Below are positions 1 through 64,000 of a stretch of DNA of 64,000 nt, piece by piece. Numbering within the stretch: the stretch's first letter is position 1; each line of letters opens with the position of its first letter. Made by a program: the position numbers and the translations under genes. The notes beneath the pieces were generated by a model. The model saw only the letters and a list, made by a program, of their open reading frames with translations, did not search any database and had not been told where the DNA came from. The stretch is from Salinispira sp. Lineage in GTDB: Bacteria > Spirochaetota > Spirochaetia > DSM-27196 > Salinispiraceae. The stretch spans positions 3,168,001 to 3,232,000 of the forward strand of contig OZ271918.1 in the NCBI GenBank assembly GCA_965602015.1. The letters run 5' to 3'.

Positions 1-1
1 C

Positions 2-1420
2 AGGCTGTTCGGCAGCATCGATATCCCGTCGGAGGCTTCCGCCGGCGGCGAAAGCCCCTACGGTTTCCTGTTCCTGCGCCCTGGATCGATAATCCGGGCC
101 AGCGGCGGATACCTCATCCTTCGGGCAGAAGACATTCTCATGGAAGAAGACTCGTACATCAGCCTCAAGCGCGTTCTTCAAAACGGCAAGACCGAAATAC
201 GCAACCCGAGCCCCGGTCCTGGAATGAGCTCCCACGGCTACATCAAGCCCGACCCAATCAGGGTGAAACTCAAGGTCGTGGTGATGGGCAGGGAAGCCCT
301 GTATGACGCCCTGTACCTGCAGGATGAGGACTTCCAGAAACTCTTCAAGGTTCCTGCGGAATTCGATTACGTCATGCCCAGGAACGAAAAAACCATGGGC
401 GAATACATCAACTTTATCAACCTGGTGACCAACGGCGAACGGCTTCGCAGCGTCACTCCCTCAGGCGCCGCGGCTATCCTGGAATACGGCGTACGGCTGG
501 CGGAATTCCGCGATCAGCTCTCAACCCAGTTCAGCCTGGTGGCTGATATCCTACGGGAATCCAACTACTGGGCCGGCGTGGAAGGCCGGAAGGTCATCGA
601 CAGGGAAGCCATCGAGAAAGCCCTGAAAGAGCGGGCCTTCCTTCTCAACATGCCGGAGGAAAAAATCGATGAGCAAATTCGAAGCGGCGAACTGCTCATC
701 CGCATTCACGGAAAGGAAGTCGGCCGGGTAAACGGGCTGGCAGTGCTTGACCGGGGATACTACAGCTTCGGCAGACCGACGGTAATCAGCGCCCAGGCTG
801 TCCCTGGCAACGACGGGCTCATAAATGTGGAACGGGAGGCGGGCCTGAGCGGTGAGATCCACGACAAAGGATCCTACATCGTAGAGTCCTATGTTCACGC
901 CCGATACGCCAGGAGCTTTCCCCTGGCGATGACAGCCCGGATTGCCTTCGAGCAGAGCTACGTAGAGGTTGAAGGAGACAGCGCCAGCTCAAGCGAGATT
1001 TTCTCCCTGCTTTCGGCAATCGGAAACATTCCCCTTCGACAGGATGTCGCAGTGACCGGCTCGGTCAATCAGATGGGCGAGATCCAGCCGGTTGGCGGCG
1101 TTATCGAAAAAATCGAGGGATTCTTCGAGGTCTGCCGCCAGCAGGGCCTGGACGGCCGCCAGGGGGTGGTAATACCCCATCAGAATATCGAAAGCCTTAT
1201 TCTGTCTCGGACGGTGAATGATGCGGTGTCCCGGGGCGATTTTCACATTTGGGCGATCAAGACCATCGACGAGGGAATGGAAATTCTCAGCGGCCTTCCT
1301 GCGGGAGAACGGGATGGCAGCGGAGCGTTTCCCGAGGGAAGCATAAACCGCATTGTTGAAGACCGGCTTCGGGAGATGGCGGAAATTATGAAAGACGGTC
1401 CGGACTCTGAAGAAGACTGA
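2..1420 (+). CDS. Lon-family (LonC/LonB-like, S16) protease, 5' truncated by window edge
   Basis: Frame is open from position 2 (RLFGSID...RPGSIIRASGGYLIL). Lon_C catalytic Ser in EGDSAS, TGSVNQMGEIQPVGGV, and dyad Lys in GGVIEKIEG. Confidence 0.9.
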   Translation, partial: RLFGSIDIPSEASAGGESPYGFLFLRPGSIIRASGGYLILRAEDILMEEDSYISLKRVLQNGKTEIRNPSPGPGMSSHGYIKPDPIRVKLKVVVMGREALYDALYLQDEDFQKLFKVPAEFDYVMPRNEKTMGEYINFINLVTNGERLRSVTPSGAAAILEYGVRLAEFRDQLSTQFSLVADILRESNYWAGVEGRKVIDREAIEKALKERAFLLNMPEEKIDEQIRSGELLIRIHGKEVGRVNGLAVLDRGYYSFGRPTVISAQAVPGNDGLINVEREAGLSGEIHDKGSYIVESYVHARYARSFPLAMTARIAFEQSYVEVEGDSASSSEIFSLLSAIGNIPLRQDVAVTGSVNQMGEIQPVGGVIEKIEGFFEVCRQQGLDGRQGVVIPHQNIESLILSRTVNDAVSRGDFHIWAIKTIDEGMEILSGLPAGERDGSGAFPEGSINRIVEDRLREMAEIMKDGPDSEED

Positions 1421-1542
1421 AGATTATTCCAGCATATGCCGAAATACATAAAAACTATCCAAATTGAGAATTGCATTGCCTGCGAATCGATTTATACTAT
1501 AATGAGATAGCAGTCAAAAAGGTTTACACAGGTCCGGATTGT

Positions 1543-3021
1543 ATGAAAATAGACGCAGAAAAAGTACGCAAGGCAGCCCGCAGCTCAGTTCCGTTAACAG
1601 TAAAGACCTACACCCTCCCGAATGAAACGGAATTGCAGCTGGAAGAGATTCTTGAAGTATTTCTTCTTGAAATGGGCCAGGAAACCCTCAAGGATTCCCT
1701 GTTCTACTGCCTCCGCGAACTCGCAGTGAACGCAAAAAAGGCGAATACCAAGCGGGTGTACTTTCAGGAACTGGATCTGAACATCGACGACGAGCGGCAA
1801 TACCAGGAGGGCATGGAAAATTTCAAGCAGTCCACCCTGGATAATATTCAGTACTATTTAAAAAAGCAGAAGGACGCCGGTCTCTACGTAAAAATAATCT
1901 TTCACGCGAAAGCCGACAAACTCCATATTTACATTATCAACAACAGCGAAATGACCAGGAAAGAGCAGATGCGGGTATATGACCGCATCGCCCGCTCCCG
2001 GGCCTTCAACAGCATGGAAGAAGCTCTCGCCACCGTATTGGACGACAGCGAGGGAGCCGGCCTGGGAATCGTCATTCTGGTCCTGATGTTAAAAAAACTC
2101 GGGCTGGATGAGGATGCGTTCGATATCGATACCGAGGAGGGCGAAACCATCGCCCGCATATCGGTGCCCATGAGCGAGGTGCGCCTGGAGCAGATAGGCG
2201 AAATATCCGCAAAACTCACTCAGCACATCGACAGCCTTCCCCAGTTCCCGGAAAACATCGCCGCGCTTCAGGCGGAAATAAAAAATCCCGACGTGGAAAT
2301 GTCCGATATCGCCCGGAAAATCGCCACTGACCCGGCGCTCACCGCGGACCTGCTTAAGCTGGTCAACTCAGCCGCCTACATGCTGCCGAAACGGGTGGAC
2401 AATATAGGCGAGGCGGTGAAGCTCGTCGGGCTGCGAACCCTGGGCACAATGCTGTTCTCCTACGGCGCACAAAAAACCCTTGGTGAAGGCACCGAAGAAA
2501 CCAAGGGCCTGTGGATGCACAGTCACCGAACGGCATTTTACGCCTTCACCATCGGCCGCAGTATTCTAAAACGCAAGGATATCCTGGACGACGTGTACGT
2601 TGGCGGCATACTCCACGACATGGGTAAAATAGTCTTCAGTTCGGTGCACCCGGATCTCATCTCCAACATTCAAAGTTTTACCCAGCAGAAAGGAATACCC
2701 GCTCACCTCTTCGAGGACTTCTCTGCAGGTCTCAACCACGCCGAGCTGGGCGCCATGATCGCCGAAAAATGGAACTTCCCCGAAGTTCTCACCGAATCCA
2801 TCCGCTACCATCACGATCCGCACAGCGCGGACCGCAGTCATCAGGTCGTGGTGGACACCGTCTACCTCGCCAATGCCCTTGCGAATATCGATGAAAAAAC
2901 CCACGGCTATGAGCAAATAGACCCAACCGTCGTCGGCCGCTTCAATATTCCCAGCCTGGATCATCTCATGAGAATCCACGCCAAGCTCGGGCAAAAATTC
3001 GAGGAAGAGCGGACAATGTAA
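1543..3021 (+). CDS. HDOD-domain signalling protein with N-terminal HATPase-like domain
   Basis: HDOD signatures (SLPQFP, DPALTADLLKLVNSAAY, LHDMGK, HAELGAMIAEKWNFP, IRYHH). N-terminal LRELAVNAKKAN and EGAGLG resemble N and G2 boxes. ATG 1543 preferred to TTG 1471. Confidence 0.85.
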   Translation: MKIDAEKVRKAARSSVPLTVKTYTLPNETELQLEEILEVFLLEMGQETLKDSLFYCLRELAVNAKKANTKRVYFQELDLNIDDERQYQEGMENFKQSTLDNIQYYLKKQKDAGLYVKIIFHAKADKLHIYIINNSEMTRKEQMRVYDRIARSRAFNSMEEALATVLDDSEGAGLGIVILVLMLKKLGLDEDAFDIDTEEGETIARISVPMSEVRLEQIGEISAKLTQHIDSLPQFPENIAALQAEIKNPDVEMSDIARKIATDPALTADLLKLVNSAAYMLPKRVDNIGEAVKLVGLRTLGTMLFSYGAQKTLGEGTEETKGLWMHSHRTAFYAFTIGRSILKRKDILDDVYVGGILHDMGKIVFSSVHPDLISNIQSFTQQKGIPAHLFEDFSAGLNHAELGAMIAEKWNFPEVLTESIRYHHDPHSADRSHQVVVDTVYLANALANIDEKTHGYEQIDPTVVGRFNIPSLDHLMRIHAKLGQKFEEERTM

Positions 3022-3077
3022 ACCCCGCCCGCTCAGCCCCGAGGGTCACTCCGCCGAAAAAAACCGGAGTTACTCAA

Positions 3078-3130
3078 TTGACAGCGACCATGTTATATAT
3101 TATTTTCTTAATATACAATAATAATTATAT
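3078..3130 (+). promoter_or_regulatory. Sigma70-type promoter and AT-rich PerR/Fur-like box upstream of glutaredoxin-osmC
   Basis: TTGACA(3078)-N17-TATTTT(3101). CAATAATAATTATAT (3116-3130) matches TTATAATNATTATAA at 11/14 positions. Confidence 0.45.
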
Positions 3131-3144
3131 TGAGGAGAGCTTCC

Positions 3145-3375
3145 ATGGCGGTATCAATATACACTACCCCCAGCTGTACCTTTTGCGTAAAAGCCAAGCA
3201 GTGGCTTAGAGAAAACAGAATCAGCTATAAAGAATTCAACGTGGCAACCGACCAGAAAAAAGCCGATGAAATGGTAAGAAAATCAGGACAGATGGGCGTA
3301 CCGGTGCTGGACGTCCACGGCAAAATCATTGTCGGATTTGACCGCGACAAAATCAAGGCAGCCCTTCGACGGTAG
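3145..3375 (+). CDS. Glutaredoxin-like (NrdH/YruB family) protein
   Basis: CTFC redox motif, GQMGVPV cis-Pro motif, IIVGFD. SD GAGGAG before ATG 3145. Confidence 0.92.
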   Translation: MAVSIYTTPSCTFCVKAKQWLRENRISYKEFNVATDQKKADEMVRKSGQMGVPVLDVHGKIIVGFDRDKIKAALRR

Positions 3376-3452
3376 ATGCCCCGGGCTGCGGTCGACGCTG
3401 CGCTTCGTCCCGGGGAAGCACAGCATAAAAGTGACGTAAATTGGAGGACAGC

Positions 3453-3908
3453 ATGGCAAAAAGTAACGCACAGTGGAAGGGCGGAATGGCCTTTGATATC
3501 GATCTTCAGAATCATACAATTCCCGTAGACGCCGTGGAGCAGTTCGGCGGCCGGGGATACGGCCCCCAGCCCAAGGGTTTGATGCTCAGTGCCCTGGCGG
3601 GGTGCACCGCCATGGACGTCACATCGCTGCTGGATAAAATGAAGGTTCCCTTCGAGGCATTCACCGTTGACGTTTCGGGAGAAATGGCCGACCAGCATCC
3701 CAAGGTCTATACCCGGGCAACTATCCGTTACGAATTCAGCGCAGACACTACAAGCTTTGCCGAAAAAAAGGTTCTTCGGGCCATTGACCTCTCGCTGAAC
3801 AGCTACTGCGGAATTGCAGCGACAATGAAGCACAGCACTGAAATCAGCTACGAACTGGTCCTCAACGGATCGGTCATCGCCAGCGGTAAGCAGGGCGACG
3901 AGACCTAA
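3453..3908 (+). CDS. OsmC/YhfA family protein
   Basis: GPQPKGLMLSALAGCTAMD and second Cys in YCGI. SD GGAGG before ATG 3453. Confidence 0.9.
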   Translation: MAKSNAQWKGGMAFDIDLQNHTIPVDAVEQFGGRGYGPQPKGLMLSALAGCTAMDVTSLLDKMKVPFEAFTVDVSGEMADQHPKVYTRATIRYEFSADTTSFAEKKVLRAIDLSLNSYCGIAATMKHSTEISYELVLNGSVIASGKQGDET

Positions 3909-3980
3909 ACACTTGCCCTGTACAGCAGGCTTCTTTTTTTTACTTACTCAGTAAGTCGGATCCCGGCGGGCTGATTACTG

Positions 3981-4832
3981 TCAAGCGGCACCATGCCAAA
4001 CCGACAGAGCGATTCCGCAGGCCACAGAGACGTTGAGCGAGGCCTTGGTTCCGCCGCCGGTGATGCTGACGATGCCGTCCCGGCGCTCACCGAGAAACTC
4101 AAGCAGATCCGGGTGCACCCCCAGTTCCTCATTCCCCACAACAAGCCATCCCCGGTCCGGCAGCCCTGTCTGACAAAGCACCCAACCGCCGGTTTCCAGT
4201 GCCGCGCTCCATTCACCGCTTCCATCCACCGAAGCGATGAAATCAGAACGGCCCAGTACCCCCCAGGGAAGCCTTCCGCTGGCTCCCATGCTGGTCCGGT
4301 CCAGACGATTACTGCCGGGCTGAGGAGTCTCCGGCGAAACGATGATATACCTGATAGTAAAAAACTCCGCGCTCCGGAAAATTGCGCCGACATTGTAGGG
4401 CGAGCGGATGTCGTCGAGATACAAGCCCTTTTCACCCTGCCGCAGCGCGGGAAGCCGGGGCGGTTCCCCAAGACTGAGCCGGAACCTTCCCGGGTCCCCA
4501 GCTTCCCCGCCGGAGCCGGGGTTGTGGCGGTCCCAGTCGGCGGCTACCTTTCCCAGCTCCTCCATGAGAATGTGCCTCAGGCGGTTGGCGGCGAATGACG
4601 CATGGATGCTGTAACTTGCGCTTATCATTTTCGCCAGTTCTCCGGGTTCCACCAGGGCTGAATCCGCATCGCCGCGGGACAGCGCCACGTGGAGAGCGCT
4701 AAAAAACCGCCGATAGCTCTCTGCCTCAGCGCTGCCGGAACTCAGAGCGGCTTCGAAATCGCCGATGAGCCGCATGAGTTTTCGCTTTTGGGTTCCTTCG
4801 GGAAGTCCGAGGAATTTTTTAATGGTAATCAT
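3981..4832 (-). CDS. TrmH/SpoU family RNA methyltransferase
   Basis: LDDIRSPYNVGAIFRSAE, VVGNEELGV and SLNVSVA SPOUT motifs, with an N-terminal extension. Confidence 0.9.
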   Translation of the reverse strand: MITIKKFLGLPEGTQKRKLMRLIGDFEAALSSGSAEAESYRRFFSALHVALSRGDADSALVEPGELAKMISASYSIHASFAANRLRHILMEELGKVAADWDRHNPGSGGEAGDPGRFRLSLGEPPRLPALRQGEKGLYLDDIRSPYNVGAIFRSAEFFTIRYIIVSPETPQPGSNRLDRTSMGASGRLPWGVLGRSDFIASVDGSGEWSAALETGGWVLCQTGLPDRGWLVVGNEELGVHPDLLEFLGERRDGIVSITGGGTKASLNVSVACGIALSVWHGAA

Positions 4833-4837
4833 GGTGT

Positions 4838-5986
4838 TTAATATGCGGTTTTAATCAGTTCGCAGATGCGCTCTGAGCTGAGGGCGAGTCCGCAGCTTTC
4901 ATTAAAAGGAAACTCAGAGGCCCGTTCGCAGATGCGCTGCAGTTCATTAAGACTGAGATTAAAATCCCGCAGCCTGGTCGGCAGCTCCAGCCTGGCAAGC
5001 ACTCTGCGGATCGAAGCCGCCGCCAGAGGTGCAGCCTGGGCACTTTCCAGTCCGCTGATGTCTTCACCAAGGGCGTCGGCGATTTTTGCCAGCCGCTCGG
5101 GTTCTCGTTCGAGGTACATATCCAGAATATGGGGCAAAAGCACCATGGCTATCCAGCTTTTGGGAACCTGAAACGCCGAGTTGATCATGTACTCGAGGGT
5201 TCCGCCTATGCCCTGACCTGATGTTGAAAGCCCCATGGCTGAAAACAGGCCCCCTTTGCTGGCCATTTCCCGGACTGCAAGATCATCGGGACGGCGAAAT
5301 GTTTGAATCAGCGCTCTGCGCAATAGCGATATGGCCTCGAAAAGATGAACATCCGAAAGGAAATTGCGCTTTGCCGACAGAAATCCTTCAATGGATGCCA
5401 GAAGGGTATCGAGAATAGCGACGAGCTGATACTTGCTGCTTAAGCTCATACTGAGCTTGGGATCGATTATCACCGCCTTGGTCATGTTCGGAGGGAGATT
5501 GATAAGCAGGGCCTGTTCGCTCACCGAATCGGTTATGACGCAGCTGCTTTTCATCATAAAATGATTTCTGCATGAGTTGGGAATCTCGACGTAGCTGCAG
5601 TGCACCGAGGGCGGGATTTTACCCAGCAGAATTTCATTCAAGCCTACATCGCTTCCAATGAGGACGCTTGCGACCCTGGCCAGCGAAAGCACCCGCATCC
5701 CGCCAAAACCCAGTACGACCTGAATTTTGCCGGCTTTGCCGATATCGGCGATGGTCTCGATGGCTGCGGTTTTGATGCCCGGTCTGATGTCGTCAAAAAT
5801 GACCGGGTCAATTCCTGAGGCCCGCAACAGGCCCTGAATTTTTTGAAAATCATCCCGCACCTTGCCGTTTTGCTCGGTTACCAGCATCACCCGGCTTCCC
5901 AGGGGGCTAATGATCTCAGGGAGAGACTGGACGCTGTCCACCCCGAATCGAAGTTTCTGTATCCCCTGAAAATCAAGTTCATTCAT
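4838..5986 (-). CDS. Iron-containing alcohol dehydrogenase homologue lacking metal ligands
   Basis: Fe-ADH fold motifs (AVIIDPKL, LELPTRLRDF), but His ligands are replaced (DTLLASIE, GTLEY, PKSW). Start at 5986 (SD AGGAAG) because the upstream ATG overlaps the -10 box. Confidence 0.8.
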   Translation of the reverse strand: MNELDFQGIQKLRFGVDSVQSLPEIISPLGSRVMLVTEQNGKVRDDFQKIQGLLRASGIDPVIFDDIRPGIKTAAIETIADIGKAGKIQVVLGFGGMRVLSLARVASVLIGSDVGLNEILLGKIPPSVHCSYVEIPNSCRNHFMMKSSCVITDSVSEQALLINLPPNMTKAVIIDPKLSMSLSSKYQLVAILDTLLASIEGFLSAKRNFLSDVHLFEAISLLRRALIQTFRRPDDLAVREMASKGGLFSAMGLSTSGQGIGGTLEYMINSAFQVPKSWIAMVLLPHILDMYLEREPERLAKIADALGEDISGLESAQAAPLAAASIRRVLARLELPTRLRDFNLSLNELQRICERASEFPFNESCGLALSSERICELIKTAY

Positions 5987-6065
5987 GAGTCTTCCTGATG
6001 AGCCGGCCGATGGCTGCTCACCGGACGACGGTTTTACTCTCGCGCTGCTTTGCCTTTCAGTAAAA

Positions 6066-6094
6066 ATCATAGAGGATGTACCGCCAATATTCAA
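6066..6094 (-). promoter_or_regulatory. Sigma70 promoter of ADH-like/trmH operon
   Basis: TTGAAT-N17-TATGAT on the minus strand. Confidence 0.65.
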
Positions 6095-6192
6095 ATTATT
6101 TAGTGCCCCCAAAACAGCTGATTTAAAACCCGGTCAAACCCCTGCAGGGCACAGCAAACACTTTAAAGACAGCTGCTCCAGCCCCCGGGTAC

Positions 6193-6221
6193 AAAAAAAC
6201 CGCAGGGGTTAACCTGCGGTT
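6193..6221 (-). terminator. Intrinsic terminator after flgM
   Basis: AACCGCAGG/CCTGCGGTT hairpin followed by a T tract on the minus strand. Confidence 0.85.
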
Positions 6222-6238
6222 GGATTGAATTGGAATGT

Positions 6239-6523
6239 TTAGAGCCCGAAGGCATCGAGCAGTTTTTCGGCGACCTCATCGAGCACCCGGTCGTTTATGT
6301 AGGAAGGATCTTTTAATTTTTCCCGGACCTCGGCGATTCGGTCTTCACGGACTTCGGAGCTGTTTTTTACCTCTTCCGAAAGTTTCAGCATTTCCGCCTT
6401 GACCTTGGCTTCGCTTGATACGGAGATGGAATCCTGCTTGGATTTGGGCTCGACCTTGCCAGCTTTTTGATTTTTATTGTAGGTCGATATAGGATCTAAT
6501 GGTCCAAGACGTTCGATACTCAT
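6239..6523 (-). CDS. flgM: Anti-sigma28 factor FlgM
   Basis: DSISVSSEAK...VREDRIAEVREKL..PSY..VAEKLL pattern, 94 aa, with a sigma28 promoter upstream. Confidence 0.9.
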   Translation of the reverse strand: MSIERLGPLDPISTYNKNQKAGKVEPKSKQDSISVSSEAKVKAEMLKLSEEVKNSSEVREDRIAEVREKLKDPSYINDRVLDEVAEKLLDAFGL

Positions 6524-6546
6524 GATAATCCTTCCTTCGTTTCTAA

Positions 6547-6574
6547 GTATCGGCCATTTCGCCGCAATTGTTAA
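6547..6574 (-). promoter_or_regulatory. Sigma28 (FliA) promoter of flgM
   Basis: (T)TAAC-N15-GCCGATAC versus consensus TAAA-N15-GCCGATAA. The -35 overlaps the rsmI stop codon. Confidence 0.75.
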
Positions 6575-7266
6575 GACCTTTTTCCCTGTCCTGAAACAAG
6601 TAATGCAAATTCGCCTTTTACCGATGGGCGCTCTTCCAGGGACGTCTTTATCTCGGCAGGGCTGCCTAAAAGCAGCTCCTCATGGCTTTTTGTCAGCTCC
6701 CTGCCGCAAATAACGTCCCGATCGTCATTGTATTCACTGCACAGTTCGTGGAGATCCTTCAATAGTTTTACAATTCGGTACGGCGATTCGTATACAATAA
6801 AAGCATCGCCCAAATTCAGCAGCTCCTTGAGCTGATTTTTACGGCGTCCGCCTTTTGGACTGAGAAAGCCTTCGAAAATCACCCGTTTGCCCGGGAAGGG
6901 GTTCACTGACATAAGCGCAGCCATCGCAGACGGACCGGGAATAGGAGAAACGCTCATCCCCTCTTGGAGTATCAGCCTGGCAAGGCTGCTCCCGGGATCA
7001 CTGATTCCCGGAGTGCCTGCGTCGGAAATATAGGCAACGGATTTGCCCTCGGCAAGCATTCCCCGGATTCTGACCGCCGCCTGTCTTTCATTGTGGGCAT
7101 GGCAGGCAATCAGCGGCTTTGAGATGCCGTGGGCGTTGAGCAGCTTGAGACTGTGCCGGGTGTCTTCACAGGCAATGGCATCCACCTCTTTGAGGACCTC
7201 CAGAGCGCGGAGGGTGATGTCCTTCAAATTACCGATTGGCGTGGCCACCATGTAGAGTTGCGCCAT
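6571..7266 (-). CDS. rsmI: 16S rRNA C1402 2'-O-methyltransferase
   Basis: LYMVATPIGNLKDITLRAL, CEDTR, SDAGTPGISDPG, YESPYR, RELTK, KGEF. Confidence 0.96.
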   Translation of the reverse strand: MAQLYMVATPIGNLKDITLRALEVLKEVDAIACEDTRHSLKLLNAHGISKPLIACHAHNERQAAVRIRGMLAEGKSVAYISDAGTPGISDPGSSLARLILQEGMSVSPIPGPSAMAALMSVNPFPGKRVIFEGFLSPKGGRRKNQLKELLNLGDAFIVYESPYRIVKLLKDLHELCSEYNDDRDVICGRELTKSHEELLLGSPAEIKTSLEERPSVKGEFALLVSGQGKRS

Positions 7267-7352
7267 AAGGCCTCCGGGTGCCCGAAGTGTCCCGGTACTC
7301 GGGTCGGGCGAATTTTATGCCGATAGTGTATCAGAATATTGGAGTATTATCC

Positions 7353-7787
7353 GTGAACAGCGCCTACTTCGTCATGGCCTTTCTCGCCGTGGTCATCATA
7401 CTGCTCATCCTCACCATCGTCCGCCTGGGAAAGAAGGATTTTACCCATCTGGCTGCCAAAATGGCGGATAAGGACCGCGACAGGCTTGAAGTTCTCAGAC
7501 CATGTCCGGTATGCGGCACCATGCTTCGCCGGGGCGAAACCGTCCATTCGGTGTATTACCGCAATAAAAGCCGGGAGAACCACCAGCTTCCGGTTGAAGA
7601 GATCTATACCGAAATCTACGGTTGCCCCCACTGCTGGCCGGCAAATGATAGGTCACCGCGCATCTGCCCGGTCTGTCGCAAAACCGTTTCCGAATCCGGC
7701 TACCTGGTGGCCCGAACATTTAGAAAACCTGGCAGGAAGGACCATGTTCACGTCATAGGCTGTACCGAGTGTAAACGGGTCCGCTAA
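7353..7787 (+). CDS. Membrane-anchored protein with four CxxC motifs (putative double Zn ribbon)
   Basis: N-terminal TM helix, then CPVC, CPHC, CPVC, CTEC. GTG 7353 has SD GGAG (alternative ATG 7317). Confidence 0.75.
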   Translation: MNSAYFVMAFLAVVIILLILTIVRLGKKDFTHLAAKMADKDRDRLEVLRPCPVCGTMLRRGETVHSVYYRNKSRENHQLPVEEIYTEIYGCPHCWPANDRSPRICPVCRKTVSESGYLVARTFRKPGRKDHVHVIGCTECKRVR

Positions 7788-7806
7788 GAAACGTGCGAAT
7801 CATAGG

Positions 7807-9912
7807 TCAGAGGATATCCCCTGAACCCTCCTCCTCGGAGAGCAGAACCGTGGGATCCCGCTGCTCGCTGTTCTGCGCGCTTATGTCCGTAATCCGGTCG
7901 ATGTAGAACAGGGCGGCGGGATCCTCGCCGTGAAACTCGTTATAAAGGGCAAACTTGGATCCTGCCTCGGCAAAATCTCCCGTGAGATAGCTATCCAACG
8001 CCGATTCGAACATCGTCAGGGCATTGCCTCCCCGTCGGTCGCCCGGGGCCAGCACTTCGAAAATGGCCACCGGCTTATCCTTGCCCTTGACCCTGATCCG
8101 CCCCAGTTTGCGGAATTCGAAGAACCGGGATTCCGGACAGGACCGGGCGACATCCGAACTGATAATAACATCGCTTCCGAATACCTTGGTTAGCTGTTCC
8201 AGCCGGGAGGCCAAGTTCACCGTATCTGAAATTACCGTGCCCTCCAGCCGATGTTCTTCGCCGATGGTTCCGAGCATGAGTTTGCCTCGATTTATACCAA
8301 TTCCGACCCGTATCTCCCGGTATCCCGCATTTTTCCGGCCCAGGTTGTACTCGTCGAGGGTCTGTAAAAGGGCTGAGGCGGCATTCAGAGCATCGGACGG
8401 ATTGCCGGGAAACAGGGCCATAATTCCGTCGCCGATGTACTTATCGATAAAGCCGTTGTTTTCCCGGATCACTGGGCTGATCCGTCCCAAATAGCTGTTG
8501 ATGAAGTTGAAATTCTCGCCGGGGTTCATTTTTTCAGAAAGACTGGTGAACTGCCGTATATCGCAGAACATGACTGCCATGTCCAGCTCGACCTGATCTC
8601 CGAGCTGGATGTGAAGGATTGATTCCTTGTTCAACATTTTGAGGAATTCCCGGGGAACGAAACGGGAAAATGAATTTGCCATTAGGTGCATTTCCGAGGA
8701 AAAGCGTTCCGAGAGCTGAAAAGCCCTGGTGAAATTCTGGGATATCAGGAAGGCCTGGAGGAAGGTAAAGACGAACAATCCGTAGGAAGAGAGAAACATG
8801 CCGTTTGAACCCACGAGGTCGTAAATAATATCATTCACCACCGCAGCAACAATTAATACAATTCCGGCCAGCATCACTCCGGCCCCGCTTTTACGGTCCC
8901 TCAGCGCGCGAAAAAGGTAATAGATGAGAAGCCCGCCCTCGATAATCAGGAGAATTTCAAAGGCGATATGAAAGGGTATGTGCGCAGGTATGCTCAGAAA
9001 CAGCGCCATGACGCTGTATATCGGAACCAGCCAGGTCAAAAGCCTGCTGAACCAGCGAATCTCGTAATCCCCGTACAGGCTGGTTATGAAGCCGTTGAGG
9101 CACAATGCCGCAATGTAGACCGTAATGATTTCGATATCGATCAAAAGCCCCAAGGATATACCGGGCACAATGTCATGGAGAAAGCGCGCGGCGGTCAGGC
9201 CGCCTCTGATCGCCAGAGAAAGGGTAAACAGCCCGAAATACAGGGGGCTTTTTTCAGAACGCCGGAGATAATACAGACCCAGGTGATAGACGGCCATGAT
9301 CAGCAGGGCCCCGAAAATGAACAGGTCCAGCATCCTCAATGCGTAGGCCGCAGCGCTGACCCGGGCATCATCCCCCAAAAGGGGTGCATGGCGAAACCCG
9401 GCGTTAACGTCATGGTGATTTGAAACGTGAAAGAGGATTTCCAGCTCCCGGGAATCCGGGGTGAAGTAGAGGGTACGCATACGAAAACTTCCCCGCTCGT
9501 CCTCCGCCCGCAACGCGGGCTTGCCGTTCTCCAGCATGAGCCGGCCGTTCACATACACCCGGTAGGCATACATCACATCGCGCAACTGGAGACCGACGGT
9601 CAGACCGGAGGCTAAAAGGTCCTCACTGAGCTCAAAATGCCTCACATAGCTCCCGTATCCAAAGCGGGGAAAGCCATCTGCATCCCAAAAACCGCCCGCA
9701 AGTTCTGCGGCCCGGGAATCATCAGCCTGATAGCGCTCAGTCCATTGGACCGGATCGATAAACTCCTGCCAGTAAAAATCCCAGGAGCCTTCAAGCCGGA
9801 TTCCCTCGCGAAGTTCCGCAGCGCCTATGCTCGTCTGGGCGGCCAGCCCCGTTGCTGCAAAAAAAAGAGAAACCATGACTGCCAAGCAGAATGTTGCGCG
9901 GGCGCTGTGCAT
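7807..9912 (-). CDS. Class III adenylate cyclase with extracellular sugar-binding-like domain and 7TM-DISM region
   Basis: Signal peptide, LEGSWDFYWQEF GH2-like sensor domain, seven TM helices, MFCDIRQFT, IDKYIGDGIMA, TVISDTVNLASRLE. Confidence 0.9.
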   Translation of the reverse strand: MHSARATFCLAVMVSLFFAATGLAAQTSIGAAELREGIRLEGSWDFYWQEFIDPVQWTERYQADDSRAAELAGGFWDADGFPRFGYGSYVRHFELSEDLLASGLTVGLQLRDVMYAYRVYVNGRLMLENGKPALRAEDERGSFRMRTLYFTPDSRELEILFHVSNHHDVNAGFRHAPLLGDDARVSAAAYALRMLDLFIFGALLIMAVYHLGLYYLRRSEKSPLYFGLFTLSLAIRGGLTAARFLHDIVPGISLGLLIDIEIITVYIAALCLNGFITSLYGDYEIRWFSRLLTWLVPIYSVMALFLSIPAHIPFHIAFEILLIIEGGLLIYYLFRALRDRKSGAGVMLAGIVLIVAAVVNDIIYDLVGSNGMFLSSYGLFVFTFLQAFLISQNFTRAFQLSERFSSEMHLMANSFSRFVPREFLKMLNKESILHIQLGDQVELDMAVMFCDIRQFTSLSEKMNPGENFNFINSYLGRISPVIRENNGFIDKYIGDGIMALFPGNPSDALNAASALLQTLDEYNLGRKNAGYREIRVGIGINRGKLMLGTIGEEHRLEGTVISDTVNLASRLEQLTKVFGSDVIISSDVARSCPESRFFEFRKLGRIRVKGKDKPVAIFEVLAPGDRRGGNALTMFESALDSYLTGDFAEAGSKFALYNEFHGEDPAALFYIDRITDISAQNSEQRDPTVLLSEEEGSGDIL

Positions 9913-9968
9913 AATTCAATAGTATGATGCGTCGGGTAGTGATTATCCAGGTTTAAACCCGCCGGCCA

Positions 9969-9995
9969 GTCACTATATGTCACAGGATGTCACAG
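9969..9995. promoter_or_regulatory. Triple direct repeat (GTCAC, 10-bp period) between cyclase and aspS
   Basis: GTCAC at 9969, 9979 and 9989; ATGTCACAG is repeated exactly twice. Confidence 0.45.
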
Positions 9996-10033
9996 CTTGA
10001 ATCGTAATTCACTATAATGATAGGCTCTCACCC

Positions 10034-11824
10034 ATGGAAGCACATAAAAGAACTCACACCTGCGGGGAATTGACCGCCGCTCACGCAGGAGAAACCGTAA
10101 CCCTGAACGGCTGGGTCCATCGAAACCGGAACCACGGCGGCGTTCACTTCATAAACCTCAGAGACCGCTACGGCATTACCCAGGTGGTTATCGATGAAGA
10201 CGCATCGGCGGAGTTGCTCGCTACTGCCGAATCGCTAAAATACGAGTACTGCATCGCCGTTGAAGGTGTTGTGCGCACGCGCCCGGATTCCATGGTTAAC
10301 TCCGAGATGGCCACCGGCGAAATTGAGCTTGCCGCCGCTGCGATCCACATTCTGACCCGCAGCGAAACTCTACCGTTCATGATAGACGAGCGCAGCGAAA
10401 CCAATGAGGATCTTCGGCTCAAGTACCGCTACCTCGACCTTCGCTCTTTTTCAATGCAGCGAAAAATAAAACTGCGGGCAGATGTGAGTTACCGGGTACG
10501 GGAGTTTCTGGGAAACCAGGGATTTCTTGAAATCGAAACACCCACCATGATTCGCTCCACCCCTGAAGGTGCGCGGGACTTTCTCATTCCCAGTCGCCTG
10601 CATCCCGGCAGCTTCTACGCAATGCCCCAGAGCCCCCAGCTCTTCAAGCAAATCCTCATGGTCTCGGGCTTCGACAAGTATTTCCAGCTCGCCCACTGCT
10701 TCCGCGACGAAGATTTACGGGGCGACCGTCAGCCTGAGCATACCCAAATAGATATCGAAATGAGTTTCGTCGATCAGGACGATGTGTTCAGCCTCATCGA
10801 GGGAATGATGAGCCATATTTTTACGCACACCATGGATATGGAAATTCCCACTCCGTTTCCCCGCATACCCTATGACGAAGCCATGAACCTATACGGTTCC
10901 GACAAGCCGGATCTCCGATTCGAGATGGCCATGCAGGATTTTACCCGCTTTGCCGCCGGCAGCGGTTTTGTCGTTTTTGAATCAGTGGCGGAATCCGGGG
11001 GCAGCATCAAGGTTCTCGTTGCCCCGGGGGCTGCGGAATACAGCCGAAAACAGATTGGCGAACTGGAAGAGAGCGCGAAAACCTACGGCGCAAAAGGCCT
11101 GGCATGGACCAAGGTAAATGACGCGGGAGAACTGGAGGGCGGCATCGGAAAGTTCTTCAGTGAGCGATCCGCGGATATCACCTCCGAGCTAGGGGCCCGC
11201 AGCGGTGACCTGCTGCTTTTCGTCGCAGACCGCTGGAGCACCGCGTGTACCGCATTAGGTGCAGTCCGAAAACGCCTGGGCGTCGAACTGGGCCTGGTAA
11301 AAACCGAACCCGGCAGTCCCGGAGATTTTTCCTTTGCCTGGATCGTCGACTTTCCCCTTTTCGAATATGATGAGGAAAATGGGAAGTGGGAGGCAGCGCA
11401 CCACATGTTCACCATGCCCCAGGAGCGTTTCCTGGAAAGCCTGGAGACTGATCCCGGCGCGGTAAAAGGCGCGCTGTACGACCTGGTGTGCAACGGCGTC
11501 GAGCTGGCCTCCGGATCAATAAGGATTAACGATCCGGAGCTTCAGCAGCGGATTTTTAACGTCGTCGGATTCGACCCCGAGGAGGCCCAGCGCCGTTTCG
11601 GTTTTCTGATGAACGCGTTCCGCTACGGCGCCCCGCCCCACGGCGGCATCGCACCGGGGCTTGACCGCCTGGTAATGCTTATGTCCGGTGAAAGCACCAT
11701 ACGGGAGGTTATCGCCTTCCCGAAAAATACCGCCGGCGTCAGCCCAATGGACGATTCACCGTCTCCGGTTGATGAATCCCAACTGGCCGAACTCGGCCTG
11801 AGGCTGTTGCCTAAAGAAGACTAA
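10034..11824 (+). CDS. aspS: Aspartate--tRNA ligase (possibly non-discriminating)
   Basis: RTHTCGEL, FRDEDLRGDRQPE, GAPPHGGIAPGLDRL, IREVIAFPK. His in RNHGG. Confidence 0.98.
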   Translation: MEAHKRTHTCGELTAAHAGETVTLNGWVHRNRNHGGVHFINLRDRYGITQVVIDEDASAELLATAESLKYEYCIAVEGVVRTRPDSMVNSEMATGEIELAAAAIHILTRSETLPFMIDERSETNEDLRLKYRYLDLRSFSMQRKIKLRADVSYRVREFLGNQGFLEIETPTMIRSTPEGARDFLIPSRLHPGSFYAMPQSPQLFKQILMVSGFDKYFQLAHCFRDEDLRGDRQPEHTQIDIEMSFVDQDDVFSLIEGMMSHIFTHTMDMEIPTPFPRIPYDEAMNLYGSDKPDLRFEMAMQDFTRFAAGSGFVVFESVAESGGSIKVLVAPGAAEYSRKQIGELEESAKTYGAKGLAWTKVNDAGELEGGIGKFFSERSADITSELGARSGDLLLFVADRWSTACTALGAVRKRLGVELGLVKTEPGSPGDFSFAWIVDFPLFEYDEENGKWEAAHHMFTMPQERFLESLETDPGAVKGALYDLVCNGVELASGSIRINDPELQQRIFNVVGFDPEEAQRRFGFLMNAFRYGAPPHGGIAPGLDRLVMLMSGESTIREVIAFPKNTAGVSPMDDSPSPVDESQLAELGLRLLPKED

Positions 11825-11926
11825 ACACTCCATCAACACAGTGCATGAACTGCTTCACGCGCCGGCAAATCCCGCAGGCTGGCGTTTTCATCATCCCGCT
11901 GATGAGAAGCAGCCTGAGGAGGCATC

Positions 11927-13093
11927 ATGTTCACCATAAAGACACTTAACGCTATATCCCCCAAGGGGCTGTCCCTGCTCGAACAGGACACATTTAATCT
12001 GGACGACAACGCCGCAGATCCCGACGGCATTATCCTTCGGTCCTACAAAATGCACGGCATGCCGATAAACCGCGGCCTACTGGCAGTTGCCCGGGCCGGC
12101 GCCGGTGTCAATAACATACCGGTTGATGAGTACAGCAACAAAGGCATTGTCGTTTTCAACACCCCCGGGGCGAATGCCAACTCGGTCAAGGAACTGGTCA
12201 TTTCCGGAATGCTGCTTTCGAGCCGGAAGATAATCGATGGGGTCAACTGGACCCGGGAACTGGTCGGCAAGGATGATGTTGAGAAGACCGTCGAAAGCGG
12301 CAAGAAAGACTACGCCGGACCGGAAATCATGGGCAAGCGCCTGGCAGTCGTCGGCTTAGGCGCCATCGGCGTGATGGTTGCCAATGCGGCTAACGATCTC
12401 GGCATGGAGGTCATCGGTTTCGACCCCTATATTTCCGTCGAGAGCGCCTGGGGTCTTCACGCAAACGTCAAGCGCGCCGGGAGCATTGAACAGGCCGTCG
12501 GCGATTGCGATTTTATCAGCCTACACGTGCCGCTGATGGACAACACAAAAGGCATGATCAACAAGGGCCTTATCTCCCGCATGAAAAAAGGCGTTCGTAT
12601 CCTCAACTTCGCCCGGGGTCCGCTGGTGAACGACTCGGACATTATCGAAGCCCTCCGAAGCGGACAAATATCCCGATACATAACCGACTTCCCCAACGAA
12701 GAGCTTCTGGCTAACGACCATGTTATTCCCATTCCCCATCTGGGAGCATCCACCCCGGAGGCCGAAGAAAATTGCGCAATTATGGCCGCAAAGCAAATTT
12801 CCAATTATCTTGAGAGCGGAAACATCGTCAATTCGGTTAACTTCCCCCGAATTGAGATGGAATTTACCACTACCGTACGGCTTCTCATTCTGAATCGCAA
12901 CATACCGGCAATGGTGGGTCAGATTACCAGCATCCTCGCCGAAGAAAAGATCAATATCGCCGATATGATCAACAAACATCGGGGAGATGTGGCCTGCACC
13001 ATCATCGATATCGACGGTGATATTTCAGATGAGAGTCTGTCACGGGTTGAAAATATCGAAGGAGTCATCCGCGCACGGGTAATCCGCCGTTGA
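11927..13093 (+). CDS. serA: D-3-phosphoglycerate dehydrogenase with C-terminal ACT domain
   Basis: ARAGAGVNNIP, NTPGANANSVKE, GLGAIG, PHLGASTPEAEENC, ACT-like C terminus. Confidence 0.92.
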   Translation: MFTIKTLNAISPKGLSLLEQDTFNLDDNAADPDGIILRSYKMHGMPINRGLLAVARAGAGVNNIPVDEYSNKGIVVFNTPGANANSVKELVISGMLLSSRKIIDGVNWTRELVGKDDVEKTVESGKKDYAGPEIMGKRLAVVGLGAIGVMVANAANDLGMEVIGFDPYISVESAWGLHANVKRAGSIEQAVGDCDFISLHVPLMDNTKGMINKGLISRMKKGVRILNFARGPLVNDSDIIEALRSGQISRYITDFPNEELLANDHVIPIPHLGASTPEAEENCAIMAAKQISNYLESGNIVNSVNFPRIEMEFTTTVRLLILNRNIPAMVGQITSILAEEKINIADMINKHRGDVACTIIDIDGDISDESLSRVENIEGVIRARVIRR

Positions 13094-13133
13094 GGCGGTG
13101 AATTGGGCGGTGACCTGAGGAGCGATAGGCAGT

Positions 13134-14234
13134 ATGAAAAACCATTGGTCAGCAGTTTTGGCAGCGCTGCTCTTGCTTACCCTGCCGGCATGCAACGGCA
13201 CGGCGCAGCCCACGGACAGCAACAGCCCGGCAGAGCGCAACAGCGCTGCGCCGGATACACAGAATGAAACAGGAGTATTTTCTATGGATAACTACCCCGA
13301 CGGGCTCTATGCCCAAATGGATACCAGCAAGGGCTCAATCCTTTTAGAGCTGGAGTACGAAAAGGTCCCATTGACCGTCATCAACTTTGTCGGCCTCGCC
13401 GAGGGCACCTTGAATCACAATAAGGACGAGGGAGCCCGGTTTTACGACGGCCTGACCTTTCACCGGGTCATAGACGATTTTATGGTGCAGGGAGGCGATC
13501 CCGAAGGCAGCGGCAGAGGCGGTCCGGGTTACCGCTTTCCCGACGAATTCGACGTGTCACTGGTTCACGACGGACCGGGAATCCTTTCCATGGCTAATGC
13601 CGGCCCGGATACCAACGGAAGCCAGTTTTTTATCACCCACAAAGAAACCCCCTGGCTTGATTACAAGCACGCGGTATTCGGCCGGGTTCTTGAGGGCATG
13701 GACGTCGTTAATGATATCGCCCAGGGCGATGTGCTGGAGAGCGTAACCATCATCCGCAAGGGCAGTGATGCGGAAAACTTCACTGCAGATCAGCAGGCGT
13801 TCGAAGCCGCCCTTGCGGCAAATCCTGAGCGCCAGCAGGCATTTGACGAGGCAAAGACTGCTTCCGAAGAGCAACAGGCCGCAAGCCTCATTCCCAATGC
13901 CCAAAAAACCGACAGTGGCATTTTCTACCGGATAACCCAGGAAGGAAGCGGCGCCCAGCCCAACGCCGGCGACTCGGTGAGCATTAATTACACCGGAGCA
14001 TTTCTAAGCGGCCAGGTTTTTGACAGTTCGGAAGGCCGTGGGCCCCTCGAAGTGGAAATCGGCGTGGGCCGACTTATTCCCGGCTGGGATGAAATCGTGC
14101 TTCTTATGAAGAAAGGCGAAAAACGGGTTGTGGTTATTCCCCCTGCCCTGGCATACGGTGAGCGGGGTGCGGGCAATGTTATTCCTCCGAACGCATGGCT
14201 CTATTTTGAAATAGAACTGCTCGAAGTCAAGTAG
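13134..14234 (+). CDS. Dual cyclophilin + FKBP peptidyl-prolyl isomerase with lipoprotein signal
   Basis: Lipobox LPAC. Cyclophilin motifs [15 protein letters not shown] and [21 protein letters not shown] motifs [21 protein letters not shown] and IPPALAYG. Confidence 0.93.
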
Positions 14235-14253
14235 GGGTACGTTCCCCGGCATA

Positions 14254-14279
14254 GCCCCCGCTGTCGCGGGGGTTTTTTT
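14254..14279 (+). terminator. Intrinsic terminator after PPIase
   Basis: CCCCCGC-tgtc-GCGGGGG followed by T7. Confidence 0.85.
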
Positions 14280-14400
14280 ATGCTCAAGAAGCTTCTGTAT
14301 TATTTCCAATTTTTTCGTTATTTTCGGTTATTCATGGAAATATATTTTGATATTTCTATGATCTGCGATATAATACGATTCATATGGAAAGGGGTTGTGC

Positions 14401-15063
14401 ATGATAAAAAAATATCTACCCGCATTGTTTTTATTGTCCGTTTTGAGCGCGGCCTTTGCTCAGGAACTGCACCAGGGTATTTCCCTGGGCTATCAGGAAG
14501 ATATCGCCGGATATGTCAGTCTCGATGTGGAAAACCTCAATCAGGGCATACCGCTGAGCTTTGGCATTCGACTCGGTTACTCCTACCAGTTTGACAGCGG
14601 TAATGCAGAGGACGCCCGGAAGATTTTTATAAACGACAACACCGGCGGAACCATCCAGAAATTCGGCAGCAGCATCCTTCTGGCCGCCGATTTGCGTTAC
14701 CGCCTTTATCAAAATGAAAACCTGGCACTGCGGCTCTTCGGAGGCCCGCGAGGGGCTCTCTATCAGGCTCACTATGCTTATCTGGGAGACAATGAGGACT
14801 TCGATGTTCGTTCCAACCAGGGCGGCGCCGGGGCCGGCGTACAGGTTGTCATTCCAATAAATCAGCAGGCGAGCCTTACCATGTCGGCGGGTATCGACTA
14901 TTATTTTCCCGCTACCCTCCAGGGCCACGGGCAGTTCTTGTACAACCCCGAATCAATCGATGACAACCCGCGAAACGACTACGGCTGGGAAGATGCCGAT
15001 GCCGCGGTGAATCAGCCGGGAATATCCACTCCGGCGTACTTCGGCATTCGCTGGAAACTATAG
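14401..15063 (+). CDS. Small outer-membrane beta-barrel protein (TtoA-like)
   Basis: Signal peptide (SAAFA), amphipathic strands, C-terminal YFGIRWKL. Recalled resemblance to Thermus TtoA. Confidence 0.75.
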   Translation: MIKKYLPALFLLSVLSAAFAQELHQGISLGYQEDIAGYVSLDVENLNQGIPLSFGIRLGYSYQFDSGNAEDARKIFINDNTGGTIQKFGSSILLAADLRYRLYQNENLALRLFGGPRGALYQAHYAYLGDNEDFDVRSNQGGAGAGVQVVIPINQQASLTMSAGIDYYFPATLQGHGQFLYNPESIDDNPRNDYGWEDADAAVNQPGISTPAYFGIRWKL

Positions 15064-15088
15064 AGCAGCGTTTATTATCGCAAACGGA

Positions 15089-15868
15089 TCAGCGCGGCGG
15101 CTCCAGGCAGTCCATCGGGAAGTCCGCCACCGATTCAATTATCATATCCGGGCGATAGGGATATGCCTCCACCTGTTCGCGTCGGGTAACTCCGGATAGC
15201 ACCAGGCAGGTACTCATTCCAGCCTCCAGTCCGCCGACGATATCCGTATCCATGCGGTCCCCAATTACCAGAGTGTCATCCGGGTGGACACCGAGCTTCC
15301 TGGTGGCAATGGTCATCATAAGACTGTTCGGCTTACCGATAATGTAGGGCTTCGAACCGCTAGCGGTCTCGATTGCGCTCAGGATGCTGCCGCAGGCCGG
15401 TTCGAAACCGTCTTCAGTAGGATCAATAATATCCGGATTCGTTCCTATGAACCGGGCACCCCGCGAAATGAATTTCGCGGCGTTTTTCATGTGGGTAAAG
15501 GTAAAATCCGGGGTTTTTCCCACCACCACGAACTCCGGATCCTCTTCGGTCAATATAAATCCCGCGGCATCAAGTTCAAAAATCAATCCCGGCTCCCCAA
15601 TTGCATACACCCGGGCGCCGGGGCATTGCTGGCTGAGGAATAACGCCGTGGCCATGGCTGAGGTAATAAAATCGCCGGCTTCCAAACCGTAAATTCCCCG
15701 GGCCTCAAGCTTCGCTTTCAGGTCGTTTGGCACAAGTCCAGAGTTGTTCGTGAGAAAGAGGAATGGAATGTTGGCAGACCTCAAATTGCCGATGAACTCA
15801 TTCGCTCCGGGAATCAATGCGCTTCCCCGGTAAATCACGCCGTCCATGTCCGAAATTACACTTTTCAT
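15089..15868 (-). CDS. HAD-IIA family hydrolase (NagD-like)
   Basis: DMDGVIY, LTNNS, IGKP, IGDRMDTDI, VLSGVT. Confidence 0.93.
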   Translation of the reverse strand: MKSVISDMDGVIYRGSALIPGANEFIGNLRSANIPFLFLTNNSGLVPNDLKAKLEARGIYGLEAGDFITSAMATALFLSQQCPGARVYAIGEPGLIFELDAAGFILTEEDPEFVVVGKTPDFTFTHMKNAAKFISRGARFIGTNPDIIDPTEDGFEPACGSILSAIETASGSKPYIIGKPNSLMMTIATRKLGVHPDDTLVIGDRMDTDIVGGLEAGMSTCLVLSGVTRREQVEAYPYRPDMIIESVADFPMDCLEPPR

Positions 15869-15913
15869 ATGTGAGGATTATAGCCATTCACCGCATTCTC
15901 AGAAAGTCGGAAC

Positions 15914-15961
15914 GCTGTGAAATAGTGTAACAGTTGATCGACTGTTACGAAATTACACAGC
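15914..15961. promoter_or_regulatory. Tandem bEBP enhancer sites (2x cTGT-N11-ACAg)
   Basis: TGTGAAATAGTGTAACA (15916-15932) and TGTTACGAAATTACACA (15943-15959) form a larger inverted repeat about 135-180 bp upstream of the predicted sigma54 start. Confidence 0.7.
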
Positions 15962-16066
15962 CGCTATCCATTCCGTTGAGGGTCCCAGCCCTTCACTATT
16001 GGTGAAACCGACTACAAAATGTCCGATTTACCTGCTTTTTTCCCATTTTTTCACCCTCGCTTAAAA

Positions 16067-16084
16067 TTGGCACGGAACCTGCAT
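16067..16084 (+). promoter_or_regulatory. Sigma54 -24/-12 promoter of efflux operon
   Basis: TTGGCACGGAACCTGCAT, with GG (16069-70) and GC (16081-82) at the canonical spacing. Confidence 0.85.
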
Positions 16085-16094
16085 ATTGGTATCC

Positions 16095-17684
16095 ATGAAC
16101 CATAAAACCCCAATGCTTGGACTGCTTTTGTCTATCGTGATGAGTCTGGCCCAAGACCTTGCGGCCCAGGAGATTGTAGCCCAGGATACATCGGCCCGGG
16201 CGATTCCAACCCCGGCAAGCTCGACCCAGGATGCCGACGAAAAAGCGCAGGACTACGATTCGCTGCTCGCGATGTGGATGTCTTCAGATACTGATCTGGC
16301 CATTGCCGCGCTCAATCTGCAAAGCCAGGAGATTCAATTTTCCAGTGACCATACCGGCCTTGATAACAGTTGGTCCTTCGGACTCGGCGGCCCCCAGAGC
16401 GCCGGAGTGGAAATCCGGGAAAGCCCTTCGGGTGAAGGGCTCTATGCCGGCATCTCTCCCCGGGCGTCCCTTTTCATCGGCGATGAACACCAAAGCAGCG
16501 CTTCGATTTCCGCGCGGGTCAGCGGACACGGAACAGATCCCCTGACCGTTCAACCAGCCGTCAGTCTTGAGCACCGGCTTGATGATATCTTCCAGGCCGA
16601 CACGGCAGATCCCGATGAACTCGGCAGCCTGATATCCTTGTATCAGGCCAGGATACATTACCGGCAGGCGCAGGCGGACAGCGAAGGAGCGCTGCTCGCC
16701 CGGCTTGAAGACCTGTGGTCTCAGGTACTCCAGATTGAAGCTCAGGAGTTTTCCCTGGGTCTTCTCCAGGAGCAGAGGGCGGAAGCTGTTGATGTCCTGC
16801 TCTATTCTCCGGACAGCAGTTTTGTCTCTAATATTGATGCCCAGGTCTCGTCGGCAACCCGCCGCCTGGAGAGAAGCCGCGACCGTCTCAATCAGGATTT
16901 CGCCCATTTCACCGCGCTGAGCTCGGTGCCCGTGAACGCAGCGGTTCTGGAAGACCTTCTCAACGAAGCGGTTGAGCCGTATATCGGGGAAGGAAGTGAT
17001 TGGCTTGCAAAACCGGACTACCAGGTCCCTGAAACCCGCGCTTTTTCGGCATACCAACTCGAAGCCCTCAATCTCGATCTCGCCCGGCTTCGCCTGGAAA
17101 ACAGCATGGAGAAAGAAAAGGCCGATATAAACCTCGGGCTCTCCGCCGACGCAGCAATTACAGAACGCAGCTTTGAATCGGGAAATGTTTCCGGGGGAAT
17201 ATCGCTCAATCTGGGTCCCCGAATCAGCGGCAACCTCAGCCTCGGCTACCAATACGGCAATCAGGCTCAAGGAGTGGACGGGCCCTACCTGAGCGCGGGG
17301 CTGTCATGGTCGTCAAACCAGTTCCGCAGTGCGGAGGACCTGACCTTGAAGCAGCTCGAGACCCAGCTGCAGCGAAGCATCCTGATGCTTGAAAACACAG
17401 AAGACAGCATCGCCCAACTTCGCGTCTCGTATCAAAACCAGCTCGAATCCGCTACTGACGCAATACAGGACCGTATCGATGAACTACAGACCCTGAACCA
17501 GGAGGCAGCGGAACTACTGGAATCCCAAGGTTTGGGCGTGGCATCTCAAGATGATATCGATCAGATTGAGCATGAAATCAGGCAAACCGCCGGCGCACTG
17601 ATCAGCGGCGTCATAGAAGTCAAAAAACTGCTCAACGCAATCGCCCGGGACAGTCTTCCCGTTGGTACCGGCGGCGACCAGTAG
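16095..17684 (+). CDS. TolC-like outer-membrane efflux protein (divergent)
   Basis: Signal peptide and two repeats of long helices plus beta-strand segments. First gene of an MFP/ABC efflux operon. Confidence 0.7.
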   Translation: MNHKTPMLGLLLSIVMSLAQDLAAQEIVAQDTSARAIPTPASSTQDADEKAQDYDSLLAMWMSSDTDLAIAALNLQSQEIQFSSDHTGLDNSWSFGLGGPQSAGVEIRESPSGEGLYAGISPRASLFIGDEHQSSASISARVSGHGTDPLTVQPAVSLEHRLDDIFQADTADPDELGSLISLYQARIHYRQAQADSEGALLARLEDLWSQVLQIEAQEFSLGLLQEQRAEAVDVLLYSPDSSFVSNIDAQVSSATRRLERSRDRLNQDFAHFTALSSVPVNAAVLEDLLNEAVEPYIGEGSDWLAKPDYQVPETRAFSAYQLEALNLDLARLRLENSMEKEKADINLGLSADAAITERSFESGNVSGGISLNLGPRISGNLSLGYQYGNQAQGVDGPYLSAGLSWSSNQFRSAEDLTLKQLETQLQRSILMLENTEDSIAQLRVSYQNQLESATDAIQDRIDELQTLNQEAAELLESQGLGVASQDDIDQIEHEIRQTAGALISGVIEVKKLLNAIARDSLPVGTGGDQ

Positions 17685-17695
17685 GAGAAAGAACA

Positions 17696-18859
17696 ATGAA
17701 TGCACAAACAGGAAAACAGAGGAAAAGAATCATCGCTATTATCCTCATACTAGTTATTGTGATTGCTTCGGCGGGGACCGCAGCGGCAATCCGCACCCGC
17801 GCAGCAAGACAAACCCCGGATCTTTCAGAGGCAGTGACATACACCGTTACCCGGCTTTCCCATTCCCAGACTATTGAGGCCAGCGGGAACATAGAGGCGG
17901 TGCGGTCACAGGATGCCCAGTTCCGCAGCGCGGGACGTATTGAAGAGATCATGGTAGAAATCGGTCAAGAAGTGGAAGGAAATCAGCTTCTGGCACAACT
18001 CGATGATGACCGCCTGCGCTATGAACTGGCGCAGATCGACTATTCAATTTCCCAAAGCCGCAGCAGCGCAAGCCCCCGGGAGCTCGAGCTTCTGAACATG
18101 CAGCGCAGTCTGAAACTTGAAGAACTCGATGACAGCCAGCTGCGGGCGGAGTTTTCCGGAATCGTATCAGCTGTCCATGCTGAAATAGGAGATACCGCCA
18201 CCCAGGGCAGCCCGATTATGCGGATTATCGATGTTTCGCAAATGACTGCTATCGTAGCCATAGATGAAATCGATGCGCCGTTTATTCGGGAGGGCCAGCG
18301 GGTTGAGTTCATTTTCGATGCCTACCCTGAGGTCCGGTACAACGGGTACGTCTCCGGTATTCCCCGGGAAGCCCGGATAACCGCAAATGGCATAGCCGTC
18401 CTCGATGTGGAGCTCATGCTCAGCAATCCCGACGCTTCCCTAAAGCCGGCCTTCACATTCACCGCAGAGATTTTTGTCAGCGACGCAGAGGATATCTTGG
18501 TTATCGATAAAAACGCCGTCATGAGCCAGGCTGCGGCGGCGGGCATGGGCCTCGCACTGAGGGTTCCAGCCGAGGAAGACGAAAGACCTCAGCCGGTCAG
18601 GGTGCAGTTCGAAGAATATGACAACGATCGTTACCGGGTCATCGCCGGACTGTCCGAGGCGGATGTACTGTTATCACCTCAGTCCCTTGCCAGCGGGGAG
18701 CGCCGCCTGCAAGCCGGAGGTCTTCTGCCTCCCGGAGCAGGCAGGGCATTCGGAGACCGGCCCATTGCTCCAACGGGAGCGGCGCCGGGAGCTCGACCCG
18801 AGGGAGCAGCGGGATCCGCCGGATCGGTTCGCGGCGGGGCAGCCGGAGGGGGCAACTGA
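17696..18859 (+). CDS. MacA-like periplasmic adaptor (MFP)
   Basis: N-terminal TM, GRIEEIMVEIGQEV..NQLLAQLD, AEFSGIVS lipoyl half-motifs, IDEIDAPFIREGQ. Confidence 0.92.
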   Translation: MNAQTGKQRKRIIAIILILVIVIASAGTAAAIRTRAARQTPDLSEAVTYTVTRLSHSQTIEASGNIEAVRSQDAQFRSAGRIEEIMVEIGQEVEGNQLLAQLDDDRLRYELAQIDYSISQSRSSASPRELELLNMQRSLKLEELDDSQLRAEFSGIVSAVHAEIGDTATQGSPIMRIIDVSQMTAIVAIDEIDAPFIREGQRVEFIFDAYPEVRYNGYVSGIPREARITANGIAVLDVELMLSNPDASLKPAFTFTAEIFVSDAEDILVIDKNAVMSQAAAAGMGLALRVPAEEDERPQPVRVQFEEYDNDRYRVIAGLSEADVLLSPQSLASGERRLQAGGLLPPGAGRAFGDRPIAPTGAAPGARPEGAAGSAGSVRGGAAGGGN

Positions 18860-19536
18860 TGGAGGCGGTAATCCGTACAATCAGCCTGAAGCGGCATTAC
18901 GCCATGGGCGATTCGCTGGTCAAGGCCCTGGACGGTGTTTCAATGGAAATCCGCTCCGGGGAGATGGTTTCGGTTATAGGACCCTCGGGTTCAGGAAAAT
19001 CCACGCTTATGCATTTGATTGGCTGCCTCGACAGCCCCAGCGAGGGCAGCATTTTTATCGATGAAGAGGATATCAGCGACTTCGGAGAGAAGCAGCTGGC
19101 GGAGATCCGGAACCGCAAGATCGGATTCGTGTTTCAACAGTTCAATCTGCTCTCGAAAACAAGCATACTCGACAATGTTTCGACCCCGCTAATGTACGCC
19201 GGGGTTCCCGCCTCGCAGCGGCGCAGACGGGCTGAGGAAGCCCTGGTCCGGGTAGGTCTGGCGGACCGCATTCACCACCGTCCGAATGAATTATCAGGAG
19301 GTCAGCGACAGCGGGCGGCCATTGCCAGGGCCCTGGTTACCCGGCCAAGCCTCATCTTGGCAGATGAACCGACCGGCGCCCTGGACACCAAAACCGGCGC
19401 CCAAATTATCCGCTTATTCCACGAGCTGCACGCCGAGGGCAATAGCTTCCTCATCGTCACCCATGATCCCGAAGTCAGCGCGGAATGCCAGAGGACCATT
19501 CGCCTGAGAGACGGCCTGGTCGAAGGAGCAGCCTGA
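18859..19536 (+). CDS. MacB/LolD-type ABC transporter ATP-binding protein
   Basis: GPSGSGKST, IGFVFQQFNLL, LSGGQRQR, LADEPTGALD, VTHD. Confidence 0.96.
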   Translation: MEAVIRTISLKRHYAMGDSLVKALDGVSMEIRSGEMVSVIGPSGSGKSTLMHLIGCLDSPSEGSIFIDEEDISDFGEKQLAEIRNRKIGFVFQQFNLLSKTSILDNVSTPLMYAGVPASQRRRRAEEALVRVGLADRIHHRPNELSGGQRQRAAIARALVTRPSLILADEPTGALDTKTGAQIIRLFHELHAEGNSFLIVTHDPEVSAECQRTIRLRDGLVEGAA

Positions 19537-20723
19537 TGTTCATAGAAAACCTTCGCCTCGCCCTGCAGAGCTTCTTTACCAACAAAATGCGCACCCTGCT
19601 GTCGGTTCTCGGCATCGTCATTGGGGTCGCATCGGTAATAGCTGTAACGTCCCTTGGCAACAGCGCAACCCAGACTATTCAGCGGCAAATCGCATCGACG
19701 GGTCTGGAGAGCATAACGGTAATGCCCCGGGGCTTCAGCCGCGACGTGGAGACGAACTTCACCGTCGAACTTGCCCAGTCAATAATGGAAAATGTGGACG
19801 GCATTGAGTACGCCGTTCCGATGAACAGCGCCGGAGTCTACATTCGCGCAGGCCGGAATTCCTGGAGCGGCAGCGCCAACGCCGTTTTCCCGGAGTACGC
19901 TGAGGTGTTCGATTACCAGGTTTCCCAAGGAAGCTTCATCAGTCCGGAAATGAACAGCAGTGCGGATATGTCTCTGGTTCTGGGGAGCGAGGTGGCGGAA
20001 GAGCTCTTTCCAGACGGCGATGCCATAGGGCGCTATGTGCGGGTGTTTGCCGGTAACTCGAGCCGCAGTTTCAGGGTGGTCGGCGTTATGGCTACCCGCA
20101 CTGCAAGTTTCGGCCAATCTTTTGACTCAGTGGTGTACCTTCCCTATAACAGCTACGCCCAGAGGGTGAGCGGCTCCGAACAGGTCGGCAGTTACGCCCT
20201 TGGAACCCTTGAGGGCGCCGATGTGCTGGCCATCGCCGATGAGCTTGAATCGTTTCTGACAATCAGGCTCGGCGAGGACAGCTTTCGCATTTTGAGTCCC
20301 GCGACCATAGCCGAAGCGGCCAGTTCGATCACCGAAACCCTCCAGCTCGTGTTGGCGGGAATCGCCGCCATATCCCTGTTAGTAGGGGGCATAGGGATAA
20401 TGAATATTATGCTGGTAGCCGTCGCCGAACGGACAAGGGAAATCGGAATCCGGAAGGCGCTTGGAGCCACGCCGGGCTATATCCGCGGTCAATTCCTGGT
20501 CGAATCCGCAAGCCTGACCCTGATTGGGGGAATCATCGGCTTGCTGCTCGGACTTGGGGTCTCTATCGCAGCGGTTGGGGCCTTCGGTTGGGAATTTATT
20601 CCAAGTTCCACTGCGATTCTCCTGTCGGTGTTGTTTTCCGCGGGAATAGGCATTTTTTTCGGCTACTATCCGGCCCACCGTGCAAGCACCCTCGATCCGA
20701 TAATTGCGTTAAACTATGAATAA
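19536..20723 (+). CDS. MacB-type ABC transporter permease
   Basis: RTLLSVLGIVIGVASVI, GGIGIMNIMLVAVAERTREIGIRKALGA, YPAHRASTLDPI. ATG overlaps the upstream TGA. Confidence 0.95.
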   Translation: MFIENLRLALQSFFTNKMRTLLSVLGIVIGVASVIAVTSLGNSATQTIQRQIASTGLESITVMPRGFSRDVETNFTVELAQSIMENVDGIEYAVPMNSAGVYIRAGRNSWSGSANAVFPEYAEVFDYQVSQGSFISPEMNSSADMSLVLGSEVAEELFPDGDAIGRYVRVFAGNSSRSFRVVGVMATRTASFGQSFDSVVYLPYNSYAQRVSGSEQVGSYALGTLEGADVLAIADELESFLTIRLGEDSFRILSPATIAEAASSITETLQLVLAGIAAISLLVGGIGIMNIMLVAVAERTREIGIRKALGATPGYIRGQFLVESASLTLIGGIIGLLLGLGVSIAAVGAFGWEFIPSSTAILLSVLFSAGIGIFFGYYPAHRASTLDPIIALNYE

Positions 20724-22104
20724 TATGAAACAAGCCGCGCAAGCCGGACCCCAGAGGGGTAGAATCGCCACAATCCTCGTCGGCGCATACCTGCTGCTCA
20801 GTATGCTGCTGTTTATCGTTTTCGACGGTGCCCAGAGACGCAGCGCCCTTCTGGACAGACTGCTTTTCGAACAGGAGATTGGAAGAATTCTCTCGATGAC
20901 CCGATTGGTTCCTCTGTTTCAGGGAAACATCGATCTTGAAAATATAAACATGTATTCGCCCATAGAGATATTAGGCGCAGGGTTCTATGATGATGCGGGG
21001 GAGCTTATCTATGGCATGGGTGAACATCCCCTGAACGCGGTCAGACCCAGGAACGAAGAGACGGAATTTCGCCGCGTCGGCAGCTCCAATGTATTTGAGT
21101 ATTACCGCTCGTTCGCAGATCGCGATATTCCCGGCGGAAACCTTCGTCTTTTGCTACCGGGCTTCCGCCCGAGGACCCCTGAAATCCCGGAATCTCAGGC
21201 GGGGAGCGATAACCGGCGCCCGGGCCTCAGCGCTGCAGAAGGGCTCCCGGGAAATGTACCGGATTCGGTATATCTTTTGGCAAGAATCTCTGAACCGGGT
21301 CCGGGCTACAACCAATTATGGCTTCTCTACGCAGTTCTCGAGATCATTCTCGGAATCCTGTTCGCCGTCTTCGGGCGAATGTATTACCGAAATCACCAAT
21401 ATCGGATGCAAATCGAAGCTCAGCGTCAGCTTGTGCATCTCGGTCAGGCAGCCAGAACACTCACTCATGAAATAAAAAACCCCTTGAGCGCCATCGGTCT
21501 CAGAGTTAATCTTCTTCGAAAACGCGGTGTCGACGAAACCCGGGAAGACCTGGATGTCATCCAGGAAGAGCTGGATAGACTAAATGAGCTCAGCAGCCGC
21601 ATCAGGGAATTTCTCAAAAACCCTGCGGGAAATCCTGAGCTAGTTGATCTAGGGGATTTCACCAGAGAGTTAGTCAAACGCTTTCCTATGGCAAGCCTGG
21701 TAGTAAACCGGCCCGATGAAAACAGCCCGTACCTCATATCCGCCGACCCCGCCAGACTGCGTTCAATTATCGAAAACCTCATGCTCAACGCCCAGGAATC
21801 GCAGCGGGATTCTACGGTGGAGGTCGAACTCACGAGGCAGAGAAACGCCATAGTATTGTCGGTTTTGGACCGGGGACCGGGAATCAGCGGGGACATACAA
21901 GAACGGATTTTCGAACCGTTTTTTACTACGAAAACCACCGGTTCGGGAATCGGACTGGCTATTTCGCGGCAGTTCGCCAGGGCTGTTGACGGGGATCTGC
22001 GATATCATCCGAGGGAGGGAGGCGGGAGCGAGTTCCGCCTGCGGTTTCCCGCCGTCAACGCACATACAGCTATCCGGAGGCCCGACGACGTGAGGAAGGC
22101 ATGA
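20716..22104 (+). CDS. Membrane sensor histidine kinase
   Basis: Two TM helices, HEIKNPL H-box, NLMLNA, DRGPGI, FEPFFTTK, GSGIGL. Confidence 0.95.
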   Translation: MNNMKQAAQAGPQRGRIATILVGAYLLLSMLLFIVFDGAQRRSALLDRLLFEQEIGRILSMTRLVPLFQGNIDLENINMYSPIEILGAGFYDDAGELIYGMGEHPLNAVRPRNEETEFRRVGSSNVFEYYRSFADRDIPGGNLRLLLPGFRPRTPEIPESQAGSDNRRPGLSAAEGLPGNVPDSVYLLARISEPGPGYNQLWLLYAVLEIILGILFAVFGRMYYRNHQYRMQIEAQRQLVHLGQAARTLTHEIKNPLSAIGLRVNLLRKRGVDETREDLDVIQEELDRLNELSSRIREFLKNPAGNPELVDLGDFTRELVKRFPMASLVVNRPDENSPYLISADPARLRSIIENLMLNAQESQRDSTVEVELTRQRNAIVLSVLDRGPGISGDIQERIFEPFFTTKTTGSGIGLAISRQFARAVDGDLRYHPREGGGSEFRLRFPAVNAHTAIRRPDDVRKA

Positions 22105-22105
22105 C

Positions 22106-23542
22106 ATGAAAATCCTAATCGTAGACGATGAGAAAAACATACGGGATTCCCTTGCCCAACTTTTGGAAATCGAAGGGTATTCCGCCGATAAAGCGGATCA
22201 CGCAATCAGCGCCCGCGAACTGCTTAGCAGCGTCACATACTCCTGTGTCCTCCTCGATCTAAGGATGCCCGACATCGACGGTCTGGAACTTCTCGCTTGG
22301 ATAGTCGAGCGCGGCATAACGGCGCCGGTGATGATGATGTCGGCTCACGGGGAAATCTCCGACGCAGTCAAAGCCCTGCAAATCGGCGCCCGGGATTATA
22401 TGGTTAAGCCATTTGATTTTGAAGAACTTTTGCTGCGCATTCAACGGGTCATCGAGTTTCACGTACTGGAAAACCAGATAAGGGCGGGAAAGTTCGCTTA
22501 CCTGGAGAAGTTCCCGTCGGATCGGGAAATAGATTTGTCCAGGGAACTCAGCCCTAAAATGCTTGAAATCCGAACCATGGTTCGCAAGGCGGCCCCTACC
22601 GAATCAACGGTGCTCATAACCGGCGAAAGCGGGACAGGCAAGGAAGTGATTGCCCGCTCCATCCACACAATGAGTTCCCGTGCCGAGGGGCCATTCGTGC
22701 CGGTAAATATCGCCGGCATCCCCGAATCCCTACTGGAAAGCGAGCTCTTCGGCTATGAGAAAGGCGCTTTTACCGGCGCTGAAACACGGAGACCGGGGAT
22801 TTTTGAAGCGGCGGAAGGGGGAACCGTATTCCTGGACGAGATCGGAGAAATGCCTCCCATGCTTCAGGCGAAGCTGCTGAGGGTGCTGCAGGAGAGAAAA
22901 ATTCGCCGGATAGGTTCTACTCACGAGCTGGCGGTGGATATCAGAATTCTTGCGGCGACGAATCGGGACCTTGAAGCCATGGTACAGCAGTCCGAGTTCC
23001 GCGAGGATCTTTTCTATCGCCTCAACGTTGTGAGAATCTCCTTGCCGCCCCTGCGGGAGCGCTCCAGGGAAATACCAGGGCTCATCGGTTCTCTTCTGGT
23101 AAAAATCTGCGGAAAACTCGGACGGCCAATCCCCGAAATCGAACAAGGCGCTATAGACAGACTCATGGCATACGATTATCCCGGTAACATCCGCGAACTG
23201 GAAAACCTTCTCGAGCGGGCGCTGATTCTCAGTGAAGGCGGCAATATAGGCCCGGCGGATTTCCCCGGATTGCCCCATCCCTCGAAGCCCGTGTCGTACG
23301 CTTCTTCCACAAAACCACATCGCTATGTCTCGCCGGAGGACGGCCGAACCGGTACCCCGGTCCGGCACAACGAGAACGGAGTTTTCGAAGGCAGCCTGAA
23401 AGATGTGGAGCGAAGGGCAATAGCCTATGCGCTGGAGAAAAACCGGGGCAACCGAAGTCACAGCGCGTCGGATCTTGGAATTAGCAGGAAAACCCTTATC
23501 GCCAAAATCCGGGAATACGGGCTCGAAAATATCGGTGGATAG
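22106..23542 (+). CDS. NtrC/AtoC-family sigma54-dependent response regulator
   Basis: REC domain (DD, DLRMP, KP), GESGTGKE, intact GAFTGA, FLDEIGE, PGNIRELEN, Fis-type HTH. Confidence 0.96.
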   Translation: MKILIVDDEKNIRDSLAQLLEIEGYSADKADHAISARELLSSVTYSCVLLDLRMPDIDGLELLAWIVERGITAPVMMMSAHGEISDAVKALQIGARDYMVKPFDFEELLLRIQRVIEFHVLENQIRAGKFAYLEKFPSDREIDLSRELSPKMLEIRTMVRKAAPTESTVLITGESGTGKEVIARSIHTMSSRAEGPFVPVNIAGIPESLLESELFGYEKGAFTGAETRRPGIFEAAEGGTVFLDEIGEMPPMLQAKLLRVLQERKIRRIGSTHELAVDIRILAATNRDLEAMVQQSEFREDLFYRLNVVRISLPPLRERSREIPGLIGSLLVKICGKLGRPIPEIEQGAIDRLMAYDYPGNIRELENLLERALILSEGGNIGPADFPGLPHPSKPVSYASSTKPHRYVSPEDGRTGTPVRHNENGVFEGSLKDVERRAIAYALEKNRGNRSHSASDLGISRKTLIAKIREYGLENIGG

Positions 23543-23543
23543 G

Positions 23544-24548
23544 CTATACCACGTCTTTAAACATGGTGTCCGCCCGGTTCACCACATCTTCATAGGACAT
23601 GTTCGACACCTCCACCACATCGCCCCGAATCTGCACGCCCTTATCGAGAAAGGCCGGTTCGAAAAGGTCAGGTTCGTCGGAAATTCGCCGAACGTATTCC
23701 GCGCCGTCGGCCTGTGACGACCCGGGCAGCACGCACAAGAACCCGTTCACATGCACCCTTCCGATGTAGTCGTACAGCCGGCTCTTGTTTCTGATGATAT
23801 AGGCGACTTTCTTCAACAGGACTTCACCTGAGTGATGGCCAAGAGTCCTGACGGCCTGGGAATAATTCGCTACGCTGAGCACCACTACCGCCAAGTCGCT
23901 GCGTTCCCGGCTGCAGCGCAGCTGTTCGGCCTTGAGGAGCTCAAGAATACGTTTGCGGTTGTACAAACCGGTAAGACTGTCCTGGGTCTTTGACTTTTCG
24001 AGTTCGCTTTCCAGGTTCGCGATGCGGTTATGAAGCACCCGGACTATGGCGATCATCATGATGCCGGTAAAAAGAATATTAAAGATAAAGTCGAACTGCC
24101 GCTCATAGGCGAATGCATACTGCCTGTTAAGTTCAAAACCCTCAGGCTCCCAGAAAATTAGAAATACCACCAGGGCCAGGAATAGTCCGGTCGAAGGAAT
24201 GAGCACGGCCATCCGGTCGATCAGGATGACCATCATAGCCAGAATGAGCAGGAAGTACAGAACCACCGGCCCCTCGAATCCGTGACCCGAAATCCATATG
24301 GCGGGGAAGAGCACAAAGCTGTAGAGGAAGACGGTCAGACCCCTCAGGACGCCGTCACGGGCAAGCACCCGCGACAGAAAAAGCATAATCACTGAAATCA
24401 GCGACCAGACCAGGGGAAGAATGACGGTTATCAGCACATCGCCCTGCATCAGTTCAAGCAAGGCTATAACAACGCCTCCAAAACCGCCGAAGGCGAGGAG
24501 GACCTGTAGGAGAAAGGATGGTTTCCTGTGGCGAGGCTCAAGCTGCAT
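23544..24548 (-). CDS. Membrane protein with degenerate GGDEF domain (intact RxxD I-site)
   Basis: About six TM helices, DSLTGLYNR, and RLYDYIGRVHVNGF in place of RxxDxxxRxGGEEF. Confidence 0.85.
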   Translation of the reverse strand: MQLEPRHRKPSFLLQVLLAFGGFGGVVIALLELMQGDVLITVILPLVWSLISVIMLFLSRVLARDGVLRGLTVFLYSFVLFPAIWISGHGFEGPVVLYFLLILAMMVILIDRMAVLIPSTGLFLALVVFLIFWEPEGFELNRQYAFAYERQFDFIFNILFTGIMMIAIVRVLHNRIANLESELEKSKTQDSLTGLYNRKRILELLKAEQLRCSRERSDLAVVVLSVANYSQAVRTLGHHSGEVLLKKVAYIIRNKSRLYDYIGRVHVNGFLCVLPGSSQADGAEYVRRISDEPDLFEPAFLDKGVQIRGDVVEVSNMSYEDVVNRADTMFKDVV

Positions 24549-24603
24549 GTCGTATTGATAATATCACCAAAACCATGGCTTTCACATAAATATCATCAAT
24601 TTT

Positions 24604-24639
24604 AAAAAAAGGGGCTGTCCAAACTTCCTGGACAGCCCC
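24604..24639 (-). terminator. Intrinsic terminator after pullulanase
   Basis: GGGGCTGTCCA/TGGACAGCCCC hairpin plus T7 on the minus strand. Confidence 0.88.
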
Positions 24640-24661
24640 GTTGTGAGAATGTGTTTACTGC

Positions 24662-27448
24662 TTAGCGAACTACCAAGAGTGCGGGTGTGAGGGGCTCGAG
24701 GGTTACCGAGCTTCCGTTGATTTCTACACCTCTGACATTGGCAATGCCGTCTGCCGAAGCGCCAATCTGGTCCACCAGTACTTGGGCGCCGCTGACATCA
24801 GCGCCGAGCTCGAGAGTCTGTGAGCTCGTATCGGCGTTCACCAGGATGTAGAAGGTCTCTCCGCCCCTGGTGAGGCTGTATGAAAGCAGGAAGTCGCCGC
24901 TTTGGGGAATGAATTCCGCCGCCGCATCTACTTCCGCCATGGTCGCCAGCCGGAAAATATCATTTTCCCTGCGGATATCGATGAGTCCGAAGGTAAACTC
25001 CCGAAGCTCCTCGTATTCCGGAGCAAGGTCCCAGATGAACTGGTTGATATTATCGGAGGAGTCATAGCTGTTGCGCACAAATCGGCCGATGGTCTCGCTC
25101 GGGCTGTTGTTTACGTTGGGTTTCGTTCTGCCGCTTTCCTGGCCGGCATGGATGAACGGAATACCTTGAGCGGTGATGATCATAAAATTACCCAGCTTTG
25201 CCCGCTGCGCGATTTCCCTGCGGCCCGCGGAGGTTTGGTTGCTGATGCCCACATTATGGGCGATGCTGTCCGCCAGGGTAAGACCGTCGTGCGCTGCAAT
25301 GTACAGCATGCTGTCGCCAGGATCGTCGGCGGTGTAGTTGCTCTGAGGCTGTCCGATGAGGTTGCGGAAGATCGGCATTGCCGCCCGGGAACCGCCGGTA
25401 ATAAAGGCCTGGGTTTCCTCGTTGAATCCGCCGCCCTTGAGCAGGTCGCGGATTTCGTCGTTAAACACCGCAATGTTGTCAGTGTCGGTCATGTAATCCT
25501 GATCGGTACCCCGGGTTCCCGAAGGCCCGTTGTACATCTTCCACCCCTCGCCCTCGAAGAGCACGTCGGGCTTAATGGCAGCGGCGACGGCATATGCCTC
25601 TTCCATGGTTTCGGTATCGGTGAGTCCCATGAGGTCGAAGCGGAAACCGTCGATCTTGTACTCGGAAACCAGATAGCGAACGCTGTCTACGATAAGCTTG
25701 CGGGCCATTTTCCGCGCCGAGGCATAGTCGTTGCCGACGCCGGATGCGGAGGTAAAGGTACCGTTTGCCGCTCGACGGAAGAAGTATCCGGGAACTATGT
25801 GCTCGAGGAAGTTGGTGCTGCCCATGTGATTATACACAACATCAAGCAGAACCCGCAGGCCCGCATCGTGAGCGGCTTTGACCAGGTTCTTAAGCTCTAC
25901 AACCCGCGCATAGGGATCGGCGGGGTCAGAGGAAAACCAGCCTTCCGGGGTGAAGTAGCTGTGGGGGTCGTAACCCCAGTTGTAATTGCTGTTGGTGGTG
26001 CGGCCGCTTCCGTCATAGGATTTGTCGGTCTCATCGGTGTAGTAGAAATTCAGGGTCGGAAGAAGCTGAATGTGGGTCACGCCCATTTCGACCAGATAGG
26101 GCAGTTTTTCAATAAAGGCGGTGTAGCTGCCCGGCTCGCCTTGAACATCGGCGTCGGGGCTGATGGTAAAGTCACGGATGCTCACTTCGTAAATAACCGC
26201 ATCTTCCCGTTTCTGGTAGTAGCCGTTGTCCCGGGCGTTTTCAAGGCCTTCCCATCCGCCGGTGGGCAGAGCTCTGGCGGGATCGATGATTGCGCCGCGG
26301 CCGTTTCCACCCTCATTCATATAGGCGTCCATACTGAGCGCATAGGGATCAAGGGCATCGCGGACGATTCCCTCGGCATGCTTGATTCGGTAGATGTAGA
26401 ACAGTCCGTCGGGATCCTGCTCATCGTACACCGCCGACCATACGCCGGTATCGGCATCCATGGTCATGGGAACTTCCGCAATAGCGGGAGTGTTCCGGTC
26501 AACGGCAATACTCTCGGCGTACAGAACCGCAGTGATTTCCTGAGCGAAGGGAGACCAGACGCGGAACTCAACCGAACCCTCGTTGTAGATGGCACCGAGC
26601 TGATAGTCCTTGTCGGGCGTGGTATCGTCGATGGCGGACAACAGCAGCTTCGCCAGATCAACATCCTCGGGAGCCAGGTACTCGGGATGGCTGATAGTGT
26701 AGGTCTGCCCCAGGTCAAGATCGTTTGCCAGGCGGACGAAGATGTTCGAGGTGTAGTTCTTCGAGCGGTCGTTGATGGATCGCATGTTGAGAACGTCGGC
26801 GATTTCCACAGTGCTGCCGTCTCCGGCGGTAATCACGAAGCCGTTTGCGCTGGGTTCGGGTGTCAGGGCCTGACGGCCGGAAAGACTGACCCGCAGCAGA
26901 TTGGTTTCTTCAGCGATGACTGCCCGGAATTCCGGCACGTAGTCGCCGATTGCGGTGGGCTCAAGGGTATCTTCGAAAAGGACGACTTCGTTACCCTTGG
27001 TGAGCACGTTCCAAAGCAGGTCAGGAGTCTGACCTTCCCAGCCGGAATCAGGACGGCGGATAAAGCCGATCTCGCCGGCGGTGTTTACCGGATTTTGTCC
27101 GATATCCGACCCGTCGGCCTTGAACTTGAGGAAACCGACCCCGTCGATAACCTCCAGGTTCTGGCTGAAGTCGTAGTTCAGAGAACCGTCGCCTTCACCG
27201 GGCGCCCAGAGCCAAAAACCCCAGGGCTCGTAGTCTTCATCGGCCCGGTAGTAGTAGATGACGATTTCATCGTCGGCAGGATTGACCTGTTCGGCCACTG
27301 CCGCAACTCGAGGCATCGCGGGATGCCCTTTGACTTCAATGGTGCCTGGTTCGGCCTGGAGCTCACCGGAAACGTTTCCAGTTGCACATGAGGCCAGAAC
27401 CAGTAAAAGGACGAGCAGCGCGCCGGCTGCTGCGGACCATTTACGCAT
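24662..27448 (-). CDS. pulA: Type I pullulanase lipoprotein (GH13, N-terminal CBM41-like domain)
   Basis: Lipobox LASC, YNWGYDP, DVVYNH, GFRFDLMG, GEGW, AHD, NSYDSSD. Confidence 0.92.
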   Translation of the reverse strand: MRKWSAAAGALLVLLLVLASCATGNVSGELQAEPGTIEVKGHPAMPRVAAVAEQVNPADDEIVIYYYRADEDYEPWGFWLWAPGEGDGSLNYDFSQNLEVIDGVGFLKFKADGSDIGQNPVNTAGEIGFIRRPDSGWEGQTPDLLWNVLTKGNEVVLFEDTLEPTAIGDYVPEFRAVIAEETNLLRVSLSGRQALTPEPSANGFVITAGDGSTVEIADVLNMRSINDRSKNYTSNIFVRLANDLDLGQTYTISHPEYLAPEDVDLAKLLLSAIDDTTPDKDYQLGAIYNEGSVEFRVWSPFAQEITAVLYAESIAVDRNTPAIAEVPMTMDADTGVWSAVYDEQDPDGLFYIYRIKHAEGIVRDALDPYALSMDAYMNEGGNGRGAIIDPARALPTGGWEGLENARDNGYYQKREDAVIYEVSIRDFTISPDADVQGEPGSYTAFIEKLPYLVEMGVTHIQLLPTLNFYYTDETDKSYDGSGRTTNSNYNWGYDPHSYFTPEGWFSSDPADPYARVVELKNLVKAAHDAGLRVLLDVVYNHMGSTNFLEHIVPGYFFRRAANGTFTSASGVGNDYASARKMARKLIVDSVRYLVSEYKIDGFRFDLMGLTDTETMEEAYAVAAAIKPDVLFEGEGWKMYNGPSGTRGTDQDYMTDTDNIAVFNDEIRDLLKGGGFNEETQAFITGGSRAAMPIFRNLIGQPQSNYTADDPGDSMLYIAAHDGLTLADSIAHNVGISNQTSAGRREIAQRAKLGNFMIITAQGIPFIHAGQESGRTKPNVNNSPSETIGRFVRNSYDSSDNINQFIWDLAPEYEELREFTFGLIDIRRENDIFRLATMAEVDAAAEFIPQSGDFLLSYSLTRGGETFYILVNADTSSQTLELGADVSGAQVLVDQIGASADGIANVRGVEINGSSVTLEPLTPALLVVR
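27368..27379. promoter_or_regulatory. Intragenic LacI-type operator in pullulanase 5' coding region
   Basis: Perfect GGAAACGTTTCC about 70 bp downstream of the ATG, identical to the core at 40991 and 53577. Confidence 0.6.
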
Positions 27449-27510
27449 ATATTACCCCCATAATATAATTCTGAGTAAGCCATGATAGGGTGATTATTTT
27501 CTGAGGTCAA

Positions 27511-28530
27511 ATGAAAAATACTGAAATTCGCCAACTCGATTCACATGACGGAAATTTCATTGAGCAGGTCCTGGCATGGGCCGCCAAATGGAGGGAAACC
27601 GCACCGGAGAGCACCGCTCCTGCGGAGTTGCTGTATATAATTGAAGACTGGGGACTTCGAGAAGGGGATTTGGCGTATGGCGCCTTTGATGAGGAAGACG
27701 GTTCGTTCCTGGGCGGAGTTTTCCTCCGCTTTTGGAAGGCCGATCACCATTCTTACGGCTTCATTGCCGAGGACATCCCCGAGCTCGGCATAGCCCTGTC
27801 TCCCCAGGCGCGTAACCGGGGGATCGGCTCCATGCTGATGACCCGGATACTTGACGAGGTGCTGCAGCTCTGCGCCGAGGGAAACATGCCCCGCGCCGAG
27901 ATCAGCCTGAGCGTGGAAAGCAAAAATCATAAAGCCATCGGTCTTTACACCCGACTTGGTTTCCAGTCCCGGGAACATCGTGAAACAGACATTCTCATGA
28001 GCTGGAAACCCGGTTTCGAAATCCGGCCCATGGAGCAGGCCGACATCGGCGAAGCGCTGATGGTCTGGAAAAAAAGCCCCGGTGTCTGGATTAACGAGGA
28101 GGGAGAGGACAGCCCCCGGGCAATCGCGGATTTCCTCCGCCACAACCCGGGACTCAGCTTCACAGTGCGCATGAGCGCCGTCAATCCCGCAAAATATGAG
28201 CACGCAGAAGGCGGGGAAAACTCCGCACGGAAGAGGACTACCGCCGCTCATGCGCTCCGGCCGGGCTCGCCAATGGCCGGGGCAGTGATATGCGGATGCG
28301 ACGGCAGGCGCGGCTACGTTCACCACCTCGCGGTACTGCCGGCCTTCCGGAATCGGGGAATAGGCAGTGCCCTGCTGGACAGGATCCGCGAAGCTCTGGC
28401 GGCGCAAAAGATCAGGAAAATGCACCTCTTTGTTTTTCAGTCTAACAACAGCGCGATATCGTTCTATCGGAGGCTCAAGTGGCAATACCGGGATGATCTG
28501 GCGATGTTTTCCATGCCAATCGAGGAATGA
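27511..28530 (+). CDS. Tandem GNAT acetyltransferase (two domains)
   Basis: Two AcCoA motifs (ARNRGIGSML, FRNRGIGSAL) and two N..A..Y..LG/LK motifs. Confidence 0.9.
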   Translation: MKNTEIRQLDSHDGNFIEQVLAWAAKWRETAPESTAPAELLYIIEDWGLREGDLAYGAFDEEDGSFLGGVFLRFWKADHHSYGFIAEDIPELGIALSPQARNRGIGSMLMTRILDEVLQLCAEGNMPRAEISLSVESKNHKAIGLYTRLGFQSREHRETDILMSWKPGFEIRPMEQADIGEALMVWKKSPGVWINEEGEDSPRAIADFLRHNPGLSFTVRMSAVNPAKYEHAEGGENSARKRTTAAHALRPGSPMAGAVICGCDGRRGYVHHLAVLPAFRNRGIGSALLDRIREALAAQKIRKMHLFVFQSNNSAISFYRRLKWQYRDDLAMFSMPIEE

Positions 28531-29647
28531 CGATTACCAGGACCAGCAGTATCACCAGAAGTATCATGGTGGGGATAAACGCGAGTTCGATCCGGATATC
28601 CCCCAGGCGCCCCATTATGGGCATGGTCAAGCCCGCGCCGAGGCCCGTAAGGGCATAGGTCATTCCGTTAAACAGCCCCCGCTGATCGGCCTGGAGCCGG
28701 CTGTTGGCATACTTCTGGATTACGGGAAACACCGGTCCGAATGCGGCTCCCGCGGCAACGAAGAGCCAGGGAGATAAGCCGAGACTCCATAACAACACTG
28801 CGATAAAACCCAGGACGGCGCTCAGGGCGGGAAGCCGCAAGGCGCCGAGCCTGGCCGCCAATGCATCGGAGACAAAGCGGGTGACGGTAAACGAAAACCA
28901 GAACAGAATCAGAACATTCCCGGCGAACAGTTCGCTTCTCCCATAACCCAGGACCATCATCAATCCGCTAAGATTACTAGTGCCGATTTCCACCGCTGCA
29001 TACGCTGCAAAGGCCAAGAGTGACAATACCACCAGGGGAGTTCGCAGCACGCCGAGCATGCCTTTGAGACTGAGATCCCGGAACTTCTGGTTCTTCAAAT
29101 TTCCATCGAAAAAGTAGGCGAAGAACATGCCGGTTAGAACCGCCGAGTAGGCGAGAAAAAGCCATTGATATCCGAACCCCAGATTAACCGTTTGATTGAG
29201 AAGGGCCGGGGATGTTAATCCGCCCAGGCCAAAGAGAGCGTGGTACACCCCGAAATTTTGAAGGTCGGAGGGCAGGTGGCTGTACACCGTAGCCATCGAC
29301 GTAAAGGCCCAACCGACGCCGACGCCGAGCAGCACGAAGGTCAGGGCGATGGATCCAAAATCCGATGCGAAAAACAGGGCGAAGTTGGCAAGGGCCATCA
29401 GGGCGTACGAACACAGCAGAAGGGTCTTTTGACCGATCCGCGCAATCAGCACTCCGGCAAAAAGATTGGCAATTGTTGTGGTCAGGGTCAGAACTGTGGG
29501 CAGCACCGCCGTCTGAAGCACGCTGAGACCGAGGGAGCGCTGCAAAAAAGGATACAGGGGCATTGTGGTATTGAGGGCCATGGCGACAAAAAAATGCCCC
29601 AACAGTAGCTTATTTCTGACTCCGACGAATCCTCGCTGCGTGTCCAC
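28475..29647 (-). CDS. MFS transporter
   Basis: About 12 TM helices, motif A-like LIARIGQK and LAARLG. GTG 29647 has SD AGGAG. 3' end overlaps the GNAT gene by 56 bp. Confidence 0.85.
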   Translation of the reverse strand: MDTQRGFVGVRNKLLLGHFFVAMALNTTMPLYPFLQRSLGLSVLQTAVLPTVLTLTTTIANLFAGVLIARIGQKTLLLCSYALMALANFALFFASDFGSIALTFVLLGVGVGWAFTSMATVYSHLPSDLQNFGVYHALFGLGGLTSPALLNQTVNLGFGYQWLFLAYSAVLTGMFFAYFFDGNLKNQKFRDLSLKGMLGVLRTPLVVLSLLAFAAYAAVEIGTSNLSGLMMVLGYGRSELFAGNVLILFWFSFTVTRFVSDALAARLGALRLPALSAVLGFIAVLLWSLGLSPWLFVAAGAAFGPVFPVIQKYANSRLQADQRGLFNGMTYALTGLGAGLTMPIMGRLGDIRIELAFIPTMILLVILLVLVIVIPRLAWKTSPDHPGIAT

Positions 29648-29758
29648 AATTAGGCTCCTGAACTTGCTCAATTCTCCGCCGGCGGCGGATGATCATACTA
29701 TCAGAGCCGACGGCTAACAGCTATAGCGCATGGATGTCCGGATGTATATAGTGAGGAA

Positions 29759-31054
29759 ATGTGGAATAAAAATGTGCTGCTGCTCTGGCAGGGTCAGCTG
29801 GTCTCGGCCGTCGGTGACATGGTATACCAGGTGGCCTTGGGTTTCTGGGTGCTCGCCTTTACCGGCTCGACTGCAGTTATGGGACTGGTAATTGCCGCAG
29901 GTTTTATCCCCCGGGCACTTATTTCCCCGTTTGCCGGAGTTTTGGTGGACCGGGCGAACCGGAAACTCCTTTTGGTGCTTATGGATTTTATTCGCGGCGT
30001 GGCAGTCCTTATCGTCGCCCTGGCAGCCTTTGGAGGCTGGCTGAATGTTCCCATTATTGTCACCGCGGCGGTTATCATCGGGCTGTGCGCGGCATTTTTT
30101 GATCCTTCGGTAACCAGCACCATACCCAGCATCGCGAAGCGGGAACACCTGGTCCAGGTCAACTCACTTTTTGCCATTAATCAGACCGGCGCGGGAATCA
30201 TCGGAAACGCTCTGGGGGGAATACTGTTCGCCGCTCTCGGCGCACCAGTGCTCTTCCTCATAAACGGCGTCTCCTACCTGGTGTCGTCGTTCACCGAATT
30301 ATTCATGAGCATCCCGGCGGTAGTCCAGCAAGAGAAGGATTTCCGGTTCTTCACCGATATGAAGCAGGGCCTGAAATTCATCTTTGCTCATCAGGGAATG
30401 GTAGTACTGATGATTTCGGTATTCAGCCTTAACTTCCTGCTCAGTTTGAGCGGGATTCTGTTTCTTCCCTATTTTGACCAGCGCGCCGACCTGGGGCCCG
30501 AGCCCTTCGGCTTCGCCATGGCTATACTGTCTGCTGCGTCGCTGATGGGCTTTTTGACACTCATCGTTAAAAAAATCCCCCGGGGAAAACAGTTTCCCTT
30601 TTTCGCCGTAAGCACCAGTCTTTTTGTGCTGGCCCGGATGAGTCTGTTCAGTTTTGAAAATCTCTATCTTATCTTTCTGCAATTCGCCCTGTTCGGTTTC
30701 TCTGTGAGCATCATCAACAGTCTGATAGGCGCCGCCGGTCAGCTCATGGTACCCGAGCATCTGAGAGGCAAGGTCTTCGGCTTTTTGGGGGCAATGGGAA
30801 CCGGGCTCATGCCCCTGGGCATGGCCCTGGGCGGCGTACTTGCCGAGTACTTTCCGATTCCCGTCATCCAGTTGAGCACGGGTATATTGGTGGGTTTGGG
30901 ATTCATCCCGACCCTGGTAAACCGGGAATTCCGCAGAATGGTTAATCAGGAATTTAATCTCCCCGAAGACCCCACTGGGGATACGCCGCCGGAAGCGACG
31001 CTCACCGACCACAGCCCGGAAGACCGGGCTGCAGCCGCCCCCGGGGAAAACTGA
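29759..31054 (+). CDS. MFS transporter (DHA3/MefA-like)
   Basis: LWQGQLVSAVGD, SPFAGVLVDRANRK, VPEHLRGKVFG. Confidence 0.9.
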   Translation: MWNKNVLLLWQGQLVSAVGDMVYQVALGFWVLAFTGSTAVMGLVIAAGFIPRALISPFAGVLVDRANRKLLLVLMDFIRGVAVLIVALAAFGGWLNVPIIVTAAVIIGLCAAFFDPSVTSTIPSIAKREHLVQVNSLFAINQTGAGIIGNALGGILFAALGAPVLFLINGVSYLVSSFTELFMSIPAVVQQEKDFRFFTDMKQGLKFIFAHQGMVVLMISVFSLNFLLSLSGILFLPYFDQRADLGPEPFGFAMAILSAASLMGFLTLIVKKIPRGKQFPFFAVSTSLFVLARMSLFSFENLYLIFLQFALFGFSVSIINSLIGAAGQLMVPEHLRGKVFGFLGAMGTGLMPLGMALGGVLAEYFPIPVIQLSTGILVGLGFIPTLVNREFRRMVNQEFNLPEDPTGDTPPEATLTDHSPEDRAAAAPGEN

Positions 31055-31068
31055 CTCTGCGCCCGGGT

Positions 31069-31383
31069 CTATATCCCGTAGCGCTCCATATCGATTTTTA
31101 CGCTCATCCCGCCGCGGGAAACCGTCAGTTCAACTCCTTCTTCCGCCAGCAGCGATGCTTGTTCCTCCATCCCCGCTCCGGCCTTGAGGCGGATGGTTCC
31201 GTCGCCGCCGAGTATCCGGTGCCAGGGCAAATCCATTTGGCTGCTGTAGATGTGTAAAGTGCGAACCACCTGGCGGGCGGCTTTGGGGTTGCCCGCCAGG
31301 GCGGCAATTCTCCCGTACGAGGCAACCCTGCCGCGCGGGACCCGCCGGATTGCGGAAATTATTTTTTCGGTCAACTCTGTCAT
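31069..31383 (-). CDS. Alkyltransferase-like (ATL/YbaZ) DNA damage-binding protein
   Basis: VPRGRVASYGRIA...ARQV and PWHRI, with Trp in place of the catalytic Cys. Confidence 0.92.
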   Translation of the reverse strand: MTELTEKIISAIRRVPRGRVASYGRIAALAGNPKAARQVVRTLHIYSSQMDLPWHRILGGDGTIRLKAGAGMEEQASLLAEEGVELTVSRGGMSVKIDMERYGI

Positions 31384-31476
31384 ATCAGCTCCTCACAGGG
31401 TAAAGGCGCAGCGGGAATACCCGCAGAATGGACCCGCGGGAAAACCAGCGGAAAAAACCCGCACCGCACCTTCGCC

Positions 31477-32265
31477 CTACATTCGCGCACCAATGCGGTT
31501 GCCCGACTCGTAGCGCCTGAGCCCGAGATAGAATAACGCTATGGCCGCGGCGAGGAACAGCCCGTCCACAACCAGCAGAAGGAGCATTCGCTGCCAGAAA
31601 ACTCCCCCGGCAAATACCCCGGCGGCCAGCTCCGCGGGTACCCAGGCCGTCCAGGCGACGGGAATCATCGAGTGCAAAATCCACCGGACCGGCCCTTTGA
31701 ACACCGAGCCGGGGTAAATGGAAAAACTGATAAACGCCTCGGTAGCCAGGTGGGCGGTGCCCTCGGCGTTCCCCATAAAAAAGGTCAGCGAGTGAAACAG
31801 CACGAATACCGCCGTGGTCATCAACGCTCCGAGAATAATGAACACCAGAAAAAGCAGCCACTGGGTGGGTCCCGCACCCTGGGTAAAGGCGAAAAGCAGA
31901 ACGCCGTACATCAAATCTCCCAACCCGGATACCTGCATCCTGCTTCCGAGGATGTTCGGCAGGAGTTGGGCGGGCTGGAGCAGATATACATCGACATCCC
32001 CGTTTACGATGAGCTGGCTCAGCCGCGAGGCATTCCCGAAAAACAGCACCGACAGCCCGTAACCCGATGAAACCACCGCCCAGAGGTACATGACCTGATC
32101 AAAGCCGTAGCCGTTGAGTTCTCCTCCGATACGGTTGAGCAGTAACAGCCAAAAAAGGATAAAACTCGCGTTATTGAGCACCATGCCGAAAACCGAAATC
32201 AGAAAAGCCCCGCGGTACTCCATGGCGGCTTTGAGGTTCGTGCGAAGATAGTTCAAAACAAGCAT
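31477..32265 (-). CDS. ABC-2 family exporter permease (DUF990-like)
   Basis: MEYRGAF, GDVDVYLLQP, YPGSVF, GLRRYESG; six TM helices. Confidence 0.9.
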   Translation of the reverse strand: MLVLNYLRTNLKAAMEYRGAFLISVFGMVLNNASFILFWLLLLNRIGGELNGYGFDQVMYLWAVVSSGYGLSVLFFGNASRLSQLIVNGDVDVYLLQPAQLLPNILGSRMQVSGLGDLMYGVLLFAFTQGAGPTQWLLFLVFIILGALMTTAVFVLFHSLTFFMGNAEGTAHLATEAFISFSIYPGSVFKGPVRWILHSMIPVAWTAWVPAELAAGVFAGGVFWQRMLLLLVVDGLFLAAAIALFYLGLRRYESGNRIGARM

Positions 32266-32266
32266 A

Positions 32267-33082
32267 TCATCCTCCGTTTGCTTCGAGCCGCTTCATGCCC
32301 GCGCTAAACAGCGCCCGGGCCAACAGGGCGAAAAGGGCAAAATACAGAATCTGCCCCCCCAAAGCCCGAAACCACAGCGCTCCGTCGAAAGCCACCGTGA
32401 GGCGCGCCGGCCAGTAGGTGATAAACGCAAACGGTAAATTTCGACTTATGCCCGCCAGCCATTCGGGAAACAGGTCTATGGGAAAAAACAGACCGCCGAG
32501 GATAAACACCATCTTTTGTATGAGCAGATAAATCGGCAGCGATTCCTCCATCCAGAAAGAAAAAAGGCCGATTATGATCTGCAGCATGAGATGTATCAGC
32601 AAACCGCCGAGCATAAGGACGATCCCCGGACCGATAGAGGCGGCGTATCCGGGAAGGGGACCGACCAGGAGGGCCGAGGCAACGGCGCCGATAACCAGCA
32701 TGGGAACCATTGCCACCAGACTCTCCCCAAGCCCCCTCACCAAGTAAAACCACAGGTAATCATATGGGCGGACCAAGTTGTATGCGATAGTTCCTTCTTT
32801 TACTTCTTCCTGAATCGGGGTCATTAAACGGCTCTTCGACATCTCCACCACTTCGGTAAAACTGAGGTACCACAGGATCTGCACCATGGTGAAACCCGCC
32901 ACCAGTTCCCGGCCCGCATATACCACCCGCCAAATAGAGGTGAAAATGAACAGCACCAGGATAAAAAACAGATTCCTCACCATAATTGCCGTGAGATATT
33001 TTATTTGGGAACGAACCGCGGTGGTAAACACCCGGGGGTACAGAGCCATGGCCCCGGAAATCCCCTGTCTTAGGTCTCGCAT
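32267..33082 (-). CDS. ABC-2 family exporter permease (DUF990-like)
   Basis: GTIAYNLVRPYD, LGGLFFPIDLFPEWL, LPF, C-terminal NGG. Confidence 0.9.
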   Translation of the reverse strand: MRDLRQGISGAMALYPRVFTTAVRSQIKYLTAIMVRNLFFILVLFIFTSIWRVVYAGRELVAGFTMVQILWYLSFTEVVEMSKSRLMTPIQEEVKEGTIAYNLVRPYDYLWFYLVRGLGESLVAMVPMLVIGAVASALLVGPLPGYAASIGPGIVLMLGGLLIHLMLQIIIGLFSFWMEESLPIYLLIQKMVFILGGLFFPIDLFPEWLAGISRNLPFAFITYWPARLTVAFDGALWFRALGGQILYFALFALLARALFSAGMKRLEANGG

Positions 33083-34041
33083 AACTCCCCCTCGTATATT
33101 CGGGCAATCAGCTCCTCCATGGGAACCGATGATACGCCGAGATCGTGCACCTCGGTGCGCTCCATGAGGTACTTGAGCACATCCTGAACCGGAGTAACAG
33201 TAATCTGTACTTCGAGCTTAAGAGCCGCTTCCTTGCGCTTGAGAACCTGTACTCCAGGCAGGTCGATGTCCACCGGTGACTCGAGTTTCAGGCTGAGCAC
33301 CCGCTTGTCGAGAAGCCGGTATTTCAGATCGGTGGTTCTGCCGTCCCACACCAGCGCTCCCTCGTTGATTATCACCACCCGCCGACAGACATTTTCGATA
33401 TCTCCGACGTCATGGCTTGTGAGAAACACTGTGACCCCTTCCTCGCGGTTGATCTGCTTTATCAGTCGGCGCAGCTTCTGCTTCGCCACCAGGTCCAGAC
33501 CGATGCTCGGCTCATCGAGAAAGATGATTTCCGGACGGTGAATCAAGCTTCCGGCAATCTCACAGCGTATTCGCTGACCCAGGCTCAGTTTTCTAACCGG
33601 CTGATTGAGGTAATCGCCGATCTCCAGCACCTCGCTGAGAGAGTCGATGCGTTCCCGGGTTTGCGCCGCAGAAAGTCCGTAAATTGAACCCAGGAGGCGC
33701 AGGCTATCGATCGGGGGAAGGTGGTACCAGAGCTGGCTCTTCTGACCGAACACCGACCCGATCCTGTATGCCAGTTCCCGCCGCTGCCGGTGGGGATCAA
33801 GCCCCAGGACCGAAATTTCTCCCGAGTCGGGATACAGGATTCCCGTTATCAGCTTGATGGTGGTGGATTTTCCCGCGCCGTTCGGGCCTATGAAGGCAAG
33901 CAGTTCCCCTTTTTCGATTTCAAGATCGATGCCCTTGACAGCATCCACCCTGCGCTGGTCAGGGCGGAAGAACCCGCGAATGCCCGGTGTGGCAATCCTG
34001 TGTGAAAAACCCTTGCTAAGACCCCGTACTGACACTGCCAT
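33070..34041 (-). CDS. ABC exporter ATP-binding protein (DrrA/NatA-like)
   Basis: GPNGAGKST, VFGQKSQLW, LSLGQR, LDEPSIGLD, TSHD. ATG 34041 has SD AAGGAG. Confidence 0.95.
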   Translation of the reverse strand: MAVSVRGLSKGFSHRIATPGIRGFFRPDQRRVDAVKGIDLEIEKGELLAFIGPNGAGKSTTIKLITGILYPDSGEISVLGLDPHRQRRELAYRIGSVFGQKSQLWYHLPPIDSLRLLGSIYGLSAAQTRERIDSLSEVLEIGDYLNQPVRKLSLGQRIRCEIAGSLIHRPEIIFLDEPSIGLDLVAKQKLRRLIKQINREEGVTVFLTSHDVGDIENVCRRVVIINEGALVWDGRTTDLKYRLLDKRVLSLKLESPVDIDLPGVQVLKRKEAALKLEVQITVTPVQDVLKYLMERTEVHDLGVSSVPMEELIARIYEGELCET

Positions 34042-34089
34042 GTTGTCTCCTTCTGCTGATGGCTGCCCCGAAATCCATAACGCGGGTAT

Positions 34090-34124
34090 AAAAAAAGCCC
34101 GCGGAATGTAATCCGCGGGCTTTT
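34090..34124 (-). terminator. Intrinsic terminator in 5' leader of ABC operon (attenuator)
   Basis: GCCCGCGGA-ttacat-TCCGCGGGC plus T7 on the minus strand, about 50 nt upstream of the ATPase start. No convergent gene explains it. Confidence 0.85.
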
Positions 34125-34146
34125 GGTCTGCTGACTTCACAGCCGA

Positions 34147-34257
34147 CTACGCACAACCCACGGTACTCCTCTTTGCGACAATGACGCACGTCGCCTGATA
34201 GGCGTCTACGTCGATGAGGTGGTTGATCTGCTGTAGCGGCATGCTAAAATACATCAT
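34147..34257 (-). CDS. Putative leader peptide (36 aa) MMYFSMPLQQINHLIDVDAYQATCVIVAKRSTVGCA
   Basis: ATG 34257 to TAG 34147, ending 22 nt before the terminator. Its last codons contain an antiterminator arm. Confidence 0.6.
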   Translation of the reverse strand: MMYFSMPLQQINHLIDVDAYQATCVIVAKRSTVGCA

Positions 34258-34389
34258 AGTTTTTCCAATTCTTGTGAATAATCGACATCAATGCAAGGGA
34301 AAACCAGCGAAAAAACGCATATTTTAACGATTTTCAGAGAAATTGACCCGGGATTTGTGCACAACAAAGCCGACCATAGGAGATACAGC

Positions 34390-35139
34390 ATGAACATAGT
34401 ACTCACAGGTTCAAGAGGAACTCTGGCGCAGGCCCTCATTCCCCTTGCGAAAAAGCGCGGCTGGAACATCACCGCCTGGGACAGAAACGCCGTGAATCCC
34501 GAAGACAACGACGCCGGGAACGCCTGGCTCGAGTCCCAAAATCCCGACGCCATTTGCCACCTTGCAATGGGGTCCGAATACTGGGCTGGCCGCCTTGCAG
34601 GATTTGCGGCCTCCCGACGCATACCCTTCCTGTTCACCAGCTCTGTAATGGTATTTGACAACCGGAAAAGCGGACCATACCTTCCAACCCACAAACCCGA
34701 AACCGATGACGAGTACGGCCAATACAAAATACGCTGCGAGGATCAAATAATGGCGAACAACGACAACGCGGCTATTCTGAGATTGGGCTGGCAATTCGAC
34801 CACCGCCGGGGCGGGAACAATATGTACGCCCAGCTGCAAACCATGATGACCGAGGGAAACCACATAGATGCGTCCCGTTTGTGGATTCCCGCATGCAGTC
34901 ATATGGAGCACAGTTCGGAGATAATTCTCAATCTCATCAAGGAGGGGAGCCGGGGAATTTGGCATGCCGATGCCAATGCCAGATCCGGCCTGAGCTACCC
35001 CCACCTGCTTGAAACCCTGAACAGCCGCTACGGGATGGGGCTTCGATTTCAGGAAAATGAGGATTACTCTCACGATCAGCGCATGGACGATCCGCGCCTG
35101 GAGCTGCCGCCGCCGGCGACTTGGCCGCTAGGCTCCTAA
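34390..35139 (+). CDS. RmlD-like extended SDR (NAD(P)-dependent sugar-nucleotide reductase fold)
   Basis: VLTGSRGTLA, TSSVMVFD, YGQYK (YxxxK), ILRLGW. SD AGGAG before ATG 34390. Confidence 0.8.
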   Translation: MNIVLTGSRGTLAQALIPLAKKRGWNITAWDRNAVNPEDNDAGNAWLESQNPDAICHLAMGSEYWAGRLAGFAASRRIPFLFTSSVMVFDNRKSGPYLPTHKPETDDEYGQYKIRCEDQIMANNDNAAILRLGWQFDHRRGGNNMYAQLQTMMTEGNHIDASRLWIPACSHMEHSSEIILNLIKEGSRGIWHADANARSGLSYPHLLETLNSRYGMGLRFQENEDYSHDQRMDDPRLELPPPATWPLGS

Positions 35140-36335
35140 TTTCCGGCGTCGGGGGTAATCACCCTTGATTCATCGGGGGCAGTGCTTTCATCTTCCCGCG
35201 GATAGCCGAGCTGGTCCACGATGTGACCCCAGTACTGGTTGACCGCCGAGACGATTTTCCGGCCGAGGATATGGCTGTTCGGCCGGTATGCGGCCTGGCG
35301 GTCGGCGTATTCCCGCATGGGCGCCCTGGCATCCTCGAAGCCCTGAAGTCCCAGATCGCGGTATATCGTTTCCATATGTTCCATCGGTGTTTTGAGAAAG
35401 TCCTCGTACTTCACCTCAACCAGATTCCCCTCGGGGATGAGAGATTTCTGTTCATTGAAGCAGGCGTACATCTCGGCGTAATTCTCCAGAATGCAGGTGT
35501 TGATTTCTTGGAGATCCCAGTCCTGCACCGTATAAATCGATATAACATCGTCGTGGTATCGGACATTCGAGGAATAAATCTTGTAAGGGTTGCGATATAT
35601 GTGAACGAATTTCGCGTTCGGGTACATTCCAAGAAGGTGTTTTATCCTGAAGGTTGCAGTGGGATTTTTATAGACGATCTGTCTGCCTTCAAAGGCTGCA
35701 GTAAGTTTTTTGGTGAACCAGGCGAACCGCTTTTTCCAGCGGACCAGGTCTTTCGGCAAGCCTCGAAAGCTGTTATAGCGGGAATAAAGCCTGAAATTCC
35801 GCGGCCAGACAAAGCCGTTGTAGATGCTGTACTTCTCGTAGGCCCCGATAGAGTATTCCTCTTCGGTGGGCTCCTCGGGAGTCATAACCACATTGTCCAT
35901 CGGGCGGGCTTCGGGAATGCTCATTTTTACAATCCACCGGGCGAGCCGCGGAAATCCGAGGAATATAGTCGGAAGATAGCCCTCTACATTGGAAACGTAG
36001 CCCCGATTGGGATCCTTGGAAAAAAGCGTGATGAGGTAAGTTGCTCCCGAGCGGTAATACCCGATGACAAACACCGGATCTTCCCTGATTTCCGTACGGG
36101 CAATCCGCCGGACCGTAAACATCCATTCGAGGATGCGCAACGGCAAAAGCAACAGGCTTACGCCCAGGCCGTACAGGAAACGCCATACATAGCGCCGGTC
36201 CACCGCAAAGCGGTTTTGCCAAAGGAGGCGCAGGATATTGGCAAGGGTGTAGCCCGCCATAATCTCTTCCTCGACATTTACCCTGTCGAGCCGGCCGCTG
36301 TCGCTGCCCATGCTGTCTTCGGGAGTTTTACTCAC
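35136..36335 (-). CDS. Sulfotransferase (mycobacterial Stf-like/Sulfotransfer_3)
   Basis: PVFVIGYYRSGATYL (5'-PSB loop), KNP, AKFVHIYRNP, YEDF. Confidence 0.88.
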   Translation of the reverse strand: MSKTPEDSMGSDSGRLDRVNVEEEIMAGYTLANILRLLWQNRFAVDRRYVWRFLYGLGVSLLLLPLRILEWMFTVRRIARTEIREDPVFVIGYYRSGATYLITLFSKDPNRGYVSNVEGYLPTIFLGFPRLARWIVKMSIPEARPMDNVVMTPEEPTEEEYSIGAYEKYSIYNGFVWPRNFRLYSRYNSFRGLPKDLVRWKKRFAWFTKKLTAAFEGRQIVYKNPTATFRIKHLLGMYPNAKFVHIYRNPYKIYSSNVRYHDDVISIYTVQDWDLQEINTCILENYAEMYACFNEQKSLIPEGNLVEVKYEDFLKTPMEHMETIYRDLGLQGFEDARAPMREYADRQAAYRPNSHILGRKIVSAVNQYWGHIVDQLGYPREDESTAPDESRVITPDAGN

Positions 36336-36337
36336 AG

Positions 36338-37162
36338 CTACTGCTCCTTTAAGCCGTAGAGCCCGGCAGCCTTTTTTTTGAGGCTGTCGATAAATCTTGT
36401 GGCTTCCGCTCCGTCAATCAGATCGTGATCCACCGTTAACGTGGCCGAAAGGATGTCCCTGGGAACGATTTCGTTCCCCACCACCGCAGGCTGCCGTGCC
36501 ACCCCTCCGACGACGAAATTCACTGCATGGGGGGTAAACGGAACGGCCCATCCGTTGCCCCGGGCAAACATGCCCACAGCGGTGAAGCTGACAGTTCCGA
36601 ACATTTTTCTCTTGAGTATGGGGTTTCGCAACAGGATGATACGCAGTACCGCTACCCGGATGAAGCGGGGAAGCCGGGCGGCAATGTTTTTCACATCTAA
36701 TGGCTTTTTGCCGCTGAAAAGTTGTGGATCGACACCGTGGGCCGCATCGTCAACTTCATCCATCAATTGGGAGAGGCTGAGATTCTGGGCCCCGCGGATA
36801 ATCCTGGTAGTCGCCGACGGCCTGCCGTCCAGCATCCGCTCGACGATTACCGCGCAATCCACTTCTTCGAAGTCAACGTAACGCCGCCGGCCGTACAAGG
36901 CCCGCTGCATCACCGGAGTTTCCCCCAGGGCCCGAACGTATAAAAACAGAAAATAAACAGACAACGACAGAGAACGGCCGTGGCGACGGCGCCAGGAGCG
37001 CACCGCAGAACGAATTTCGGTCACGTCAAAATCGAATAGGGCGCTGATATTGTGTTTCTTCGCCGCCTGACCCATGTAGTCGATGATTCCAAGCCGCGAA
37101 GCCGGGAGCCTGCCGACGCTATATCCGTTTTTCTTCATATTGCCGATCCCGGGGAGAAGCAT
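36338..37162 (-). CDS. Stand-alone 2-oxoacid dehydrogenase E2 catalytic-domain (CAT-fold) acyltransferase
   Basis: GTVSFTAVG and LTVDHDLIDGAEATRF (DHxxxDG). No lipoyl or PSBD domain. Alternative start 37138. Confidence 0.85.
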   Translation of the reverse strand: MLLPGIGNMKKNGYSVGRLPASRLGIIDYMGQAAKKHNISALFDFDVTEIRSAVRSWRRRHGRSLSLSVYFLFLYVRALGETPVMQRALYGRRRYVDFEEVDCAVIVERMLDGRPSATTRIIRGAQNLSLSQLMDEVDDAAHGVDPQLFSGKKPLDVKNIAARLPRFIRVAVLRIILLRNPILKRKMFGTVSFTAVGMFARGNGWAVPFTPHAVNFVVGGVARQPAVVGNEIVPRDILSATLTVDHDLIDGAEATRFIDSLKKKAAGLYGLKEQ

Positions 37163-37209
37163 ACTCCCCTTTCACCCCGGGCGCAATAACATGTGAATAG
37201 CCTTGCCCG

Positions 37210-38196
37210 CTACTCTATCAGGTCCCGGTGGCCGTCGAGCACCGCTTCGACCCTGGAAATTATTTCTTCCTGATTAGAAGCGTCGGCCGCTGCGGCATTG
37301 GCCTTCACATGTTCAGCCGAGCGCGCACCGGCAATTACCGACCCCACCCCCGGTACCCGCATAGTCCATAACAGCGCAAGCTGGGCGAGGCTCAGGGCGG
37401 CATCTTTCGCGATGGGCCGAAGCTTGTCCAGGATTTCCAGGTATTTTCCCCGGTTCTCACCGTTGAGCCGGCTGTTGTGCTGCCTCACATCCCCTTCAGC
37501 GAACCTGTCGTTGGCTCCGATTCCTCCGGCGAGCATGCCCTGCATAAGCGGCGAATAGGGCAGCATGGCCATTCCTTCCCGCCGTACGATGGGAAGAATC
37601 TCAGATTTCATCCGGTATTGCAGATCGATTGAGTGATAGCGCTCGGGGTTTTGCTCGAACATATTGAACAGTCCCTGGTACGCATCGATTCCGATGGCAT
37701 TGTGGGCGTATTCCAGATCTTCGGCGGAAAAATTACTGAGACCGAGAAACCGGACCTTCCCGCTTTTCCGCACAGAATCGATGGCTGCAAGGGTTTCGTC
37801 CAGGGGGTAATCCGCACTGGGCCAGTGGACCTGCCACAAATCCAGGTAATCGCAACCCAGCCTTTTGAGACTCTCATCGATCTCATTCACAAGGCTTTCC
37901 CGGCTGAGATCATTCCTGACCTGCTTTTTATCATTCCATACGAGACCGCATTTGCTGGCCAAGAAAACCTGTTTCCTTCGGCTGCCCCGTATGGCCTTGC
38001 CCACCAGCTCTTCGGCGACGCCGAGACCGTACACCGGGGCCGTATCGATAAAGCGAATTCCCTGGTCCACCGCAGTCTGAACGGTCTCCACGTAAGAACG
38101 TTCATCCATTTCGCCCCAGGCACCGCTGATGCCCCAGCTTCCGAAACCTATACCGCTGACCTCCCCGTCGAAGCGGGGCACATGCTGCATTTTCAT
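37210..38196 (-). CDS. Aldo/keto reductase
   Basis: GFGSW, IDTAPVYG, ASKCG, SLKRLGCDYLDLWQVHWP, GLSNF, YSPL. ATG 38196 has SD GAGGAG. Confidence 0.95.
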   Translation of the reverse strand: MKMQHVPRFDGEVSGIGFGSWGISGAWGEMDERSYVETVQTAVDQGIRFIDTAPVYGLGVAEELVGKAIRGSRRKQVFLASKCGLVWNDKKQVRNDLSRESLVNEIDESLKRLGCDYLDLWQVHWPSADYPLDETLAAIDSVRKSGKVRFLGLSNFSAEDLEYAHNAIGIDAYQGLFNMFEQNPERYHSIDLQYRMKSEILPIVRREGMAMLPYSPLMQGMLAGGIGANDRFAEGDVRQHNSRLNGENRGKYLEILDKLRPIAKDAALSLAQLALLWTMRVPGVGSVIAGARSAEHVKANAAAADASNQEEIISRVEAVLDGHRDLIE

Positions 38197-38219
38197 AAAG
38201 ACTCCTCTGTGCAGAAATA

Positions 38220-38260
38220 GCCCTTGAATAGTAGTACGCATTGTACTACTATTCAAGGGC
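38220..38260. promoter_or_regulatory. Perfect 18-bp inverted repeat encoding identical sigma70 promoters on both strands (and likely TrmB operator)
   Basis: GCCCTTGAATAGTAGTAC-gcatt-GTACTACTATTCAAGGGC, which reads TTGAAT-N17-TACTAT on each strand. Confidence 0.8.
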
Positions 38261-38261
38261 C

Positions 38262-39059
38262 ATGGACGACATTATTCGACAGATGCAAGTGCTAGGTTTC
38301 AGTCCCCAGGAAGCAAAGGTTTACCTCAGTCTTCTCAGAGGCGGCAGGCGGACCGGCTATCAGATTGCCAAGGACCTGGGTCTAAACCGCTCCGGGGTAT
38401 ACGGAACCCTTCAGGCGCTGTACAACCGGGGTGCGGTTTATCTGGTCCCCGGCGAGACCCGGGAATACCAGGCCAGGGATCCCGAGGATCTGATCGGAGA
38501 AATCCGGAAGACCTTCGATGCCGCCGCCGAGGACGCAAGCCAGCGGCTCAAGTCCTTCAGCGGCGCAGCGGAAAACGAGCTGTTCTTTAATATCCGCGGC
38601 AAGGATCAGCTGATGATAAAAATCAGGGAGCTTATCGCGGACAGCTCCCGGGAAATTCTCATTAACAGCGACATTCCCGTTGCCGAGTTCGAACCGGAAT
38701 TAAGCCTTGCCTGCCGGCGAGGGGTGAAGGTGATCATGTTTTCCTTCTATCCCCAGGATGTTGGCGACATTCCCATAACATTCATCCAGGCGGGAACGAG
38801 GCCCGACGCAGCGAATCCCCGCTGCGGGGGGAATTCCCGAATAATGCTTACTGCCGACATGAAGCGCTGCATTCTCGGGGGGCTTTCCCAGGGAGATTTC
38901 ACCGCGACATTCAGCTCAAACCCGCTATTGATTTCGGTAATCGCCGAGCACATACATATAGACAGCTACTTGCTCTCCATGCGCACGCAGGCCGGGATGG
39001 ACCGCATCCCCAATAAAATGCTTATGGGAACTTTATTAGAAAAGGAGAATGAAGTATGA
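38262..39059 (+). CDS. TrmB-family transcriptional regulator
   Basis: LGFSPQEAKVYLSLL..TGYQIAK..RSGVYGTLQAL..RG wHTH plus C-terminal effector domain. Confidence 0.92.
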   Translation: MDDIIRQMQVLGFSPQEAKVYLSLLRGGRRTGYQIAKDLGLNRSGVYGTLQALYNRGAVYLVPGETREYQARDPEDLIGEIRKTFDAAAEDASQRLKSFSGAAENELFFNIRGKDQLMIKIRELIADSSREILINSDIPVAEFEPELSLACRRGVKVIMFSFYPQDVGDIPITFIQAGTRPDAANPRCGGNSRIMLTADMKRCILGGLSQGDFTATFSSNPLLISVIAEHIHIDSYLLSMRTQAGMDRIPNKMLMGTLLEKENEV

Positions 39060-40879
39060 GTCACAACAGCATTCCGACCATTGTATTCGACATCACCCCT
39101 GATCATATACAACCGTTTTTTCCCAAAAGAAAGGAAACGGTTACCTTTGCCGTTCTGGTGAAAGGCAGCATCGAGGAACTCATCCTCCAGGGCATGTTTC
39201 AGGGCACCATCCGGAACTACCGTTTCGAGGCTGACGGGAAGCCCCGGGACGGCTGGCAGCGCTACCGCTGCAGCCTTGAGTTCCCTGAAAAGAAGCTCTA
39301 CTTCCATCTGGTGTATAAGGACAACGTCAGATACCGCTATGTCTCCCAGAAGGGACACGGTGACTACCCGCCGGCTCAAAACGACAGCTGGTTATTGATG
39401 TTCGATTTCCAGGCACCCCGATGGCTGGGCGACACGGTCTTCTACCAGATCTTCCCCGACCGGTTCCGCAACGGCAACCCTGATATCGGAGTACGGGACG
39501 GCGAATATCAGTTCGACGGGGGTACCAGTCAGGAGGTGCCATGGAAGTCCCGGCCGTTAGAATGGGACGCCGGAAGATGCATCGATTTTTACAACGGTGA
39601 TTTGGATGGCATCATCCAGGCTATTCCTCATTTCAAGAAACTGGGGGTGAACGCCCTGTACCTCAATCCGATCTTCCACTCACGCACTCACCACCGCTAT
39701 GATTCCATCGACTTTTTCTCGGTAGATCCACACCTGGGAGGCGATGAGGCCCTAGCCCGGCTCAGCGAAGCTCTGCACGCCGAGGGAATAAAGCTCATCC
39801 TGGATATATCGATAAACCACAGCGGTTCCGATCATCCCTGGTTCGTCGAAGGCAAGGCAGGCGGACCCACCAGGGAGTTCTATTATTTCGATGATAATAA
39901 CGAGTACCTGGCCTGGTACGGCTTTTCCACCCTGCCCCAGCTCAATTACCGCAGTGAAAAACTACGGGGAAGAATGTGGCGGGACGCCGATTCGGTGCTG
40001 CGCAAATACCTCAAGCCGCCCTACTCGATTGACGGCTGGCGCTTTGACGTTGCCAACCAGACAGGCCGGAATCACATGGACAACTTCAGCGAGGAAATAT
40101 GGCGCGAAGTGCGCGCAGCCATTAAAGAGGAGAATCCTCAGGCCTACGTCCTGGCAGAGCACTGGGACGACGGTTCGGACATGCTCGACGGCGACCACTG
40201 GGACGCGATTATGAATTATTTCGGATGCGGCCGTCCCATAAGGGCCTGGTTCGGCGAGCAGGACCGGTATCTCACCCTTCCTGCGGAATACCCTCCACGG
40301 AAAACCGAGCCCCTGTCCAACGAGGGATTCGCCGAGTTCCTCAGCCAGAGCCTGCGGGGGATGCCCTCCCAGGCGCGCTTTCTCCAGTTCAATGTGATGG
40401 ATACCCATGACATCTCCCGGTTCCACAACAACCCGGATACCTACAGCAGGGAGAACCTCAGGGCAGCTTTGACCGTTCAATTCATGCTCCCCGGCGCACC
40501 GGTGGTGTATTACGGCGATGAGGTCCTGCTCGACGGTCACCTCGAATCCTGTGAAGGTGTCCGTTACCCCATGGAATGGGATGTAGAACTCTGGGACAGG
40601 GAGACCTTCGACTTCTATAGGGAGCTCATCGAGCTTCGGAAAAATCATGAAGCGTTAAAATGGGGTTCCTTCAAAATTCTCCATAAAGATATACACTTTT
40701 TGGTTCTGGCGAGATATACTTTTAAGCACTGCGTCATAGGGGTCATCAACAGAAGCCCCGAGGCGAGGAGCATATCGATCCCCATGGATTCGCTTCCCCC
40801 TGGGCTTAGCGAATCGGATACGCTCACCCTATCGCTTTCGGGGTACGAAAGCAGGCTTATCCCCCAAATAAGCCGCTGA
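39056..40879 (+). CDS. Cytoplasmic GH13 maltodextrin glucosidase/neopullulanase-like enzyme
   Basis: FYQIFPDRF, LYLNPIF, HRYD, GWRFDVA, EHW, THD, YYGDE. No signal peptide. ATGA overlap with trmB. Confidence 0.9.
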   Translation: MSHNSIPTIVFDITPDHIQPFFPKRKETVTFAVLVKGSIEELILQGMFQGTIRNYRFEADGKPRDGWQRYRCSLEFPEKKLYFHLVYKDNVRYRYVSQKGHGDYPPAQNDSWLLMFDFQAPRWLGDTVFYQIFPDRFRNGNPDIGVRDGEYQFDGGTSQEVPWKSRPLEWDAGRCIDFYNGDLDGIIQAIPHFKKLGVNALYLNPIFHSRTHHRYDSIDFFSVDPHLGGDEALARLSEALHAEGIKLILDISINHSGSDHPWFVEGKAGGPTREFYYFDDNNEYLAWYGFSTLPQLNYRSEKLRGRMWRDADSVLRKYLKPPYSIDGWRFDVANQTGRNHMDNFSEEIWREVRAAIKEENPQAYVLAEHWDDGSDMLDGDHWDAIMNYFGCGRPIRAWFGEQDRYLTLPAEYPPRKTEPLSNEGFAEFLSQSLRGMPSQARFLQFNVMDTHDISRFHNNPDTYSRENLRAALTVQFMLPGAPVVYYGDEVLLDGHLESCEGVRYPMEWDVELWDRETFDFYRELIELRKNHEALKWGSFKILHKDIHFLVLARYTFKHCVIGVINRSPEARSISIPMDSLPPGLSESDTLTLSLSGYESRLIPQISR

Positions 40880-40958
40880 TGATTCGACGCAGTACCCCTT
40901 GATGCGGCAGTCCGTCTGTCTTTGCGGCGGGCTGCCTTTTTTGCCTCCACAATTGCGC

Positions 40959-41007
40959 TTGTGAAAAACGTGTTTCAGCCATATAATAGTGGAAACGTTT
41001 CCACTAT
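40959..41007 (+). promoter_or_regulatory. Sigma70 promoter plus perfect 22-bp LacI operator
   Basis: TTGTGA-N17-TATAAT (40959-40987) overlapped by ATAGTGGAAACGTTTCCACTAT (40986-41007). Confidence 0.88.
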
Positions 41008-41022
41008 CAGGAGCCCGGGCTC

Positions 41023-42003
41023 ATGAGTACCATGAAAGACATAGCGAAATTGGCAGGAGTCGGTCTCGGCACGGTATCCCGTGTCGTCAACGGCACCGGC
41101 CCGGTGAGCGAGGCTACCCGGGAACGGGTTCAGGCGGCCCTTGAGCAAATGCACTACCGGCCGAACAGGATTGCCCGCAAGCTGGTGTCAGGGAAGGCCG
41201 GACGGGGATTCTACGGCGTCCTGATGCCCCTGTTTATTCATCCCTTTTATTTCTACGTCCTGCGGGGAATCAACCGCTTCGTTGAAGAACAGGATATGAA
41301 CCTCATTCTTTTTAACCGGGGCACCCATCCGGAGGAGGCCATTTCCTATTTGCTGCAAGAGGATATTCTCGGTCTGATGGTGATGAGCCACAATCTCAGC
41401 AGGCAGGAGGAGTCCCTCCTGCGGAGCGAGAAACTCGATTTCTGTTATTTGGATTATCACGGCGAACGAAGCCAGGGCGTGTGGATAGATAATTATCTCG
41501 GCGGTGCCGCCGCTGCCGAGTACTTTCTTTCGGGTTCATGCAAAAACATCGCCTTCGTGGGCGATTTGGGCAACTCGCAACAGCAGATTGAGCGCTACAA
41601 CGGCTTTGAGGACACCCTTGAGGCCCGGGGCTGCGGCGTGGCTTTGAGAAAACTTGTTCCCAATCAACCGGCAAGCCTGGAAGCTGTCGAGGAAATTCTC
41701 AGGGAGCGTCCGGAAATCGACGGATTTTTCTTTTTTTCCGACACCCACGCCCTCGAAGCCCTCCCGGCCCTAGCGAAGGCTCCCACCCGCCCCCTGGTAT
41801 GCGGCTACGACAACCTTGATTTCACCAGGTTCCTGGGACTGACCACCGTGCATCAGCCCAAGGAGGAAATGGGATATCAGGGGGCAAGAATGCTTCACCG
41901 AATCATCCACGAACATATTTCCCCTGAAGAGCGCGAGATCGTGCTCAAACCGCATCTGGTAACCCGGGGGCCCCTGGCCCTGAACCATTTTACAGAGGAG
42001 TGA
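41023..42003 (+). CDS. LacI-family transcriptional repressor
   Basis: TMKDIAKLAGVGLGTVSRVVN, YRPNRIAR, GYDN, LTTVHQP. Confidence 0.96.
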   Translation: MSTMKDIAKLAGVGLGTVSRVVNGTGPVSEATRERVQAALEQMHYRPNRIARKLVSGKAGRGFYGVLMPLFIHPFYFYVLRGINRFVEEQDMNLILFNRGTHPEEAISYLLQEDILGLMVMSHNLSRQEESLLRSEKLDFCYLDYHGERSQGVWIDNYLGGAAAAEYFLSGSCKNIAFVGDLGNSQQQIERYNGFEDTLEARGCGVALRKLVPNQPASLEAVEEILRERPEIDGFFFFSDTHALEALPALAKAPTRPLVCGYDNLDFTRFLGLTTVHQPKEEMGYQGARMLHRIIHEHISPEEREIVLKPHLVTRGPLALNHFTEE

Positions 42004-42009
42004 TTCCCC

Positions 42010-44289
42010 ATGATCCGTCCCAAACTACGCGGGAGAGCCGGCGCTCTCTCCATACTCTCCGTATTGATCGTCAGCGCAGCCCTTGCCTCATGCAGCAGTC
42101 CCCCGCCTCCCCCGCCGGCTCCCAGAGCCCCGCGGATTCAAAGGGAGTATCCGGTGAATGAGCCCTGGACTGTGGAGGCCGACCGGGTAGTGCAGGGTGA
42201 CAAAGTAGCCCGGGTTACCGCCGAGGGCGGCATTGAAAGCAGCTACGGCAACAGGATAAAAACCTGGAATCTCTCGGAGGATATTTCGGGGTTGCCGCGA
42301 TTCAGCGCACCAGGGTCGCCGATGCTCGAACTCCTGTACCGCATGGCCCTGGAAGAAGCTCTCCAGGGTATCCGCAGCGACGGGGCGTTTATGGCGGGAC
42401 GGAAATGGACCGGAGTCTGGACCCGGGATATCAGTTACTCTATCCACCTTGGGCTGGCTCATATACTGCCGGAGAACAGCCGTCTCAGCCTGATGGCGAA
42501 AGTCAATGATTTCGGCGAGATCATTCAAGACACCGGAACCGGTGGTTCCTGGCCGATTTCCACGGACCGCATCGTGTGGGCCATTGCCGCCTGGGAACTG
42601 TATCTGGCCCATGCGGATGACAGCTGGCTTGAAGAGGCCATGAGCATCCTTGGAGAAACCCTGAGGCGGGACATGGCTAACGCCGTCGACCCCAACACTG
42701 GTCTGCTGTTCGGCGAAACCTCGTTCCTGGACTGGAGGGAGCAGAGTTACCCCAAGTGGATGGAGCCCAAAGACATTTTCGAGAGCAAGGCCTTCTCAAC
42801 CAATCTCCTGTTCGCCAAGGCCCTGGAAATATACGGAAGAATGAATGCCCTGGCAGGGGATGAGGAAACCGCCGGGGAGTACCTCGGCCGGGCCGCCGAT
42901 CACTACGATATCATCGCCGCTGCCTTCCCCCTGGAGAACGGACTGTACAGCATGTACCTCTACCCGCCGATCCAGGGCAGCCTTCCGTCAGACAAAACCG
43001 GTACACTCAGCAATTCCCTTGCGGTGCTGTTCTCCGCCGACGACGAATCACCGGCTGCCCCCCTGTGGACCGGAGAAATCAGCGCCCGCTTGCCGGCGGT
43101 TCCCTTCGGCATTCCGGTATTCGAACCTCAGCAGCCCAGAATACCGCCTTACCACAATGCGGGGATTTGGCCCTTCGTTGAGGCCTACTATGGTTTGGCC
43201 GCTGCCGCCGAGGGAAACACCGAAGCATTCGAGTTCGCCTACCGGGCCATGAGCCGGAGCGCGGCCCTCTTTCTCAGCCATATGGAAAACATGGTGTACG
43301 ACAACGGCCACTCATCAGGAACCCAGATCAATTCGGAGCGGCAGCTCTGGTCGGTGGCCGGATACCTGTCCATGGTCTACAAGGGCCTGTTCGGCATCCG
43401 CCTCGAAGAGGGCGGGCTATACCTCGAGCCCACGGTGCCCGACATGTTCCCCGGTGGCGAAATCCGTCTGGAAAACTATCGCCTGAGGGGCAGCGAGATT
43501 GCAATAAGCATCAGCGGTTACGGAAACTCCGTTGCCGAGATGACGGTCAACGGGCAACAGACCTTCCCCGGCGAGCTTATAAGCCTGAACGGTGAACCCC
43601 TGGACATCAGCATCATTATGGAATCCGCCGGGGAAACCGGCAGCGTAAACATGATAGCCACGGGAATCGAAGCGCCCCACGAGCCCCAAATTACCGAAGC
43701 TGAAGACGGCACATACTCGTTTCGCAACCTCACCGCCGGTGTAAATAGCCAAGTCTGGAACGGCGAAGCCTTTTCCCCCGCAGCCGAAGGAGTAGTCGAG
43801 CCAAGGCGGGGGGAAATTCTCAGCGTCAGCGCTTCCGCCCCGGCACCGGACGGGCGGACGATCCGCTCGAACCTCAGCCGCTGGCTCTACGATAGGAGCT
43901 CCGCCGTTATCGTTCCGGCTTCGGCGACGGAAAGCTATGTGAAGCTCATCGCCGACGAAGACCAGGTAACAGCATTCAGCGCCGAGCTTCCAGAGCCGGG
44001 ACGGTACTACGTGATTTTCGAATACGCCAACGGCAACGGACCGATCAATACCGATAACAAAACCGCTATTCGCAGCCTGTATGTTAACGGCAGCCCGGCG
44101 GCGACCATCGTTTTGCCCCAACGGGGCACCGAGAGCTGGGGAGATTACGGTTTGTCTTCAGGCGTCATCCTCGACCTGGATTCCCGCATCGCGGAGTTTG
44201 AACTACGTTATCTTGCGGACAACCGTAACATGAATGCGAACGTAAACGAGGCCCGGGTCAGGAATCTCGTACTCATCCCGCTTCAATAG
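42010..44289 (+). CDS. Lipoprotein six-hairpin (alpha/alpha)6 glycoside hydrolase with C-terminal CBM6/35-like module
   Basis: Lipobox LASC plus poly-Pro tether. WTRD, SFLDWREQ, YHNAGIWP, QLWS motifs. C-terminal YANG..IRSLYVNG beta-sandwich. Confidence 0.8.
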   Translation: MIRPKLRGRAGALSILSVLIVSAALASCSSPPPPPPAPRAPRIQREYPVNEPWTVEADRVVQGDKVARVTAEGGIESSYGNRIKTWNLSEDISGLPRFSAPGSPMLELLYRMALEEALQGIRSDGAFMAGRKWTGVWTRDISYSIHLGLAHILPENSRLSLMAKVNDFGEIIQDTGTGGSWPISTDRIVWAIAAWELYLAHADDSWLEEAMSILGETLRRDMANAVDPNTGLLFGETSFLDWREQSYPKWMEPKDIFESKAFSTNLLFAKALEIYGRMNALAGDEETAGEYLGRAADHYDIIAAAFPLENGLYSMYLYPPIQGSLPSDKTGTLSNSLAVLFSADDESPAAPLWTGEISARLPAVPFGIPVFEPQQPRIPPYHNAGIWPFVEAYYGLAAAAEGNTEAFEFAYRAMSRSAALFLSHMENMVYDNGHSSGTQINSERQLWSVAGYLSMVYKGLFGIRLEEGGLYLEPTVPDMFPGGEIRLENYRLRGSEIAISISGYGNSVAEMTVNGQQTFPGELISLNGEPLDISIIMESAGETGSVNMIATGIEAPHEPQITEAEDGTYSFRNLTAGVNSQVWNGEAFSPAAEGVVEPRRGEILSVSASAPAPDGRTIRSNLSRWLYDRSSAVIVPASATESYVKLIADEDQVTAFSAELPEPGRYYVIFEYANGNGPINTDNKTAIRSLYVNGSPAATIVLPQRGTESWGDYGLSSGVILDLDSRIAEFELRYLADNRNMNANVNEARVRNLVLIPLQ

Positions 44290-44334
44290 CGACCGAAAAA
44301 AGAACTGCCTGCCGATGGAAAATGAGTTGAGTAG

Positions 44335-44373
44335 AAAAAGGCTGCCTGAGAACGTTCTCAGGCAGCCTATTTT
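44335..44373. terminator. Bidirectional terminator (perfect 30-bp palindrome)
   Basis: AGGCTGCCTGAGAAC|GTTCTCAGGCAGCCT (44339-44368) flanked by A and T runs between convergent genes. Confidence 0.8.
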
Positions 44374-44426
44374 CGGTAGCACGTCAATGTTCAACCTATG
44401 AACTGTCGGAATCTTCCCCGATCAGC

Positions 44427-46076
44427 TTAATTAGTCGCAACACTAAGGGTTTGTAACGAACCGGCCTCAAAAGCGACTACCATGATGATTAGGTAGTTGT
44501 AGGCGATACCGTCGAGATTCGTTATGCTCTCGGCAGTTGTACCTCCGTTCGTCGACGCCGTAATAAACGTATCGTCAAGATCGAGGAATTGATCCGAGCT
44601 TCCGTATATCTCCAGATCGAAATTACCGTCGAACATGCTCAGGTCGATGTCGAAGAAGCTCATAATCGGATCAACCGGCACAGACCATGCGTAGAAGGTG
44701 CGTTCGACTCGGAAAAAATCATTGGCTGTAAAGTTGATCGTTCCTCCCCCCATCCCGATACCATAGTCGATGTTGTTCGACAAAATGGTAGCATAGCTTC
44801 CAGCGGGAGCTTCAGTAAGACTGAGGGTGAAGTTACTCACCGGATCCCATCCGATGACTTCGACGATGAGATAATCAAACAAATGATTTGAAGTGACTGT
44901 AATGGCATCATCTCCGGCCGCGGCGCTTGAATACATAAATACATCCAATCCGGCATCAAAAAACTGGTCATCACTGCCATAAACCGCCAAATCGGCATCA
45001 CCGGATGTCATCGCTAAACTGATGTCATAACCATAGTAAACAGTGGACGCAATATAGAAATACTGGGTTTCGCTGTCGGTGATGGTACCCGATTGACTCG
45101 AGAAAGTAGTGAGTTCGTTGTCAATAACCAATACCACTACGGTGGCGCTGTCCGATACGCTTCCGTCGCTAACAGTGAGCGTGAAAATATAGTTTCCGAG
45201 TTCACTAAGGGTGAATGATGCCAGGGCGTCAACGGCATTCGAGATTTGCGCGCTGATATCGATTCCACTGGGAGACAAACCGGTCCAGTTGTAGCTGAGG
45301 GGGTCGGTGTCGGGATCGAAGCTTGCGGTTCCGTCCAATATAATTGTCTGTCCGATATTCGAGGAGAAATCCGGACCCGCATCGGCGACGGGAGGAGTAT
45401 TCACACCTCCGGTATCGGTGACAGTCACCGTCACCGTATCGCTGGCAAGGTCTGTCCCGTCATCAACCGTCAGGGTGAAGACATAGTCGCCTACAAGGCT
45501 CACGGTAAATGCCGCAATTTCGGTAGCAGCATTGCTGATCTGGGTGCCGATATCGATACCTCCCGGGGCTGTACCGGTCCATTGGAAGGTCAGGATATCG
45601 CCGTCGGCATCGAAGCTGTTGCTTCCGTCAAGGGTAATGCTTTCTCCGACAGTTGCGGAAAAGTCGGCCCCCGCATCGGCAACCGGAACACTGTTGCCCC
45701 CGGTTCCGCCGCCGGTGACGGTAACGTTGACAGTATCGGTATCTTCGTCAAGGCCGTCGTCCACGGTAATAATAAAACTGTATGTCCCGGACTTTGTCAG
45801 GGTGATGGTTGCTTCTTCATTGAGACGGTTGCTTATATCGGCAGTGACGTCATCACCGTCGGGATCGGTTCCGTTCCAGCGGAATGTGAGCCTGTCTCCG
45901 TCGTTATCATAGCTTCTCGAACCGTCGAGAGTGACGGTCTGCCCGACTGTTGCCGCAAAGTCAGTTCCCGCATCGGCAACCGGCGCTTCATTGTCGACAA
46001 TGAAGCCCAGAAAGTCACAGGAGCCGATGGCAAGGACGACTATTGCAAGGATAAATATTTTTAAAATATTTTTCAT
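44427..46076 (-). CDS. Acidic lipoprotein with three PKD-like and two PPC-like domains
   Basis: Lipobox IGSC-DFLG, 3x PVADAG.D....G....LDGS.S.D.D.D.L...W, 2x DI.L....G..DL..YGS. SD GAGG before ATG 46076. Confidence 0.85.
   Translation of the reverse strand: MKNILKIFILAIVVLAIGSCDFLGFIVDNEAPVADAGTDFAATVGQTVTLDGSRSYDNDGDRLTFRWNGTDPDGDDVTADISNRLNEEATITLTKSGTYSFIITVDDGLDEDTDTVNVTVTGGGTGGNSVPVADAGADFSATVGESITLDGSNSFDADGDILTFQWTGTAPGGIDIGTQISNAATEIAAFTVSLVGDYVFTLTVDDGTDLASDTVTVTVTDTGGVNTPPVADAGPDFSSNIGQTIILDGTASFDPDTDPLSYNWTGLSPSGIDISAQISNAVDALASFTLSELGNYIFTLTVSDGSVSDSATVVVLVIDNELTTFSSQSGTITDSETQYFYIASTVYYGYDISLAMTSGDADLAVYGSDDQFFDAGLDVFMYSSAAAGDDAITVTSNHLFDYLIVEVIGWDPVSNFTLSLTEAPAGSYATILSNNIDYGIGMGGGTINFTANDFFRVERTFYAWSVPVDPIMSFFDIDLSMFDGNFDLEIYGSSDQFLDLDDTFITASTNGGTTAESITNLDGIAYNYLIIMVVAFEAGSLQTLSVATN
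45125..45992 (-). repeat. Three tandem ~99-aa PKD-like coding repeats
   Basis: CCCGCATCGGC(A/G)AC recurs at about 45967, 45671 and 45377 (period about 295 bp). Confidence 0.85.
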
Positions 46077-46092
46077 ATGCACCTCGTAAAGG

Positions 46093-46232
46093 ATTGGATA
46101 TATCAATAGTATAGCGCACAAAAACTGCAGATGACCCTTGCCCGCGATTTTTATTTTAAAAAAATAACACAATTAATGTTGAGTATTTATGTCATAATTA
46201 ATATTTGCTATTTTTAAAACGATATATCCAAT
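46093..46232. repeat. 12-bp inverted repeat pair flanking AT-rich divergent promoter region
   Basis: ATTGGATATATC (46093-46104) and GATATATCCAAT (46221-46232), 116 bp apart. Confidence 0.65.
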
Positions 46233-46235
46233 TTA

Positions 46236-46264
46236 TTGATTTACCCCCTTCTCCATGATAGTAT
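46236..46264 (+). promoter_or_regulatory. Sigma70 promoter of large acidic lipoprotein
   Basis: TTGATT-N17-TAGTAT with extended TG. Confidence 0.6.
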
Positions 46265-46307
46265 GTACCATACCAGACCCCTATCCCATCATATTAGGAG
46301 CCCAAAT

Positions 46308-48311
46308 ATGAAACCACGAAAAGCAGCGCTTGTGCGCTCAATCGCGATCGTAGCGGTGATTGCAGTATCACTGGTATCCTGCGATTTCATCGGCGGAGAT
46401 CCGCCGGCGGATGTCACCATTGAAGAGCAGCTCGAAATAGCCCGTGAATTTCTCGACGCACAGGATTTCGATGCGGCCTACGAGGCATACAGCCAGGCAA
46501 TTCTCATCGACCCCACCAGCAGCGAGGCCCTCATGGGCTATGCGGTGCTCGAGCTTGGGTCAATCTCCACCGATCCGGCAGTTCGCACTGTCGCTGGTCA
46601 AAACATGGGCATCGTCGGATACCCGGACAATATGAACGATGTGTTTACCCTGGCGTTTATGGACGAGTTCATCCGCGAGTACACATACTGGGACGGAACC
46701 CAGGACGTAACGGAGACCTACACCACCTACGCACCGGTAATTGTCGGAATGGAAGCCTTCGACGGTGTTTTTGAAGTAGACGGAGTAGGCGACGGTGTAA
46801 TCGACCCCGATGAACGGGCAATCGCCATGCTTTCCTATTTCGCTGCAAACAATAGCGGATTCAACAGCATCGCCCAAACCCTGAATCCCATGCTCGAAGC
46901 CCGCATCGCCAATGCAATCAGCGCAATCTCCGCCCTGCCGGAAGACTCGAGTTTCGAATTCACCTGGAATATGTTCGTCGATACCCAGGACGAATGGGGC
47001 TACAACGATGTGAACGACAGTCCCCTTCCGGTGGTAATCGGCAAGGCCGAACTCCAGGTTCTTCTGAGCGGACTGCATTTCTTTAACGGCAACCTGAATC
47101 TGCTGCAGATGTACAACTTCGACGTTCCTTCTCTGCAGGCCTACTACGATTTTTTCAACCCCATTGACGGTAGCTTCGACCTGGCCGACATGCCGGCCAA
47201 CCCGCTTCTGACCTTCGGAACCCTCAACACCGACGCAGAGGCCCACAGAACAGCCGCCCGTCAGTCGTACATCGATTCGACCCTCTCCGCCATGGCTTTT
47301 ATTGACGGTGTACTCACCGACCGCGCCGGGTTCACCCTCTCTTCCGACGGCGCATACGACGGGGTAAACGGTCCTCTGTGGTCTGATATTACGGTAGAGA
47401 TGACATTTGCGAAAAACATCATCCAGGAGTTCCACGACTCATTCTCGAACGGAAGCACCGCCTATCTCCCCGTCGGTGCGGGCAGCGATGAATATGCAGC
47501 GTACAACGCCGCATGGCCCACTGCTGTGGAATTCGATGTTGACGGCCTCCCCATCGTCGTGGCAGCAAATCCGGGAGCATTTTTTACCGCCGGTCCCTAT
47601 GCGCTTCTGAACTTTGTCGACCACAACGATCTCAATCCGGTATTTTATGAGATCGACGGGGCAGGAATGGTTGAAGTCAGTGCGGTGCCCGACCTGAGCA
47701 GCGGAGTTTTTCCGGACTACGCCATAAAAATCCCCGGTTCGGTTATCAACAATTTCGCACCGACTGAGAACTATGTGTACGATGATCCTACAGACCCCGA
47801 TCATGCCGTTGTCGACTATTGGTTTAACTATTCAGATATGGATGGCGACTTCTACTGGGATGAAGGTGAAATGATCCACAACCTTGAGTTGTACCGAAAT
47901 TATCCCAAAGGCCTGATAAACATCAATCTTCTTGAAAGCGGTTACGGCTCGGACCCCATCACCTTTTTTAGCAACCAGTATCCCGACATCTATGCAGTCC
48001 CCGATGCCATTATCGAAGACATCATTTTCTGGGAAGTGGACAGCCTGACAGACGCCGGAGCCGACGGTTCGGTGGTCGATGATTTCCGGGATGCAGTGGC
48101 TGCGGACTTCGCCTTCTGGTCGTCCTCATACTCAGGCAGTGCAACGATTGCCGATCCGGCAACAGGCGACATCTACCTGCTCTTTAAAGGTGCGCTGGCA
48201 CAACTGGCCGCCCTCACCCTGGCAACCGAAGGAACCGTAGTGAACATCGACGGCACGGATTACACTGCCACCGGCGATTTTTGGGAAGCATTTTTTGTTC
48301 TAAACTTCTAA
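46308..48311 (+). CDS. Large acidic lipoprotein with N-terminal TPR and Dx[DN]xDG-like loops
   Basis: Lipobox LVSC-DFIG, TPR-like AREFLDAQDFDAAYEAYSQAILIDP, DGVGDGVIDPDE and DMDGDFYWDEGE. SD AGGAG before ATG 46308. Confidence 0.8.
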   Translation: MKPRKAALVRSIAIVAVIAVSLVSCDFIGGDPPADVTIEEQLEIAREFLDAQDFDAAYEAYSQAILIDPTSSEALMGYAVLELGSISTDPAVRTVAGQNMGIVGYPDNMNDVFTLAFMDEFIREYTYWDGTQDVTETYTTYAPVIVGMEAFDGVFEVDGVGDGVIDPDERAIAMLSYFAANNSGFNSIAQTLNPMLEARIANAISAISALPEDSSFEFTWNMFVDTQDEWGYNDVNDSPLPVVIGKAELQVLLSGLHFFNGNLNLLQMYNFDVPSLQAYYDFFNPIDGSFDLADMPANPLLTFGTLNTDAEAHRTAARQSYIDSTLSAMAFIDGVLTDRAGFTLSSDGAYDGVNGPLWSDITVEMTFAKNIIQEFHDSFSNGSTAYLPVGAGSDEYAAYNAAWPTAVEFDVDGLPIVVAANPGAFFTAGPYALLNFVDHNDLNPVFYEIDGAGMVEVSAVPDLSSGVFPDYAIKIPGSVINNFAPTENYVYDDPTDPDHAVVDYWFNYSDMDGDFYWDEGEMIHNLELYRNYPKGLININLLESGYGSDPITFFSNQYPDIYAVPDAIIEDIIFWEVDSLTDAGADGSVVDDFRDAVAADFAFWSSSYSGSATIADPATGDIYLLFKGALAQLAALTLATEGTVVNIDGTDYTATGDFWEAFFVLNF

Positions 48312-48398
48312 AATTCCCGCGCAAGTGCCATATTCGGCAGGGCTGCACACATGCAGCCCTGCCGTTTTTTTCTCCCTGGGGTAGAATAGAAAAATACC

Positions 48399-50597
48399 AT
48401 GAATATTTTCCGCCGTTTTGCGGCGATAGCTGATACATATAACCGGCGTACCGGCGCCTGGGGCAGCATCCCCTTTTTCCTCCTCACCATCGCGGCCATA
48501 TTTTTTGTGCCCGAAATCGGGGTCGGTTCAAAACTTTCGGCATACGAGCCGGACAGCGCCGAGTATCTCGAACTGCGCAGTCTGCTTGGCAATCCAACGG
48601 TTGAAGACAGCTCGCTGGTGATTTTTTTCCCCGAGGACCTATTTTCGCCGGACAGCGAGCAGCGGCTAAAAGAGCTCAGTATCAACATAAAAGAAGCGCC
48701 CGGGGTAAACGATGTCTTTTCCCCAGTCGATTTATCCGGAGAGTCAACGTCACCGGGCTGGCTCAAGCGCAGTCTCGAAGGCGACAACCTGGCGCGTCAG
48801 ATTTTTTTATCTCCCGACGGCCGCTCAATCAGCATCTACGTCCACTATGACGACTACCGCCTCACCATACCTGCCGTTGAAGAACTGGTGAACCGGATGG
48901 ATGACGCGGTTTTTTTTGATCAGAATTACTACGGGTCCTACATTCAATCCCGTATCGTGGGGCAACTTCTTCGCTGGCTCGCGCTGGCAACCGCTGTTAT
49001 ACTCGGCGTGCATTACTGGTTTATCCGCAGCCTGCGCCACAGCCTGGCCTTGCTCATTACCGCCGTCATGCCCGCCATGTGGACCCTGGCATTAATTGCC
49101 GTTTTCGTTCCCGTGGCGACCCTCGAGCTGATTCTGGTTCCCCTTGAGGTGTTTATCCTGGCAACCAGTTTCGGTGTACACCTGTATCAGCATAAGCGGG
49201 AGATAAACGCACAAAAAAGCGATGGTGTTTTTAACGTGCAGCTGGTGGTAAGCCTTGCGGCGGGAACCACCCTCGCCGGAGTGCTCTCGCTCAGCTGGTC
49301 TGTTTTTGCAGAAATTCGCACCATTACGTTCTGGTTGGCGGCGGGCATCGGGTTGGCCCTGTTTGCCTCGATATTCGTTCTGCCTTCCCTCCTTTCCCTG
49401 TTTACCAGGAAACCCAACCCGCCCCATCCCGGCCTTGAGAGGTTCATCGATTCGGCATCCCGCCGGGGACGGGCGGCTATTGTCTCCGCGCTCGTTGTGT
49501 TTAGCGTCTTTATTTCACAAATTCCCATGGTGATGGGATACTTCGGTTATGACGATGCATTCGGGCGGATATCTCCCCTGTTCTCTGAAATTTCTGTCTA
49601 CCGAAACAGCTATTCGAACCGTTCCGAGCTGGAGCTGCTCATCGACAGCGGAAGAGAATACGGACTTGTGGATCCCGCCGCCCTGATTGCGGTCAAAGAG
49701 CTTACAGAAAGCCTGGATTCGCTTCCGGAAGTGACCGCGACCATCAGTTATGCCGATGTGGTGGACTGGTACCTGCGCAGCGACGGCGCAGAACCGGGCA
49801 GCCCGGCATTTGAATACAGCGATGTGATAATCGGCGAGAGCCTCGAGCTAAGTAAATCTTCGAGAGCCGGAATCCTGCTGGACAGTCTGATAGACCGATC
49901 ATATCAAAAAGCCCGGGTGCGAATTTTCTACGTTTCGGCCGATGGAAGCCGAAGGTCAATGCTCGTTCTCAATAACTTGGTTGAGCACATCAAGGGCGAG
50001 TTCGCTGCGGAATTTGAAATCGCCAGCGGCATGACTCTCAGACCATCGGGCTGGGGCTATTTACGATCGAGAAGTTATGACTATCAGATAGAGGACCAGA
50101 TCCGCGGGATTCTGCTGTATCTGGCGATTATCAGTCCGCTCCTGCTTATCAGCCTCCGGTCTCTTCGCCTATGGCTTATTTCCCTTGTCCCGGTCATATT
50201 CGCCCTGACGCTGTTTTTCGGGGCCATGGGCCTGCTTGGAATACCGAATAAAAGCATGATGTACCTGATGTCCGCCATTGTTATGGGAGTGAGCATCGAC
50301 GATTCCCTTGTTCTTATGTTGGCGGTCAAATACGGCGCCGGCCCCCCGAGCAATAGAATCCCGAATACCTTAAGGCTTTTTGGACCTTCCATCGTGCAGA
50401 CAACTGTACTACTATGTGCGGGCCTGGGCGTATTGTTCTTCACCGAATACCGTTACCTGGCCGAAGCCTCGTTTCTAACCATTTTTGCTCTGATTGGAGC
50501 CACGCTTGTAACAATCGCGGTTCTGCCGGTCTTGCTGCAGCAATGGCTGACGTCCAAGGAGAAAAGCGAAAATCCCGGGCCGAAGGAAAGTTCATGA
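48399..50597 (+). CDS. MMPL/RND family transporter
   Basis: Two repeats of TM + periplasmic domain + 5 TM, GVSIDDSL, and a G..I..TT..L..G motif. Confidence 0.85.
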   Translation: MNIFRRFAAIADTYNRRTGAWGSIPFFLLTIAAIFFVPEIGVGSKLSAYEPDSAEYLELRSLLGNPTVEDSSLVIFFPEDLFSPDSEQRLKELSINIKEAPGVNDVFSPVDLSGESTSPGWLKRSLEGDNLARQIFLSPDGRSISIYVHYDDYRLTIPAVEELVNRMDDAVFFDQNYYGSYIQSRIVGQLLRWLALATAVILGVHYWFIRSLRHSLALLITAVMPAMWTLALIAVFVPVATLELILVPLEVFILATSFGVHLYQHKREINAQKSDGVFNVQLVVSLAAGTTLAGVLSLSWSVFAEIRTITFWLAAGIGLALFASIFVLPSLLSLFTRKPNPPHPGLERFIDSASRRGRAAIVSALVVFSVFISQIPMVMGYFGYDDAFGRISPLFSEISVYRNSYSNRSELELLIDSGREYGLVDPAALIAVKELTESLDSLPEVTATISYADVVDWYLRSDGAEPGSPAFEYSDVIIGESLELSKSSRAGILLDSLIDRSYQKARVRIFYVSADGSRRSMLVLNNLVEHIKGEFAAEFEIASGMTLRPSGWGYLRSRSYDYQIEDQIRGILLYLAIISPLLLISLRSLRLWLISLVPVIFALTLFFGAMGLLGIPNKSMMYLMSAIVMGVSIDDSLVLMLAVKYGAGPPSNRIPNTLRLFGPSIVQTTVLLCAGLGVLFFTEYRYLAEASFLTIFALIGATLVTIAVLPVLLQQWLTSKEKSENPGPKESS

Positions 50598-51319
50598 AGA
50601 AAAGCTATGCAATTATCGCAATCATACTGCTGATAAAAGGCTACCCACTCTTGGCTGAAGACGCCCGGAGTATTGTAGAAGACGCTCATGTATTCGGAAA
50701 CAGCAGGTCACTGTATATCCGCCTCGATATGGAAATCCAAGAGGCCGGCGACTCTACAGTCAGGGGAATCGAGATTTACCGGAACCTCAGCGAGCAGGAG
50801 CGTCAGCTTCTGATTCAGGTCGTTACGCCTCCGTTTTTACGATCCATGAAATTTCTTCAACTCGAAACCGGTTCTTCCCAAAGCCAGCAGTGGCTGGCCA
50901 CTTCCCGCGGCGTTCGAAGGATGGGCTCCGGCGACGGCAGCACCCGCCTGTTCGATTCGGATTTCACTTTGGACGATTTTTCTTTTTCCGATGTGGACGA
51001 ATATGCCTATACGACAATTTCCGATGACGGAGCCATGACCACCATTCGCGCTGTCCCGGCGGCGTCCGCCGGGGAGCAGCGGCTCTTGTATATCGAAAAC
51101 AGCAGCTCAATCATTACCCGGGTAGATTACCTTGACAGCCGGGGCGAACTGGTAAAACAGTACCGGGTCCTCGAGTTTTTCGAAGATACCGCTGGCAGAT
51201 TTCCCCGGGTCGCAAGAATGGATTCCTTCGGACGTGGCAGTCATACCGAGATCCATATAAGCAGTTTTGACGATGAAAGCAGCATTCCCTCGAGGATTTT
51301 CCACCGGGGCAGCCTGTGA
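50594..51319 (+). CDS. LolA-like 'outer membrane lipoprotein-sorting' protein
   Basis: Signal peptide, PPFLRSMKFL, RGVRRM, LFDSDFTLDDF, RVDYLDSRGELVK, IPSRIF. ATGA overlap with MMPL. Confidence 0.85.
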   Translation: MKKSYAIIAIILLIKGYPLLAEDARSIVEDAHVFGNSRSLYIRLDMEIQEAGDSTVRGIEIYRNLSEQERQLLIQVVTPPFLRSMKFLQLETGSSQSQQWLATSRGVRRMGSGDGSTRLFDSDFTLDDFSFSDVDEYAYTTISDDGAMTTIRAVPAASAGEQRLLYIENSSSIITRVDYLDSRGELVKQYRVLEFFEDTAGRFPRVARMDSFGRGSHTEIHISSFDDESSIPSRIFHRGSL

Positions 51320-52641
51320 CATCAATGCGCGCATTCTTTGCCGCCATGCTGTTCTGCTGCAATGCCGCGCTGCTGTCCGCCGAGGTTCTTCTTGGCTTTG
51401 AGGGCGGCATACGTCTCGAGCAGCTGTTCGACCGCCAGGCTTTACCGCTGCATAGCGAACTGTACGCCCGGCCTTCGCTGGCTGCCTTCGGCAACTCGAC
51501 GGATGTCAGCATAACCCTCGAGCTTCGGCAAACCACGGAAAATCCCGATGATCCTCTGCTGCTGACCATTGCCGATGCCCGATTTGATTATTATCCGACC
51601 CAGTGGCTCACGTTCAGCGTCGGACGCTACGCCTACCGCCCCGGCAGTGCGGCATTCATCAGCCCGAGTTCCTTTTTCTCGCGGCCTCCCCTGGAGGAAA
51701 CCCTGCGGCAAGGCCCGTCGGCGACGGCAGTCACTGAACTAATACAGTCCACTTTTTTCCTTCCCCGGGGATTTATCCGGTTGACCATTGAGCCTTCCCG
51801 GGGAGGAAGCCCTCTGCCGTCGCCGGATTCACCCTGGTTTCCCACAAAGGATGTTCCAGAGAGTATTTTTCTCAGGCTGCCGATCCTGTTCCCCGACGGC
51901 GTGACCCTGACCAGGGGTACGTTGAGAATAGAGGATGACCAGACAGCGGCGTTTCGTTTCGCAGATGCGTCATACAGCGCCGAGCTGATGTTGTATGCAA
52001 TCCCTGGGGTGGACGCCCAGGTGTCGTATTTTTACGGCAGAGATCCATTCCCGAACTTCAGCTATGAAACCAGCATTCCGAAAGGTTTTTACGAAGGTGC
52101 GCCTTTCGACGTCACGGTAAGAAGCAGCGCTGTTCACACCCATGCAATAGGGCTCAATGTAGAGGGAACTGCCGGGCGTTTCAGGTTTTTTACCGACGGC
52201 TCACTCATGCCGGTAAAGGAATTTTTCACCGAACGTTTCTACGATCCGGACAACGATCCCAGGTCCCGCAGGCTTCCCTTCCTCCGGGTATCCGCCGGGG
52301 GTACGGTGGATTTCTATGAACCTTCGGTTTTGCTGTTCGCGGAGCTGTTTCATTCAATAGCCTTTGGCGATAACGAGGACATCAGCCTTCCGGTGCTGAA
52401 CTCAATAGCTGTGGCAGGCGCAAATGCCTCGCTGTTCAGGGGAGTGCTGCAGGTCAGTTTTTCGCCGGTTTTTACGCTGTACGAACCCGGAGCAGTAGTG
52501 CCGCTCTATGTTTCACTCCAGCCCGATGACAACAGCGAGTTCTCCCTCTATACCCCGCTGTTTCTCGGATCTCCCGACGGCGATTTGGGACAATATCAAA
52601 ATCTGAACCTCATCCGCTTCGAAGCCCGCTGGAAATTCTAA
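51316..52641 (+). CDS. Putative outer-membrane beta-barrel protein
   Basis: Signal peptide, amphipathic strands, C-terminal IRFEARWKF beta-signal. GTGA overlap with the LolA-like gene. Confidence 0.7.
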   Translation: MTSMRAFFAAMLFCCNAALLSAEVLLGFEGGIRLEQLFDRQALPLHSELYARPSLAAFGNSTDVSITLELRQTTENPDDPLLLTIADARFDYYPTQWLTFSVGRYAYRPGSAAFISPSSFFSRPPLEETLRQGPSATAVTELIQSTFFLPRGFIRLTIEPSRGGSPLPSPDSPWFPTKDVPESIFLRLPILFPDGVTLTRGTLRIEDDQTAAFRFADASYSAELMLYAIPGVDAQVSYFYGRDPFPNFSYETSIPKGFYEGAPFDVTVRSSAVHTHAIGLNVEGTAGRFRFFTDGSLMPVKEFFTERFYDPDNDPRSRRLPFLRVSAGGTVDFYEPSVLLFAELFHSIAFGDNEDISLPVLNSIAVAGANASLFRGVLQVSFSPVFTLYEPGAVVPLYVSLQPDDNSEFSLYTPLFLGSPDGDLGQYQNLNLIRFEARWKF

Positions 52642-52642
52642 T

Positions 52643-52675
52643 AAAAAAACCCCGCCGGCAGCCGGCGGGGCTTGT
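52643..52675. terminator. Terminator between convergent genes
   Basis: A run plus CCCCGCCGG/CCGGCGGGG hairpin. Confidence 0.8.
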
Positions 52676-52700
52676 TGATTAGTCCTAAGACCGATTCTGC

Positions 52701-53549
52701 TTACATTTCCTCTACGGGAAAGGTGATTACTACGGTGTTGGTTTTTTCGTCGTAGAAGCGGCTGTTGGCGCCGACGCGAACCGCAGGGTCGGAGCTGACG
52801 TCGCCGAAGGGATCGTTCATTGCCCACTGATTCTTGAGCACGAATGCAATGTCGCTCTCAAATGCCGAGAGGTTACGGGTTTCGTCATCGCCGTCTTCGA
52901 AGGCGAAGAGCATGACGCCGGGCTTGAAGCTGTCCTGGTTTTCCGGAGTGAATACGGCTTCGGAAATCCAGATGTTGCTTTCGGGTTGGTTCCACATAAT
53001 GGTCTTTGAACCGGTGTCCCAACCAGCGCTCTTGGCGCCGAAGGCGTCACCGCTTTTTACCCACTGTCCCTTGAGGAAGACGGGGTACATCCATGCCGGG
53101 GCAAAATCGAGCCCGTAGGTGGTAAACTCGTTGTCGGCGATCATCTGCACGGCGTCGGCATCAACAACCCAACGGACGGTAATGCTGCCTTCGGGGGCCA
53201 GGTAGAGATAATCTTCGGCAATAGAGGTGCCGACCTGCACTTCAATTTGCTCGTCTACTTCCTCGGGAACGCGGAACCAGATGGTCTGGTCATCCCAGCC
53301 GAAAAACCGGTCAAGGGCAACGCCGTTGAGGTAGATGAGACCCGGGGTGTCGCCGAAACCTTCGCCCTTAATGGACACGAGGGTTCCCGGAAGGACGTTG
53401 AGCGGATAGAGACCGTAGACTTCCGCGCCGGAAAGATCGGCATCGGGGGTTCCGGTAATTACATACTGATTCATGCCGCCGCAGCTGCTCAAAAGCAGAA
53501 CGGCCAGCAGCAGGGCAAAACCTGCAGAGCGGAAAACATTTTTGCGCAT
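52701..53549 (-). CDS. Lipoprotein with IPT/TIG domain and uncharacterised C-terminal domain
   Basis: Lipobox LSSC and PGTLVSIKGEGFG...WDDQTIWFRVP. SD AGGAGG before ATG 53549. Confidence 0.8.
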   Translation of the reverse strand: MRKNVFRSAGFALLLAVLLLSSCGGMNQYVITGTPDADLSGAEVYGLYPLNVLPGTLVSIKGEGFGDTPGLIYLNGVALDRFFGWDDQTIWFRVPEEVDEQIEVQVGTSIAEDYLYLAPEGSITVRWVVDADAVQMIADNEFTTYGLDFAPAWMYPVFLKGQWVKSGDAFGAKSAGWDTGSKTIMWNQPESNIWISEAVFTPENQDSFKPGVMLFAFEDGDDETRNLSAFESDIAFVLKNQWAMNDPFGDVSSDPAVRVGANSRFYDEKTNTVVITFPVEEM

Positions 53550-53573
53550 AATTCCTCCTATTATTGCATCGTA

Positions 53574-53630
53574 CTTGGAAACGTTTCCAAGAGACCTGAA
53601 GATTATAGAACCTGTGTTTTCATTCGTCAA
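53574..53630 (-). promoter_or_regulatory. Sigma70 promoter plus perfect 18-bp LacI operator
   Basis: TTGACG-N17-TATAAT (53630-53602) and CTTGGAAACGTTTCCAAG (53574-53591) just downstream. Confidence 0.88.
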
Positions 53631-53651
53631 ATATTAAGATCGCCGCAGAGC

Positions 53652-53682
53652 AAAAAAAACCGGCGCGGATTGGGCGCCGGTT
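53652..53682 (-). terminator. Intrinsic terminator after alpha-amylase
   Basis: CCGGCGC/GCGCCGG hairpin plus T8 on the minus strand. Confidence 0.85.
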
Positions 53683-53709
53683 ACAGAGCGTGCTTTTTTT
53701 AAAGACCTG

Positions 53710-55449
53710 TCAGTTGCGAATGACTCGGAACACGTAACTTGCCCGGTTTCCCAGCTCCGGAAGGGGAGAATAGTTCTCGAATCCGCCGTTTTCGTTAATC
53801 TGCGGCTGGGTGATTCCCGCGACATCGCCGCCGGGAAGGTATTCGAACCCGTCGTCATCGGCGGTGTAAATCAGCTCGAGGCTGTAGCCGTCTTTCCACG
53901 GGGATTCTTCGAGGAACAGTCCGTAATCCTCCCGGAGACTGCCCAGATTATGAAGCACCAGCAGGGCTTCATCGTCGGTGTAGCGGAAGAACGAGTAAAG
54001 GCGGCGGGAGCTCACCCCTACATGGGCGAGGTCGCCCCGTCGCAGGGCATTCTCGCTATTGCGCAGGTTCACCAGGGCCCGGTAATGGTTCAGCAGCGAT
54101 GCCGGGTCCCGGTCCATCGTTTCCACATTGCGGCTTTCCAGATCAGCCGCATAACCCTGCCAGGGTTCGACGCTGCTGAATCCGCCGTCGGGGCTCCAGT
54201 GCATGGGCCGGCGGAGATGCTCATCGGGCTTGTCCCCTTCCACGCCGATTTCCTCGCCGTAGTATATAAAGGGAATGCCGGGTCCGGTGAGAAGCAGAGC
54301 TGCCGCACTTCGCATGGCCGCCGGGTCACCGTCCAGGAGGGTCGCCGAGCGGGTCTGGTCGTGATTCGACAGGAAACGGCCGTATTGGCCTGGAGGATAC
54401 AGGGCATTGACCTGCTCCTGCCGGGCTACCAGGTCGGAGCCGTTAGTTGTCCGTACGGCGTTGAGCATTGCGGTTGCCAGGTCGAACTCAAAAGCCGTGT
54501 CCACCTCATCACCCACGTATTTCGCGACTTCCTCGCTGTTGGTCCACACCTCGCCGATGGTAAAGGCCTCGGGATTGATACCTTTGTAGTATTCGTAAAA
54601 AATCTGGAACCATTCGTGATTGCTGAAACTGTTCAGGAGGATATTCCCCTCTTCCTTGAGATACATGATTGCGTCCAGACGGAAGCCGTGCACGCCGATG
54701 TCTTCCAGCCAGTAGCGGATAATCTCATTAATCTCGCGGTTCACCTCGGGATTCCAGAAGTTCAGGTCGGGCATGCCGCCCCAGAATAAACCGTAGTAGA
54801 AGCGCCCGTTGCCGCCGTTATGCCATACCTGCTGACCCCAGGGACCGACGGTTTCGGGGTTTACATCCTGCCATACGTAATAGTCCTCATATTGGGGATC
54901 ACCGGCGCGGCTTGCAATGAACCAGGGATGCTGAATGCTGGAGTGGTTGAGAACAAGGTCCATGATGATCATTATTCCGCGCTTTTCCGCTTCATCGAGA
55001 AGCTGCCGGAAATCATCCATGGTGCCGTAATCCGATTCTATGGAATAGTAGTCGGTGACGTCGTAGCCGTGATAACTGGGACTTTCGTTAATGGGCATCA
55101 GCCAAATTCCGGTGATTCCCAGATCATCGCTGGTGGAATCATCGCCGTCGTTTATGTAGTCGAGCTTTTCGATGATCCCTTGAATGTCGCCGATGCCGTC
55201 ACCGTCCGAATCATAAAACGATCGGACGAAAATCTGGTAAAAGGTGCGGTCATTCCACTCCTGCACCGCGCTCGGGTCGTACTCGCCGGTAAACGGCGTT
55301 CTGGCGTCCGAAACTGCTTCGGGCTCCGCAGCGGGTGGAGGCGGAAGCTCGGGCTGGGTCGCACAGCCGGCCAGCAGTATGACAGTCACCCCAATGACTG
55401 TCAGCAGGGCGCCGAAGCGCGCTGATTTATGTCTGCGTGTGTGGTTCAT
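53710..55449 (-). CDS. Lipoprotein alpha-amylase (GH13, GH13_36-like)
   Basis: Lipobox LAGC plus Pro tether. FYQIFVRSFYDSDGDGIGD, DLVLNH, MPDLN, GFRLDA, GEVW, SNHD. Confidence 0.93.
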   Translation of the reverse strand: MNHTRRHKSARFGALLTVIGVTVILLAGCATQPELPPPPAAEPEAVSDARTPFTGEYDPSAVQEWNDRTFYQIFVRSFYDSDGDGIGDIQGIIEKLDYINDGDDSTSDDLGITGIWLMPINESPSYHGYDVTDYYSIESDYGTMDDFRQLLDEAEKRGIMIIMDLVLNHSSIQHPWFIASRAGDPQYEDYYVWQDVNPETVGPWGQQVWHNGGNGRFYYGLFWGGMPDLNFWNPEVNREINEIIRYWLEDIGVHGFRLDAIMYLKEEGNILLNSFSNHEWFQIFYEYYKGINPEAFTIGEVWTNSEEVAKYVGDEVDTAFEFDLATAMLNAVRTTNGSDLVARQEQVNALYPPGQYGRFLSNHDQTRSATLLDGDPAAMRSAAALLLTGPGIPFIYYGEEIGVEGDKPDEHLRRPMHWSPDGGFSSVEPWQGYAADLESRNVETMDRDPASLLNHYRALVNLRNSENALRRGDLAHVGVSSRRLYSFFRYTDDEALLVLHNLGSLREDYGLFLEESPWKDGYSLELIYTADDDGFEYLPGGDVAGITQPQINENGGFENYSPLPELGNRASYVFRVIRN

Positions 55450-55523
55450 AATTACCCCTTTGATAACAATTCCGGTCAGTATAATTCAAAGCTGTGCCGG
55501 GGTTAAGAGAAAAATCCTCGTAA

Positions 55524-55546
55524 ACTGGAAACGTTCCCAGTATAAT
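55524..55546 (+). promoter_or_regulatory. LacI-type operator abutting -10 box in divergent amylase/debranching-enzyme promoter
   Basis: ACTGGAAACGTTCCCAGT (one mismatch) followed by TATAAT at 55541. Confidence 0.8.
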
Positions 55547-55570
55547 GGTGGGCCGAGGAGAATGGGGACA

Positions 55571-58207
55571 ATGATAAAACGTATAAAAACCCTGCTGACA
55601 ACAGTACTCATGAGCGGCGCATTGCTGCTCGCCCTGTCCTGCGTCAGTGCGCCGGAGGCTGAAGCCGAACCGGTATCGACGGGAATCATGATTTTTAATC
55701 GAGGAACCGACATGGAAAGCATCGATCAACTGCTCGCAGCCAGGAAGATCCCCGCAGAGGACTACGAACGATACCGGGATGTTTCGGCAATCACCATCGA
55801 ATCGGGCAGCCGGGAACAGTACGTATTCGGCGACAATATTTCAGGTTACTGGGAGGGCATAAGCCACTCCTACCGCCGGGCAAACGGCTACCAGATTGCC
55901 GAAAGCGTCGTCCTGGCCGATATTGCCGCCGCAGCGAACGGTTCCCTGGTAAACCGCCGTATCGCCGCGGAGCAGGCCGTCCTGCGCCCAGGGGAGATCA
56001 TTCATGAATACCCCGGATTTTCCGAGGGCCTGTACCTTTTAGGCGGTGAGCACAGCATGGCTCTGACCCTGGAATCGACTGGAGAACCGGCCTACATGTC
56101 GTTCTTTCCGGCATTCAAAACGAGCTTAAACCGCTACCAAATCCGCATCGAAGAAGGAGTCTTCCTCCTGGTTCCTTCCCGCACATCGGCGGATTACCCC
56201 GCGGTCATTGCCGTTTCCTCATCGGTCCCCATGCAGATGGCTGAGAATCTGGCAGCCTCCTTCGGCCGGGTCACCGACGGCGGAAGAGTCAGCGTTAACG
56301 GGGCACCCTCCCAGCTCACAGAGATCCTAGCGGATGTGGATGTGGATACCCTGATCCAGTCCGAGAGGGAAATCAGGAACGCCATCAACGTCTCGGACCG
56401 CAGTCCCCTGCTGAGCTTCACCAGCACGGAACCGCAACTCCGTGCAGAGTTCTTCGTCAGTTTCGGTTATGATGAGGCCGATGCGCTGGAGCGGGCAAAA
56501 CGGGTGAGAGACGGGGGTATACGCCGGCACCAGGCTGACACCGCGGAACTCAGCCTGGCGAGCCGGATTTTCTTTCCCGATGTGGAGCTGGAACGAGCAC
56601 TCTACTGGAGCGCCTATTCGGGCTATACCATGGTGACCCGGCAGTACGGCACGGGCATCTGGGCAGGCCTGCCCTGGTTCAGGCAAAACTGGGGCCGTGA
56701 CACCTTCATAGCCCTTCCGGGAATACTCCTGACCACCGGAAGATTCGCCGACGCCCGGGATGTCCTGCACACTTTTTCCCAGTTTCAAAACCTCGACTCA
56801 GCGGATGCCACCTACGGAAGGGTGCCGAACAGGGTAAATAATCCGGATGACATTATCTACAACACAACCGACGGTACCCCCTGGCTGATTCGCGAAGCCG
56901 AGGAATACATGCAATACAGCGGGGACCTGGAGTTCGCCGGGGAAATCCTCGACCTGGCCCGTCATTACATCGACGGGGCGCTGCAGAATTTCGTTGGAGA
57001 TGACGGACTGCTCTACCACGATGATGCGGATACCTGGATGGACGCCCGCATCAACGGCGATGCCCCCTGGTCCGCCCGGGGCAACCGGGCGGTTGATATC
57101 CAGGCGCTGTGGTACCGCTCACTGCTGTCCGCCGCGTCCATCGCCAGGATATCCGGCGAGGACGATCTGGCGCTGCAATGGGAGGCGCTGGCTGAAACCG
57201 CCCGCAGCTCCTTTAGCGCCCAGTTCTGGGACGGCGAACTCCTGGCGGACCGGATACGTCCCGACGACAGCCGGGATACCAAGGCCAGGCCAAACCAGCT
57301 CATGGCCATTTCAGTGCCCTATCTGGGAGACTTCAGTGAAGGGCAATTCATCTCGCCTGATATTCAGGCGGCAGTGGTGAAAAATTCCGTAGACAGCCTT
57401 TTGTATCCCCACGGCATCGCAAGCCTCGATCCCGGACATCCGTACTTCCACCCCCGGCACGATCAGACCGGAATGTTTCACAAGGACGCGGCGTATCACA
57501 ACGGAACAATCTGGGGCTGGAACGCCGGTCCCGCCCTTACCGCCATGCTCAAGCTCGGAGCCGCAGAACTCTCGGGCGGGTTGATTCTCAACCTGGCTTA
57601 TCAGATCAACAGCCTCGGCACTCTCGGAAGCATGTCCGAGCTCGTCGAGCCGCTTCTCGCCGAGGACGGAAGCGTGGTGCCGTCGGGAACCTTTTCCCAG
57701 GCCTGGAGCGTCAGCGAATTTACCAGGGTCCTTCATCAGGATGTGCTTGGATTCCGGCCGCGGCTTCTGGAGGGCCGGGTTGCCCTGTCGCCGATGATCC
57801 CGCAGAGCATCCTTGGTCCCGGAGAAACAATCGATGCCCGTTTTTCCTTTGGTGATGGGCTGGCTCTTAACGTGACCGTTGACCAAGATGGTGCAAACAA
57901 CCGGGAATACCGAATCCTTCTCGAGGGCGGAGCTCCGCTTGCGCTGGATTTCGCCTCCCATAATTCTTTGAGAGGATGGCAGGGCGCTTCATTTAATCTG
58001 ACGCCCGGAGAAGAACTCATCATCCGGACAGCTGCGGACGGTTCTGCCCTTGACGGAACCGCATGGGAAACCCTGTTTCCCGCCTTTCCCGAAATGGTGG
58101 CAGGCCTGAGCTTTCGCGACCCCGTTGCGGACGGAGAAAGACCTTACCCGGCAATGGAGGAATCGAACTACTTAAAAACAATCATCGAGGCCGGAGACTT
58201 CCGCTAA
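55571..58207 (+). CDS. Lipoprotein amylo-alpha-1,6-glucosidase (GDE_C/GH133-like debranching enzyme)
   Basis: Lipobox ALSC. AGLPWFRQNWGRDTFIALPG, YNTTDGTPW, TWMDA, RPNQ, YHNGTIWGW, QAWSVSE. Start 55571 (alternative 55562). Confidence 0.9.
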   Translation: MIKRIKTLLTTVLMSGALLLALSCVSAPEAEAEPVSTGIMIFNRGTDMESIDQLLAARKIPAEDYERYRDVSAITIESGSREQYVFGDNISGYWEGISHSYRRANGYQIAESVVLADIAAAANGSLVNRRIAAEQAVLRPGEIIHEYPGFSEGLYLLGGEHSMALTLESTGEPAYMSFFPAFKTSLNRYQIRIEEGVFLLVPSRTSADYPAVIAVSSSVPMQMAENLAASFGRVTDGGRVSVNGAPSQLTEILADVDVDTLIQSEREIRNAINVSDRSPLLSFTSTEPQLRAEFFVSFGYDEADALERAKRVRDGGIRRHQADTAELSLASRIFFPDVELERALYWSAYSGYTMVTRQYGTGIWAGLPWFRQNWGRDTFIALPGILLTTGRFADARDVLHTFSQFQNLDSADATYGRVPNRVNNPDDIIYNTTDGTPWLIREAEEYMQYSGDLEFAGEILDLARHYIDGALQNFVGDDGLLYHDDADTWMDARINGDAPWSARGNRAVDIQALWYRSLLSAASIARISGEDDLALQWEALAETARSSFSAQFWDGELLADRIRPDDSRDTKARPNQLMAISVPYLGDFSEGQFISPDIQAAVVKNSVDSLLYPHGIASLDPGHPYFHPRHDQTGMFHKDAAYHNGTIWGWNAGPALTAMLKLGAAELSGGLILNLAYQINSLGTLGSMSELVEPLLAEDGSVVPSGTFSQAWSVSEFTRVLHQDVLGFRPRLLEGRVALSPMIPQSILGPGETIDARFSFGDGLALNVTVDQDGANNREYRILLEGGAPLALDFASHNSLRGWQGASFNLTPGEELIIRTAADGSALDGTAWETLFPAFPEMVAGLSFRDPVADGERPYPAMEESNYLKTIIEAGDFR

Positions 58208-58257
58208 AAATCCGGCTCGACATTGCCTTTTTGGCGGAATCGGGATTAACTGTAGTT

Positions 58258-59541
58258 ATGGAGTCCCCGGGCAGCCTGTTAATCCTGTTTTCCGCCGTAC
58301 AGTCCTTCTTCTCCCATCATATGCTCCTGAGCATCGGCTTGCTTCTGCTGACCGGTTTCTTCCTTGCGAAACTCGCGGGGAAGGCCCGGCTGCCCGAGGT
58401 TACGGGATTCATCATCGCAGGCATCCTCCTCGGCGAAAGCGTGCTGGGTTTTGTCCCCCATCATGTGGCCGCGGAAATGTCCTTGATAACCGAGGTCGCA
58501 CTCGGGCTGATAGCCCTTACCATTGGCGGCGAGTTTTACTGGGTGAAGTTAAAAACAATGGGCCGCGGCGTGGTCATCATTACGGTTATACAAATAATTG
58601 CGGCGTTTCTCACTACCACCCTGGGGCTGTGGCTGTTTCGCATGGAACTGCCCTACGCAATGTTGCTGGGAGCCATATCCACGGCCACTGCCCCGGCAGC
58701 CACCGTCGCCATCGTGCAAAGCCTCAACGCCACGGGAAAATTCGTTGACTATCTCTACGGAGTCGTCGCACTCGACGACGCAGGGGCGGTGATTATTTTC
58801 GGCGTGGTATTTGCGGTGGTCAGCGCTGTCGCGGGTCCTCAGGCGGCGGACGCCCTCATGGAGGCGCATGCAGGCGGCACCCTCATGATAATCGGCGAAG
58901 CCCTTTTTGAGGTTGCAGCCAGCGTGCTTCTCGGGATTCTCTCGGGCTATCTTATCCACAGTCTTGTCCGGAAAAACCGGAAGCCCAATGAAATTATGAT
59001 TATCACACTCGGCGTCGCCTTTTTTACCATCGGCGGGGCTTCGGCCTTTCATCTATCACCGTTGCTCACCAACATGGCTGCCGGAGCGGTAATTATCAAT
59101 CTCGGCGCCAGGAACCACCGGATTTTCCATATCATCGAACCCCTCACTCCACCGATCTATGCCCTCTTTTTCGTCCTGGCGGGAACCGAGCTCAACCTGA
59201 GCATTCTGGCCGATACCCGCGTTCTGCTTCTCGGGCTGGTGTACATTGCCTTCCGGTCTGTGGGGAAGTACGGCGGCGTGTTCCTCGGAGCAAAAATCGC
59301 AAAATCCCCCCGGAGCATACAGCGGTACCTGGGTCTGTGCATGCTCCCCCAGGCGGGAGTGGCCATCGGGCTGACGCTTATGATCCAGGCCTCGCCCTTC
59401 GGGCACTATCTTTTAGAGAATAACCCCGCGATACTCGATGACATCCTGAATATTGTGTTGATCTCCGTATTCGTCAATGAACTTGCCGGACCGCCTATCT
59501 CCAAGCACGCGCTGGTTCGAGGCCTGGAGCTGGAGGAGTAA
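58258..59541 (+). CDS. CPA2-family cation:proton antiporter
   Basis: LPEVTGFIIAGILLG, ATAPAAT, VALDDA, FFVLAG, RSVGKYGG, PQAGVAIGL, NELAGP. Confidence 0.92.
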   Translation: MESPGSLLILFSAVQSFFSHHMLLSIGLLLLTGFFLAKLAGKARLPEVTGFIIAGILLGESVLGFVPHHVAAEMSLITEVALGLIALTIGGEFYWVKLKTMGRGVVIITVIQIIAAFLTTTLGLWLFRMELPYAMLLGAISTATAPAATVAIVQSLNATGKFVDYLYGVVALDDAGAVIIFGVVFAVVSAVAGPQAADALMEAHAGGTLMIIGEALFEVAASVLLGILSGYLIHSLVRKNRKPNEIMIITLGVAFFTIGGASAFHLSPLLTNMAAGAVIINLGARNHRIFHIIEPLTPPIYALFFVLAGTELNLSILADTRVLLLGLVYIAFRSVGKYGGVFLGAKIAKSPRSIQRYLGLCMLPQAGVAIGLTLMIQASPFGHYLLENNPAILDDILNIVLISVFVNELAGPPISKHALVRGLELEE

Positions 59542-59544
59542 TCC

Positions 59545-60369
59545 ATGGAATTATTCGATAGTTTGGAAAAACAGTGCTGCCGCATAGGTCTCAGGGGGAA
59601 GAACAAGCGGGAAGTCCTGCATGAACTGGCGACCCTCGCCTGCCGCTCCAGCGCTCTGGATGAAAGCCGAATCGAAGAGGTATTCGCTGCCCTGGAAAAA
59701 CGGGAATCTCAGGGGTCTACGGGATTCGGCGGCGCAGTGGCCATCCCCCATGCCCGGCTAAGCAATATGGACAGCTTTGCCCTCGCCATCGGAGTTCACA
59801 GCGACGGAATTGACTTCGACGCCCTCGACAAAAAGCGGGTGCGCCTGTTTTTTATCATTCTAGGCCCCGAGGAGGATGTGAACCAGCACCTGAAAATACT
59901 GGCTGCGGTTTCAAGAGCCCTCACCCGAAGTTCAGCGAAAAAAGAGATACTCGCGGCGCAGGGCAACGAAGCGGTTTACGAGGCCTTCCTGAGAAACGTC
60001 GAAAGCCTGGGAGAAGAACGAAAGGAGAAACCGAAACTCAAACTCCTGGTGCTCATCCTCTTCCTGGAGGAGTATGTCTACGATGTTCTGGAACTCTACC
60101 TGCAGAAGGGCATTGAGGGGGCAACCGTGCTGGACAGTTTCGGCATGGGAGAATACATCAGCAATGTACCGCTGTTTGCCACATTTATCGGATTCATGCA
60201 GGAAAAGAAAAACCATTCCAAGACAATATTGGCGATGATTCCGGAAAATATGGAATCCGAGCTGGTGGAATCCATAGAGGGAATTGTCGGCGACCTGGAC
60301 AAAAAGCAGGGCGCCATGCTCTTCAGCCTGGACGTGGGCATGTACAAGGGCAGCATGAAAATGCTCTGA
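59545..60369 (+). CDS. PTS EIIA(Fru/Ntr)-domain protein fused to C-terminal PII-like domain
   Basis: RESQGSTGFGGAVAIPHAR phospho-His motif and HLKILAAVSR. C terminus KLLVLIL...GIEGATVLDSFGMG...KTIL...GAMLFSLDV is GlnB-like. Confidence 0.85.
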   Translation: MELFDSLEKQCCRIGLRGKNKREVLHELATLACRSSALDESRIEEVFAALEKRESQGSTGFGGAVAIPHARLSNMDSFALAIGVHSDGIDFDALDKKRVRLFFIILGPEEDVNQHLKILAAVSRALTRSSAKKEILAAQGNEAVYEAFLRNVESLGEERKEKPKLKLLVLILFLEEYVYDVLELYLQKGIEGATVLDSFGMGEYISNVPLFATFIGFMQEKKNHSKTILAMIPENMESELVESIEGIVGDLDKKQGAMLFSLDVGMYKGSMKML

Positions 60370-60380
60370 CCCTTCGTTTT

Positions 60381-62645
60381 TTACGTGAGCTTGTCCTCCA
60401 TGGCTTCCAGACGGCGGTACTCCACCTCCAAATCGCTGAGGTAGTGGTTGATTTCTCCAGTCTGGGTCCGAAGGCTGTCGACAGGCGGCAGATCCGCGAG
60501 CTCCGGGGTCCGCTTCATACGGACGAGATCAAGCTGGAGCTGCCGCAGGGAGTTGATCGCCGAGCTTATCCGCACTTTGAGCATCTGCTGTTGGTTCTGA
60601 AGCTCATAATATGATGACTGCTGCTTTTTTATCGATTCGATAGAACGTTCGAGCTCGACAATCAGGTCCGGGTTGCCGGTCTTGTCCCGCTGTTTCTGCA
60701 AATCCAGAAGTTCGCCCTCAAGCCTGGTCATGGGTATGGCCTGCAGGGTCTTGTTTATCTCCTGATCTTTACGGCTCAGCTCAACGACCTGCTGCACGTA
60801 GTTTTCAAGAACCTGTTCGAAATCCTCCCCGAGCTGCGACCGGTCCTTCATGCCGGCGATCTGAGCCAGCACGCCTGCCTTGAGGTTCATGGCCTCGGCT
60901 TCCATGGGGCTCAATGAACGAGAGGGAAGAGCAGTTTTCGCGCTGAGCTTAAGCTTCCTGGCGTTTTTAATCTGAGAGACCGGAACACCCATTTCTTCCA
61001 ATTCCGCAAGGGCATCGGCCTCCTTGCGCTTGAAGCCGGGCAGACCGCCGAACACCCCAATGGACATGGCCGCAATGGGTATGAGAGACCAGGGTACCCC
61101 GGGCGAGGTAATGATGTTTATTCCAGCCAGAAACAGACTGGTCGCCACGGTGGAGACCAGATTGCCCCAGTAGTTGTTGCGGGCTTTGTTCAGTTTGCGA
61201 AGCCGTTTTAACTGCTGCTTATTTACTGCGGGCAGTGCCTGGAGCTCCCGGGCCTCGTTGCGTTTCCGCCGGATCGAAGCGATATGGGTTACCAGGCCGA
61301 TTCCCCAGCCCGCCGCCGGAAAAAAGAACCAGGGAAAGCCGGCTCCGGTAAACAGCCAGATTGCGAACAATCCCCCGTTCACCGCTAGGTATGAGCCTAT
61401 ATGGCCCCGCATGCCTGATTCCATTTTTTGCAGACTTTTCATGGTCTGAGCCCGGTATTCCTGGATCAGCTGCTGATCCTGCCAGCTGTCGTAGGGGGTG
61501 TCCAGCACCCGGTCCCAGGCCTTCTCGAGCATTTTATCTTCTTTGTCATCCTCGCCGAATCCCCGGCGGTCTGGAATGGGCAGTACCTGACGATCGTTCT
61601 GCAGCTGGTATTCCATGCGCCGTTCCCGGCCCCGTACGCTGTGCCGGCCCCGTTCGAACTCCCTGCCGATTTCATGGGCAATTTCCCTGCCCACATTCCC
61701 GACTTCCCGGGCGGCCCGCCGGAGATTGTAGGGGAATTCCCTGGGGTCCACACTCTGCTCCCCGGAGGCAGCTGCTCCCGGTGCTGCTGCACTGGTTGAA
61801 GCCTGATCAGCGCCGCTTGCGGGAGACAGAAATCCTTTCTTGACCATGTCCTGAAGAAATCCGTCGATTTTCGGAGAGTTGCCGGGTATTACCGCCCGGA
61901 CCTGAGTTACGCTCAGACGGCGGCCGGCCCGTTTTATCTCTCCCATGACCAGGGCCTTGAGCTCATTGAGATCAACTTCGGGCTCGATGGTTTTCCCGGT
62001 ATCGGCGCCGGAAGCCGTCCCGTCTTTTGAAGAGTGTGAGCTGCGCTCCTGCTCGAGCATTTCGGCGGCTTCTTTTATTTCCCCGGAGATTTCAGCGGAA
62101 TGAGCTTCCTTGTCCTCTCCCTTTCCGTTGGTAAGGATTTCATAGGCCCGGATTTCCCGTTTGATATTCTTGAGCTTTACAGCACCGAGCTCTTTGATGG
62201 GGATTTCATCGATTTTATTGTTCACCAGGTTATACACGTCCTGAGAGATGCAAATTCTACCGGGATTACAGATACTCTGCAGCCGGCTGGCGATATTGAT
62301 TCCCTCCCCGAGGGCGTCGTTTTCGTAAAAGTAAATATCGCCCAGATGCACCCCGATTCTCAGCACCAGGGTAAAATCCGGATTCTCCCGATTTCTCTGT
62401 TCCAGGTCGTTCTGGATTTTGACGGCGCAGTTGACGGCGTTGACCGTATTGGGGAAATCAATAAGAAAAGCGTCCCCGATGGTCTTGATAACCGAACCTC
62501 TGAGTTCTTCTGTATGTTTCTGGACGATACCGTTATGATATTCCAGAAGTTCGAGGGTGGCTTTTTCGTTCTCCTCCATCATGCGGCTGAAGCCGACTAT
62601 ATCGGTAAACATGATGGCGGCGAGGCGGTACTCTTTCGGATCCAT
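60381..62645 (-). CDS. Class III adenylate cyclase fused to two 2TM modules and a C-terminal coiled coil
   Basis: MFTDIVGFS, IKTIGDAFL, DALGEGINIASRLQ. 2TM motif HIGSYLAVN...PWFFFPAAGWGIGLVTH plus a second copy. Confidence 0.88.
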   Translation of the reverse strand: MDPKEYRLAAIMFTDIVGFSRMMEENEKATLELLEYHNGIVQKHTEELRGSVIKTIGDAFLIDFPNTVNAVNCAVKIQNDLEQRNRENPDFTLVLRIGVHLGDIYFYENDALGEGINIASRLQSICNPGRICISQDVYNLVNNKIDEIPIKELGAVKLKNIKREIRAYEILTNGKGEDKEAHSAEISGEIKEAAEMLEQERSSHSSKDGTASGADTGKTIEPEVDLNELKALVMGEIKRAGRRLSVTQVRAVIPGNSPKIDGFLQDMVKKGFLSPASGADQASTSAAAPGAAASGEQSVDPREFPYNLRRAAREVGNVGREIAHEIGREFERGRHSVRGRERRMEYQLQNDRQVLPIPDRRGFGEDDKEDKMLEKAWDRVLDTPYDSWQDQQLIQEYRAQTMKSLQKMESGMRGHIGSYLAVNGGLFAIWLFTGAGFPWFFFPAAGWGIGLVTHIASIRRKRNEARELQALPAVNKQQLKRLRKLNKARNNYWGNLVSTVATSLFLAGINIITSPGVPWSLIPIAAMSIGVFGGLPGFKRKEADALAELEEMGVPVSQIKNARKLKLSAKTALPSRSLSPMEAEAMNLKAGVLAQIAGMKDRSQLGEDFEQVLENYVQQVVELSRKDQEINKTLQAIPMTRLEGELLDLQKQRDKTGNPDLIVELERSIESIKKQQSSYYELQNQQQMLKVRISSAINSLRQLQLDLVRMKRTPELADLPPVDSLRTQTGEINHYLSDLEVEYRRLEAMEDKLT

Positions 62646-62651
62646 ATCATG

Positions 62652-62680
62652 ATGTTAAGAGTTGAAACCGCCTAAGTCAA
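62652..62680 (-). promoter_or_regulatory. Sigma70 promoter giving leaderless cyclase mRNA
   Basis: TTGACT-N17-TAACAT-6 nt-ATG(62645), with no SD. Confidence 0.7.
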
Positions 62681-62695
62681 CCAAAGGGAGGGAGG

Positions 62696-64000
62696 ATGGC
62701 AAAAAACAAATCGTCGTACTACCTGTGCAGCGAATGCGGCCACCGGGAAGCCAAATGGAGCGGCCAATGCCCGTCCTGCGGCCAGTGGAACAGCATGGAA
62801 CTCACCCAGGCTCCCGCCGGCAATCAGACCCGTAGCCGGAGCATCAGTACAGCTGCTGCGGGCACGTCTGCCGGGCCTTCTGCATCCCAGAGACTGTCTC
62901 AGGTGAGCCTGCGGGAAGACGTCCGTCTAGACTCGGGCATAGGGGAGTTGGACAGGGTGCTGGGCGGAGGCATAATCCGGGGGTCTTCGGTGCTCCTGGG
63001 CGGAGAACCGGGCATCGGCAAATCTACCCTCATGCTGCAGGCGGCGGCGGCCTACGGAACAAAGGGCAGGGTCCTGTACATTTCCGGGGAGGAAGCGGTG
63101 CAGCAGATAACCCTGCGAGCCAGGCGTCTGGGCATCGGCGACCCGGAAATTTTCCTGAAAAACAGCTCGATTGCCGAGGACTGCGCGGAAGAGATTCTCA
63201 ACATGCGGCCAGAGGTGGTGATTATCGACTCCATCCAGACCCTGCTTACTGCCGATTCTTCAGGAGCGCCGGGCAGCCCCAATCAGGTGAAGTATTCGGT
63301 TCAGATCATCACCGAGGCAGCCAGGGCCGCGGGGTCCAGCTGCTTTTTTATCGCCCATGTCACGAAGGAAGGGGCCATCGCCGGTCCGAAGCAGGTGGAG
63401 CATCTGGTTGACGCGGTTCTCTACTTTGATCATTCGGACCAGGAACTGCGCTTTCTTCGGGCCAGTAAGAATCGCTTCGGTTCGAGCGATGAAGTAGGTT
63501 TGTTTTCCATGCAGGCCGACGGTCTTGTGGAAGTGGCGGATCCCAACAATCTCTTCCTCAGCGATTTGGGCGACCAGGTGCCCGCGGGAACCGCAATCGT
63601 GCCGGTGTACGAGGGGAGCCGCATTCTCATGGTGGAAATTCAGGCGCTCACCGTACCGGGCAAGGGCGGCTTTGGACGGGTGTACTCTGACCGAATAGAT
63701 CAACGGAGAGTCAGCCGGGTGGCCGCGGTGCTAGAGAAACACCTTAAGCTGAGACTGTCGGACCAGGATATTTACGTAAACGTCGCGGGAGGAATCCGCC
63801 TGACAGATGTGGGAATCGAGCTCGCCCTGGCCATGGCCCTGTACTCCGCCCGTACCGGCATCGCCCTTCCGGCCAAGGCCGCACTATGCGGCGAGCTGAG
63901 CCTTTCGGGTCAAATCAGGTCAGTTCCCCACATCAGACGGCGAAGCGTCCAAGCCGTCGACCTTGGGTACGGACCTCTTCTCATTCCCGCCGGGCGGAAC
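62696..64000 (+). CDS. radA: DNA repair protein RadA/Sms, 3' truncated
   Basis: Absent from the ORF track because it has no stop in the window. ATG 62696 after GGAGG, C4 zinc finger CSECG..KWSGQCPSC, GGEPGIGKSTL, SGEE, DSIQT, KNRFG. Confidence 0.96.
   Translation, partial: MAKNKSSYYLCSECGHREAKWSGQCPSCGQWNSMELTQAPAGNQTRSRSISTAAAGTSAGPSASQRLSQVSLREDVRLDSGIGELDRVLGGGIIRGSSVLLGGEPGIGKSTLMLQAAAAYGTKGRVLYISGEEAVQQITLRARRLGIGDPEIFLKNSSIAEDCAEEILNMRPEVVIIDSIQTLLTADSSGAPGSPNQVKYSVQIITEAARAAGSSCFFIAHVTKEGAIAGPKQVEHLVDAVLYFDHSDQELRFLRASKNRFGSSDEVGLFSMQADGLVEVADPNNLFLSDLGDQVPAGTAIVPVYEGSRILMVEIQALTVPGKGGFGRVYSDRIDQRRVSRVAAVLEKHLKLRLSDQDIYVNVAGGIRLTDVGIELALAMALYSARTGIALPAKAALCGELSLSGQIRSVPHIRRRSVQAVDLGYGPLLIPAGRN

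Follow-up and report, generated by a model that had tools for sequence, protein, structure and literature searches.

The 8.2-kb block described here, within the window (the whole stretch of 64,000 nucleotides analysed), contains a three-gene transport cassette that appears genetically linked to LipB, a large acidic lipoprotein, and we tentatively suggest that it brings LipB to the outer membrane, where LipB would be displayed on the surface. The sequence-only reading of this DNA had proposed a dedicated export system for neighbouring lipoproteins that carry a CDFxG tag with Asp at +2. A cassette dedicated to the neighbouring lipoprotein is plausible on gene neighbourhood (15 of 24 related loci are linked), but the tag is unsupported.

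The gene arrangement proposed earlier is borne out (Table 1), with divergent genes for two acidic lipoproteins, LipA and LipB, whose mature starts are CDFLG and CDFIG respectively, and a trio in which the MMPL/LolA_like and LolA_like/barrel genes overlap by ATGA and GTGA. The block had also been described as terminator-bounded, and the flanking hairpins are indeed present, but the U tract of the right-hand one is on the minus strand only and there is an extra terminator internally (z -3.9; none of 200 shuffles was equally good). Since a canonical terminator lies between lipB and the MMPL gene, the 8.2-kb block is not one unbroken unit.

Table 1. Genes and transcription signals of the LipB-linked cassette, in window coordinates
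Feature	Coordinates	Strand	Description
Left-edge hairpin	44339-44368	.	Bidirectional, terminator-like; z -6.7 and -8.5
LipA	44427-46076	-	549-aa predicted lipoprotein; ATG start behind GAGGT
LipB	46308-48311	+	667-aa predicted lipoprotein; start behind AGGAG
Intrinsic terminator, lipB/MMPL gene gap	48335-48371	+	13-bp stem 48335-48364 plus U7
Candidate weak trio promoter	48359-48387	+	CTGCCG-17-TAGAAT; found by eye, not flagged by scan
HAE3/MMPL-type RND pump	48399-50597	+	732 aa; PF03176
LolA_like protein	50594-51319	+	241 aa; PF17131; signal peptide without lipobox
Outer-membrane beta-barrel	51316-52641	+	441 aa; C-terminal Phe; about 18 predicted strands, DUF1302-like
Right-edge hairpin	52647-52673	-	Terminator of convergent downstream gene; hairpin 52650-52670, U tract on minus strand only

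The trio is of a published cassette type for which there is no established cargo: an HAE3/MMPL pump is combined with a LolA_like protein and with a barrel that is DUF1302-like and predicted to have 18 strands. The pump matches PF03176 above cut-off, its best NCBIfam match is TIGR00921 (HAE3; E 9e-21, under its cut-off), and the motifs of its clade are LATSFGVH (TM4) and GVSIDD (TM10). The carrier matches PF17131 with 66 bits (cut-off 30; E 4e-18) and 3BK5 with E 0.006, and has no Pfam match to DUF1329. The barrel has no match to PF06980 (DUF1302) at E 0.01; in the ESM Atlas (score 0.98) 22 of its 30 matches are in DUF1302 clusters. The barrel model (pLDDT 85.7) has approximately 18 strands with OccD/AlgE as the best folds (Z 21-22), and these are also the nearest PDB folds reported for DUF1302 (PMC13499233), which is predicted to form a complex with DUF1329 (ipTM 0.84; PMC13499233). 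AlgE and OccD are narrow channels with no known protein-translocon role, and no Slam entry is among the best 50 fold matches of the barrel, which are headed by these 18-stranded channels. Word-index protein searches with the barrel and with the LipB alignment each returned only the window's own protein, which at this low sensitivity is no evidence of absence. Three sibling cassettes elsewhere in the genome have a LolCDE-like ABC in place of MMPL, and the ABC versions are conserved.

The DUF1302/DUF1329/HAE3 cassettes have in common an HAE3-type pump, a LolA-fold periplasmic protein and an 18-stranded AlgE/OccD-like barrel, and include AmeABCD of Castellaniella defragrans (PMC6394551), Sama_1588-1591 (10.1101/072470) and PP_0765-0766 with PP_2018-2019 (10.1101/2020.07.04.188060); all three studies suggest small hydrophobic or cell-wall cargo. 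There are several departures from the AmeABCD type at this locus. First, the COG4447/Ycf48 BNR propeller gene is absent from 44427-52641, making this a variant rather than a strict member. Second, the carrier is the short PF17131 form of 241 aa, whereas AmeB is 451 aa. Third, the fourth gene in this branch codes for a large acidic lipoprotein, which belongs to one or other of two families without a name. No link to hydrocarbon catabolism is seen here.

In the complete congeneric genome G002 the syntenic site lacks the whole block, which we read as an accessory cassette from a branch of the MMPL, LolA-like and DUF1302-type barrel systems that is specific to Spirochaetota. We rejected the idea that the block serves the maltodextrin locus around it, because G002 retains those genes without the block. 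Genes for LptF/G are present in the genome. The LptD models PF04453 and PF19838 have no match in it, but of 14 control genomes they matched no more than two and one, respectively, and are hence uninformative.

The linkage to a lipoprotein was scored on a quick IQ-TREE phylogeny of LolA-like proteins with 56 rows, comprising a clade of 24 (SH-aLRT 100) and 32 outgroup rows. Under a fixed rule (a gap of at most 600 nt, and either a LipB HMM match or a predicted lipoprotein of at least 250 aa with K+R below 6.5%) 14 of the 24 clade rows are flagged and none of the 32 outgroup rows. The neighbour at L057 was dropped because it is an M48 peptidase, and two genomes, G068 (L067) and G097 (L151), were brought in by way of barrel loci that lie separately from the LolA-like gene. 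In the final count 15 of 24 clade rows are linked, five lack the lipoprotein (L056, L058, L062, L063 and L065) and four are truncated at contig ends, whereas the outgroup scores 0 of 32; related genomes are non-independent and most are fragmented drafts. At L153 there is no such gene on the visible side of the barrel. The chance of adjoining such a lipoprotein gene is 2-12% in a row's own genome, and nine of the positives (L060, L061, L064, L066, L067, L100, L104, L109 and L151) lay outside the first LolA, barrel and LipB alignments. Homologous trios in the close clade thus usually have the adjacent lipoprotein that the export proposal called for. The downstream CGGM lipoprotein in the window passes the K+R rule, yet is part of the conserved flank and is 78% identical in G002.

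Scans of genome contigs and metagenomes gave few loci: eight in the former, among which L100 alone was taken forward as new, and six in the latter, where L103, L105 and L106 showed MMPL only and were left out of the tree. The MMPLs of L041 and L042 have the clade TM10 motif with neither barrel nor lipoprotein alongside; a candidate barrel at L041:7400-8599 failed to align and was removed.

Where the linkage is present, the position of the lipoprotein gene varies. It may be 5' of the pump, flanked by the carrier and barrel genes, 3' of the barrel, or next to the carrier in divergent orientation, and its occurrence in several gene orders shows that the linkage outlasts rearrangement. Three arrangements are of particular note. 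L040 and L100 each have two barrels and two LipB genes; in G097 the barrel and lipoprotein stay paired, away from MMPL-LolA; and in G005 LipB adjoins a divergent LolA-like gene, with no clade barrel found at E 1e-25.

LipA and LipB are each about 15% D+E, with K+R of only 1.6% and 2.8%, respectively. LipB has TPR-like helices, an EF-hand-like loop (mature residues 134-145) and a C-terminal TGDFW motif, and it is the founding member of a cassette-linked family named by no library. K+R in this family is 2-8%, the EF-hand-like loop is present in 8 of 13 rows, and there are PKD/Big_2 fusions and long variable N-terminal extensions of up to 1455 aa; composition, loop and fusions give the family an extracellular look. 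LipA has three PKD/Ig domains and is one of several PKD-type C-D/Q-hydrophobic lipoproteins in the genome. The claim that LipA and LipB are otherwise unrelated does not wholly stand, as relatives fuse a LipA-type PKD domain onto the LipB core (L040 versus LipA, E 6e-20); PKD matches are present in L040 and L060, and L066 and L100 have weak ones. For LipA itself, the likeliest role is that of a passenger, or of a PKD module that has split off, taking the same general route as the rest of the C-D-hydrophobic class.

In other loci the slot is occupied by a second family, LipX (L036, L037, L064, L151 and probably L061), which is beta-rich-looking and unrelated to LipB (hhalign probability 0.04). 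For three weak LipX relatives, no cassette lies within 1.5 kb. An occupant that is exchangeable between LipB and LipX fits cargo better than a fixed subunit. In the scheme we favour, LipB would be lipidated at Cys25 after Sec export, the proton-driven MMPL would pull its lipid anchor from the inner membrane, and the LolA-like protein would ferry the acyl chains through the periplasm to the barrel, which would leave LipB surface-exposed and folding with calcium outside. Specificity would come from barrel-lipoprotein pairing and not from a shared tether, and the internal terminator would keep LipB abundant and the machinery scarce.

The main alternative, which we regard as having an appreciable though minor chance of being correct, is that the substrate of the trio is a lipid or another small hydrophobic molecule, in line with proposals for AmeABCD-type cassettes, and that LipB or LipX is a partner of the barrel (a lid, receptor or scaffold in a SusD-like role) that reaches the surface by a general pathway. 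Such a pathway does seem to exist, because adhesin-like lipoproteins of cassette-less genomes have the same tether as LipB, which is found genome-wide. The experimental data on this cassette type all concern hydrophobes or envelope components, the gene beside the sister MMPL of L041 resembles fatty-acid O-methyltransferases, and the 2:2 ratio of barrel to LipB in L040 and L100 suits a stoichiometric partner as well as cargo. LipB also has split TPR-like helices, and SusD entries match its model with Z 9.1-9.2 (rmsd 3.9-4.3, 137-138 aligned), but these rank 42 and 44, below generic TPR proteins and within the noise for helical proteins, and SusD is absent among the best 60 of 88 LipB sequence matches. 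The model itself (pLDDT 70) gives generic TPR/helical fold matches with residues past ~380 barely covered, and no Foldseek match at E 0.001. Occupation of the same slot by the unrelated LipX, the length and variability of the LipB extensions, and a terminator suggesting unequal amounts of LipB and trio also argue against a barrel partner.

It is improbable that the cassette and lipoprotein have no functional tie and are simply co-inherited on variable islands where surface-protein genes abound. In favour of this, the block is accessory, its site is variable and the clade is patchy, present in 18 of 99 genomes of the order and 2 of 401 of the phylum, with kin non-independent. However, the linkage is kept at ~20-35% protein identity across six families of the order, two outside genomes and one metagenome contig. 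It also holds whatever the gene order and with either of the two unrelated lipoprotein families, and is absent from the 32 outgroup rows. LipB is present in 8 of the 99 order genomes, all eight of which have the clade LolA-like gene.

The genome encodes 204 predicted lipoproteins, as defined by a lipobox heuristic of our own rather than SignalP. Of these, 25 have +2 Asp, 21 start C-D-hydrophobic and nine start CDF, with near matches to the LipA and LipB starts dispersed (three CDLLG, two CDFLT and one CDFIL). The rarity of +2 Asp holds among the six other lipoproteins of the window (CATG, CNGT, CSSP, CGGM, CATQ and CVSA), but given the genome-wide count this is a window effect. The nearest LolA_like gene is at least 26 kb away for 19 of the 21 C-D-hydrophobic lipoproteins, and the CDF pattern is common across the genome and not tied to the transporter. 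Nor is the start enriched beside homologous trios, as had been anticipated; cassette-adjacent lipoproteins in other genomes have CDF(I/L)G in 0 of 14 cases and +2 Asp in one of 14. The C-D-hydrophobic-hydrophobic pattern is present in 47 of 99 genomes, 10 of 18 with the clade and 37 of 81 without (Fisher p 0.60), and in G002, G003 and G006 it is present with clade genes absent. Although the exact 5-mer CDF[LI]G is confined to LipA and LipB among the 204, both in the segment absent from G002, these counts and the Fisher p leave largely refuted, and very unlikely indeed, the proposal that this MMPL recognises CDF(I/L)G with +2 Asp as an address for avoiding Lol and routes both LipA and LipB by it.

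In E. coli-type Lol avoidance, +2 Asp marks lipoproteins that are retained in the inner membrane. The domain content of the C-D-hydrophobic class points in the opposite direction, with PKD/Ig/FN3/LamG/InlB-B/PPC domains in 9 of 19 proteins versus 0 of 20 controls, and solute-binding proteins 1 of 19 versus 7 of 20. In Borrelia, the E. coli +2 rule is reported to be inapplicable (PMC2987989).

Barrel genes with their own lipoprotein are familiar from Slam (type XI) and SusC/SusD, Aat with CexE/dispersin is a dedicated acylated-protein exporter, and Dispatched is an RND-family protein that releases the lipid-anchored Hedgehog. Sequence homology to any of these is not in evidence here, the locus has no TolC/adaptor gene, and by best fold match the modelled barrel appears neither Slam-like nor TonB-dependent. 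In Borrelia, BBJ23-29 combines a MacB/LolCDE-like ABC motor with an Omp85 barrel, unlike the MMPL and DUF1302-like barrel here, and no linked cargo gene is reported in the accessible part of its description (PMC13078400). The LolA3 proteins of P. gingivalis and F. johnsoniae are alike by description, as LolA paralogues with no LolB pairing and no known cargo (PMC13103446, PMC11885536); when F. johnsoniae LolA3 was deleted along with every other LolA/LolB gene, an LES surface reporter was unaffected (PMC11885536). In Borrelia and Bacteroides, surface lipoproteins are reported to travel by Lpt (PMC11326224, PMC13692018), which PMC10353723 contests; this established candidate for spirochaetal surface lipoproteins is general and chromosomal, with components unrelated to the trio. 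In literature that mostly excluded subscription journals and supplements, we found no description of LolA-like plus MMPL plus lipoprotein, or of DUF1302 with a surface lipoprotein.

Surface display of spirochaetal lipoproteins is unsettled, with conflicting Lpt results in Borrelia and no surface export signal identified in spirochaetes (PMC11885536). The C-D-hydrophobic tether of the adhesin-like lipoproteins is a candidate for such a signal. DUF1302/LolA-like/MMPL cassettes occur widely, and none has a proven cargo. In this group of free-living spirochaetes the cassette of one LolA-like clade usually adjoins a large acidic lipoprotein, and the branch offers a candidate cargo or partner at the same locus. 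Should the trio prove to export protein, this would be a case of an RND pump in bacteria pulling a lipid-anchored protein from the membrane, with an 18-stranded barrel as the way to display. More speculatively, and on balance unlikely, LolA-like plus DUF1302-type barrel cassettes could be an undescribed class of surface-lipoprotein secretion in which an RND pump or LolCDE-like ABC extracts, the LolA-like protein carries and the barrel displays. Each MMPL version would then have a single cognate cargo, while the genome-wide C-D-hydrophobic adhesin class could be the cargo of the ABC versions, and its tether would be a spirochaetal export signal.

The block contains the five genes described in the sequence-only reading: those for the predicted lipoproteins LipA and LipB, both acidic and very low in Lys and Arg, followed by the trio of MMPL pump, LolA_like carrier and barrel, with 4-base overlaps at both the MMPL/LolA_like and LolA_like/barrel junctions. 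The block had also been described as terminator-bounded, and flanking hairpins are indeed present, but it is not a single unbroken unit: a terminator as canonical as the flanking hairpins separates lipB from the pump gene. There are thus at least two transcription units, and probably three. In a complete congeneric genome (G002) both flanking genes are kept and the entire block is absent; a group II intron and one small gene occupy the site. This supports the proposed boundaries as those of a unit gained or lost as a whole.

Locations of LipA, LipB, LipX and associated features (L, loci cut from genomes or metagenomes; G000, the genome containing the window)
Feature	Location	Strand	Remarks
LipA	44427-46076	minus	three PKD domains; post-lipobox start CDFLG
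LipB	46308-48311	plus	TPR matches sub-threshold only; post-lipobox start CDFIG
LipX genes	L036:13119-14084, L037:149-1117, L064:1211-2200, L151:7744-8628, L061:814-2016
Alpha-glucan locus flanking the block	window:39056-44289 and 52701-58207		GH13 enzymes, LacI regulator, glycosidase lipoproteins, debranching-enzyme-like lipoprotein; syntenic in G002
Site of the block in G002	L110:6369-8435 (G002:C1:123368-125434)		group II intron reverse transcriptase/maturase (TIGR04416 above cut-off); 215-aa secreted, barrel-like product
ABC-driven cassettes	G000:C1:1030081-1034518, 2970237-2976149, 3833689-3839767		LolA_like and barrel-like genes, paired LolC/E-like ABC permeases; all three with orthologues in G002
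C-D-hydrophobic lipoproteins (examples)	G000:C1:84466, 206442, 335838, 1682362, 2669257
Sister branch within one genus	L041:8689-11921, L042:1-4241, L062, L063, L065
LipB gene split over two ORFs	L067:4280-8328		draft genome
Second barrel, interrupted	L040:13312-14675		frameshift or stop; draft genome

The closest relatives of the pump have large lipoproteins of low Lys+Arg (K+R) content beside the trio, and linkage was therefore tested on further loci. In a 56-row tree of LolA-like proteins, built by a quick method, a 24-row clade that includes the window carrier (SH-aLRT 100) is set apart from 32 outgroup rows. A fixed rule flags 14 of the 24 clade rows and none of the 32 outgroup rows, which are next-best matches, not randomly chosen, with several of their loci cut on one side. 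Removing one peptidase and adding two genomes with the barrel on a separate contig gives 15 linked clade rows. Of the other nine, five are negative (L056, L058, L062, L063 and L065) and four (L035, L055, L107 and L108) end at contig edges. LipB is found at ten of the linked loci and LipX, an unrelated family, at five, where the L151 copy (K+R 7.8%) is counted through family membership and not the fixed rule. Eight of 99 genomes of the order, four being training rows, encode LipB; all eight have a clade carrier, and LipB adjoins a clade gene in seven, the eighth copy being on a 2.9-kb contig. Gene order differs among the linked loci; L040 and L100 each have two barrels and two LipB genes, and one genome (G075) apparently has two barrels flanking one LipB. 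Outside the order the clade is rare (2 of 401 phylum genomes). In the sister branch, a clade-type MMPL gene follows a fatty-acid O-methyltransferase-like gene, and the LolA-like gene is solitary elsewhere, adjoining a probable pyruvate kinase gene.

The LipB model is moderate (pLDDT 70), with TPR-like helices broken up by insertions; there is no significant Foldseek match, and its VIA matches are generic helical only, SusD among them (Z ~9). An EF-hand-like loop is present in 8 of 13 LipB rows (the total includes two fragments in which that stretch is missing), and most rows have a (T/L)GSFW-type C-terminal motif. LipB relatives carry extra PKD or Big_2 domains N-terminally, and the window's PKD domains sit in the divergent LipA. 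Other clade loci showed no separate LipA-like gene, which makes the tie of LipA to the cassette weak. LipX (~300 aa) adjoins clade genes in all five strong matches, and three weak relatives stand alone; the four members scanned have no Pfam match.

It had been proposed that CDF(I/L)G, with Asp at +2, is an address routing LipA and LipB through the trio. Our heuristic lipobox scan, counting proteins with at least 100 mature residues, predicts 204 lipoproteins in G000: 25 have +2 Asp, nine start CDF, 21 start C-D-hydrophobic, and only LipA and LipB have the exact CDF[LI]G. C-x-hydrophobic-hydrophobic starts number 38. For the remaining 19 C-D-hydrophobic lipoproteins, the nearest LolA_like gene is 26 kb to 980 kb away. 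Of 19 members of the class, nine have adhesin-type domains (PKD, Ig, FN3, LamG, InlB-B or PPC) versus 0 of 20 controls drawn randomly from 109 eligible (p 4e-4); seven of the 20 controls are solute-binding proteins. The K+R median of the class is 0.042 versus 0.074 (p 7e-11). A DNA pattern for lipobox-C-D-hydrophobic-hydrophobic, which recovers 7 of the 21 class members in G000, has matches in 47 of the order's 99 genomes, against 15 of 99 for a control with the pattern reversed; the matches fall in 10 of 18 genomes with a clade LolA-like gene versus 37 of 81 without (p 0.60). CDF(I/L)G is absent from all 14 linked lipoproteins outside the window with a visible start, and +2 Asp occurs in a single one of them. 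The C-D-hydrophobic class is therefore real but general, and its start is a candidate surface tether tag. Given this generality, and since enterobacterial lipoprotein sorting rules reportedly do not apply in Borrelia (PMC2987989), CDF(I/L)G does not serve as this trio's address.

The pump is HAE3/MMPL-like, and all 32 aligned close relatives retain one or both Asp residues of a GV(S/G)xDD-type TM10 motif together with a TSYGxH-type TM4 motif, in place of which the outgroup pumps checked have GIGIDY and GSAYGIH. The barrel has no Pfam match and is grouped with DUF1302 clusters at 0.98 in the ESM Atlas; its model (pLDDT 85.7, ~18 strands by our reading of the DSSP string) best matches OccD and AlgE (Z 21-22, TM 0.58-0.59), also the nearest folds reported for DUF1302 (PMC13499233). 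G000 also encodes one canonical LolA and three ABC-driven LolA_like cassettes, none of the three adjoined by a low-K/R lipoprotein.

The cassette type is already known, and Slam, SusCD, Aat and Dispatched are analogies to the present system. Published work places such cassettes in monoterpene export (PMC6394551), cell-wall component export (10.1101/072470) and ester metabolism (10.1101/2020.07.04.188060). A spirochaetal ABC, LolA-like and Omp85 cluster is proposed, in PMC13078400, as a possible lipoprotein exporter, and LolA3 is described in PMC13103446 and PMC11885536 as having no known cargo and being dispensable for a surface reporter. In the literature searched we found no description of the lipoprotein-linked spirochaetal branch or of the LipB and LipX families.

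LipB also has a tether of a kind for which genomes lacking the cassette must have another export route. G000 encodes LptF/G, and Lpt is reported to handle surface lipoproteins in Borrelia (PMC11326224) and Bacteroides (PMC13692018), a role disputed by PMC10353723. Published data on the cassette type side with lipid transport by the trio, the linked lipoprotein being a partner of the barrel, as do the linkage of sister pumps to methyltransferase genes and the narrow-channel fold of the barrel; we regard this as rather less probable. We prefer, tentatively and at a little under even chances, that the trio would be dedicated to delivering its own linked lipoprotein, LipB or LipX, because unrelated folds fill the same slot and the pairing of barrel and lipoprotein survives both duplication and separation from the pump.
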